A stretch of DNA of 55,571 nucleotides, the filler included, from Bipalium vagum (Eukaryota), in assembly GCA_037834085.1 (NCBI GenBank). It is 3 parts of 3 records of this genome, joined end to end, with 100 filler letters (N's around TTAATTAATTAA, not from the genome) between each part and the next. Parts side by side here need not be neighbours in the genome. Positions count along the whole stretch, not along the records: positions 1 to 16,514 come from JBBMKC010107319.1; 2 more parts are not named here. One strand, written 5' to 3'. The position numbers and the translations under genes were made by a program. The notes under the pieces were generated by a model that worked only from the letters and a program-made list of their open reading frames with translations, ran no database searches and was not told the origin of the DNA. The first letter of the stretch is position 1. Each line of letters starts with the position of its first letter. Below are positions 1 through 55,571 of the stretch, piece after piece.

Positions 1-599
1 TTACTAGTTTTCTATTAATGGTAACTTGATGTTACCATAATATTATTTTTCTTTAAAATATAATTTATAAGTAAATACATAAAAAATAAATGAATGAATA
101 TAATCACTACTAATACTAATACATGTTAATACTATATCTTATCTTATTTATTAATCCTAATATTCATATATGTCATTATTATACCTTTATTATGCTATTT
201 CATTTCCTTTTGTTTATTATTTATTATTATTATTTAATTATCGTTTTATTTTTAATATTTTATTAATCAGTCAAAATCGATTTTTCTTTTAATACATGTA
301 TTATATCGAATAAAAAGGCAATACAATGCCACGAATAAAAGTAATACAATAATACAACATTAAGGATCACTACAGGATGTCAAATGTTTCAGTTAAAGAA
401 TCACAAATATATAGAAAGGATGTCACATGTTTCAATTCACTAATCACCTGGAGGGATTGGGACTGACGGAACCGATGGTGATGGTTTTGATAGATTGGTT
501 GGATTCGGTCGTAGTCTCCACAACTATACTGACAAAATTTATTTATTTTCTTGTAAAAAATAAATGAAATAACATTTATTTAGACAATTTTTATTACAA

Positions 600-800
600 A
601 AATGAAGTTTTTTTCTCAAATACATTTGGGTACAATTTAATCTTCTTCTTGAATGCAAATAACCTGTTATTGAAAAATCTTTCAGAGTTTCTATAGGTTG
701 CAGGAACAGACAGCACTTAGATACTTTTCTTAAAAATTAAGGAAAATACTTCGTTTTTAATCCATAAAAATTTTCATCAAAATTTCCCGTTGAACAATTT
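600..800 (-). mobile_element. Decayed hAT-superfamily transposase C-terminal (dimerisation domain) fragment
   Basis: Minus strand reads KYLS..LSVPATYRNSERFFNN across frameshifts, matching the hAT dimerisation motif L-S-x-P-A-T-S-x-x-S-E-R-x-F-S. Boundaries approximate. Confidence 0.5.
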
Positions 801-1590
801 CTAAAACCAAATTAATCTCTTTGGTCAAAGGCTATTCTTTCAAGAATATATCAGGTTTCTCAAATTTCCTATTTTTTGCATTAGACTCAATAGATTCTTG
901 TTTTGATGTTTGATATCTAGTGTAAGCTGTTTAATAATAAATTGATCATTTTAAAAAAATCTTGATAATCTTCTTGGTGATGGGCCAGATGCCTTTTAAG
1001 TGCTGTATTGTGCTTGTCTTTAGGTCAAAATGTTATCTATTATATCATTTTTAGAAAATTAAATAAGAAATATATATGTTCGCTTACGGTTAATAAATTG
1101 AAAATCAAGAATAATATTACTGTAATTCTAACTGATTAAGTCTAAGTCATGACCTATATTAAAATTACAATTAGGTCGGTATTTGACCGACTTACATCAT
1201 TGGTGATAATAAATGTAGAAAATAGAATAAAAGAAAAGGATAGATATGATTCTTCGTCAATTCTCATGACAGGAAATATTTGAACATTAAAAATTTGAAT
1301 TTGAAGATGTTTAAAAATTTTAAAAAATCTTAAATGAAATGGTAATATTAAAAAAACGTGTTAGGTTTTTAAAACGCACAAACCCTAAAGATCGTGAGTG
1401 ATAATAATAATAATAAAACTACTAATAATTATTAAAAATGTTCTTTTACTATAATAAAATAATATTTATAATAATAATTTATCAAAATCTTGCAGTCGAG
1501 ATAATGATATATTTATATAAATCAATTAATATTACAAAAATAAAATATTATTATTTATTATAAATTATTATTTTTTTACTAACTTTACTA

Positions 1591-2200
1591 AACTTTATCT
1601 CGGCGTGAAGATAAAGTTAGAATTTATTGGCTATTAGTGAAAATAACCGTCTACGGCTATTTAGAAAGACGCTATCTCCAGAAATTTGACCAAGATATTG
1701 AAGTTGAACTCTGAGAGAGCATTTTCAATTCAATTCAAGTTCGAGGAAAGATTAATGGATGAGCAATTCAAGAAGATTTTATCCATAATTTTTATTTTAT
1801 TGATGACTAAGCAAAAGGATTTCGCAATGGGATCCAGGGATCTTGAGAATCATCAGGTGACCTGCAAATGACCAGATACACACTGTCGCTCCGGGTGAGA
1901 ATATTTTTGATTTTTCTTGTTTTTCATTTCTCTTACATTTTATTCTAATTTTATTTTGTTTTAATTACATTAAAATTTGTTTTAATCATATATTGTTTCA
2001 TTGTTCATTTGTGTTTTATTATTAACTTGATGATTATTAACATTGATTTTTGATTATTGGGAATCGATTATAAACCTTATTCAGACATTTAATCAGTTTT
2101 AATTCTTTGAATTTTCAGAAATTTTATTTTGATTGGTGTTACTGCATGTGATTTTGTTTTAAGAATAATAAAGTTTTATTGTGATTGTTTTGATTCAATT
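1591..2200 (+). repeat. Decayed copy (A) of an LTR-like interspersed repeat, homologous to 15325-15851 in opposite orientation
   Basis: Collinear shared blocks with the reverse complement of 15325-15851: tatctcggcgtg.agata; ctacg.ctat...agacg.ctat; ggattt.gcaa.ggga.ccag.ga.cttg.gaa; tgtcgctc..ggtgaga, then a T-rich tail. Right boundary approximate. Confidence 0.6.
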
Positions 2201-2697
2201 TGGGGTGTAAATAGAGCTAAGGCTTTATTTTGGAAGTTTAAATTTATGTAGCTGTAAAAGTAAAACAAGCACAACATTAGAAAGTGAAAAGTTTGTGGTG
2301 ACAAACTAAAGTTACATATTTCGATTAAGGAAAATAGTAAAAAATGAATTTTCATTTTTAAGGATAAAATAAATTATTTTTAATTTTATTAACAATTACT
2401 TTGAATAAAATATTCATATTTTTTGACTTTTAAAAGTAAATGTTAAATTTATTTTATAAAAAGCCTTAAGTAGCATAAACATTGTTATTTTAAAAAATTC
2501 AAAATGTCTTGTTATTTTTTTTATATTTTTGTTTATAATTGAGAAAGTTAATTATCATATTTAATGATCTGATATCGTTCCTCTATTAGTAAAACTTTAC
2601 AATTGTTCAAAGAGAGAGGTGGAGTTAATTTTAAAAAATTAAAAATCATCAATTATTATAGGAAAATTTTGAAAAATATTTGTTTTTGAATTTAGAA

Positions 2698-5600
2698 ATG
2701 GAAAAATTTATTATTAGAGATCATCCAAATAATCAATTGGATAATACTAAAACTGAAGAACTATTGGATTTTGTTGAGGGAGAAATGACTTTTGCAATAT
2801 TGAAACCTAATATCATAAAGAATAATATAATGGGAAAAGTATTAGACCGGTTGAAAGAAGAACATCTTGATATAGTCAAACAAGAAATTAGGAATCTTAC
2901 AAAACAAGAAGTTTTACAATTATGTCATAATTATGAAAAAAATAAAGATGAAATGGTTCAACAAATGACTTCTGGCAAGTGTTGCATTATTGCTTTGAAA
3001 TCAGAATTTTCCAATCCCGTTTTACATTTGAAAGAATTGACAGATCCAACAGATACGGGAATTCAAAAAAATACCGAGGAAAATAATAAGAGAATGAATG
3101 AGATAAAAGATTTGCAAAATAAATATTCGTCTGCTTCTGGGATTTCATCGATTAATTCAATTAATTTATCTCCCGAGTCATTGTCTAAAAGACTTGATAA
3201 AATAATGGATTCTGATAATAAATCTATAAGTAATCCAGATAATGTCAAATCAATTTTTGAAATTTATGATTTAAGAAATAAAATTAATGAGGCTGAAGCA
3301 AATAATGAAATTATAAAATGTATCTGGATCACGTTTCCTGAATTGGAAATTAAAAAATCCGAAAAAGGCATAAATTTTCAGTCAAAAACAATTCTTAACC
3401 CAGACATTTTAAAATCTATCTCTATACCGGAACAATATCAAAAACCAATTGGTTTATTTCAATCAAATAATGAAACATTAAATGAAATATGGATAAAGTT
3501 TCCTGAATTAATTTTGAAAAAGTCACATAAAGGAAAAGATTCTGAGTTAACAGTCTTAGCGAATCCAGGAAATCTCCAAAAGATCTATAATAATGTTATA
3601 TTTCAAAAAGGAATTATTACAAAAAAATACTATGGTGAATCTTTCAAATCGATTTTTATAAATCCTCCGAAATTGGTTTTCAAAAAAAAAGATGAAGCCA
3701 ATAATTTTGATACTATAGAAATATTTAATTTGGATAGTCTAAGAGCAATTTTTGGAATGCAGGAATTTCAAGAACAACTTCATTCGGCTGAAACAAGAGG
3801 TGAAATTTTAAAATCTATTTGGATAAATTTTCCTGATGATTTGAAGTCAAATGGGTTGGTGGATTATGATTCCATGAAAGCCTTTAATCAAGATAGTTTA
3901 AGAATACTTTGTAAAATGAAAGAATTTCAAAATGAAGTCAGTTCCTCTGAATTACAAATTGGATCTCTAAAATCAATTTACATAATATTTCCTGTTATGA
4001 TGTTTAAAAAGAATATTGACAATAAAAGTGATTCTGAAACAAGTATCACACTTAATTCCAGTAGTTTAAAAGCTATTTACAGAATGGAAGAATTTCAAAA
4101 AGAAGTAAGTTCTCAGGTGGAGTCCTTAAAATCAGTTTCTTTAACTTTTCCTGAATTGATATTCAAAAACTCCGAACAGTCAAAAGAATCTGTAAAATCA
4201 TTTCTAGTAAGTCCAAGTAATTTAAATTCTATATATGGATCACAGGAATTTCAAAGTATAACCAATTCAGTCTTATCACAAGCGGAATCAATAAAATCTA
4301 TACAAATAACGTTACCTCAACTGATACTGAAAAGTGTTGAAAAAACAGAACAAACAGAAATTAAATTTATAATAAACCCAGATTTTTTAAGTAATATATA
4401 TAGGGCATCTGATTTCCAAAAGAAAATCAAATCAGCTGCTTCACGTGGTGAGATATTAAACTCTATTTGTATGACATTTCCTGAAATGGTATTCAAAAAA
4501 GCGGGCAAGTTTAAAGATTCCAATATTAAAGCTGCTCTTAATCCAATTATTCTAAAAACGTTATATGAAACTAAAGAATTTCAAAAGGCAATTTATTCAA
4601 TTGATTCTTTGAAGTCGATATTTAAAACTTTTTCTAATAAAACAAAGACACCTGAGAAAATTAAAAAATCAGATATTAAAACACTAATTAAGGAAAAGAA
4701 AGTTATCAATGAGAATGTGAAATCAGTGTTTATTACATTTCCGAATTTGGTTATCAAAAAATCTGACGGAGTCAAGGAATCGGAAACTGAAATCACTCTT
4801 AACCCAGAAATTTTACGAACAATATACGGAATGAAAGAATTACAAAAAGAAATTCATTCAATTAATTCGAAGGATGAGATCCTGAGATGTGTTTCTATAA
4901 ATTTTCCTACATTGGAATTACATACATCTGATAATTCTAAGAAATCTGAAACTAGAGTTATTGTTAACATGGGAATTCTGAAACAAATTTATGAAATGCA
5001 GGAAATTCAAAAAAGAATGTTATTAGCTAAATCACGTAGAGAGTCTTTCAAATCTATTTACTTGCCTTTTCCTAAATTGGAATTTTATAAATTTGAAAGT
5101 TCCAAAGATTTGATTACTAAAACCATAACTAATCAAAATGGTTTAAGATCAATTTATGGAATACAAGAATTTCAAGAAAAAATTCATTCTATTCAAACAT
5201 CAGATAACGCTGTGAAATCTGTTTTGATAACATTTCATGATGACTCGAACACCACAAGATCTTTGGATTTTGATCATCAACAAGCTATGAAGCAAGACTG
5301 CTTAAAAGAACTTTGCAATATAAAGGAATTTCCTAAAGAAGAAAATTCATTAGAGCCTAAAGTTGAATATTTAAGATCAATTAATGTAAAATTTCCTGAA
5401 ATGTTGTTTAAAAATCCATATAGAAATATTGATTCACGGTCAAAGGTTGCACTTAACTCTAAAAGCTTGAAATTAATTTACAGAATCGAAGAAGTTCAGA
5501 AAGCAATCCATTCTATGGAATCTAAGGGACAATCTTTAGAATCTATTTCGATAACATTTCCGGAATTAGTGATAAAAAAGTCATACCAGAATAAGGAGTA

Positions 5601-8600
5601 TGAAACTAAAATCATATTTAATCCTAATTATTTAACGAGAATTTCCGAAACAATTGAAATCCAAAATGAAATAAATCGGGTTAATTCTAATGGTCAGCAT
5701 TTGAAATCTATTCTTGTAACATTTCCTCAATTGGGTTTCAATATTAACAATTCAGAAAATAAAACAATGCTTAATCCACATATTTTAGAAGACATTTTTG
5801 TGACCAAAGAATTTCAGAAAGAAATGTTTTTAGCTAAGTCACGAGATGAGTCTCTGAAATCGATCTTGATAATTTTTCCTGAGTTAGTTTTCATGAAAGA
5901 TGGAGTGTCTAGTGGTTCGGAAATTAAATTTTATATTAATCCCCGTATCCTAAGATCAGTATACGAAATTCAAGATTATCATAAAATTATTGATATATCT
6001 CTAACAAGTAGTAAATTACTGAAAGCAATGTGGATAACGTTTCCAGAATTAATATCAAGAACAAATAAAGATTCCGAGAAAAAAGTTATTCTTAATCCAG
6101 ATTATTTGAAATCGATTTATGTAATGCAAGATTTCAAAAAATTAATTAGTTCAATGGAAATTCACGGAAAATCATTGAAATCGATGTATATAAATTTTCC
6201 TAAATTGGTTTTAGAGTCGTATGATCTAGAAAAAAATTATGAAGAAATAGCCATACAGAATCCGGATAAATTGCAAACTATTTATGACATGGAAGACTTT
6301 CAAAATGGAATCATTTCAGCAAAATCACGCGGAGAGTCTCTTAAATCCATTTGTGTACATTTTCCGAAATTGGAGTATTGTAAATCTGGCCAATTCAGAA
6401 GTTCAGTTACTAAGCTAATAATTTGTCAAAATAGTTTAAGATTAATTTATGAAATGCAGGAATTTCAAGAAAAGCTTTATTCAGCAAAAGTAAGAGGTGA
6501 AGTTTTAAAATCTGTTTTGATAACATTCCCTCATAGTCCAAATAAAATTAGATCTTTGGATCTTGATCTTAAACAGGCCATTAAGCAAGATAGCTTAAAA
6601 GAAGTTTACAAAATGCAAGAATTCAAAAACGCTATTAATTCTTCTAAATTACAAGCGGAAGATTTACATTCTATTTTAATAACTTTTCCGGAAATGGAGT
6701 TCAAGAAAACTGATGATCTCATTAATTTTGATAACAAAGTTGTGCTCAATCCAGACTATTTAAAAGAAGTATTTAAAATGGAAAAATTTCATGAAAACAT
6801 CATTTTAGCTGAATCTCGAGGTGAAACCATAAAATCTATTTCAATAAACTTTCCTGAAATGATTTTAAAAAGGTTTAATCAAGATCAAAATGATGAGACC
6901 AAAGTTGCTCTTGATCCAGATAGCTTAAGAGCAGTTTATGGCATGAAAAACTTTCAAAACAGAATTAACTCAATTGAAGCAAAAGATGAATCTTTAAAGT
7001 CATATTTGATAAAGCTATCGGAAATTGGGTTCGTAGGGAAAAACAAAAACGGCGATTTTGTGTCTAATGTAATTGTTAATCCGGAAAGTTTACGAACACT
7101 TTATTTAATGCCCGAACTTCGACAGACAATCCATTCAGCTGAATCATGTGGTAAAGCTTTGAAGTCGATTTGGATACTTTTTCCTGAAATGGTTTTTCAG
7201 AAAAATGATGGAGATCAACATTCTGAAAATAAAGTTACATTAGGGCCAGATTTTTTGAAAGCAGTGCTTGAAATGCAAGAATTTCGTAACGGAATTAACT
7301 CAATTGGCTCAAATAATGAGTGTTTAAGATCAATTAATATAACATTTCCACAATTGGTATTGATAAAATCAAACGAGATTAAGGAATATGAAACTAAAGT
7401 TCTACTTAGATCAGAAAATTTACAAAATATTTATGAAATGCAGAAATTTCAAAAAGAAATAAAATCAATTGAATCGAGCGGTGATAGAATTAAGTCAGTT
7501 TTGATAACGCTTCCTGAACTGATAATTGAGGAAGTCACAAAAGGCAAGAATTCTGATATCAAGTTCATACTGAATCCAGACGATTGTAAAAAAATTTACG
7601 ATATGCCAGATTTTCAAAAAGAAATTATCTCAGCTGAATCCCGCTGTGAAACACTAAAAGCCATTTTAATCAATTTTCCCAAAATAAAATTTAAAAACTT
7701 TGATCAAGAAAAAGATATCTTGACTAATTACATTGTTCATCCTGGTAGCTTAAGGAAATTGTACGAAATGGAAGAATTTCAAGAACAAGTTTATTTAGCT
7801 AAATCACGAGGTGAAGTTTTAAAATCGATTTTGATAACTGTTCCTGATGAGCCGAAGTTCAAACGATCTGTGGATCTTAATCTAAAACAAGAAATTAAAT
7901 ACGATAGTTTAAAAGTATACGGAATGCATGAATTTCAGAAGGCAATCAATTCATCGAAATCACTTTTATCTTTATCATATTTTATCCATATAAAATTTCC
8001 AGAAATGAAATTCAAAAAGAATGGTGACCTCAAAGATTCTGATACTAAAGTCATTCTTAATTCGGATTGCTTGAAAGAAATATACAAACTACCAGAGTTT
8101 CAAAATATGATTAATGTAGATTCATCTGTTAACGATTCTTCTAAATCTGTTTTGATAACCTTTCCTGAATTATCAATAAAAATGACTAACCAGGTTAATG
8201 ATTCTGATAAAATAATAACCTTTAATCCAAATAATTTGAGAAAAATTTCCGGATTTCAGGAATTAATAAAAGCTTTTCTTTCAGCTGAATCAAACGGAGA
8301 ATCTTTCAAATCAATTAACATAAAATTTCCTAAATTAATAATCACAAAAACCGAAGGATCTAAAGATTACGAAACTACGGTTGTTCTTAATCTGGATAGC
8401 ATAAGATCAATATATGAATCAGATGAATTTGAAAATTTGTCACTTGAATCGTTAAAATCAATTTCCATAAGATTTCCTGAATTGATTATAAAAAAGAGTA
8501 ATAAAGAAAAGTCAGTAGAGAAAAGAATTATTCTTAATCCAGAAAGCTTAGAGAAAATTTACGAATTACAAGAATTTCATGAAAAAATCAATTCACCTGA

Positions 8601-11600
8601 GTCTAGAGGTCAACTTTTGAAATCAATTTGTGTGAATTTTCCTGAACTGGTTATTAACTTTTCTGCCGATGACAAGGAAAGTGAAATTAAAATAATTCTT
8701 AGTTCAGAGGAGTTTACAGCCATATACGGAATGCCAGAATTTCAAAAGGAAATTTTTTTTGTGGAATTAAAGGGTGAGTCTTTGGAATCAGTTTCTGTAA
8801 GTTTTCCTACATTGATATTGCAAACATCTAATTCCAAAAAGGAGTTTGAAACTAAAGTAATACGTAACATGGGGATTTTGAAACAAATCTATGAAATGCA
8901 TGAATTACGAAAAGGACTTTTATCAGCAAAATCACGTGGAGAGTCTCTCAAATGTATTTTAGTGCCCTTTCCAATTTTGGAGTTCTATGAATCTGATAGA
9001 TCCAAAGGTTCGATTACTAAAGCCATAACTAGTCAATGTAGTTTAAGATCAATTTACAAAATGCAGGAATTTCAAGAAAAAAGTTTTTCAGTTGAAACCC
9101 AGGGTAAAGCTTTAAAATATACTTTGATTACAAATCAGGATAATTTAAAGTTTAAGGAACCTTTGAATTCTGATCTGAACAAATTAATTAGTGAAGATAG
9201 TTTAAAAATAATTTGCAAAATAAATGAATTTCAAAAAGATATGAATTCTTCTAGACTTCCTATCGAATCTGTAAAATCAATTATAATTACGTTTCCTGAA
9301 ATGATTTTTAAAAATATTGATACAAAAGCTGAATCCGAGACAAAGGTCATACTTAATTCTAATATCTTAAAGGTCATTTGTGGAATACCAGAATTTCAAA
9401 GCTTAGTGGACTCAATTGAATCACGGGGTGGAAAGCTAAAATCAATTTCTATAACGTTTCCAGAATTGGTGATAAAAAAGTCTAAAGAATTTGAAACTGA
9501 AATCACAATTAGTCCAGATGTTTTAAGTACAATTTGCGAAAATCAAGATTTTCAAAGTATTGTTAATTTAATTGAATCTCAGAGTGAGTGCCTAAAATCA
9601 ATTATGGTAAGGTTTCCTGAATTGATAATCAAAAAGTCCAATCAACGCAAGGAAGAAACTGAAACTAAAGTTATTCTTAACCCAAATAGTTTCAAAAATA
9701 TTTATGCATTGCAAGATTTTCGAAATGAAATTAATACAATTGAATCTGAAGTTGAATGTTTGAAATCATTTTTGATAAAGTTTCCTAAAATGAGTTTTAA
9801 CAAATTTAATCTTGAGAAGAGTGAAAATGCAAAGGTCATAATTAATCCAAGTACTTTGACAGGCATTTATAAATCAAAAGAGTTCCAAAAAACATTAATT
9901 TCAATCCAATCTAACAACGGGTCCTTAAAATCAACTTTATTAACTTTTCCTGTCATAAAGTTAAAAAAGTTGAAACAATCAAAGGATTCTGAATTAAAAA
10001 TCATTATTAACCCAAATAATTTAAAAGAACTTTATGAAATGAACGAATTGCAGAAAGAAAAATTTTTGATAGAATTTCGGGGTGAATCTATAAAATCCAT
10101 ATTGGTAAATTTTCCTACAATAACGTTGAAAAAAACAGATCAATCAAACGACTCTGAAACCAAAGCTATCCTTAATGCACAAAGCTTGAAAAAAATCTAT
10201 GAAATGCAAACTTTTCAAAAGGGAATTTATTCTGCTGAATTGCGCGGTGAGTTTCTTAAATCAATTATTATTAATTTACCAAAATTGATGTACAAAAATA
10301 ATAATAACACAGATAGCTCTCTAATTACAAATATAATTAAACTGAGAAGTTTAAAATCTATTTACGAAATGCAAGAATTTCAAGAAAAAATTATTTCAGC
10401 TGAATTAAGTGGTGAAACCTTGGACTTTGTTTTGATAACTGTTCCTGGAAATCAGGATTACATGGGATCTTTGGATAGTAAGGAAGATAGCTTAAAAGGA
10501 GCTTGCAAAATTAAAGAATTTCAAAAGATAATGAATTCATTTGAATCAAAAAATGGACAATTTGAATCTATCAATGTATCTTTCCCTGAATTAGTTTTCA
10601 AAAAATCTAACTATGAAAATGATACCGAGACTAAAGTTTCACTTAATCCAAATAGTTTAAGAGAAATTTATGGTATGCAGGTATTTCAAAACGCAATTAT
10701 TTCATCCGAAAATGGAGGAGAATCTTTAAAATCTCTTTGTATAACGTTTCCGGAAATTATTCTAAAGAAATCAAACAATGGTAAAGAATCTGAGTCCAGA
10801 ATTTTACTAAACCCAGAAAGTATAAAAGATATTTATGAATTACAAGAATTTCAAGAAGCAATTTATTTAGCAGAGGCAGAAAATATGTCCATAAAATCAA
10901 TCTATATAAATTATCCTCAACTTACTTATAAGAAGACCAATGACTTCAGCAATCAGCAGAAAATTATTATTTTGAATCCAGATAGCCTAAGATCAATTTA
11001 TGAAATACAAGATTATCATAATCAAATTGACTTGGCCAAATCTCGTGGCGAATCCTTAAAATCAATAAATTTTAATTTTCCTAAGCTTGAGTTTAAAAAG
11101 ATTGATCAATCTGTGTACCCTGAATCTACGGGGATGCAAATATCAGATAATTTAAGACCAGTTTTTTTAATGCAGAGTTTACCAAATGGAATTCAGTCAG
11201 CTGATTCTCGCAGCGAGGCTCTCAAATCAATAAACCTTACTTTTCCTGATTTGGTGGTTAAAAAAGAGAATCAATCCATAGAATCTGAGACTACAGTTAT
11301 TCTGATCCCAGAAACAATATATCCTGATGAGAAAAATTCGTTTGTTAATCAATTCAAGACCGCTGGTCTTAAGATTGTCAATCAGGTCAATATACCAATC
11401 TTAAAAAATGATATAAATTTTTTATATTCAGATTTGAGCTTTAAAAAAAATGTGAGTGATGAAAAAATTAAAGAGCTTCAAAATTCTAATTTTGATATTT
11501 TCATGGTCAAAGGAAATAATTGTGTAAAAATAGTAAATTGTATGTTAGAAGTAAATTTTCCAGAAAGCATAAATAGAGAGTACAGCAAATTACTTGACAG

Positions 11601-21500: not shown

Positions 21501-24500
21501 ATTTATGACTGTTTTATTTTTAATTTGAGATAGTAAAGTGTTCACCTAACACTATTTTCAAGACTGATGAACATTAGTGTATCAATGATCGGCCAACATA
21601 TAACAATATAAGCATTTTATTTTTACTTTGACACATCTTTATCATTCAACACATTGTTGAGTTTCCCACCGTTACTTTATGTTTTAAAGATATGTGATGG
21701 GACATTATAAGAAATATGATAACATTTTAAAATGAATATTTTGAAAAAAATCTTAACAAAAATAATAAATTAGTTCAGTTAAACAAACCACTTATTTTTA
21801 TTAAAACAACGCTCACTTTCTAAGAGAAACATTTATTTTTTCTTTTTGGCTTTGAACTTCGTAATTCTTTATTTTATAGTGGATCCAGAACATTATTTTA
21901 ATTAACATATACCTTAATGGAAGTCATCATAAATTTATATATATTTGTTTTAATCAACTTAATTATCGTGAAATAATTATCGTGAATATTATTCCTAATT
22001 ATTATAGATTGTTTTAATTATTAGGGAAATCCCCATTTTTATTTTACAAATATTTAATTTAGTAAAAAATAAAATATTTTTTTCCCATTTGAAATATTAG
22101 AAGATATTAAATCCGTCGTGTGGAATATCTTTATTCTTTGAAGACTTCCTAAAGTGTCAAGTGAAATATCTCAGTTAAACAAATTTAGGCTTCAAAGTTT
22201 TATAAAATATTTTTGAATCAAGAGTTAAGTTTGCTTTAACGAAAGGAATCATTTTCTCTTTATAAATAAACGTTTTTTCCCTCTGGTGCAGAATCACAAT
22301 GCAGTAAATGGATCTTCGGTAATGTCGGACTTTTACATTAAAATTTTAATGCACTTATTTCAATTAAAACAATACTTTATTAAACAAAATAAGAACCATT
22401 CAAAGCAATACATTTTGATCAACAAGACAATAGTTTATTTATGGCCATTGCGTAAAATTCATGAGTTCTAGAAGCGATAAAATCATTAAAGGCATGTTTC
22501 TAAAACATGTATCCCTTAAGAATTGTCCAAATGTTTAAAGACATTATCGATGATTGGGTAAAGGTGAGAATGATAATATGGCGGATGTTGCATGATTTTG
22601 TAGTCCAACTGATTTAATTTTTACGGTTTAAGTATGGGGTGTGAGGTCTATTAAACTTGCATAAAATAATGATATGTACTTTTTTTCTTATTACCTTAAA
22701 AAATCAATAACCACATTATCCAAAATTAATTAATGGGGAAATACTTTAGGAGAAAAATATGAAATTGAACACTTTAAAATGATTTATTACATGAATTAGA
22801 TTACAAAGGTTAAGTCAATAAAAGGTAAAATTAATGAGATTTATGAAAGCCATCGTTAATCTTTAAACGACCCGATATTTTTGAATTTTTATATCGACAA
22901 CGACATATAAAATTTTATAATAATGTTTTTTTATTAATAATTTTGTTAAAGAAAATTATAAATTGATTAAAAAAATATTCCTGGTTTAGAAATTGAACAA
23001 TGTCTTTTATCATTTCAGTACTAGCAAATAAAATAGACTTTGTTATAAAAATGTAAAAAAAATTGCACTGATTTTCTTTTTATATTTCTAAATACAAAAC
23101 TTTTAGAACAGAAAAAATATATTATCTGAATAAAGTGTAGAATAAGTAAAATTATTATTTTTCTATTCATATTATCATGCAAAAAAAACATATATAAAAA
23201 TATAAATAATTATTATTTTACCGATATTTTATAATATAAAACTATTGATTAACATTTAGTAAAAAATATTAAATATTTGCATGATTCAGATTTTTTATGT
23301 ATTTTGTAAAATTAAATCACTGAAAAATTAAATGTTTGTGAAATGCGTAATGTATAACAATTATAAAATATATCGAGTGCATTAAAACAAAATAGTGTTT
23401 AAATTACTGAAAATTAGACAAATGAAAATTAATGAAAGAGAGAAACGGAAAGATGTTTCTTCAAAATAAGGTTAATATTTTTAGTTTCTACAATGTTTTT
23501 TCTAAAATGTTTTACAATTATAAAAAATATTTTATTACTTTATATAATTTAAATATTAAAGTGTTATTGAAATACGAAAAATATTTTAAAAGTATGAAAG
23601 ATATTCTGTTTTCCATGAAGGTATGCACATATATGGAAATACAAATTTTGCTGAAGACCAAAAGAAGTTTTTAAAAAGGGTTCTACCCCAGCAGTTCACA
23701 AATATTTTCTAACAAGTTAATAAAATGTTTTATTCTTCTTGATTTTCTTTAAAATAGTTTCTCAGATTAATGTCTAAATTAGAAATTATACTTCATTAGA
23801 AGCACTGCATTTTTCTGATTGCTTAAATTAAATTTAATCCCTAAATGAAAAATAGTTTAATCACGTTTGATTATAAAAGAATAAATAAGTTGAATTTATT
23901 AATTTTTATTTACAGAGATTTTACTCCCTTTTTGAAAATGTGTACTTTTATTTTAAAATAGGAAAAATAAATTTTGAATTTATTAAACAAAATTTTGAAA
24001 AAAATTACAATACAAATTTTATTCATAGAAGATCACAAAATTTTATTCATCGATAATCGCTTCCTTATCAATGCATCTTGGTATGAAACTTATCATGTGA
24101 CAACAATATCACTTGGCGATATTAATGTACCAACATTGTTTATAAGCTGAATTACACTTTTAATTAAGCCAATAATCAAGTCAAAAATATTAATTTTTTA
24201 AAATTTTATTGATCTCATAAATAGAAATGTAAAATATATCGACATTTTATTAATAATAATAATAAATAAATAAATAAAATTTTCACTTTTCAGTTACTTT
24301 TTCATGTATTTTCTTTAAAGATTTTCTAGATGAAATGCCATTTGAGAAAACCTTAAATAAGGTAATATATTCTTAAATAATTATTAAGTATTTTTAATTT
24401 TTAATTTAAAATATTATATTTTATAAAAAATTTATATTAAAACTAATTGCAACCAAAATTTGATTCTGGGAATTCTTCCTCATTAAGTCGTTATCAAAAA

Positions 24501-25489
24501 TATAAGTAATTTTTGTTAATTATAATTGCACGTAAGAAAAATTTTTTTACTGAATAAAATTTAATTAAAATATTTAAATTAAAAAGTTTTTAATAAAATG
24601 AAGAAATACAATTATCACAATGAAAACCTGTGAGTAAATCGGAACATAATAAAATAACAAAAATCGGAATATATTTCATGTTTTCAGATGAAATAATATA
24701 AAAAAGTTTGGAATTTCTTTTTTTAATACTTTTGTTTTAAATATTGGTCTGAGACAGAAAAGGATAGAGTTTATATTCTCATAAATTTATTAATTTATTT
24801 TTAATTTATCCAATTTCGATTGACTCGTTTTACAATGGCCTGTCTTCCTTTACTTAATACTAAAAGGTACATCTGAATGAAATGATTTTATTTAGAGAAG
24901 GACGTAAGCTTATATTGAATCAAAAGACAGTTTGGGTCCGTTTGTCTAGAGTGTTCTACGAACCCCCAGAGAATATTTAATGATTTTTTTAGTATTATCC
25001 TTAAATAAACTTTAAAAATTTCATTTTTATTATTATTTTGTAAAATCTTTAAAATCTTAAAAAAGATGAGTTTATTCGCTTTTATAGAAATGCCAGTGGC
25101 ATAAAAGTATTAAAATATATGAAATAAGCATGGAGAAGTTTATTATAATATTAACGAAAACCTAATATTTAAAACCTTTACAAAATGCTTTTTAAAGTAT
25201 TTTTGACATAAAAGGCAGAGAAAATGAAATATATTTGATGTATATCAATGTTTATTATTTCCTGTAAGGCAAAACTATTCTGTCAAATAAATAAGGTAAC
25301 GCCAAACGAAGTGACCCTGTCATTGAAGAATTCTGTAAAATTTGGATGTTTTAATTTTAATATTTTGTCTAAGGATGATGAGATATTGGTACAAAACCGT
25401 ATCGCGGGGTGATTAAGTAAAGTTAAAATTATTATTATCATTAATGTAGATTATTGAAACCAAACAATGTTGGAAAATTAAAAATCACA

Positions 25490-25811
25490 GTTATATTCTT
25501 GAGTTGTCATTTTTAAATATAATAAGATAAGACCAACCAATAATAATCTATTTCATTAAATCCGATTATTCAATAAATTTTTTCAAAAATAGACCTCAAC
25601 CCTTTATAAAATTAAATTATTTACTTCACAAAAATTTATCAACATTTATTCGGCCCTTTTTATTTACAATTTTCACAATAAAATTTAAAAAATGTTATTT
25701 ATAAAAGTTTAATAATTTTTAAAGCTTTAAATTATAAACATTTAATAAGCGTTAATTTACGTGTGAGGTCTTTATTTAAAAAATTCATTCACACTAATTG
25801 TTCGAACCACT
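25490..25811 (-). repeat. Interspersed ~320-bp non-coding repeat, copy 2 (inverted relative to 17024-17336)
   Basis: Reverse complement aligns by eye along its full length to 17024-17336. Confidence 0.85.
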
Positions 25812-27269
25812 CCTTATAATTTTTATTTTTATTTATAATTTATTTTTAAAAATGTGCATGATTAAGAAGATCAGCAACGGATTTTATTCAAGTGCTAAGA
25901 TATCAATCTTTTTTTCGGAATTCCTTGTAAAGACCGAACTATTTATTCAGATAAAAAGCGTTTAAGAGTTGTACTGTACTATTTAAGAACTGTACTATTT
26001 TGATCCGTTCTGATCATTTATCAAAATGTTACTATTTAATTAGATCGTATAAAATAAGATTTTATATGGAATTTTCACTAACAGAAGACAGAAATTACTT
26101 GGAACAGTTCTTTATTCACCAGCCTCACAGACCCAATGAAACATTATATTCACAAAGAAGAAAGACAACAACAGAACGGCAAAGTGTGTATTGATTAGAT
26201 GTCATTTATTTCATTAATAAAAACAATTTTAATTACACATTAAAAAGCGCGGTGAATTTATCCGAAAAAAAAACAAATCAAAATAAAGTAATTTCTTTTT
26301 GTTTTCTATAATAGCACTTATGGAAATTAGAACGCATCGCACTGACTTATTCTTTGGCGGTTGTTCAGCAAGATTGTAAATAAAAAGAAAATAATTATGC
26401 AGGAAAATAGTGAAATCCAACAATGACACAAAAATAAAAAATAAAATAATTTCCCTGAAAGATTATGACACCTACGTCAGTAAATATGTGGAATAATTAT
26501 CCAACCTCACAGAATGAAATAAATCTGCAAATCAATTACAGAATAATAATTCCAGAAGAAAGCCGTCTTTAAATTTACGCTCTGTTTATATATGCCACAT
26601 CTTATAATAATTATCAGAATTATTAAATGATTTGATTTTTTATTTTTCCAATTTTGTTTTAATAAATAGAAAAATATTCTTCGTTTTAATCATCAATATA
26701 TTTCGGTTAAATTACTTTTTAATTTATTAATTAAATTTGTTTTCAAATAAGGAAGAAAACTAATTTAAAACAGTAATCAAATAATTAATAGAACCAGACT
26801 TTCGAACGAAATTCGTTTTCAGTCTTCTGTGAACAAAGATTATTTAAGTTATTAAATTAAAGCTATTTTAGGTTTTGTTTTTCTAATTGTTCTCCCTGAA
26901 ATTTATTTTTAAAATTGCTTAATTTTGTTTGAATGAAGATATTTAAAATGTGTATATTCAAATAAAAATTTTACCATCAGTTTGACAGAGTACTGAAGAG
27001 TTAAGTTGTTAAATAATATTATGATGAGAGGAAAAGTATTGTAACTTTTTCATATACAAATATTTTAAAATATCGATTAATATTTTTATTTTTAATGATA
27101 AATAATAATAAAACAGGTAATCATCTATTAAATTAAAACTTTATTTTAATATTTTAGATTTGTTTTAATAATATAAAACGCTATTTAAGAGACAGTGACA
27201 ATGACGCAAATTTGAACTTGCTTACTTTAAGAATATAAATGGGCCCCACATCAATTAAGTGATATTGCA

Positions 27270-27706
27270 GTGGAACCATTTTGACGTCAAATCGATGCTT
27301 GTCTTAAAAAACTGAACCAAAACCACCCTGCCTTGGTAAATTGCAGCTATCCCTTATTTTTGCACTTACGCTCGGTCGCATTTTGCTAAATTAATTCTAT
27401 AAAAATTACAGGAACTGAATTATGAAACTTTATCTCACCCACCTTATTCCTCATATATATCACCCACCATCTATTCCTGTAACTTGACAATTTCCTATGA
27501 AATAAGATGTTCAAAAATCAGGTTAATGTTTAAAACACCTTCGCCTCTTTTATTAAATCTTGTGACCCCGACTTTTTCAGAACGGTATAAAGAAATTAGG
27601 CACAGTGTTGTAGATGCCAATGGTGCATATTTTGATTTTTTAAAATTTATAGCGACTTTTGATTTGTGAGATGAAAAAGCGACAACACATTTCCCTCAAT
27701 CTAATA
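27270..27706 (+). mobile_element. Mariner 3' fragment (cecropia/Hsmar1-like), pseudogenised
   Basis: PALVN...KLQELNYETLSHPPYSSYISPT...VDANGAYFD, followed by a degenerate TIR ending caatctaa-TA. Confidence 0.8.
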
Positions 27707-28516
27707 TTAAAATGCACATTAATATCTCAATGGTTATTGGGAATAATATATTTTACAAAAAATAATTTTAACCATTAAAAAATCTTTTAAAAAAAAACAT
27801 CTGTTTTTTATTCTTCTCGAATATGTAAAAGTTGTTTTCAAAATGATTTTTTTTTAATGGAATATAAAATAATATAATTATTTATAATTTATTTTTAACA
27901 ATTTTTTTAATTTTTAATAAAAAGTACTTGACAACTTTTATTATTTTTGATATTTTAAAAATTCAAATGATAAAATTTGAATTATTAATTGACTTCAATT
28001 AAATAAACAGCTCTTTTATTTATTAAAACAAAATAAAGATAAACGTTATATAGATAGTTAATAAAGCAGTTTCGATGTGATATAATCTTAAATCGATAAT
28101 ATAAATAAAACACAATAAATCATTATTATATAACTTGAAAAAAAAGAAAAAAAGAGAAATTAATTTATTTTTGAAATTCAATTATAAAATTTCCGAATGA
28201 GAATTTGATAAAATTTAAGATTAAATGAGTGTCATATATTATTTATTTTTTTTATTCCTTCTTGTATTATCAGCTCAGGTCGAGATTTGATCATGGTTTC
28301 ATATAACTATTTCTTTGTTCAAAAGAACCTTTGACAATTAATCTCAACCAAACAAGTCGGTGGTTCTATAAAATATAATAATAATCATAAAATATTATTG
28401 ATTATAAAAATGCTCATTGAAAAGCTTCCGGAAAATATAAAACGGAGATGTAATCAAAAGGTGACCAAATAATCTCTCTACAGAATAATTCAATACAAAG
28501 AATCAATTGAACTCAC

Positions 28517-28823
28517 CTAATTTATCTATGTATTCCGAAAGAGACAAGGAAACACCCACTAAAATTAAAGAAAGTACTAAGAGCAGGACTCCTACTGTCG
28601 CTACAATTCTGGTTGTCGTTTTATCTCTGGTATTCAAAGAGTCGTGTTGAGAATTATTCTGTATATGGAGCGTTGCATCGTTAGTGAATTTGAGAATTTC
28701 TTCGTAGGTTTTCGTGTGAGGAATATTGGATTTATCTAATGGAATATAGTTCAAAAATTCCAGATCTTCGGATCTGGGTATGATATCTAAAGATGCCCTA
28801 ACGCATTTACTGTCCAAGGACAT
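28517..28823 (-). CDS. First coding exon of a small single-pass membrane protein of unknown function
   Basis: ATG-initiated, ~102 codons of balanced composition. Hydrophobic helix IVATVGVLLLVLSLILVGVSLSL. Ends at a perfect donor AG|GTGAGT (28516). An upstream acceptor ttctttag lies near 28887. The downstream exon was not identified. Confidence 0.7.
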
Positions 28824-31800
28824 TTGTGGGTGAATGTAGAGACCAGAATTCCAAATTTTATGTTAGCATTTGCCAGTTACGTTATACTAAAGAATATAGA
28901 AGGAAATCGTCATATCAATCTATTCTTATTAGTCCATCTCACAGACAATTAGATGGTTAAGAGTAGAAATTGTCGAGCATAGCATAATCTCACACAAATG
29001 TCTTAGCGAGTAAATAAATGCAAATTTTCTAATTTCGTGGGCCAATGACGACCGAGCAAGTTATTCCATAGGTGTATGCTTTTTGATATTGTAATCTGCT
29101 TCTGTTTAAAAATACGTTGCTTTTAATAATAATAATAATAATTAACATTTATAATAATAATAATAATTTGACAAAAGTTGACAAATTTCCACTGAGCTGA
29201 TCTCGTGGAAAAAGTCCATACGTCTCTCTCTCTCTTTCTCCTATTAGCCTGAACCATGGAATGGACACAAGAAACCAATGGATGGCGTCATCAAATTAAT
29301 TAAAGAGACATTATAATTTATTTTTTTTATTTTTTTAGTCCAATCTTTCATTTTTAATCACTCTATTTATTTATTTGCTACTGAATAAATCATACTTCAC
29401 TGTCGACCGGTTGGGTAATATTTTATTTATATTTTATTATTTATATTTATACTGGAATAAATAATTAATGTGGAAATTTAAATTATAAATTCCTGAGTTC
29501 GGAAAAATCGCGGAACATAAATTAAAATTTTATGATATTTTGATCTGAACTTTATTTAATTTATTTTAGAAATTAAAATATAACTTTTGCTGAAACTAAT
29601 TTATCAAAGAAACTAATTTATTGATTCTGATAAATCAATATTGGTATGTTCTGATAATAAAAATTTATTATTATTTACTGCAACCATTTACCTTATTGCT
29701 TTAATCGATGACTTGCCCAAAAATCCATAATTATTATTATAACATATGAGCTGGTAATTGACCAACTGCTACATTCCCATCGACCCGGCCTTCGAGTGAT
29801 ATGACAGAGAATCTTTCCCATTACTGACTGTTTGTCAACCATATCTTAAAATCCTCTGTATCGATGGGGGTTTAAGAGATATCCAGCAGAAACTACAATG
29901 TTCAGAGTGAAAGATTCTGAAATTAATTAAACGGAGATCATTTATTACTGAAGCTAATTACATTTGAAATGTGATCCATAGATAAAGTTTTTTACCGAAA
30001 ACATTTATCAATAAAATTATTAAATATTGAAATAAAGTTAATAATGTTAGCTGAAAATTATTGGGAGATTCATCACCGAGACCTTTCACATGCGCTCCGA
30101 CTACTCTGAACGCTGAGCTACATCCCCCAATAATTTTCAACTCATCTCACAATTAATGATTACGTACTTATCAAATAAAAATTCCGTTTTATTGCATACG
30201 TCGTACAAAATCCTCTGATAAATAAATAAATCGACAATTGTTACAATGATATAGTCAATATTATGAAAGCAATTATTGTTTTAAGAAAATTTTATTTATT
30301 TATATTTTTGTGATCTTAATGAATTCTTAATTCTCAGCTCATCGGCGTTCTTTGGAAACAATAAAAGCCATTCTCTAAGACTTAAATTAAAATTCTGATA
30401 TTCCCTAAATTTAAAATGGTTTTATTTATCTGTTAAGGAAAATTATTTATATTTTGAATTGAATTGTTATTTATAATTATTATTATTATACTTTTCTCTT
30501 AAAAATATAATTCTTAAAGTACAGAGTATGTAAAATTAGGTAGCAGATTTTAAAAAGTAATATTGTCAAATATTTTTAGGTGTGTGCGTTGAGAGTTCAG
30601 AGTGGGGTTCAATTTATTCTTATCCGAAATTTATGTAAAAATCGTGTCAATCTTGTATGTCTTTAATTTTCTTAGAAATCAAAATTCGGCCGAAATATCA
30701 ACACAGATTTCTCACAATTCTTTTTTTTAGAATTAGTGAATTATTTCTTAATAAGGCACAAATGATGTCCTCGTCAATGACGGAAAGTCATCCAAAACTG
30801 GATTTATCTTCTAAGCTAAAGTCCCCATAACAAATCTTGTAAACAATCTTTTAATAGTTCAGACAGAAAGAGTTAAAGATTTCAATGATTTTTCAAGTGT
30901 GTCCAACTTTCATAACTTTTCAGAACAGATAAAGTATTCTATGGTTTAAATGTATTTTTTCTCTGTTCATATATTGAAATATTGCTGAAATGATAAAAAG
31001 AATATCTAAACAAATTTTATTTGCGTTTGACGTGAATTTTGAAACACTAATACTTCTAGGGTTTCATCCTCAAACCGCTTCTTTTATCCGGGATGATCTT
31101 TATCTTTCACCCTAAAACCCTCCTTTCTGAAATGTACAAACTATCTTTTGTAAGTTTCTCAAAATGAAGCATAGTCGTCAAAGGCCTTAAGGCCTTAAGA
31201 AGTATTTTGTGGGTTTCGGCAGCTGATTTTCCGATCTTGAAATGAAACAGCATCTCTTCGAGAAAATGATGCTTATTTTGATATCTATTCCGCTTCCTAG
31301 AAATATATATTGCTGTTAAAAAAAATTTTTCTGAATAATTTTGAAAAATATTAAAATTAAGTAATATTAATTAATTCGTTTAAACAATTAAATTATTTTA
31401 TTAATATATTTACTTAAACACACACACTTAAGATAACACTATAAATTTTTGAAATAATAAAAGACATATAGCACCAGTACAATGCTGAATCGACGATAAA
31501 AAGAAGTTACATAATTTTTGTGGTGATATTATAGCTTCCTTATTAAATTTCATCTGACAGATCTTTCAGCTTCTTGTATAATCATTTGTCTTTATGAATC
31601 CCCAAAGAAAGAAATACATTGTGGAAAGATGTGGTGTTCTTTCAGATCAATTCATTGGTCTAGCTCTCCCAATTCTTCTTCCCCAAAATGTACAATTCAA
31701 AATTTTTTAATTCAGGTGAGTAATGAGCAGAAGCTCCATAACGTTGAACAATTAATATTGATATTGTTGTCCGACAAAGTTGTGGCTTGAACTAAAACGT

Positions 31801-34800
31801 CAACAAGTTTAAATAATTTGACTCATTAACATTTTCATAATAAAGAGAATCGTACACGTGTGATATAAAAATATCCGTCCAAACAGTAAATTTCGGACTG
31901 GACTGACATTTGGGAATAATTGCATTTGACGGCTGAGTTCTCCAAATTCTGCAATTGTGCCTGTTAACAAAGCCGTTTAAATGAAAATTTGCTTAATCTA
32001 TACAAATATGATTTTCAAGAAAACCTGAATTATTGTGGACTTTATTGATAAGGTTTGATATTTTAATATTCTTACATCTAATCTTTGTACAGGTGGCATA
32101 AAACGATCTTCATATTTCACGGATTATTCGAACAAGATCATGAGACTGTCCTTCAAGATCATTCAGAAAACAAAAGAAATTAAGAGATCTAACAGATGCA
32201 ATCGAAGAAGGATCTGCTAATATTTATTAAAATACTAAATTCTTTTTAGAGTATTTTACAAGATTGTATTAATGTTAATGGACTTTCTGTTGAAAAATAT
32301 TTGTTTTCAATAAATGTATTTCATCAAGTCAAACTTTTACAATGTTATCATAAGTAAATATAACAATATTTCATTTTAAAATTTGATACTTATCTTTTAC
32401 ACTCCCTGTATTTTTTAATATTTATTATTTATTTAAAATATTAAACTTTTTTAAAATTGATCATATTAAATTATATAAATAAGGCTATTATAACTCAAAA
32501 TGTGAGACTAATTCTGTCCTTGGTTGTAATTAATAATCAATTCCTGTACTCTCAATAAATGTCAAATAAATGAAAAAAGAGGAAAAATTATATTTTTCAG
32601 ATAAATTCTAAGACGTTAGAAAAATAAAATAGGGAGAAATTCGATGACAATATTACCAGTTATATTAAAGCAAATTTTTACCATGTATAAACCAAAGTAA
32701 ATCTATTTCTACAAAAGGTCTTTCGAAGATTATTATTTTATTAAATAATTTTTATTAAATCAAAAATTTGTATTGGTTCAATGGTAAACTATTCCTAGAC
32801 CTTAGTTTTCCATGGACCTGAGGTTATAGGTAAAAATTCAATTAACTTTCTTAACAGTCCTCAATGACTCTATAAATGAATTTGATTGAAAAAATATATT
32901 TATCAAATAAAATTCTCAGAAACATTTATTTGTAAAAATATTAAATTAACTTTTCGATGAAAAATTATTGGTAATAAATTACTTAATATTAATAAAATTA
33001 AAAAAATTTCATCAGTATGATTAAAAACTTTATAATTATCAATTTAAACAATTTTATAAAATTAAATATTTCCTCCAGTAATTTAATAACATTTGAAGAA
33101 AATAAATAAAAAAAAACCAAGAAAATAAATCTGCTGTGTTTTTGTGAAATTAACGTTGAAATTACTTGATATATATCCGAGAAAAAATAAATAATAAAAT
33201 ATTAATTATAAATCGAATGTGAAGAATTATATTCAAAATTAAAAAGTTAAATGTGAAAGGAAAATTATTAATTTTCTTAAATTAAAAACAAAAGTTCCTC
33301 TACAAAAGCAACTTTTTTTTGCTTAGACAAAAATGAAATTATTAAATAAAGTTAATTTAGCTAATACGGTTGAAGATAATTCCACTGTCAATAATAAATT
33401 ATTATTATTATCATCATCATCATTCATCCATGGGGTCGTGTCAATAATAATTAAAATTGTCATTTAAGACAAAAATAAATTATATATAAAAATAATGTGA
33501 GATAAATAATATTCGATTTTTTCAAAATCCAATAACTTCTTTTTCTATTTATTCTTTGCTTTTAGTAATTTCCTTTTTCTTTATTAACATATCGTATTCT
33601 ACCGTGGATGGTGACATTAGATATTGTGGTTTATTTTCTTTTACCCTTCGGGGAATGTATATATTTGTTTAATGTTCCATTTCTCCATGCCTTTTCATTT
33701 CATGTTTATTTTTAAAGTGAAACACTTTTATTCTTTTCATTACACTGACTTTTTTTTAATACAGTTTTCTCTTTTTGTCATTCAGTTAATGATAAAATTA
33801 TTTTCTTTTTTCTTGAAGCGAAATAATTCTTTCAACTTAAAGATGTAATAAAATATTTACAATTTTTTACATCTTTAATGTAGAACATAACAGAACTCAT
33901 TTAAAACAAAGGAGATTATTATTATTATTAGTAGTAGTAGTAGTAGTAGTAATAGTAGTAATGATACTATAAGTCTGTAGACGTATTTTTTAGACGTTTT
34001 TAGACAAAGATATAAAATATGAAACGAATGAAAAGATGAAAAATTATTTAAATCTTTCATGGAGATTTTTTAATGAATTCATCTAAAGAGAATCTTTTCA
34101 TTAAATGTATATATTCTTTTATGATATATTTTTAATAAATCTTTATGAAATGAAAAATATGATAGCTTTCCATTGTGCAGTGTACTTGGAAATTTACCAA
34201 CGAATATTACGTAAATATACAAAGAATAATCGGAACATAATCGTCTCTTAACAGTAATATGACTATTACATATTATATCAAAAAATATATTGGGGATATT
34301 CAAGATAAATTGGGAAATTAGGTTGAATATGTAGGTAGAATATTCTAGTGAGTGTATTTATATATAGAGTTTTGAATACAGCAATGTGGAAATCTAAAAA
34401 ATTAAAATGCTTGATTTGATCTCTTTAGGTACCACAACTACTGATAGCCTAAATTGAAATCCTCTAAGTGCCTGTTTTACCTCTTCCTAATTTAAATACA
34501 TCATTAACGTCTTGACAGCTTATTATAATGACTTGGTTGTGTTGTGAGGTTTATCGTATACATGGGCCTCACATATAAACAAATAATAAAAATCTAATAA
34601 TATGTAGTGCTGGAAAGAGACACAAATCGGGTGACCAATGGTATATTAGATTTTCAAAAATCCATACCTTTATAGGCTAAAGTAGAGTATTGATGGAATA
34701 CATATTTCCCCCACCAGCTGACTTTATGACCTAGGCCTTCCCAACTGTCCTAGTATCTTGTTATATCTATATATTGCATATCAGGAATAAAAACTATTAA

Positions 34801-35204
34801 AATTAAAAAATAATTTTCGATAACTGCTATTATCAATAAATTATCTTAGTTGAAGAAATGAAGGCTAGATTGGTATTACAAAATATATAAAATGCTTATT
34901 ACAACATCGAATAAATATTAATTACTGTTTATGATAATAATTTTATTAAGGTTAACTAATAAATACCATAAATAAATTAATAAATTCATATATTTTAGAG
35001 GTTTAAATAGTTTTGGAAAATATAAAGTAAATTATGAAAAATAATATTTTCAACAACGAAAAAAACTGTAAGAATATTAGTAAAACTAACTTTAAGTTTA
35101 AATGTAATTTAAAATTAAGGTATTAATTAAAAATCCTTAATTTAAAATTTAAAAAAGTAACTAAAACTTTAAAAATATATTAACAGAATTTTTTTAAAAA
35201 AATC

Positions 35205-35751
35205 TATTAGGTTGGTGCACATGAAATTTTGAAGACGTTTTTGAAATAAATAAATAACATTAGCAAGGTAATTCATTATATTTATTTTAATAATATTATT
35301 GATTACAAAATTCGAATTTTATCCTGCCATATTTAAATTTGACTGAAGAAATAGATTGACGAAATATGGATGATAACTCATTATGCGTACCTATTTTATC
35401 TGAAAAAGATAAAATGCTTTTAATATTCAATTATGATAGATTACCGGTTAAAAGTCGAACCAAATACACAACAGTACAAGATTTTTGCAAGGTAAATAAA
35501 AACTATGTAAAAAATTTTGTAGGTTTATTCGTAAGAAAACAAGGCTTTGCAAAACCTTTATATTGAATTTATATTTATATCCAGCGCATCTGCCAAGAGA
35601 CCGTTATTCTATATTGGTGTCGCAAGAATTATTAAAGATGAAAAATTCAGACTCGTACCTCAAAAAACACGTTCACGTCTATAAGATGATCAAGACACTA
35701 AAAGGTTGAAGAGGTGCTTACATCACACATAATACATGGGCCAATTTAATA
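35205..35751 (+). mobile_element. Internally deleted, decayed mariner-like element
   Basis: Left end TA-ttaggttggtgcacatgaaatt is a typical mariner TIR; there is a degenerate inverted match (catggg-ccaatttaata) at ~35735-35751. Confidence 0.45.
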
Positions 35752-38070
35752 CATAGAATAGGACAGATACATTGTTCTGGAAAAATAAAGAAGCTATCAA
35801 AAACATCCGGGAATCGCAAATCTTTGTGTGTAACGTTGTAAAAATAACATTCTTAAAATCATATAATAGTATGAGAATAATACGATGATAATAATAATAA
35901 ATAAATAATTTATAATAAATCTAGAAAGAATACTTGGTCCTGGTGAAGTACATTTAGAAAAGAATAAAATACAATGTAAATCAAGAATAATTCGGCGCAA
36001 ATGTATACGTTTCGGTTTCCGCTTCAATATTTCTTCACTCCGCCACGCTATTCAGTCAAAGTTTTCCTTCCTTAAACAAAATCATTGAAAATTAATCATT
36101 TTTTCCTTCTATTCTCCACATTAGTATTAAGCTAATTATTGACTTAATTTGATGAAGAAATATTTTCGTCGAATTCACCTTGGGTAAATGGGAATAAATA
36201 AATTCGGTGAAAATATAACAGTGGCTCTATGCTTTATTCATTAACGAATAATCTTGCTTCGTTCCTGCTTTGAAAGAAAATATAAAGGAAAATTATATAT
36301 TTTAATCCCCTATGCTCTCCTTTTCGTAAAATATCCCATTTTAATTATTTAAAACGAATTTATATAAAAAATTCATAATAAATAAAATATAATTTCATTA
36401 ATAATTTTATTTCTAAAATAAATATTAATCTTTTCACTGAACGAGCTTTGATGAAAATAATTTCCAAGAAAATCTCTGTACAGTTTAAAAATTATTTTTC
36501 AATATATTTTTATGAAAATGAAATCGACTGCAATCTTGAAGGAAGCTGAAGACATTTTATTTGAAGAGCAATTCAACATTAATTAAAAACGGGGATCAGA
36601 AACAAGTTTTACCCACTGAAATATGATAACATTCTTTTTGTATCTAAAATTCCTTTAATATCACATTCTCTTCTCTGACAAAACTCAAGAGATAAGAAGT
36701 TTTTGACAAAATCTTTGTTGAAATAACTTCTATGTGTCTTAAGTTATTTGTTTGAGGATTTATTCTTTTGGCTCTCGAATTCTATCTTTAAAGATCTATA
36801 AATTCTTATAATACTATAAAACTTCCAAAAGTCCAAAGCAATCTTCATTATTATATTATTTATATTTGAAGATGATCATCAAAAAATTTACATTCTGGTG
36901 TTTTCAGATAAATGATGTCTTAACAAAACCTGCAAAAATGTAAAAAAAAATTGTGTGAAATTAATTTATTTCAGTTTAAGTGGAGCCAAAGCTTCCTTGT
37001 ATATCCAAGGCTTCCAAATGAGCATTAATATTTGTTCTGGTTGAATTCAATTTCCTTGGGAACTCGCGAACTGTTGAGAATTACTTAATTCTCATTTACC
37101 TACCACACCAGATGCACTTCGGATGGAAAATTTTCAAGAAATTAATTTATGAAATCAGGCAAGTACATTTTGCTATTGTATCTGTACCAAAAGGTGCACA
37201 TAGTTTCTAAAGAAGTTTTACCTGCTTTCAAGTAATAATATAAGATATTTCGAATTTTGATTGTTTGATTTCGTACAAAATTGATGAAGAAAAATTTTTT
37301 AAAATCTTTTGTAATTTTTATATAATATTAAAATTAACTTTAGTTACAATAAATATATTATTATTATTATTATTATTAGTCATAGTTAAAATACTAAAAA
37401 AACATTTACCGTTTATTACACTCATACATACCATAAAATTCATTAATGTCTTCTGTAAGAAAAACTGACTTTTCGTACAGTCAAATAAATCGCTAAATCA
37501 TATTAGTAATTATTGATTTTGTTAAAAATAATTAAAAATTACTAAAAAAAATAAAAATTAAAAAAATTCTAATACTCATCAATAATTTTTTTTAATAATT
37601 TTCAAATATGTATAAATTTTTTTAATTTGAACATTTTACTTAATTTAGAAAGATCTTCCCCTTGCCAAAAGAATCAAATTAAAAAGAAATTTTATATATT
37701 TTGATGTCTATTGATTTTATTAACATGAGATAAAATAAATTAGGAAAAAATTGAAAATTCAGATCTTTTAATAATGAAAAATCAATCGTAAAACAAAAAC
37801 TTTTAAGAATATCCAATTACAATAAATATTTAAAAGAATTTCTGAACCATTTTCAAAAGAATAAATACAAAATTTATAATGAAAATAAACTATGATTATA
37901 AATTTTGCAACAAATAAATGTATTGTTTCAGAAAAATCCAGATCATAATTTATGATAAACTGACTTTTTGATATAATGATCATTGTTTTTGAAACTTTTG
38001 AGAGTATCATCATACTTGTTAAAGTAAAAAATTAGTGTTATTGTTGATTTTAAATTGCAGTGATAATAAT

Positions 38071-38170
38071 NNNNNNNNNNNNNNNNNNNNNNNNNNNNNN
38101 NNNNNNNNNNNNNNTTAATTAATTAANNNNNNNNNNNNNNNNNNNNNNNNNNNNNNNNNNNNNNNNNNNN
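38071..38170. other. Artificial assembly spacer N44-TTAATTAATTAA-N44
   Basis: Same 100-nt construct as 16515-16614. Confidence 0.97.

Positions 38171-38238
<68 letters not shown>
38171..38238. repeat. (TTA)n microsatellite at contig end
   Basis: About 22 perfect TTA units. Confidence 0.95.
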
Positions 38239-38239
<1 letters not shown>

Positions 38240-38263
38240 GAATTTCTAAACAAATGCTCAAAC

Positions 38264-40857
38264 CTTTGCCATTTCACGAATAATATGTGAAAAATTGTCG
38301 CTCTCTAGGCAGGAAATCGATATGGAATCTGGAGAAGGTGATGGGTTTGTAGAGACTATCACACATTTTAAGCTGGGGTAGTCTTTGATAACTGTCCCTA
38401 TATTGGAGTCCGAGGCATGATTGTCTATTTTCTCCTTCGTTATTTTGTCCATTAATATTTTACAACGATCTGGTCGGAAGATGCGTAAAAGTATCAATTT
38501 TGTGAAATCGTTCATGTGAGGTACTGAGAACATTTCATTATCAGATCCCTGTTCAGCCGGGAACAACGGTACTTGAGCACAGTTCTCGACGTCTTCCGAA
38601 TCGTACCTTTCCGTCAAAATAAATTAAAAGCTTCCACAGTCATAATAGTCGAACCATGATTTCCACTTGTCACTATTCTCCACAACTTTGACACAAAGCC
38701 CTTCTAACGGTCCCGGTAAAATTGAGGCGGCCAGGACGTCTTTCCACGTACCGTCGGGAATCCAATCAGGAACTTCACCAGAACAGTCAAAATCAGATAA
38801 GGACAACTTAATTTCAGGCTTTAGACATCCTTAACGACAGAGCGGTCATTTACCGATTTCATTAACCTATATTACCATGGATGAAAAATTCCAACTCCAT
38901 CGGACTTGGTGCATTGACGGGATCCTCTGACAGCCAGAGACAGTAGATAAATCGGTAGACCAAGAAGTCCTCATCAGACAAGCACCTGTCAGAAGTGCGA
39001 TTAAGGTTGGGTAATATTAGGAATAATAGTAAATAGAGCAACCAAAAATGTGTCTTAAAAATCATTAGTTGCACAGCTGCACATGTCATATGGTAAAAAG
39101 GCTTTTAAAATACGCTGACCATTTTTCAAAAAGAGAGAAAACCCAAAAAAATAAACAACCAATAAATTGTATTCAGAACATTGAAAATGTTTGTTACAAT
39201 GAATTATAAAAGCACCAATCAGATTTTCACATGGAAAACTTTCCCCATTGCACTTAAGTAAATTTTTAAACATCGGAAAACTTCTTTCAACGTCAGCCGT
39301 TGTTAAGGGAGGATATCTAAGGGAGTATATCAAAAGTGCATTACTTGTGTGTTTTGTAAGTACTAAATGGCTTGTAAATTTGTCTCCAGGAACGTAACTG
39401 TAGACAACGTAAAATGACTTCTTTGTGGAAAATTGTTACAGAAGACCAGAAATGGATCCATTATGAAAATCAAAAATTTCAAAGGAAGTCATGCATAAGC
39501 CCTTGGAAACCATCAAAATAAGTCGCAAAGCCCAATCGTTCTGACCGTTATGTAGTGCTCTGTATCTGGTGGGACATAAAGGAAGTACTGTATAACGAGC
39601 TATTGGAAGCTGGTGAAACAGTTACTGACGATCTCTATCAAGACCAATTATTCAAATTGAGTCAAAATCTTCAGTTGAAGTGTCCGATGTCCGGCGTTAG
39701 GAAATTGCTTCTAATACCAAGGACTCCATAATGACACTTTGTTGGGAAATTATGGAGCACTCGGCCTATTCACCAGACACTGCCCCAACTATTTTTCATT
39801 TATTCCGTTCAGTAAGAACATCTTTTGTGACACAGACTTCAAATCCTTGGATGCAATCCGAAAATGACTTGACGATTTTATCCCGTCCAAGCAGCCAGAA
39901 TCTTTTTGAGACGGAATTCATCAATTCTGTCTGGAAGATGGCTTAAGGTGATCAATGACAATGGTGAACACTGACGGAAATTTTTAATGTCGCGTTTTTT
40001 ATATAAATTTTGAAGTTGGGTTTAAAATTGAGATTATAAAAAACACTTTATTCAGTAGAACACTTTGTGACCATCTTCTTTCACCAGACCCATAACTACC
40101 TAAATTATTTGGAGGGGTTTTCACGATTTCGGTCAGGCTTGAAGAGGTCAAAACGGCTCTTAATTTTGATTAAGACACTTACCTTTTTAAAGTTAAAGTT
40201 TTTAAGACTAAATAACAAAAAAAGATATAAAAAAATAATAATAATAAATTACATTTTCAAACGATTTAGAACTTCAGACTGAAACCTCTCGACGAGATCT
40301 TTGAAGTGCTTCTCGGACATCGATTTTAACTTCAGGTCGATTTCCTCAGAGTGGTCTTGAGGATTGTCCATATCGATTTCCGCTGTTACCATTTGAATGA
40401 GCTTCACCTGTCTGTTCTGCTCGATTTGGTCTTGGTTAATGTTAGTGACATTGTCTTCAGCAGATGATTGGACCTGTCTAAGCTCTTTATTCGGTCTGCC
40501 TCCTTCTCCTTCTGTGCCTTCTTTTGCCTGTCTTCCTTTTGTACCAGCAATTCCCCTTCGTTCCATATAGAACTGAAGACTCTTCAGCTTGAAAAGGTCC
40601 TTCATCGGCCGGACTCCTGTGATATTTTGAGCTAGACATTCTTTCTCTTCGTTGTCGATTGATATTAAAAGTTGCGCAATAAATTCTTGGTCGTCTGAAT
40701 TATTGATTGGGAAAGTCAAATATTGTAGGTTACAGTCAAAGGGGTTTGCAAACCTTCTTCGTTGGGCTCTACGTTCGGAATTTCATCCTTCGCCGACCAT
40801 TTCAGAATTCTTTCTTCATCTGCGTATAATAAATTGATTTTTGCGGTGAATGAAAAA

Positions 40858-40906
<49 letters not shown>

Positions 40907-43900
40907 CATTTGAATGTTTTTGACATTCATCTTCGGATCTTTGTCCAAGATGGAGGTTTTGCTTGTCTTGTCAAGTTCCTGGACTGCACCCAAAGAGCGT
41001 TGGAACTCTAGGTCGCTTATTCCACTCATAATCTTGTCGAAAATCTCCAGGAAGACGGAAGGAGTAAATAAGATATTCGAGTTCACGGACTGCATATTCA
41101 TGATACACCTGACGAAAGTATTTCATTTACGGAAATCAGAGCACCGAGAAACTCACTGAACCATGACTTCGATTTTCGATATTTGCTTTTTGATTCTGGA
41201 CCTTTCACCATGGAGTCTTTCGAGAACTTGTTCATAGTGCCTAATGCTTTGCCTCACTTTTTCCAGTCCACCAACAATCGATCTCAGTAGTCCTATGTCG
41301 TCTTCGTTCCACAGTTTGCATAACGTTTTCTGGGCAGCCCTTTTCCGCTTCATTGATTCCAATTCTCGGGTAAGAATTCGTAAATAAACTCTGTTCTTTG
41401 CATCTCTCTTTGCCCGAGACTGGATCCTGATCAAGAAATATTTTTCAAACGATTCATGAAAATGAAGCGCTTCAAAAAATCCAAGGTAGTTTTGTCTGTC
41501 TCTCAGAGTCTCTCTCACCCTGTCGTTACAATTTTATTAAAGGACGCTCAAAGATTTCTCATATCAAGTGAGGAAAAATGTGGGCAGGGTAACTGTATCG
41601 GACAGTGGTAACCGAGTTGGAAGGATAGACTACATCAAAGCTTACTCGAAGCTGGAATCAAAGAAAGTGATACTTTCAGTATGACGAGACAAGCAAGTAT
41701 GACGTGAACTGGTAGCTAAGAACTAAATCATTAAGTCACAGGGTTCCTGAGATCAAAAGAACAAATTAAGAGACTGTATGAACTTGAAGAGGCCATCATC
41801 ACAAATGGAAAAGGAGTGATTTATCACCATGACCACACCACCTCTCACAGAACTTTGGTGACAGGGTCACAGTCGGGAGAATTAGGTAATTCGGATTTTT
41901 ATTTCTCTCACTGCAACATTGTTTGGCTCGCGGAATGTTCGATTGCAATGAAGATAACGAAATGAAGGTATTCACATGAACTAGTGAAGAATAAGAAGCT
42001 CCAGGTTGATGGAACCTTCGGATGGCACCATGTGATGGATCAAAGAAGGCGAGACATTGTTGATTGAAAATATTTCCAATAATATTGATCTTGGTTCTTG
42101 TTGAAATAAACTCATAATATTATTTATTTATATTTTATAAATATTATTTATATTGATTTTTACATTATTAAATAATATTGTCAACGGTCCACCACAATAT
42201 ATGGAGAAGTCCTGAAAAATGATGATCAAAGAACCATTGTAATGATAAAGAAATAAGGTCAAATATATAAATAATAAAAAAATATTATTTATTTTTTCTA
42301 AAGAATTCATTTTGATATTGATAAAAACAAAAGGGTCGACCTACTTGGAAAAGTTATCCCCAATATTCCTCCAACATTTTCCAACCATGAAATCCAATAT
42401 TCGACCTTCCGTCATCTTCCAGTTCAGGACGTTGGTCTGGCAATACAGTTCCCGATCAAGCTGAGGAGAAACATTGTGAGCGAGGAGGATAGGTCTGAAC
42501 CCTTCTCCCACGGAAAGACGTCGATTTGCAATGTTCAAGGCTAGAGTATCTAATAGCACAATCAATGTCAAGATCTTGCAGCAACGTCCTCCTTACCGAT
42601 TTCGTGATTTTCAATGGACTTTGACGATATGTATTGTATGAGACACTCGACGAACAGGTCGGCCCTCGCCTGGTTCATTAGAATGGCCGTGTGGCAACCA
42701 TTGGAAATTGCCTCTTCAAGACGATTCATCATCATTGAGGATGTTCTGAATGTTGATAAGAAATGGTTAATTTCGAAGATGAGAATGAAGCATTTCGTGA
42801 CATTGATGGAAATTATCAGAAAGTAAAGAAATCAAAGAAAAATTTATGTTAAGGGTGGTTGAAGTGAAAGTTCAACATGAAAGAATTGAGCAGGTGGTAA
42901 TCAGATTTGCCATAGAATCCTATTTGAAAAGAAGTGTGGCTACTGAAATGTATTTTCAACGTTAAAGCTGGTCTGAAGGTGAAAGCTTAAGATCCAGAAA
43001 TTTATGGTTTTGATGAGTGCCTGGTGGTATTATCTCAGAGAATTAGACAATTCACAACAAGTCTGGTAAAGTATAGAATATAAAGTATATTCAAGTAGAG
43101 AATGAACCAATCTGATCATCTTTTAAGAGTAGGCAGACTGGAACGAAATCCAGGTGGAAAAACAGTGACTACAATACCAGAACGTGACATTATCATGGTG
43201 GAAACTGGCATCGTTATAAAAATAAATTTTCGCTTAATGATGGTATATTACTTTGAAAAGGTCTAAGAATAAGTCCTTTGGAAAATATAAGAGAATCTCA
43301 GAGAAAAATCTATAATGCACACTGATTTGGTGCCTTATCAAACCCCAGATGCTAAATATGGTTTGTAACATTCAGATGCAGAAATTTCGATATAAAGACA
43401 CCTCCGCATTGATCTGAAAGTTTGGTATAATTCAGGTCATTCATCCCACAAAAAATGAGGACAACACTAAATATATCCCAGTACAAAATGTTCTGAGACC
43501 TCTAGGGTTTGTTTTTCTTTTCCGTGTTTGAGTTAAAAGGAGTCAATTTGGTAACACTTATTTAATTATGTTTTTCGAACGACAAAATAATCATCATCAA
43601 ATCGTACATTATTGTCCATGTTCATTAGATCAGATTTGTTAATCATTAAAGGCAGGATTACATTCCAAGAAGATCACGCTTTCAGTCTGATAGAATTTTA
43701 AACTGTCATCTGTTATGAGCTATTACTATCTGACCAAAAACGATTTATTCCGGTGTGCACCTCTCATAATTAACCAATTTGAACAATGTAATACAGGAAA
43801 AACGTCCGAAATATAGAATCCGAAAGAGCATTATCTAATAACACGATAATACGTCTCTATGATAAAAGTAACGTAAATTCCGAACACTGTCATGAAAAAT

Positions 43901-46900
43901 TTTTCTCTTACTGATATTATTTGGTTTAGTGATACTAAAAAAAGAAAGATAAAAAGTTTTTAACCAATAGCATTATTCATCTTACATAATACTTTTGACT
44001 TCCTCCGCTTTGTCTTATTTATTCTTAAATAATTACTACTAATACATTGGATCAACAATTCGATCGATTCGTCAACTATTTATATTTATTTAATTGATTA
44101 TTTGACTTTCATTTAAAATTATTTATTGTTAACCCTGATCGAATCATTAAATTGATTAATTGATTGTTATTTTGTTGATCTTTTCTTTTGATTATGTTGG
44201 TTTAGAACATTTGGTCGTATTTTGATTTTGATTGTGTACATTAAATAAAGATTTGTGATTATTTTGATCGAATTACTTTCGGACACGTTATTAACTAAAG
44301 TGAAGGAAACAGTAAAATCCCGAGCTTAGTATTGCGCAGTTTTCATAATTGTAAAAACGTATCAAAACAAAGGCTTTTTGTTTTTATTAGGGATGGTTCA
44401 AATTTTAACTTGAAGAGGTTCAAAGAGGAAAAAACATTTTAGAAATGGTCGAATTAACCTTTATATAATATTAAAATGTTTGAAATGTATCATTATTAAA
44501 AATGAAAGGGATCACTTACAAAAGAGTGGTATTTATAACTTGGAGGACATCATTTTTAGTTGGATCTATTTCTTCTGACAAAAACTTGCCAAAACGTTTC
44601 CCGTGATCCAAATAATAATTTTCCATGTAACCCGTAGGGTCGACGATTACAGTGAATCGATCTTGGTTGCCCGCCAACAAAATAAGTTCTTGTAAAAAGG
44701 AATTTGGAAAATCTAAATTTAAAAACGTTCTCCCTCAATGTAATTTTCGTAAAATTTCATCACCTTCTTCAAGTTCCACTTCGATATCTTCACAATAGTT
44801 CTTCATGTTAAAAACTGTTTTCCCAATGGCCTTGATCAATTTGTAGTACTGATCTTCTGATAATGGCTTAGGGTACTGGAAAGTATCTGTGATCTCAGAC
44901 GTCTTAGATTCAGATTCCCAGTTCAGATCACTACCAATCTTTTCTTCTACAAGATGCACGACAATCACGTGAAAATAAATAATTAATTAATTTAAAAATT
45001 GAACTACCAAGTTGAGGAGTTTTCTGATTCGAAAATGGGTACTCAAATAATACTTTCAAGCCTAGGAAAAAAACAATATATATTATTTTCAATCATATAA
45101 CTTTTTTTTATTTATTTTTGTTTACTAATATTTTAATCCCGGTTTATTCCGCAGCCCATCGTCAGGACTAGCAGTATGCCTTCCAGCATGTTTAGGCCAG
45201 GTTTAAAATCAATATTTTTATTTCAATAGAAATTTTTAAGTAACAGTTGAGAAATGATCTTTCAAAGATTTTATTTGAAGGATTTACTTCAAAATATATA
45301 AAAATAGAATATAAAAATAATTATATAATAATGATTATAATATATATAATAATAGTAAACAAAATAATTAAAAACATAAAATAATATTTTTAATATTATT
45401 ATTATTAAATCTCCTATTTTTGAAGAAACTTTTGGATAGACTTTTCTCTGTTTATACCGAAATGGGATTAATTAGGAAATTCATTAATGGAACAGATTGT
45501 CATTAATGGCATAGTGGGCTTAAGGAGTGATTTTCCTGACCAGAGTTGAAAACTGCGAAGCTGCACTAAGGGGAAGTACGTTTGCCGAAAACATAGGCTG
45601 CCTATTATGTTTGGATTAAAGAAATCTCTGGAAGAATCCCTATTGGATGTTGTATGTCATAAATACGGACTTCCAGAGATGATAGTCAGAAATAAGAAAA
45701 AGCCATTGACAAACACTGTGCACAATTAGGAGAAGTGTTGACTATTAGTTGTTAAGACGTTTTCTGACTTAGTGTCGAAAGTTTTGTGATTTTGTGTTTT
45801 CGTTTTAAAAAGCTTAGTTTTATAATTAATTTTATTTAACCCATAGGGTTACAGTAAACCTCACAATAATAAAATAAGGGATTTAGATTGAATGGAGTCA
45901 GTCAACATAAAAATGTTAACAAAAAAAATTAACGAAATAATATAATAAGATTATAATAATAAAACTATTTTATAATTTCAAAATAATATCTAATGCATAT
46001 TAAAAAGGAATGATGCACATTTCAGATATATCCATTTAAATAAAATTGATTAATTAAAACAATTGATTAATATTACTTCAGCTTACAAAGATAAATTTAA
46101 ACAGAAGAAATATATTAATTACCAACACTAAAAACTGAATGGTAAAATATTAAGCCAATGTCAAATAATCAGCCATAAAAGTTGGCAATTTTATCAACAA
46201 CCTAAAAATAAAATATTTTCTAATGACAGTTTTAAAATATTTTTTAATTCTTAAAAATTCAATTCCTTAACCTTAGCACAAAATGGTTTTGCTTTATGTT
46301 ATGGATAAGCTGGAGATCTTGACTATTTTATAAGTTGCACAACATTTTACGTGAGACCTTAGTTGAATGAAAATAGAACGAAAAAGTCCCACCTTGAACA
46401 TTGTCGACATTATCAAATGTTAAAGCCAAGGTTCTTTCTTGGACACACCGAGGCCAATAATTTGTCACAATGGTCTGCCTGGAAGGTACATCAAAGTAAC
46501 CCAAATAGGTAACAAATCCGGCGGCTATTGCACAACTTCCAATAACGTTGGCTTTTCTTTCCTTGTAACATGATTTTATAATTGAAGACTTTTGTCTCGA
46601 ATCTTCCAATAAATCAATCAAGCTCCTAGAGGCCAAAAACATTTCCGTCACTTTCGCATTTTTGATTTCCTGTGGCACGAAAGTTATGAAGAATGATAAA
46701 TTTAAGATATCAGAAAATTTAATAATAAAAATATTATTATTATCGCAATGAGATGAAACGAAGAAGACCATTAGCAAAACAAACCTGGTTATATCTGTCC
46801 AGAGTGGCCTGCTCATAACTTTTCGACAAATCATCCAATCTGTAATTGAGACTCTTTCGCTTTTCATCCAAAATCTTGGTTCGAAATTCAGTTTCAGAAA

Positions 46901-49900
46901 CACTTTTGGTGGTCTCCTCTAATTTGTGATGCAAAGGTTTCACTTTAGTCTTGATTATGACATAATACTGGGTTACATGGTGGGCCCATCTGCACAAATC
47001 TGCACAACAGGTTATTCCGCAAACTTTCATCATTTGATCTGGTTGCATCGTAACGCTTCTCAATCTTGGTTCCAACAGATTGAGAGATTCATCACTTATT
47101 GTCCTTTCATCAAATGTCAGCAAATCCACAATGAATCTGGACAGTCAAAAAGGATAAATTAACAAAATATTGAACAAGTAAATGTTCTCTCAAATGCTCC
47201 ATGTTACACGAGAAAATAATTTAAATAAATAAAGGTGTTCAGTACTTCGGAAAAAAGGTTAGTTAGACTTAATAAAGCCTAGGATTTAATTAACCAAAAC
47301 GAATTTTAATATTTTTATCTCGAACATTGGAATAAGAAGTCGTTTTTTAGACTTGCTTTAATCAATGAAAAAGAAAGGTTAAAAATTTTAAAAATGAGAA
47401 ATAAGATATTTAATTCAATTACTGGAAAAAGTTATCTAGAAATCTCAGGGTACGGATTTTGATTACGAATATTTTTTCAAGGAAAAAAAATCATCAATGA
47501 GAATTAAAATGCGTACAATCAAGTTATAAAGCAGAAATATTTTTAAAAATAAAATCAACCAATGAGAATTGAGATAAGTACAATTATGAAAAAAAATCAG
47601 TTGTGACTAAGTTAAAAGTTGAAAATCTTGTCTGACATTCTAAATATTCAGAAATTGTGAAAAATCTGTTTATGGGTGTGAAATAAGTAAGATTTAACTT
47701 TGAAATCTAGAGTGGGAACAGGAAATTGTGAAAGCGTCTTTTGCAGAAAAATAACCACATTTGGCAAACGAAATAAGGTTCAATAATAAAAGTCTTCAAT
47801 AAGTCTTCAATAAATAAGAAGACAGTCACATGTTGTGAGACTGATGAGGAAGACTGAGTGGGATTCACTTTTACACTCTATTCATTTTTCGGAGGTACGG
47901 ACCCGTTGGAAACATCCCAGGCTTTACTTCTATCCAATCATAGAGGTTCAAAAGACGGAATTATGAAGTAATCTCCGAAAAGGAAAAAAACTATCGAAAA
48001 TATGACCAATAAGACGATGGACAAAGGTCTGATTGTATAATGCAAAGTATTGATTCTTCATTTTGTATCAAGTTAAAATCACTATCATAAGGTAATCCAT
48101 TCTGTGTGAACCATGTCCATAAACGATGAACATTTCGAAACGACTAAAGTCAGTGATATTTAAGAAAAAGGAAAATGGTTTGTACGTTGAAAATGTTTGT
48201 TAAAAGATTAAAATAAGAAAAAAAATTTAAAAATACAAAATAAATAAGTAAAAATAAAACGATAAAATTAAATAAATAAAAATAAAAATTATGTTAAAGA
48301 TGAAGTTTAGAAAAACAATAAAAATTAAAAATTAAATGCAAACAAAAAAGGAAAACATAAATAATACAAATAAATAAATAAATAAGTTTAAAAAAATCAT
48401 GTCAAATGTAAAAAGGTCAGATAATAATAAATATTATTAGGTTGTAAAGAAATAAATGGCGGTTTTACACCGAACTTCAAATGAATAACTCAGACCATCG
48501 CACAGTTCACATTTCTCCCAATTAGCCACAAGCTTATTTATTCCGATCGATAAAAATTTGAATTTCTAGATGTTACGAAATCTTCTAAGGCTTTAATGAT
48601 AAGTATCACGATTGCCGAAGATTCCATCCCTGAAGAACTTATCCAGATTTGGAAGAAATAATAATTAGTATGTGAGAGATCTAGTGAGTAGGCTGGGTGG
48701 ACAGAATTTTAATGTCAAGCTGGTTCAATTTTTGTACGGTAAATTGAGCGGCGTGTAGTCTGGTATTCACATGGATAAGCAATAAGCCTTTTCTATTGAC
48801 CAAGGCTGGGTAGACTTCAGTTTTTGAAACATTTCTTCAATTTCCAAAAACGACTTTTGGACGGTAATTGTTTGATCACATTTCAAAAATTTATTATGGA
48901 TCAAATAAGCGGTTCACCACCAAACAGTTACCAAAAAACAGTTACCTTTGGTGTAACTTATGTCTATGAAAAGTTTTAGGAGGTTCATGTCTATCTAAGC
49001 ACTACTGAGTACTACAGGAACCACTTCTCATCACATGTCAAAATGTGATCGAGAAAAGGTTTCTTTTTGTGGCGCCAAAGAAGTGCTGACGATAACTTAA
49101 AATGACATACTTTTTCCTTTTTTGTCAAATCGTGTGGAACCCATTTGTGGAGTTTCTTTGACTTTCATATTTCTCGCAGATGGTTGGAAACAATCATAGC
49201 TGAAACACCTAGCACATAGCTTAACTGTCGAACAGTTGTACGCAGATCCGTCTCGACCATTGTCTTCAAATCGTCACTTTAGTTCACGACCATCTTTATT
49301 TTGAATATCTTCATCTTCATTATTAAATCTCAGAAACCAGTGTTGAGTGCTACGTTCACTAGTGGTACCTTCTCCGAATACGAGGTTCAGATTTTGGGCG
49401 GCTTGTTCAGAATTACCACCCATTTTGTATTCATAAAGGAACACTGCTCTAATTTAGATGTCGTTCATCTCGTTCTCAAATGCCTAAAAAATGTTAGATA
49501 ATTTTTCTCAATTAAAAGTTTTATTGACTTTTACCTTTTTAAAAGGTTTCGCCTTACGATATAAACAAATTTACATTATTAAAACAAAATGTCATTCAAC
49601 AATTCAAAATGCAAAGTGACTTCAAAAGCCGCCAGCAATTTCTTTACAACCTATTAGAAAAAAAAACGGATAAAAAAGAAAACGAATCAAACCTTTCTAA
49701 ATTTGCCAATAGCCGCTTGGTCCCCGTATTCCAGGTTCGGTCCGAAGAAGCTGACTTGACTGATAAAAACATTTAAATTGAAATCTCAACAATAAATCAG
49801 CTGTACTGATGATGATCACAGCTTCCATCAGTTCCACAACCTCGATCGGAGGGTTTTGAAGTGATCTCAACGACGTGAGACTGTCGATGTCGATACTTTT

Positions 49901-52900
49901 CACCACGTCCCTTGCCTTGTTGAAGGCAGCAATGGCTTTGTATGAGAACCGATCGTGGGCGAGTTTGTATTCCGGGACGAGCTGAGTATTAAAAGTAGTT
50001 CAAATCCCTGTCGTGACTACAAGCCCAAACCTTTTTCAATTGTTTGATCTCCTCTATTTGAACGGATATCGATTTCATTTGGGATTGCACGATCAAAGTG
50101 TTTTCCCCTATTTGATTCAGAATTGCCGAGGCTGCGTTAGTCTTGTCGAGCAGAACCTGTTTTTCGTGATCAAGTTGTTTGGAAAGGTTGTTCACCAGCT
50201 GATTCTGTTCATTAAAAAGCGAAAGAGCTTCCAAAGCTGTCGTGTTATCCTTTTCAATGTCGACCAACTTTCCTCTTACAAGCTGACAGAACCTAAGAGT
50301 AGTCACATTAACTACAAGAACCTTTGTACAACATTTACCCTTGACGTATCACTCAACATTATAATTATTATATTTATTATTACTATTATTAACGGTTACG
50401 GTGAAACTTGGGAAAGATAAACCAAATTGAATATAGACGAACTTTTCCACAAGTCTTTCAAAGGCGGTGTTGTTAGCACAACCAAGGGTATTTAATGAGC
50501 CTTTATTAATGGAGTCTAAGGGTTCAGAATAAATTCGAGACATCTCAAACTCTTGAACGACGGCGTGGATATTGGAAAGTAAGTGGGAACAATTCTCTTT
50601 TTCGTTGTCCATCAAACTTTCTTTAAGTATGGGAAAGCTGTCGACAATATAGCGCGTTGTATCAATCAGTTCGCGGCCGTTCCACATCATATGCCAGATG
50701 GTGTTCAATCTTCCAACCAGTTGACAATTGTGAAGGGTCCACTCTTGGAACGAGAAGGAGTAGCAGTTGTTGATGATGATCGCAAAACGAAAATTGTTTA
50801 TTACATTTCTTAATGAAAGATGATGTTAACGGACAGGGCTTGAAAAGACAAAAACAAAAGACAATTCCATTCTTACTGGACGAAGAAGTTCCAGGCTGTG
50901 TTTCGGGAATAGTTGAGACCATTTTTGAGAACCTCCGTTCGAACAGCGTTGACAATGTGAGTCTGTTGTTCGAAGGAGAACAAGTCCTCCACAGACTTGT
51001 TGAGGATGAAATCTCGAATGCATTGCGTAACTCCTGGAATCTTTATGTCTCCGTCTCGGATCAACATGACAATCTTTTCGTTCTAATTATTTAACTGTTA
51101 TCAAATGCTGATATCAATCAGTGCTCCTACTTTACATCCGGCAGATACTAATACATTATTCAGTTCTTTATGGAAACATTCTGCTGAATAGTGTTGGGTG
51201 TTCAAGATGGCCGGGTTGGGATGCGCCACTTGGAAACCAGAAAGATGAGCGGAAAATTTTAGTAAAGTGGTCGTTAGTCCCGGAGAACCGTCTGCAACCA
51301 GCAAACAGTGACCCCTGTTTTCTTTCAAATTCAAAATCCTTGAAACTCGACAAATGATGTTTATGTTTGCCTTTTGGGAGCATAATTGATTAATGATTAA
51401 AATGCAGCATAATGAATAATTATTATTGATAATATTATTATTAATTTTTAAGGTGATACAACAAAGTTAAATTTATTTACAAAATATTCGTTATTTCCAA
51501 TCAAAGGTACATTACTGAAAGGCATTGATGATGTGACCGGAAAAAATAAAACTCCCGTTGAGCTGTTAGTTAAACAGCGCTCTCCCAAACCTTTCAATAA
51601 CATATCAATAGCGTTTTGATCTTTTCATTAACTAAAGCAGACATACTCTGAGCTACCGATGATCTTGATAGTTTTGCCATTGAATTTCATTGGCGGTTTC
51701 GGTGAACAATGAAGACTTTGTCATTTACCATTTTCATACTTCAAATGTTGTGTTCCATTAATTAGGTTATTCGAAAACATTTTTCTCTTTTAGGTTAATG
51801 CTAGCCTTATTTCAAAATAATGACATTCTTTTATATTATTAATTCAATATTCATTTAACAATCGATATGCCAATTTTTATTGATTTTTATATTAATGGCT
51901 TGAAATTTGATATGCATGACAAAAAATTACATATTCGATATCACATTATACATTATTATTTGTATTATCCTATAAAACTAACACATTGTTAAAAAGTTTC
52001 AACAGATCGTTTTTATTTTACAAGACAGAACTCAGGAAAAAAATAAAATCCGTCGTTTTGACAGACAAAGTTGGGCTATCTTTTGGAATCCACTTTTGTA
52101 AAACTCTGCACGGCGGAGTCAAAACATTTCGCCAGTTCCTCACAAAGAGATTAATTTTCAAAACACAATCCTCGGAGAAAATGAAATTGCGGGAAACCAA
52201 TGAAATTCAGATGCTGTGACATCTGGAGAATACGGCGGATGTATCAATAGTTCAATTCCATCAAGATGGAATATATTTGTTATTGGTTTCCTTGAAGTTT
52301 GAGGCTAATTTATAGATAAGTATTGATATCTTCTGTTTGGGTTGTTAAATAAGATTCACTTTCATCCATGGAAAGAATTCTTTTGATAAAAAGGTGGTCC
52401 AAAGGGCTTTTAAAAGTGACTCTCAAATTCAAAGCTGTTTATTTACCTGACTTTCCGACAGCTCATAAGAATAGATTACAGACATTCTTTCCCTATAGAA
52501 TGAACATGTCCTTGAATGGTGGACTTCGTATAAACAAATTTAGCCGCTAATTGACGAATTGGTTGAGACGGATTGAATCCATCTTATTTTTTCAAGATAT
52601 CTTCATCAAACACGGATATCCTTCCGCAACGGAGAGTCACCCGATTAAAACTTGGCAAACCACCACATGGCTGTCCTCTTCTTTATTTCGTCTGGTGGTT
52701 CAATTTCTCTAATCAAATGGACCCCTTCCGACGTGGAAAAATTCTTTTCCCAATAATGTCGTGACATTACAAATCTCATATTTTATCGTCATATTTGGCG
52801 GTAAAAATATATTAATAAAACAATTTTGTATAAAAACATTTTTCAATATTATATTTAGAGAGTTAAATATTGATTTTTACGAGTCATAAATTACTTTGCA

Positions 52901-54300
52901 TCCTTTCGTACTCCAAAGATGAACTTCATTTAAGTCTTAATAACAAAAATAGACATTTTAAGGTACAGCCTAATATCTTGATAATACATTATCGACTGAT
53001 GTTTTATTATTGTGGTCTTTGGTTTGATTATCATCGATGATTACTGTTGTTATCAAACCTTACCCGATGCAGGTGGACGCGAATCGGTGGATGAACCTTG
53101 TTATATTCACCGAGAGCCATGTTGAGATGATCTGCTAATCTCTGTTCGTTGGTAACAGGACCATAATTATTGAATTGACTGGACACGTTTGGAATGGTGG
53201 TTGAAATGTTATTAGTATTTTTATTATCAAACATCCCTGGTCCCGTTCCCGATTCTGTGATCCTCAATCTATGATCTGTATCAGTGATTTTGATAGTACT
53301 GAATAGAGGAAGCTGAGGATCCAGCAGGGTCACCATCTTTGATTAAAAATCAATTAAAGCGGATCAGATCTTTCAAACGGTACTCACAGGTATATCTATG
53401 GATTTCTAAAATGGTAAAAGTTATGTTAAGTGTCACATGTATCGACATGTAAAAGTTACATATTTATCGGCGAGTTCTCCTTTCACTGTCGACTCGTAAG
53501 TCTCCTGATACTTGTTGATGTGAATCTGGTCGACCATCCGTTTTTCGAAAGCCCAGTAACATTCGTTTCTCCAAACCACCAAAACGTCCTTGATAGTGAC
53601 CTTCTCGCAGGTGATTGATTCACAGAAATTGTAAAAAATTTGCACCAAGGTATTGAGGTTAAACCGATAATGGGTCGGTTTGGATTTCATTACTTTAAAT
53701 TGCTGGTTTAGTCTTTCCTGTAAAGAGAACAGTTAAGGTGAACTGAAAGTAAGTCTCATTCCGTTATAAAGCGGTAACATTAACGACATATCAGATGTGA
53801 AGTAAGTACTTGAAGATCGATGGTGATGTTTATCAACTGATCAACCATCTGAGGAAGATTGGGGTCGGTACTGTGATTGAGAATGATGCCAGAATCACTT
53901 CTCATTGCCGTGGACCCAAACAAGTGACCTTTGACTAACACAGAGAATATTGACTTTTCGTCTTCAATACTGAAAACGGCACAATAATCATAAATCAAAT
54001 CCTCGCTAAACATCCAGACACAAGAACCATTCAAAAACAGAAAGCAGAAAACCTTGGCTTTTGGAGATCAACAATACTGAAATGTCTTAACAGTCTCGGG
54101 TCGAGATCGGTTACATTTTCTGTGTCAATGGTTGCCAAAATATTGATATTCCTCAATTGGATCTTCGTGAATTCTTCAGAGAACGACAATTTCTTCTGAG
54201 AACCAAGATTCTCATTTGTTAGATTTTGGCCATGCCAGAACCCCGAGGAGTCCATCAGTTCTCGGACATATTCATTGACAGAGCTTACTCCAGAGGAATT
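38264..54300 (-). CDS. Divergent (axonemal-type) dynein heavy chain, partial: AAA3, AAA4, stalk/MTBD, AAA5, start of AAA6; 25 exons
   Basis: Manually spliced with GT-AG introns and consistent phases, in transcript order: 54053-54300, 53810-53969, 53460-53717, 53388-53405, 53064-53336, 51131-51370, 50877-51082, 50443-50808, 50031-50292, 49807-49981, 49693-49759, 46785-47136, 46393-46669, 45008-45061, 44764-44946, 44520-44712, 42597-42745, 42345-42549, 41157-41519, 40906-41108, 40754-40819, 40253-40694, 38876-38985, 38655-38829, 38264-38606 (5388 nt, 1796 codons). Dynein motifs: DPRLLRHF, HYRFNL, WRNECYWAFEKRMVD, ICRVSRIL..RGHCLLV, LTSLRSLQNPP, LCRWAHHV..Y...KVKPL, IAAGFVTYLGYF, RFTVIVDPTG, LEEAISNG, VPDWIP...W, KLILLRIFRPDR. 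The 5' part lies beyond the window and the 3' part is cut by the spacer. Confidence 0.92.
39185..39333 (-). mobile_element. hAT-like transposase C-terminal fragment in a dynein intron
   Basis: YPPLTTADVERSFPMFKNLL...F..ENL...IIHCN matches the hAT-type motif P-x-T-S-x-x-V-E-R-S-F-S. Confidence 0.65.
39415..39975 (+). mobile_element. Mariner (DD34D) catalytic-domain relic in a dynein intron
   Basis: LWKIVTEDQKWIHYEN...AKPN...VLCIWWDIKEVLYNELLEAGETV...WEIMEHSAYSPDTAPTIFHLFRS, with frameshifts. Confidence 0.85.
41640..42065 (+). mobile_element. Decayed mariner fragment (mellifera-like)
   Basis: NGKGVIYHHDHTTSHRTLVT...GELG resembles NRKGVVFHHDNARPHTSLVTRQKLLELG. Confidence 0.55.
42850..43400 (-). 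mobile_element. Highly decayed mariner-like fragment
   Basis: Minus-strand FHHDNV and LSPSD motifs occur in the expected order. Confidence 0.35.
48437..49654 (-). mobile_element. Near full-length mariner element (cecropia/Hsmar1-like), non-functional
   Basis: About 30-bp TIRs (ttaggttgtaaagaaataaatggcggtttt / aaaagccgccagcaatttctttacaacctat) with TA on both sides; 1218 bp. Transposase remnants FRAVFLYEYKMG...QHWFLRF...KWVPHDLT...FLDHILTCDEKW, with stops and frameshifts. Confidence 0.92.
52040..52975 (-). mobile_element. Decayed mariner element in a dynein intron
   Basis: WWFAKF*SGD (HTH region), ..KRILSMDE.., and LIHPPYSPDVTASEFHWF occur in order; TIR-like end cagcctaa-TA at ~52975. Confidence 0.7.
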
Positions 54301-54825
54301 CTGAACAGACAAGACGCGTTACTTTGATATTTTTATAAATTGTTTATTGGAAGTAAAAAGGAAAAAAATATTGATGAGAACTGTCACTTGTTTAATGTCC
54401 AGAATATCCGGGTTGGTTTATTAATGGAAAAAGTATAGCTGTTACTTGGGGGCAAAAGTACAGTGTTAAGGAGCAAGCGACCAGATTTTTCAGATTACAT
54501 AGACGCGCAAGTTTAAATGGAGCTCTTAAAATCAACTGGATCACACATCTCAAAGAACGTATTTGTGGATGCTTTGATGACAAATATGAATGGAACATTG
54601 TATCAAGGATTATGATTGGGTCCCGATCGAATTTTACATCAATCAAAAACCATTTTTAATGGATAGAACCGGTAACAGAAGTCTTTTCATTGGTTTTTTT
54701 AATTTTCCTTTGGTCTTTATAATATAAAGTTATACATGTAATTATAAATTATTTTATATTATTTATATTATATTAAATTAAAGATTTGATTATTTTGTTT
54801 TAATTCGAATTATTTTTGATTCATA

Positions 54826-55390
54826 CAGGGTGCGCCAACAGTCCCTTCCTACCCATTTAATTAAAATAGAAGTCAAAACTAAATACAAAAATAAAAAAAA
54901 TTATTAATACAATATATTTCAATAGAGGCATAATCTTTTGGTTTACTTTTTAAAGATTGTCTTTTAAACGATGGCCGCCAGAGCGTTTACAAATTTCAGC
55001 TCTTTTTAAAACATTTTTCATTGTTGATACCAAGATTGTTTGAGTTATAGCCGTTATTTCTTCTTTAATATTATTTTTTAACATTGTTAATGTATGTGGC
55101 TTATTGATATATACATTCTGTTTGAAATAGCCCCAAAGGGAAAAATCAGGAGCCGTCAAATCCGGTGATCTGGGAGGCCAAGGAAAATCTGAATTTCTTG
55201 AAATTATTCGATTTCCAAAGTGTTTTCTAAGGAGCTGCATTGAGGCTTTAGATATATATATTTTTTTCTTCCAATATATATATATTTGCATTGTTCATAA
55301 AATTTATCTAAAAAATAAAATTTGAAAATTATTTAAATTATAAAAAGTTATGATCATTTTTAGATAGGAAGTGACTTTTGGCGCACCCTG
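54826..55390 (-). mobile_element. Internally deleted Tc1/mariner-superfamily element of DD41D (rosa)-like type
   Basis: 30-bp TIRs CAGGGTGCGCCAA.AGTC.CTTCCTA.C.A (26/30 identical) with TA duplications; 565 bp. Retains the transposase C-terminus FGNRIISR..FPWPPRSPDLTAPDFSLWGYFKQNVY..KP..L..LK..I. Confidence 0.88.
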
Positions 55391-55571
55391 TATGATTGGT
55401 TAATTTATTACATTGTTACTGAATTTTTTAAGTTATTGGCAAATATACACAGCGTGTGATGTTGTGTAATATAATCAATAAAATGAGATTTAAGATACAG
55501 GGTTTTAACCTCTATTTAGTTTTTTTAAACTTCAATATAGTATTTTAAAGTTCAATTTAGTTTTTTTAAAC

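Follow-up and report, generated by a model that had tools for sequence, protein, structure and literature searches.

A tandem repeat array probably derived from an NDK domain junction in an intronless NME8-like gene of Bipalium vagum

A long reading frame of Bipalium vagum filled with tandem units raises the questions of where such units come from and whether their eight-unit super-repeat is kept by selection or simply left over from duplication. The window is a stretch of 55,571 nucleotides of assembly GCA_037834085.1 joined from three records, and the part analysed here comprises positions 1 to 16,514, from JBBMKC010107319.1 (a 16.5-kb contig). Taken as a whole, the data make it fairly probable that an NME8-like gene was retrocopied, that a 55-residue junction piece in it was amplified to 49 copies, that the period is a probable duplication fossil and that the product is a likely enzyme-dead structural protein.

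The gene is a single-exon frame of 3273 amino acids on the plus strand (2698..12519; all features below are on this strand), with in-frame stops 12 codons upstream of its ATG. Pfam NDK (E 3.5e-43) matches it in three stretches collinear with TXNDC3, the first split by the array and the second degenerate, and the frame thereby has the tandem NDK domains (two or three) that characterise NME8/NME9. Of 2571 candidates, two named matches pass E<=1e-10 and both belong to TXNDC3, the top ones being those of birds (E 8.9e-47 and 5.2e-46); the remaining Pfam matches are summed repeat noise. The first NDK domain is represented by its N-terminal two thirds (2779..3078; NDK profile positions 1-93 at 2782-3060), which are 54% identical to a sister gene over 102 codons and are followed by a putative degenerate unit 0 (3079..3234), probably the original end of this domain and recognised by a weak repeat-profile match (8.7 bits, amino acids 138-164). 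After the array (3235..11307) come a degenerate NDK domain 2 (11308..11682), which aligns to the second NDK domain of bird TXNDC3 and to the sister gene and the first strand of which is the end of unit 49, then NDK domain 3 (11683..12081; Pfam and NDK profile), and finally a C-terminal tail common to the window gene and the sister (12082..12519; tblastn 52-76% identity to exons on G000:C255874). The order NDK1-NDK2-NDK3 is thus that of NME8/TXNDC3/Sptrx-2/sea urchin IC1, which consists of a thioredoxin and three NDK domains, whereas the window gene differs from NME8 by lacking introns and a thioredoxin domain, and by the 2,690 residues of junction repeats that separate its NDK1 from its NDK2. 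The sister has three thioredoxin exons, none of which is matched anywhere in the 16.5-kb contig (best E 0.084). Active NDP kinases carry a catalytic histidine within an N-x-x-H-G-S motif. By this residue the window frame does not qualify as an active NDP kinase: the His is found in 5 of the 49 units and in the NDK1 of the sister, and NDK domain 3 has Tyr at its position in window gene and sister alike (role of the His according to the accessible part of PMC10886578). Absent NDPK activity is reported for human NME8/9 in the available text of PMC13256974. The product of the window gene is probably an elongated protein with a structural role and no enzyme activity.

The spliced sister gene of the same genome encodes a thioredoxin and three NDK domains and contains the 55-residue unit just once, split by two introns, as the end of NDK domain 1, a linker and the opening strand of NDK domain 2. 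At exactly 55 amino acids the sister unit has the usual length of those in the array (165 nt), and it carries the majority residue at 29 of the 55 columns, single array units being 27-49% identical to it. Furthermore, units 48 and 49 cluster with the sister unit (96/91), and unit 49 aligns to the NDK1 end, linker and NDK2 first strand of named TXNDC3; the sole NDK match of the repeat profile in the PDB, a weak one at E 1.7, is the same segment of NME5. Searches of the genome with repeat queries found just this array and the single exon of the sister. The sister exons for thioredoxin and NDK1 lie on C258523, a 75-nt exon on C191149, and NDK2/3 on C218908 and C255874, the first two contigs being joined by a 244-nt overlap, the second join running through a high-copy repeat and the third following from order and phase; since the gene is split over four contigs with incomplete joins, further repeats could in principle lie in its unassembled part. 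We nonetheless consider it very probable that the array originated from the junction segment of a sister-type NME8 gene. The origin of the unit did not figure in the sequence-only reading and is the main result here.

The eight sister introns covered by the comparison are all GT-AG (one donor was picked among alternative sites), six outside and two inside the unit, and all eight are missing from the window gene. Identity between the two genes is 45-55%, whereas short stretches of other NDK genes are 22-45% identical. The flanks of the window gene, which are AT-rich and old, have no evident poly(A) tail or target-site duplication, and their similarity to the sister lacks significance (equalled or exceeded in 39, 63 and 71 of 200 shuffles). 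Since the sister has a single, intron-split unit and its eight introns are missing here, the window gene would most likely be a retrocopy whose array grew after retrocopying.

The numbering used here counts 49 full units (nt 3235-11307). Columns 4, 7, 13, 32 and 39 are hydrophobic in all units possessing them, and the 15 of 49 units that are of other length all keep the reading frame. Units 4 (3730..3888), 12 (5134..5292), 20 (6427..6585), 28 (7741..7899), 36 (9034..9192) and 44 (10342..10482) are odd in their tail and form one clade (support 100/96), with eight full units per period in five of five intervals. A short unit had been said to recur along the array, and a distinct unit does recur, but it is just two residues shorter than the others (53 vs 55; 47 in the last copy) and its tail is replaced, not missing. 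Several further details of the sequence-only reading were reproduced, namely the marker motifs QDSL, QDCL, QDSL, YDSL, EDSL and EDSL beginning at nt 3889, 5293, 6586, 7900, 9193 and 10483 with spacings of 1404, 1293, 1314, 1293 and 1290, the two copies of NMGILKQIYEM with ATG at 4969 and 8869 (3900 nt apart), and the extra partial unit of the first interval, which adds 32 residues and makes unit 9 (4543..4803) 87 residues long. The pattern SLRxIYxMQEFQE(K/Q), thought to precede every odd unit, fits strictly in two of six cases and with one or two changes in the other four, and the likeness claimed for units 5-6 and 38-39 holds, in the present numbering, for unit 5, which is nearest to unit 37 (0.709 nt identity), whereas unit 6 ties between 14 (0.641) and 38 (0.639).

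The period itself is real, since units at the same position modulo 8 are more alike (0.397) than other pairs (0.332), a difference reached in none of 2000 shuffles of unit order, nor when the odd tail is excluded (0.429 vs 0.376; 0/2000). Similarity of the array DNA has maxima at lags 8, 16, 24, 32 and 40. The signal is carried by positions 3, 4 and 5, and weakly by 6: removal of positions 3-5 lowers the excess to 0.014 (26/2000 shuffles), or 0.011 in core columns (112/2000), and positions 7, 0, 1 and 2 have almost no within-position excess (0.335-0.366 vs 0.333-0.344). The expected clustering of a unit tree by position is accordingly seen for positions 3, 4 and 5 (1, 1 and 2 changes; 0/500 shuffles as low) but not for the other five of eight, and the whole tree, built on an alignment of 55 columns only, has 24 position changes vs 35.1 when shuffled (0/200 as low). 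Synonymous sites give the same signal at positions 3-5 (0/1000 shuffles) and none at the others (725/1000).

Amplification of an octamer followed by mosaic exchange, as earlier proposed, agrees with the blocks themselves, since the six are nearly equidistant (0.57-0.61 nt identity) except for the pair 2 and 5, and the nearest block pair shifts with position. Blocks 2 and 5 are 0.656 identical (support 98/96), and the excess is confined to a five-unit tract in which units 10-14 (4804..5622) are most like units 34-38 at lag 24 (8704..9513), with nt identities of 0.67, 0.81, 0.65, 0.67 and 0.69 against an array mean of 0.555. A clean 24-unit doubling (blocks 1-4, 2-5, 3-6) is not rejected by the AU test (0.54), but it is no better than other trees pairing blocks 2 and 5. 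Duplication of several domains per block is the common mode of domain-repeat growth, according to the accessible part of PMC1553488. The synonymous signal of positions 3-5 equals the protein signal, and shared ancestry is thus an explanation of both; at a DNA identity of about 55% between units, exchange in register could furthermore maintain the period without selection for it. Whole-block duplication alone would leave positions 7, 0, 1 and 2 unexplained, so that extra exchange or rate differences have to be assumed. On balance the eight-unit period probably is mainly historical, the fossil of block duplication with patchy homogenisation.

It is unlikely that the period is instead under selection, with eight units spanning a fixed distance on a periodic partner and the odd unit and its neighbours serving as binding site or hinge, in the manner of nebulin. 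The seven-unit period of nebulin matches a periodic partner, and were the partner here the 24-nm dynein repeat, about 3 nm per unit would be required. The retention of eight full units in every interval despite the age of the blocks (0.57-0.66 nt), the position-specific residues held at positions 3-5 while the other five look interchangeable, the predicted break at the odd unit described below, and the fact that NME8 is an outer dynein arm subunit (available text of PMC8754002) would all suit such a function. However, the length of the octamer is not constant, varying from 430 to 468 residues, the synonymous sites behave as expected of shared ancestry, and the thioredoxin domain, which is homologous to the dynein-binding LC3 (PMC10886578, in part), is without match in the contig.

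As to the structure of the units, two AlphaFold models made with alignments of the protein's own units reached pLDDT 71.6 and 56.1 with pTM <0.5, the remaining models of each job being poorer (43.8-64.1 and 38.5-50.4). Both top models give each unit two helices and three strands in the order helix-helix-strand-strand-strand, which differs from the strand-then-helix order of the same segment in NDK. Columns 13-19 are more helix-favouring than in the sister in 46 of 49 units and columns 28-34 less so in 46 of 49, although this is a single comparison of units that are related to one another, and Ile is favoured by the AT bias. In the pLDDT 56 model the odd unit loses its beta-hairpin and its tail becomes disordered (pLDDT <50 at model residues 145-166, in unit 20), and the earlier idea of a hinge every eight units is faintly suggested by this low-confidence model (mean pLDDT 56). 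Foldseek with the unit models found no match at E<=0.001, and a VIA fold search returned common arrangements only, with best Z of 4.2 and 5.2 over about 50 residues. From these models we would put the refolding of the units into beads on a string at a little below an even chance. It is improbable that the units, though of the same origin, retain NDK-like local structure, with the first strand of NDK2 paired with the His strand of NDK1 and packed on its helix, or fold partly, the switch being a modelling artefact: their ungapped collinearity with the NDK1 end, the low pTM and the fact that positions 27, 30, 31 and 34 also suit one helix face are in agreement with such a structure, but the switched order appeared in both folding jobs, the propensities shift in both predicted ways in nearly all units, and, as a weak point, no NDK is among the fold-search matches listed for either model.

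The array may thus have arisen as follows. A sister-type mRNA would have been retrocopied and its thioredoxin part lost, and since the introns were gone, the unit would have become a continuous 165-nt in-frame segment with a short Pro-Glu-coding match at either end, through which a first tandem duplication could have occurred. The units would then have multiplied and diverged, one of them gaining the odd tail, some six copies of an eight-unit block would have been made, and patches such as units 10-14 with 34-38 would have been homogenised afterwards by exchange in register. The fold is predicted to have switched to two helices and three strands, with the odd unit as a flexible break, and by analogy with its family we tentatively propose that the protein may act as a scaffold in sperm or in ciliated cells. 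That reverse transcription itself, by template switching or from a rolling exon circle, produced the initial repeats, rather than later DNA duplication, is very improbable; the unit start does lie <=8 nt from a sister exon boundary and the unit ends have a short match in common, but the unit end falls inside an exon without a GT donor in either gene, and is therefore not that of a back-spliced circle, and the octamer structure requires later rounds anyway.

The window frame is conserved as protein and under purifying selection (dN/dS 0.11-0.28). Outside the array it is 55% identical to the sister over 470 codons, with dN/dS of 0.20 (NG86), 0.28 (LWL85) and 0.11 (ML), values that mix two lineages at a dS near saturation, and between array units dN/dS is 0.24-0.53 (NG86). 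In a neutral simulation 0 of 500 frames were still open at 0.01 substitutions per site, and even the nearest five-unit tracts differ at dS of about 0.6. A 10,601-nt single unitig spans the frame with 0 differences at a depth of 26.3, against 24.4 for the sister gene, in a read run that is possibly the window's own source; as far as testable the array is not an assembly collapse, and one would not be expected from units with a DNA identity of just about 55%. A processed pseudogene that is dead, or an assembly artefact, as the absent thioredoxin domain and catalytic His, the NDK1 left incomplete by the degenerate unit 0 and the failure to find a homologue in databases possibly missing relatives of this animal might suggest, is highly improbable in view of the open frame of 9.8 kb with its in-frame length variants, the dN/dS well below 1 and the one unitig.

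A search for homologues of the repeat among 4282 candidates of 1800-5728 residues yielded none at E<=0.001, in databases from which relatives of this animal are possibly missing. A three-unit profile had one match among 1.84 billion representatives (E 3.6e-5), rejected on its sequence as an unrelated low-complexity repeat protein. An Atlas search gave no usable match for six units and only NDK clusters for the C-terminus, and a weak search among 3315 candidates found no longer relatives of the C-terminus. The literature searched, mostly outside subscription papers, mentions neither a repeat derived from the junction of NDK domains nor a retrocopy of NME8 that contains an array of this kind, and the accessible NME8-family texts likewise describe no such junction repeat.

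Sptrx-1/TXNDC2 has repeats in its N-terminal region and resembles a retrogene in its origin, and its short repeats are not known to derive from an enzyme domain. It is a testis thioredoxin-family protein linked to sperm tail assembly (PMC11276731, in part) and, unlike the window frame, keeps thioredoxin and has no NDK domain. With nebulin super-repeats and block expansion the array has in common that a fixed number of units is copied as a block with position-specific similarity (accessible parts of PMC1553488 and PMC7754682), whereas the seven-unit period of nebulin matches a repeated exon block and the present array lies in a single exon and is, within the searches made, restricted to its lineage, with three of eight positions clustering. 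TPR from an RPS20-like hairpin (PMC5074805) and beta-propellers from single blades (PMC9218822) are, in the available text, likewise cases of a sub-domain piece amplified and then differentiated, but there the structure of the fragment was kept, and the parent link of TPR is ancient and design-tested. Here, in contrast, the genome still contains the parent, the amplified piece extends across two domains and the sites of two lost introns, and the secondary structure is predicted to change.

A super-repeat alone is a known phenomenon, and the traceable origin is the point of interest. New repeat folds from domain pieces have so far been argued mostly by remote similarity or design; here one can read the parent, the break points, the sequence of steps, with intron loss coming first, and 49 natural variants. 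The array in addition lends itself to the question of whether selection is needed for a super-repeat period. It is a rather doubtful, further-reaching possibility that loss of two introns by retroposition exposed a domain-straddling NDK fragment to amplification in frame, that strand and helix swapped into a new repeat fold and that the product, a jointed rod of 3,300 residues hinged at every eighth unit, was recruited by sperm or cilia as a periodic structural element. If true, this would be the traceable birth of a repeat fold from a scrap of an enzyme, with the parent still in the genome.

The single open frame (2698-12519, 3273 aa) that encloses the whole repeat feature lies on contig C107319 (window 1-16514, GC 0.27) of a fragmented 441-Mb genome, and it matches NDK in three stretches (Pfam, E 3.5e-43). 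It is covered without differences by one 10,601-nt unitig at depth 26.3, and the spliced sister gene has depth 24.4, both in a read run that may be the assembly's own source and hence not independent. Short frames at about 13050-13310 bear some resemblance to a mariner-type transposase in decay. An iterated profile matched 52 stretches, namely 49 full units (aa 180-2870), a partial copy in unit 9, a degenerate unit ahead of the array, plus the final part of NDK domain 3. The unit is 55 aa long in 34 of the 49 copies. An odd unit with a replaced tail returns at every eighth unit, and a recount agreed with the sequence-only reading on every one of the six marker positions, on their five spacings and on the motif pair 3900 nt apart. 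Unit identity is 0.39-0.42 at lags 8, 16, 24 and 32 and 0.31-0.36 at the remaining lags, and pairs sharing a position modulo eight are 0.397 identical versus 0.332 otherwise, which none of 2000 shuffles reached. For 23 of the 49 units the most similar other unit stands at the same position modulo eight. Identity within positions is furthermore uneven (0.42-0.47 at positions 3-6; 0.335-0.366 at 7, 0, 1 and 2), and on a tree from 55 columns positions 3, 4 and 5 require 1, 1 and 2 changes (0/500 shuffles as low) and the other five 5-6 each. The uncommon motif YEIQDYH occurs both in unit 17 (5941-6096) and in unit 48 (10978-11142); their lag of 31 is one unit out of register and may point to a shift by a single unit close to the array end.

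The six octamer blocks are mutually alike at 0.57-0.61, with the pair 2/5 at 0.656 (support 98/96), and the surplus of this pair lies in units 10-14 versus 34-38 (0.65-0.81), and which pair is closest varies with position. The mosaic duplication proposed from the sequence alone is therefore borne out, although the unequal crossover invoked for it is indistinguishable from conversion. A complete 24-unit doubling is compatible with the data, yet not preferred over other trees pairing blocks 2 and 5. Synonymous third positions agree at 0.635 in register versus 0.613 (11/1000 shuffles), a surplus lying wholly in positions 3-5 (0/1000 shuffles; 725/1000 for the other positions), and since synonymous sites show this likeness there, shared ancestry suffices to account for position-specific residues; selection on them may have acted as well. 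At four positions an in-register surplus is nearly absent.

Repeats usually grow block-wise, with 30% of long repeats contained in a single exon (PMC1553488), so the super-repeat by itself is ordinary in kind, and amplification of subdomain pieces is likewise described as an established idea (PMC5074805; PMC9218822). The earlier observation stands and its interpretation is upheld in part; we consider it the better finding that the birth of the 49-unit repeat can be traced to the junction of two domains within a probable retrocopy. Our literature search listed no paper on an NDK-junction repeat.

Screening the genome for the family yielded 22 NDK matches among 32 candidates. A close spliced relative (identity 45-51%) lay on one contig. 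Searches with the ends of the window gene and one unit found C258523 (L052), carrying thioredoxin exons and the start of NDK1, and C255874 (L053), carrying further sister exons; C191149 (L070) holds a 75-nt exon (E 0.0011), the sole match outside the array among 38. C258523 and C191149 are joined by a 244-nt overlap, the next join runs through a high-copy repeat, and the last we infer. Once joined, the exons stay open over 529 codons. The sister, spread over C258523, C191149, C218908 (L025) and C255874, is itself a divergent NME8 with the thioredoxin motif W-G-G-P-C, a degenerate NDK2, Tyr for His in NDK3 and a C-terminal tail that the retrocopy has too. The end of C258523 overlaps C191149 1-244 with few mismatches and a differing TTA-repeat length, probably reflecting two alleles, in contrast to the variant-free 10.6-kb unitig of the retrocopy. 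By eye, the minus strand of C255874 (about 5880-6890 and 7520-7820) carries exons of an ankyrin-repeat-like neighbour downstream of the sister, and a probable membrane transporter of the major facilitator type has an exon on C191149 (about 2200-2580); since this exon lies past the point at which the contig reaches the repeat, C191149 is possibly mis-joined there. At least two further NME8-type genes are present, on C145944 (L028) and on C101127, C220848 and C242293 (L029, L031, L049), and the exon GC of 55-57% on the former versus about 30% on the latter may point to a second organism in the assembly or a GC-rich paralogue.

The unit is present once in the sister, at exactly 55 aa, running from a Pro-Glu near the NDK1 end to a Pro-Glu past the first strand of NDK2. 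In 29 of the 55 columns the sister carries the majority residue of the units, and a single unit agrees with it by 36% on average; the tree groups the sister unit with units 48 and 49, and unit 49 aligns to the matching NDK1/NDK2 junction of a named bird TXNDC3. Pro-Glu is coded at both unit ends with a short DNA match, which could plausibly have seeded the first duplication. The compared region of the sister has eight introns, all GT-AG; the window gene reads through six of these sites outside the array, and the other two sit inside the unit and are missing from all 49 copies. The simplest order of events would be retroposition first and then amplification, since all eight introns are absent, including both unit-internal ones in every copy. 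The sister's thioredoxin exons have no match in C107319, and the alignment of the start Met of the window gene with the Met right after the sister thioredoxin domain is not significant (39/200 shuffles).

Outside the array, 470 codons were compared between window gene and sister; their identity is 55% and their dN/dS 0.11-0.28 by three methods. NG86 values between units are 0.24-0.53, near saturation. In a neutral AT-biased simulation frames stayed open in 19/500 runs at 0.005 and 0/500 at 0.01 substitutions per site, and unit length differences are in frame without exception. The catalytic His is Tyr in NDK3 and retained in 5 of 49 units; as judged by these comparisons, the protein is preserved, though not as a kinase. 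The corresponding NDK segment runs helix, His strand, helix. A regular unit comes out as two helices plus three strands in both the three-unit model (26 alignment rows, pLDDT 71.6, pTM 0.48) and the five-unit model (20 rows, pLDDT 56.1, pTM 0.47); the odd unit is predicted to lack the hairpin and to have about 22 disordered residues. The sequence shifts in the direction of the models: columns 13-19 are more helix-favouring than in the sister in 46/49 units, columns 28-34 less so in 46/49, and beta-favouring residues in columns 29-34 rise from 0.33 to 0.59, with non-independent units and Ile favoured by AT bias. Fold searches with the models gave no clear match, and a predicted fold change relative to NDK is a lead rather than a result.

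NME8 is described as typically a thioredoxin with two to three NDK domains (PMC2978717), the former homologous to dynein-binding LC3 (PMC10886578), as orthologous to sea urchin outer-arm IC1 and possibly microtubule-binding (PMC8754002), and as associated with testis and cilia and devoid of NDPK activity (PMC13256974). A precise dynein ruler is disfavoured, since the thioredoxin is missing and the period is 430-468 aa. On family grounds only, the product would be a putative enzyme-dead jointed scaffold, most likely in sperm or ciliated cells.

What the first reader, a model, noticed from the sequence alone, without database searches (positions are those of the whole stretch)
3232..11310. The repeat unit appears to be an amplified NDK1-end/linker/NDK2-start junction: a new repeat family born from an enzyme fragment
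Seen: unit 4 (LDSLRAIFGMQEFQEQLHSAETRGEILKSIWINFPD) and unit 25 (PESLRTLY...QTIHSAESCGKALKSIWILFPE) align in register with the NDK C-terminus P-x-S-L-R-A-x-F-G-x(5)-N-x-x-H-G-S-D-S-x-E-x-A-x-R-E-I-x-x-F-F-P. NDK1 breaks off just before this segment, after PTD. The last unit (..NGIQSADSRSEALKSINLTFPDLVVKKENQSIESETTVILIP) runs straight into NDK2, so the repeat's ETKVILNP equals NDK2 strand beta1 (the E-x-T-x-x-L-I-K-P motif). Inference: a ~165-nt duplication spanning the domain boundary fused the beta1 proline of NDK2 to the P of PxSLR in NDK1, then amplified ~50-fold. The unit may keep the native beta1/beta4 pairing, or may have refolded (its pattern suggests two helices plus a beta-hairpin) into a new solenoid or filament. 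That would be a traceable case of a repeat protein arising from a sub-domain fragment.
Basis: partly seen in the sequence, partly recalled or inferred. Interest (0 to 1): 0.92.

Follow-up and report, generated by a model that had tools for sequence, protein, structure and literature searches.

The report
Repeat protein born from NDK junction
One intron-less gene encodes a 3,273-residue protein whose roughly 50 tandem 55-residue repeats are amplified copies of the boundary between two nucleoside-diphosphate-kinase (NDK) domains, and the un-amplified sister gene survives in the same genome, so the birth of a new repeat family from an enzyme fragment can be traced step by step.

Summary
A single open frame (2680-12519, probable ATG at 2698) encodes a truncated NDK domain, 49-50 diverged units of about 55 residues (nt 3235-11307), then two more NDK domains.

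- The unit profile matches NDK C-terminal segments of the same genome in the predicted register. hhalign gives probability 95%, P 3e-8, score 37.5; 300 column shuffles reach at most 16.6.
- NME5 takes three of the top five places in an unbiased profile search of PDB sequences.
- The strongest evidence is new: a sister gene spread over three overlapping contigs. It has a complete first NDK domain, exactly one unit-like junction, then NDK2 and NDK3.
- That junction tiles the unit model end to end (32 + 24 bits). It is split by introns at the same places and phases as in conventional three-NDK genes.

The window gene lacks all five introns seen in the sister gene. The array has an old 8-unit higher-order period.

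AlphaFold2 (pLDDT 76) predicts two helices plus three strands per unit, which would mean a refolded unit. No solved structure matches clearly. No relative of the repeat appeared among 1.84 billion proteins.

Function is inferred only: a non-catalytic structural protein, probably ciliary. No RNA data exist.

The parts
2698..12519 (+). Single-exon gene model: ATG at 2698 to stop at 12517-12519, 3273 aa. The open frame itself starts at 2680.
   Evidence: There is an in-frame stop upstream, and A at -3 and G at +4 around the ATG. No stop occurs in 3279 codons (P about 1e-132).
2776..3054 (+). NDK1, a truncated first NDK domain (beta1 to the start of the Kpn loop, ending P-T-D). It lacks the His-bearing strand and the last helix.
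   Evidence: Pfam NDK positions 1-93 at 2782-3060. It is 52-54% identical to the NDK1 exons of the sister gene on contig C258523.
3055..3234 (+). Spacer of low-complexity sequence with a degenerate partial unit. It starts P-E-S-L and ends in a beta1-like stretch.
   Evidence: Weak unit-HMM match at aa 137-166 and reading of the translation.
3235..11307 (+). Array of 49 units (about 50 counting the composite at 4543-4803), mostly 165 nt / 55 aa. Each unit is the NDK C-terminal segment, a 13-aa linker and beta1 of the next NDK domain.
   Evidence: (alignment A1).
3889..10482 (+). Five full 8-unit higher-order blocks (3889-5292, 5293-6585, 6586-7899, 7900-9192, 9193-10482), with partial blocks on both sides. 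In every eighth unit a different stretch replaces the linker and beta1.
   Evidence: DNA repeat spacings of 1293-1404 nt (families D6 and D10). For 25 of 49 units the best partner lies at an offset that is a multiple of 8 (binomial P 8e-11). The blocks align colinearly at 38-40% identity (A7).
11284..11664 (+). NDK2, a degenerate NDK domain. Its beta1 is also the end of the last unit. Tyr stands at the catalytic His position and there is a 5-aa insertion.
11683..12081 (+). NDK3, a full-length NDK domain with Tyr at the catalytic His position.
   Evidence: Pfam NDK positions 1-132. The alignment column is shown. The nearest solved relatives are axonemal NME7, TXNDC6 and NME5.
12082..12516 (+). 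C-terminal tail of about 145 aa with no family match.
   Evidence: no Pfam hit. The motif just after NDK3 is shared with the third NDK domain of the conventional gene on C145944.

Best explanation
The array is a lineage-specific repeat family made from a sub-domain fragment of a ciliary-type (group II) multi-NDK protein. The ancestral gene had three NDK domains. The first two were joined by a short linker, and the region was coded by a 75-nt mini-exon plus the start of the next exon. A duplicate of that gene lost its introns, either as a processed copy or through cDNA-mediated intron loss. In that copy a 165-nt segment was duplicated in tandem. The segment runs from the P-[DE]-S-L-R motif in the Kpn loop of NDK1, through the His strand, the last helix and the linker, to the beta1 strand of NDK2, which ends in P-[DE]. 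Unequal exchange expanded it to about 8 units, and 8-unit blocks then expanded to about 6 copies. As a result NDK1 is left without its C-terminal third and NDK2 takes its beta1 from the last unit. The copies have since diverged almost to synonymous saturation but stay in frame and under moderate purifying selection. The catalytic His is lost in 43 of 48 units and replaced by Tyr in NDK2 and NDK3, so the product is most likely a non-catalytic structural protein. Each unit is predicted to fold as two helices plus a three-stranded meander, with the former last helix of NDK now a strand, giving an elongated alpha/beta array. Shown here: the homology, the topology, the sister gene, the intron pattern, the higher-order repeat and the selection. 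Inferred: the order of events, the fold and the ciliary structural role.
For: (1) hhalign of 48 units (A1) against 10 NDK C-terminal segments from the same genome (A2, sister gene excluded) gives probability 95.1, P 3.4e-8 and 39 ungapped columns in the predicted register. The score is 37.5 against a shuffle maximum of 16.6. (2) A unit-profile search of 177,635 PDB sequences puts NME5 at ranks 2-4 of 5, all at the P-D-S-L-R-A-I-Y-G segment. (3) The sister gene is linked across contigs. The last 244 nt of C258523 overlap the first 244 nt of C191149 at 96.7%. C191149 1613-1679 matches the first 67 nt of the reverse complement of C218908 at 97%. (4) Its NDK1 exons are 52-54% identical to the window's NDK1 and continue through the full Kpn loop. 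Its 75-nt mini-exon scores 32.2 bits on unit-model positions 4-27, and the next exon scores 24.1 bits on positions 29-54. That exon continues into NDK2 and NDK3 at 45-51% identity to the window. (5) The splice phases fit: AG+C gives Ser and AG+A gives Arg. They are identical in position, phase and exon length (1+72+2 nt) to the mini-exon of conventional three-NDK genes on C101127 and C145944. (6) The window gene is continuous across all five intron sites of the sister gene. (7) The flank topology fits: NDK1 ends just before the amplified segment and the last unit is continuous with NDK2. (8) The 8-unit period is supported. (9) dN/dS is 0.17-0.69 in the most similar unit pairs and mean pS is 0.61. 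(10) AlphaFold2 of 4 units gives pLDDT 76 and pTM 0.64 with the same H-H-E-E-E pattern in each unit. The pattern recurs in the low-confidence 8-unit model.
Against: Pfam's NDK model does not detect any single unit. The individual PDB hits are not significant on their own (E 0.5-1). The linker plus beta1 half of the unit has no significant profile similarity to the two conventional junction exons (P 0.36), so that half rests on the sister gene and on continuity with NDK2. Sister and window contigs could in principle come from two related organisms in one sample. No poly(A) remnant or other retrocopy hallmark follows the stop codon. No RNA run exists, so expression is unproven. Only one of the five AlphaFold2 models of the 4-unit stretch reached pLDDT 76 (the others 55-66), and the 8-unit model failed (pLDDT 40).
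Confidence: 0.86

Rival explanations
1. The units do derive from the NDK junction but keep the native local structure (His strand, last helix, beta1) and form a chain of NDK-like sub-structures. They would not be a refolded helix-helix-strand-strand-strand unit.
For: The sequence register with NDK is kept without gaps over 39 columns. The AlphaFold2 model is only medium confidence, and four of five models scored 55-66. The 8-unit model failed.
Against: A unit lacks beta2, beta3 and helices 1-3 of NDK, so the native core cannot form. The stretch that is a helix in NDK has an alternating hydrophobic pattern in the units: I, I/V and F at unit positions 30, 32 and 34. Both models predict it as a strand. 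No NDK chain appears among the structural matches.
Confidence: 0.15
2. The likeness to NDK is chance, and the repeat is an unrelated low-complexity expansion that happened to insert between two NDK domains.
For: Pfam NDK does not hit the units. AT-rich coding sequence favours K/I/N/F/S-rich motifs.
Against: hhalign P is 3.4e-8 and far outside the shuffle null. NME5 hits come from an unbiased search. The sister gene's bona fide NDK mini-exon scores 32 bits on the unit model and shares its exon structure with conventional NDK genes. NDK1 is truncated exactly where the unit begins.
Confidence: 0.03
3. The polarity is reversed: the array is ancestral and the single-junction sister gene arose by collapse of the array.
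For: Unequal exchange can shrink arrays as well as expand them.
Against: The single junction, with the same two intron positions, occurs in the sister gene and in conventional three-NDK genes of two different compositions. The array copy has no introns. No array-bearing protein was found among 1.84 billion representatives.
Confidence: 0.04
4. The gene is a decaying processed pseudogene or otherwise non-functional, and the array is tolerated junk.
For: There are no introns and no RNA evidence. dN/dS between units is only moderately below 1, at 0.2-0.7.
Against: A 9.8-kb frame with no stop at 27% G+C has a chance of about 1e-132. Synonymous sites between units are near saturation, so the frame has been kept for a long time. 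Structural positions are conserved (P35 in 45 of 48 units, L4 in 42 of 48, F34 in 39 of 48).
Confidence: 0.07

Closest known systems
NME8 (TXNDC3) and NME9 (TXNDC6): group II multi-NDK axonemal proteins
   Same: Several NDK domains in tandem, some without the catalytic His. TXNDC6 is among the nearest solved relatives of NDK3. Conventional three-NDK genes with the same junction exon structure exist in this genome.
   Different: No thioredoxin domain is found in the ORF. The first NDK domain is truncated. About 2,700 residues of junction-derived repeats lie between NDK1 and NDK2. I found no such array in papers on the family (background in PMC2978717 and PMC2777172, which I listed but did not read in full).
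NME7 / FAP67 (microtubule inner protein) and NME5 / RSP23 (radial spoke)
   Same: NME7 is the best solved sequence match of NDK3 (E 2e-29). NME5 is the best non-chance match of the repeat profile, at P-D-S-L-R-A-I-Y-G.
   Different: These are small proteins with one or two intact NDK domains, plus DM10 or DPY-30-like parts, and no repeats.
TPR repeat traced to a ribosomal protein S20 helical hairpin (PMC5074805)
   Same: A repeat protein arises by amplification of a sub-domain-sized fragment taken from a non-repetitive parent protein.
   Different: That case is ancient and was reconstructed in the laboratory. Here the parent junction survives as a sister gene in the same genome. The fragment also spans a domain boundary: the end of one domain, the linker and the first strand of the next.
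New beta-propellers arising from single blades (PMC6805158)
   Same: Recurrent, traceable amplification of a supersecondary element into a repeat fold.
   Different: Propeller blades keep their structure when amplified. Here the unit is predicted to change secondary structure, and no closed toroid is implied.
Sliding-clamp and Mago-type sheets (beta-alpha-beta-beta-beta motifs)
   Same: These are the weak best structural matches of the 4-unit model: an antiparallel sheet with helices on one face.
   Different: The scores are at noise level (Foldseek E at least 0.01, TM at most 0.32, best Z 5.2). There is no sequence relation, so this is a description of shape only.

Membership tests
Nucleoside diphosphate kinase domain (Pfam PF00334): flanking domains | Match to the family model above the curated cut-off | tested here: met
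   147 bits against a cut-off of 27, in three stretches. In the genome search NDK1 covers positions 1-93 and NDK3 positions 1-132.
Nucleoside diphosphate kinase domain (Pfam PF00334): the repeat unit as a domain member | A single unit matches the family model | tested here: not met
   None of the 48 units matches NDK at E up to 10. A unit holds only about a quarter of the domain. It is a fragment-derived repeat, not an NDK domain.
Homology of the unit to the NDK C-terminal segment | Significant profile-profile match in the predicted register | tested here: met
   hhalign probability 95.1, P 3.4e-8, unit columns 1-39. The shuffle maximum is 16.6 against 37.5. The sister-gene mini-exon scores 32.2 bits.
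Homology of the unit's end to the linker and beta1 of the next NDK domain | Similarity to NDK1-NDK2 junction exons | tested here: inconclusive
   Against the two conventional junction exons alone: P 0.36. Against the sister-gene junction exon: 24.1 bits on unit positions 29-54, and about 45% identity running on into NDK2. The register is displayed.
Active NDK enzyme | Catalytic His in the N-x-x-H-G-S-D motif | tested here: not met
   Tyr stands at that column in NDK2 and NDK3. NDK1 lacks the segment. His is present in only 5 of 48 units.
NME8 / NME9 (TXNDC3 / TXNDC6) | N-terminal thioredoxin domain followed by NDK domains | tested here: not met
   No thioredoxin match occurs in the 3279-aa ORF at E up to 1. 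About 30 residues precede NDK1. Upstream exons were not excluded by RNA data.
Group II (ciliary) NDK proteins | Closest relatives are axonemal NME5, NME7 or NME9 rather than group I enzymes | tested here: met
   The top solved matches of NDK3 are NME7, FAP67, TXNDC6, RSP23 and NME5.
Group II (ciliary) NDK proteins | Axonemal localisation | not testable with these tools
   No RNA or proteome data are available for this organism.
Any described repeat family | Match to a Pfam repeat model or to repeat proteins elsewhere | tested here: not met
   Pfam gives only scattered chance hits. Among 1.84 billion representatives there is one hit, an unrelated 57-aa repeat protein. No fold match was found.

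The most novel reading that the evidence does not exclude
The unit has undergone an evolutionary fold switch: the same ancestral sequence segment is strand plus helix in the sister gene's intact NDK domain but helix plus strand in the array. The resulting rod, with its strict 8-unit super-repeat and a hinge-like variant at every eighth unit, would act as a periodic scaffold or ruler in cilia or sperm flagella, anchored by the NDK modules at both ends.
Probability: 0.15. Interest if true: 0.88.

Novelty: new variant of a known kind. Interest (0 to 1): 0.68.

Why it matters
Repeat proteins are thought to arise by amplification of sub-domain fragments, but natural cases in which parent and product can both be read are rare and mostly ancient. 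Here the parent junction, with its introns, the amplified product and more distant conventional relatives all sit in one genome. The amplified segment is defined to the codon and crosses a domain boundary. The history can be read in order: intron loss, unit expansion, then block expansion. The predicted change of secondary structure gives a directly testable natural example of fragment reuse with refolding. It also adds an unexpected architecture, a 3,273-residue non-catalytic form, to the ciliary NDK family.

Tried and rejected
- Tandem Repeats Finder missed the array because the copies are too diverged.
- The search for homologous proteins found nothing, either with the 415-aa C-terminal part or with a conventional junction ORF. 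This reflects word-index sensitivity and is not evidence of absence.
- The representatives search with the unit profile returned only P0001. On reading, P0001 is an unrelated 57-aa repeat protein.
- Scanning single units against Pfam gave no NDK hit.
- hhalign of the unit against the two conventional NDK1-NDK2 junction exons alone was not significant.
- Two MAFFT alignments of overlapping 4-unit windows (A4, A5) slid out of register and were dropped in favour of non-overlapping windows (A6).
- The AlphaFold2 model of one 8-unit block with 5 rows failed (pLDDT 40). Only its secondary-structure pattern is used.
- Foldseek on PDB, VIA-align wide and the ESM Atlas shape search gave no clear fold match.
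- The Atlas feature search gave only generic NDK clusters and no help with taxonomy.
- No poly(A) or other retrocopy hallmark follows the stop codon.
- The organism could not be identified.
- The joints that read laying listed are cross-matches between units within one contig, not variants.
- The sister gene's exons were compared exon by exon, by reference only. The joined (spliced) model was not built, searched or folded.
Full report
**What is there**

Places 1-16514 hold one long open frame, 2680-12519 on the + strand. The most likely start is the ATG at 2698. The region is 25-31% G+C. From composition alone, a frame of 3279 codons with no stop has a probability of about 1e-132.

The translation reads as follows:
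- about 30 residues at the N-terminus;
- an NDK domain that stops at P-T-D in the Kpn loop (aa 33-125);
- about 60 low-complexity residues;
- a long array of units of about 55 residues;
- a degenerate NDK domain (NDK2);
- a full NDK domain (NDK3);
- a tail of about 145 residues.

Pfam finds NDK at 147 bits in three stretches and no other credible family.

**Checking the observation**

Direct-repeat search gives families of 21-28 copies spaced at 165 nt or multiples of it, only 60-80% identical. This divergence explains why Tandem Repeats Finder missed the array. An iterated unit HMM finds 50 matches. Framed from the P of P-x-S-L-[KR], the array is 49 units at nt 3235-11307, one of them a composite of 1.5 units.

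An independent Logan contig of the single public run that holds this DNA covers 2600-8500 with no differences and no gaps, at even depth. The array is therefore not a collapse or expansion artefact. That run is probably the assembly's own source, and there is no RNA run.

**Is the unit an NDK fragment?**

I aligned 48 units (A1). Separately I aligned ten NDK C-terminal segments taken by reference from contiguous frames elsewhere in the same genome (A2; the loci come).
- hhalign gives probability 95.1 and P 3.4e-8. Unit columns 1-39 align without gaps to S-L-R-A-x-Y-G ... N-x-x-H-G-S-D-S ...
- In 300 column shuffles of A1 the score averaged 8.2 (sd 1.9, maximum 16.6), against 37.5 for the real alignment. 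The reversed profile scored 4.9.
- In an unbiased search of the unit profile against 177,635 PDB sequences, three of the five listed hits are NME5 orthologues. All three match at P-D-S-L-R-A-I-Y-G. Each is insignificant alone, but the family and the position are the predicted ones.
- Pfam's NDK model does not detect single units. That is expected for a quarter-domain fragment.

**The un-amplified sister gene**

This is the strongest evidence. Searching the whole assembly (440 Mb, 272,664 contigs) with Pfam NDK, with A1 and with NDK1 turned up three short AT-rich contigs.
- **C258523** carries two NDK1 exons, 52-54% identical to the window's NDK1. They are separated by an intron of about 47 nt. 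They continue through the complete Kpn loop to ...T-E-P-E followed by AG|gt.
- **C191149** carries a 75-nt exon (588-662) flanked by an acceptor and a donor site.
- **C218908** (minus strand) carries an exon that starts in the last NDK helix. It runs through a 13-residue linker and beta1 into NDK2. After an intron of about 50 nt it continues into NDK3. It is 45-51% identical to the window.

The contigs overlap. The last 244 nt of C258523 match the first 244 nt of C191149 at 96.7%. C191149 1613-1679 matches the first 67 nt of the reverse complement of C218908 at 97%. The splice phases fit: AG+C reads Ser, giving P-E-S-L-R-A-I-Y-G, and AG+A reads Arg.

Scored against the unit model, the mini-exon gets 32.2 bits on positions 4-27 and the next exon 24.1 bits on positions 29-54. 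The sister gene's NDK1-NDK2 junction is therefore exactly one unit.

The same 75-nt mini-exon, with the same layout (1 + 24 codons + 2 nt) and the same following exon phase, occurs in conventional three-NDK genes on C101127 (AT-rich) and C145944 (48% G+C). The single junction with its two introns is therefore the ancestral state.

I compared these exons one by one, by reference. I did not build, search or fold a joined model.

**Topology and history**

The window protein equals NDK1 up to the point where the unit begins, then n units, then NDK2 from just after beta1. A tandem duplication of the segment from P-[DE]-S-L-R to beta1's ...P-[DE] would leave exactly this. Both ends of the segment carry P-E in the sister gene. 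A short microhomology may therefore have seeded the first duplication; this is inference.

The window gene is continuous across all five intron sites known in the sister gene. The unit spans two of them, so intron loss came before amplification. No poly(A) trace remains.

The array has a higher-order period of 8 units:
- DNA families are spaced at 1293-1404 nt.
- For 25 of 49 units, the most similar partner lies at an offset that is a multiple of 8 (binomial P 8e-11).
- Five full blocks align colinearly at 38-40% identity, with position-specific signatures.
- Every eighth unit replaces the linker and beta1 with another stretch.

The most similar pair of units is only 81% identical in DNA. Mean synonymous difference between units is 0.61, and dN/dS in the closest pairs is 0.17-0.69. 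The array is therefore old and kept under moderate purifying selection.

**Structure and function (inferred)**

AlphaFold2 on four units with 12 non-overlapping rows gave pLDDT 76 and pTM 0.64. Every unit shows helix, helix, strand, strand, strand. The low-confidence 8-unit model (pLDDT 40) repeats that pattern and leaves the variant eighth unit without strands.

Mapped onto the NDK alignment, the former His strand lies at the end of helix 2, and the former last helix becomes the first strand. This fits the alternating hydrophobic pattern at unit positions 30, 32 and 34.

No solved or predicted structure matches clearly. Foldseek E is at least 0.01, the best Z is 5.2 and TM is at most 0.32. 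The weak matches are sliding-clamp or Mago-type sheets.

The catalytic His is Tyr in NDK2 and NDK3 and survives in only 5 of 48 units. NDK3's nearest solved relatives are the axonemal proteins NME7, FAP67, TXNDC6, RSP23 and NME5. My best reading is a non-catalytic, elongated structural protein of cilia or flagella. This is not tested.

**Novelty**

The unit profile found no relative among 1.84 billion representative proteins. The one hit, P0001, is an unrelated repeat protein. A literature search found no NDK-derived repeat array.

The general principle, repeats arising from amplified sub-domain fragments, is established (PMC5074805, PMC6805158). This case is a new repeat family and a new architecture within a known protein family. 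It is unusually well documented because the progenitor-type junction survives alongside it.

**Limits**

- The organism is unidentified.
- The assembly is fragmented and may hold more than one organism.
- The sister gene is linked through overlaps of 97%, not 100%, identity.
- Expression is unproven.
- The fold is a medium-confidence prediction.

Noticed in passing
L015 (G000:C145944:1-3149): This contig has 48% G+C, against 24-33% for the other NDK contigs. It carries a conventional three-NDK gene with the same mini-exon structure, and ATT/AAT microsatellites at its start. It may belong to a second organism in the sample or to a compositionally different part of the genome.
   Followed up: partly
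window 5134-5292, 6427-6585, 7741-7899, 9034-9192, 10342-10482 (also 3730-3888): Every eighth unit has a different, partly acidic stretch in place of the linker and beta1 strands. The low-confidence 8-unit model leaves it without strands. It could be a hinge between blocks.
   Followed up: partly
window 4543-4803: This composite unit is 87 aa long. A Lys-rich insertion of about 32 aa lies inside the unit. It is the only large length anomaly in the array.
   Followed up: no
L001 (G000:C216539) and L002 (G000:C83405): Two closely similar group I NDK genes with intact catalytic motifs lie on separate contigs. They could be paralogues or haplotypes.
   Followed up: no
L052 1680-4871 (G000:C191149): Beyond the 67-nt match to C218908, the contig continues with unrelated sequence. 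Its 3' part also matches C258523 in reverse orientation at 73-83%. This suggests a dispersed repeat or an assembly bubble at this locus.
   Followed up: no
window 13820-14055 and 15869-16133, 16430-16509: Short AT-rich tandem repeats and an (ATT)n tract lie downstream of the gene. G+C rises to 0.30-0.34 at 14500-16000, with no ORF of 100 aa or more. Short exons of a neighbouring gene are possible.
   Followed up: no
P0001 (582 aa): This is an unrelated protein with a repeat of about 57 aa. It was the only library hit to the unit profile. The match comes from five weak stretches summed and is not homology.
   Followed up: yes

Follow-up and report, generated by a model that had tools for sequence, protein, structure and literature searches.

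Proteins of the NME8 type are defined by a thioredoxin (Trx) domain followed by three NDK domains (NDPk_TX), and the Schistosoma japonicum 'thioredoxin domain-containing protein 3 like' sequence (P0009) is an example of this type from a flatworm. The catalytic histidine of an NDK lies in strand beta4, within the motif N-x-x-H-G-S-D. Nebulin, a giant protein, is composed of 35-aa modules which form super-repeats of seven modules matching the thin-filament period. For NME8 and NME9 no kinase activity has been reported, and the family is axonemal (PMC2777172, PMC13256974).

Here, we analysed a window of 55,571 nucleotides from the genome of Bipalium vagum (GCA_037834085.1), the whole stretch being three parts joined by filler; positions 1 to 16,514 are contig JBBMKC010107319.1 (C107319), on which the locus described below is found. 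We consider it, with a probability of about 0.6, to encode a non-catalytic, selectively maintained paralogue of axonemal NME8 that would have originated by retrocopying and a two-step amplification and would act as a scaffold on ciliary or sperm microtubules. Our literature search found no description of an NDK-derived repeat array.

Coding frame, domain layout and family

The sole ORF of at least 100 aa on the 16,514-bp contig covers positions 2680-12519 of the plus strand and contains a complete single-exon coding frame (2698..12519) of 3273 codons plus stop, counted from the ATG at 2698. A candidate polyadenylation signal, AATAAA, was read from the sequence at 12589..12594 (+), 70 nt 3' of the stop codon. 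The encoded protein has a computed mass of about 377 kDa and a pI of 7.8, and a sequence scan revealed neither a hydrophobic run as long as 18 residues nor a signal peptide-like or membrane segment. Scans of the contig against Rfam and for tRNAs found nothing. Its GC content ranges from 22 to 34%, with 28% in the ORF stretch, and the local rise to 34% is due to an interspersed repeat of ~500 bp at 15347-15850; a first look counted 2,594 candidate copies of this element in the genome, the 40 that were scored being 75-95% identical, and it had no tRNA or Rfam match. The contig end is occupied by AT-rich micro- and minisatellite tracts, (ATT)n and A-rich (15869-16133 and 16430-16511). Contig C258523, which carries part of the paralogue described below, likewise ends in an AT-rich satellite tract, and such tracts are the likely causes of the assembly breaks.

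The protein opens with a 28-aa leader that matches no domain. It is followed by the N-terminal two thirds of a first NDK domain (NDK1; 2782..3060, aa 29-121), which matches positions 1-93 of the 135 positions of the Pfam profile PF00334 (E 4e-11; 43.5 bits at a gathering cut-off of 27) and was modelled by AlphaFold with a pLDDT of 86-96 over aa 30-110. After a spacer that includes a degenerate partial unit (3088..3201, aa 131-168; pLDDT <50), the repeat HMM delimits an array of 50 units of ~55 aa each (3202..11277, aa 169-2860), which makes up 82% of the protein length. The array runs into NDK2 (11278..11670, aa 2861-2991), whose strand beta1 is the partial 51st unit and whose C-terminal third is degenerate, and NDK2 is followed by a full-length NDK3 (11671..12096, aa 2992-3133) and a C-terminal tail of 140 aa without known domain (12097..12516), all on the plus strand. 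Two further PF00334 matches were located within the final 472 aa, a C-terminal region that scored 113.5 bits (E 9e-33), so that the Pfam comparison proposed in an earlier sequence-only reading did recover NDK domains at both ends. That reading had laid out the 9.8-kb frame as NDK1, repeats, NDK2, NDK3 and a tail. Frame, NDK parts and tail were confirmed; the array, however, does not lie between intact domains but extends from within NDK1 to within NDK2. In a protein feature search, the tail gave a lead to a PyrI zinc domain (0.83), which was rejected because the paralogue has not kept the Cys pairs; the same search with the repeats gave no lead.

Aligned to NME8/TXNDC3, the protein presents three tandem, collinear group-II NDK domains, of which NDK1 is split by the array and obtains its C-terminal third from unit 1. 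When 1.84 billion representative proteins were searched by phmmer, a query of five units, NDK2, NDK3 and the tail returned 2,290 relatives. The named top relatives that we sampled, from chytrids, Schistosoma, a mollusc and a sponge, were all TXNDC3/6 with the exception of one 'nucleoside diphosphate kinase', and the best named animal match was the Schistosoma TXNDC3-like protein. Word-indexed protein searches with the C-terminal 397 aa or the whole protein had found no match, which we ascribe to their word and length filters, since phmmer found these relatives. Placement of the protein in the thioredoxin/NDK (NME8/TXNDC3/IC1) lineage is thus supported by sequence similarity. The earlier label 'NME8/NME9-like' holds for this lineage, the best matches being TXNDC3- or TXNDC6-named, but not for NME9: NME9 is eutherian-specific (PMC2777172), and the proper label is therefore 'NME8-like'. 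Thioredoxin was found neither in the ORF by Pfam nor on contig C107319 with the N-terminus of Schistosoma TXNDC3 as query; the same query does find the Trx domain of the paralogue, and only 2.7 kb precede the ORF on the contig. We would classify the protein as a paralogue in the NME8 family that lacks Trx and carries a novel internal array. The repeat array is absent from the best 150 of the 2,290 relatives, the long ones among which are chytrid proteins of five to seven complete NDK domains, in line with the earlier statement that no family member with such an array was known.

Origin of the repeat unit

Using an HMM seeded from the window, we counted 50 units of 45-63 aa with a mode of 55, plus the partial 51st unit that forms strand beta1 of NDK2; about 50 repeats of 55 aa had been estimated by eye. 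Identity among units is 17-64% at the amino acid level (mean 36%) and averages 57% at the DNA level, with a maximum of 78%, and all differences in unit length are whole codons. Because the units have diverged to this degree, Tandem Repeats Finder did not detect the array at the DNA level. A genome-wide search found the repeats nowhere else in this genome.

The units are not equidistant from each other. Units that are 8, 16 or 24 positions apart share an identity of 0.40-0.41, compared to 0.34-0.37 at other offsets, and the mean over all offsets that are multiples of eight was 0.411 versus 0.355 in shuffled order (z = 12; none of 5000 shuffles reached the observed value). The same period is marked by a variant unit that has a replaced linker and beta1 part and occurs at units 5, 14, 22, 30, 38 and 46, starting at 3841, 5239, 6544, 7849, 9154 and 10447. 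Together, the variant units (3841..10611, plus strand) mark six super-repeats of ~1.3 kb (~435 aa) each. This pattern indicates that a differentiated block of eight units probably came first and was amplified about six-fold afterwards.

The consensus of the unit aligns collinearly, and with spacing preserved, to the final third of a group-II NDK: it contains, in this order, the Kpn-loop Pro-x-Ser-Leu-Arg-Ala-x-Tyr-Gly, the strand Asn-Ala-x-His-x-Ser and a helix ending in Phe-Phe-Pro. Another 20 residues complete the unit and correspond to the linker between the domains plus strand beta1 of the NDK that follows. This correspondence was recovered by several profile comparisons. The repeat HMM, built from the window only, matched the NDK C-terminal third in 113 of 150 NME8-like proteins (the best 150 of the 2,290 phmmer relatives), all in one register, the lowest domain E being 3e-6. 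With hhalign, an alignment of 40 units scored against 280 external NDK domains with a probability of 88.7% (E 2.6e-6), unit columns 9-46 being placed on NDK columns 104-141. In the reverse direction, an NDK HMM that contained no window sequence picked up ~20 units. A search of PDB sequences with the unit profile gave NME5 chains as three of the top four matches, in matching register and at a weak E of about 0.1. Finally, in comparison to 22 TXNDC3-like proteins with MAFFT, the last unit covered, with no gaps of its own, the C-terminal third of their NDK1, the linker and strand beta1 of NDK2; MAFFT also aligned unit 1 where NDK1 lacks its final third. The search with the repeat HMM for an already described family of this architecture, as suggested by the sequence-only reading, returned none among these 150 proteins, its matches being the C-terminal thirds of NDK domains.

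At the level of alignments, these comparisons show that the unit combines the C-terminal third of NDK1 with the linker between the domains and NDK2 strand beta1, and that it is not a foreign insert. Judged by its ends, the segment that was repeated corresponds to the junction of NDK1 and NDK2, with a proline at either cut, and for this reason the array has its start within NDK1 and its end within NDK2. When 40 single units and three repeat segments of 600-1000 aa were compared to Pfam-A, only scattered sub-threshold matches occurred, with no NDK among those of the single units; the homology was therefore accessible to profile methods only. A match of the repeats to 5_nucleotid_C above the cut-off (35.9 versus 23.6 bits) was dismissed, as no matched stretch passes singly.

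An intron-bearing paralogue and the history of the array

The same genome contains an intron-bearing paralogue with a Trx and three NDK domains, distributed over contigs C258523, C218908 and C255874 (loci L033, L039, L013, L014 and L017). Its Trx exon is located at C258523:5609-5938, 3.4 kb upstream of NDK1 at about C258523:9320-9679; C218908 carries the junction and NDK2, and C255874 carries NDK3 and the tail. Compared to the giant protein, the paralogue is 45-63% identical over the main matched segments (NDK1, junction, NDK2, NDK3 and tail), with 52-76% in the tail, which is common only to these two genes and matches no known domain. The lone junction exon of the paralogue matches the repeat HMM (E 1.4e-5), and 21 residues separate its Phe-Pro motif from the beta1 proline, as in the units; 'lone' here refers to the sequence outside the assembly gap (C258523/C218908) between NDK1 and the junction.

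The paralogue has at least seven introns of ~45 bp, one of which is located in the segment equivalent to the repeat, and none of these positions is occupied in the 9.8 kb of the giant gene. The intron inside the segment implies that amplification took place in an intron-free copy. As the giant gene lacks introns and has no Trx within the 2.7 kb upstream, we infer a 5'-truncated retrocopy; in a copy of this age, poly(A) remnants or target-site duplications would no longer be expected. According to this proposal, the mRNA of an intron-rich Trx-NDK1-NDK2-NDK3 gene would have been retrocopied without its 5' thioredoxin part. A segment of 55 codons would then have been tandemly duplicated, reaching from Pro-x-Ser-Leu-Arg of the NDK1 Kpn-loop through beta4, alpha4 and the linker to the proline that ends NDK2 beta1. 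The segment would have grown to eight differentiated units, and the 8-unit block would subsequently have been amplified ~six-fold. In the resulting protein, 50 small alpha/beta modules would form a rod or chain of 2,700 aa, headed by NDK1 and closed by NDK2, NDK3 and the tail.

The upstream region of the ORF allows a different account, in which the ORF would form only the last, large exon of a gene that extends further upstream, with a Trx exon beyond the contig start or on a separate small contig; the protein would then be a full NME8 orthologue plus array and not the product of a truncated retrocopy. A pyrimidine-rich run ending in AG, 3 nt before the ATG, is a candidate splice acceptor, and the 2.7 kb that precede the ORF are shorter than the 3.4 kb by which Trx and NDK1 are separated in the paralogue. 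In addition, the genome contains two more TXNDC3-like Trx exons that are unlinked to NDK genes, on small contigs (C242204:896-1090 and C210390:1099-1457), one of which could supply the giant gene with its missing 5' exon or be part of a third paralogue. On the other side, the ATG is in good context, with A at -3 and G at +4, and is preceded by an in-frame TAG 13 codons upstream; a Trx match is missing from the contig; and the complete absence of the paralogue's introns fits a processed copy. We regard the longer gene as rather unlikely and retain the truncated retrocopy as the preferred origin.

Over all pairs of units, mean pS is 0.60 and mean pN 0.39, placing synonymous sites near saturation, and in the closest pairs omega is 0.2-0.45, as estimated by comparing unit with unit within the one draft genome in which the gene was seen. 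Both observations argue for an array that is old and constrained. They also bear on the possibility that the array is a non-functional relic that expanded neutrally, with an open frame devoid of selective meaning. The stretch was found in only one of the public sequencing runs and in no RNA run, and it was seen once, in a single genome, as might be expected of a relic. Against this stand 3273 stop-free codons at 28% GC, with 145-427 stops in each of the other five frames, and the exclusively in-frame indels at 57% DNA identity, along with the omega values; preservation of the frame by gene conversion is countered by the lack of a functional source in the genome. A relic is accordingly highly improbable. 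Purifying selection on the coding frame, which the sequence-only reading had deduced from the frame and its indels, is supported by this comparison of codons, and the locus very probably represents a real, constrained gene with an NDK-derived array.

At 440 Mb in 272,664 contigs the assembly is highly fragmented, and it includes several differing COX1 contigs, so that a chimeric assembly or contaminant DNA might be suspected. However, with at most 78% DNA identity the units are too diverged for mis-joining by the assembler, and a Logan contig of 10.6 kb, assembled separately from the one public run that contains the stretch and possibly built from the same reads, covers 2500-8499 with 0 differences and at even depth. 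Furthermore, the nearest relative of every non-repeat part is the intron-bearing gene in the same AT-rich assembly. An artefact or contaminant is, in our view, an extremely remote prospect. Apparent joints in the Logan contig were discarded as rearrangements, as they are cross-mappings of the one contig onto sister units.

The COX1 sequences of the assembly (C253947 (L034), C246471, C253320, C38971 and others) include one that is intact under code 9 and has 26.5% GC. The best COX1 contig carries AAA at universally conserved Asn positions, AGA at a conserved Ser and TGA at Trp positions, which corresponds to the echinoderm/flatworm mitochondrial code. Taken with the very low GC, the ~45-bp introns and the Schistosoma TXNDC3-like protein as best named animal match, this code points to a rhabditophoran flatworm as the probable host. 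Matches to a COX1 piece used as query did not exceed 79% identity. Two further partial sequences have 32-34% GC, and many copies are riddled with TAA/TAG stops; the latter resemble mitochondrial sequence inserted in the nuclear genome, or DNA from other organisms.

The locus offers a traceable case of a giant repeat protein arising from the fold of a housekeeping enzyme, with the source gene surviving in the same genome, the breakpoints of the duplication readable to the residue, and both levels of amplification preserved.

Predicted structure, possible role and known systems

In an alignment, the catalytic histidine is replaced by tyrosine in NDK2 and NDK3 of both paralogues, and the giant NDK1 lacks the corresponding segment; in the closest foreign fragment (P0010), the histidine of NDK3 is kept. 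Within the array, the column of the catalytic histidine is occupied by His in five of 49 units. Judged by these residues, it is very unlikely that the giant protein is a kinase, and the apparently non-catalytic nature of its NDK domains fits a structural role.

A four-unit model, calculated with AlphaFold2 from an alignment of 11 non-overlapping four-unit rows, reached a pLDDT of 78 and a pTM of 0.68 and displayed three consecutive strands and two helices in every unit. This predicted pattern differs from the arrangement of the equivalent segment in an NDK. A model of NDK1 with three units was confident for the NDK1 core only; in it, the helix-alpha4 segment of unit 1 was predicted as a helix, as in an NDK, rather than as a strand. 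The predicted fold of the unit is hence of moderate confidence. Comparison of the four-unit model with the PDB (Foldseek, VIA-align wide) and the ESM Atlas yielded only generic small alpha/beta matches (Z <=6.5, TM <=0.33). If the predicted module is real, a sub-domain fragment has gained a fold of its own.

The axonemal context of the family, which includes outer-arm dynein and microtubule binding, the loss of the kinase histidines and the two-level, ruler-like periodicity together led us to consider that the protein may act as a long structural scaffold, or spacer, on the microtubules of cilia or sperm. This axonemal or microtubule role, which we infer from homology, is a tentative proposal to which we give somewhat less than an even chance. 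A bolder version, in which the NDK fragment, made up of strand beta1, the end of the Kpn loop, beta4 and alpha4, would have been exapted as an autonomous 55-aa alpha/beta fold and the protein would serve as a nebulin-like ruler or tether along axonemal or sperm microtubules of flatworms, anchored by the ancestral NME8 NDK domains at both ends, appears quite unlikely. If the protein is axonemal, it would represent a new kind of long NME8-based component in a phylum with atypical sperm axonemes, and it would provide a handle on the binding targets of the non-catalytic NDK domains of NME8.

A functional structural repeat protein could also reside elsewhere, e.g., in the cytoskeleton, the tegument or the matrix of secretory granules, or act in the manner of a parasite repeat antigen. 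The Trx domain that defines the family and the catalytic histidines are both gone, and most of the protein is array, with a predicted fold that has no known counterpart; all this would be compatible with a departure from the axoneme. However, the protein is devoid of a signal peptide-like or membrane segment, and its flanking NDK domains and tail are conserved with the Trx-bearing paralogue, which suggests that ancestral partners were retained. A non-axonemal role thus seems unlikely to us, and we continue to favor the axonemal NME8 paralogue.

How does the giant protein relate to described systems? With human NME8/TXNDC3/Sptrx-2, the outer-arm dynein IC1 of sea urchins and Ciona IC3 it shares the three collinear group-II NDK domains including the linker. 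In contrast, NME8-type proteins have 580-950 aa and a Trx domain at the start, whereas the giant protein has neither Trx nor introns and holds 50 copies of the junction (2,700 aa); its identity to them is only 23-34%. The paralogue in the same genome displays the same change from His to Tyr in NDK3, but differs by its Trx exon, its introns and its single junction. Enlargement by internal tandem duplication has also occurred elsewhere in the family: chytrid TXNDC3/6-like proteins (e.g., KAJ3087275.1 and KAJ3013715.1) contain 5-7 NDK domains in 1,200-1,500 aa. Three chytrid proteins named TXNDC3/6 (P0001, P0002 and P0005) have seven complete NDK domains in 1,400-1,500 aa, an independent, whole-domain route. 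While the chytrid proteins duplicate whole NDK domains with a full Pfam score, the giant protein amplifies a sub-domain fragment that is below Pfam NDK detection. In its design, with 55-aa modules and super-repeats of eight, it may be regarded as analogous to nebulin; the two are unrelated in sequence and fold, and it is for nebulin that a match of the super-repeat to a filament period is known.
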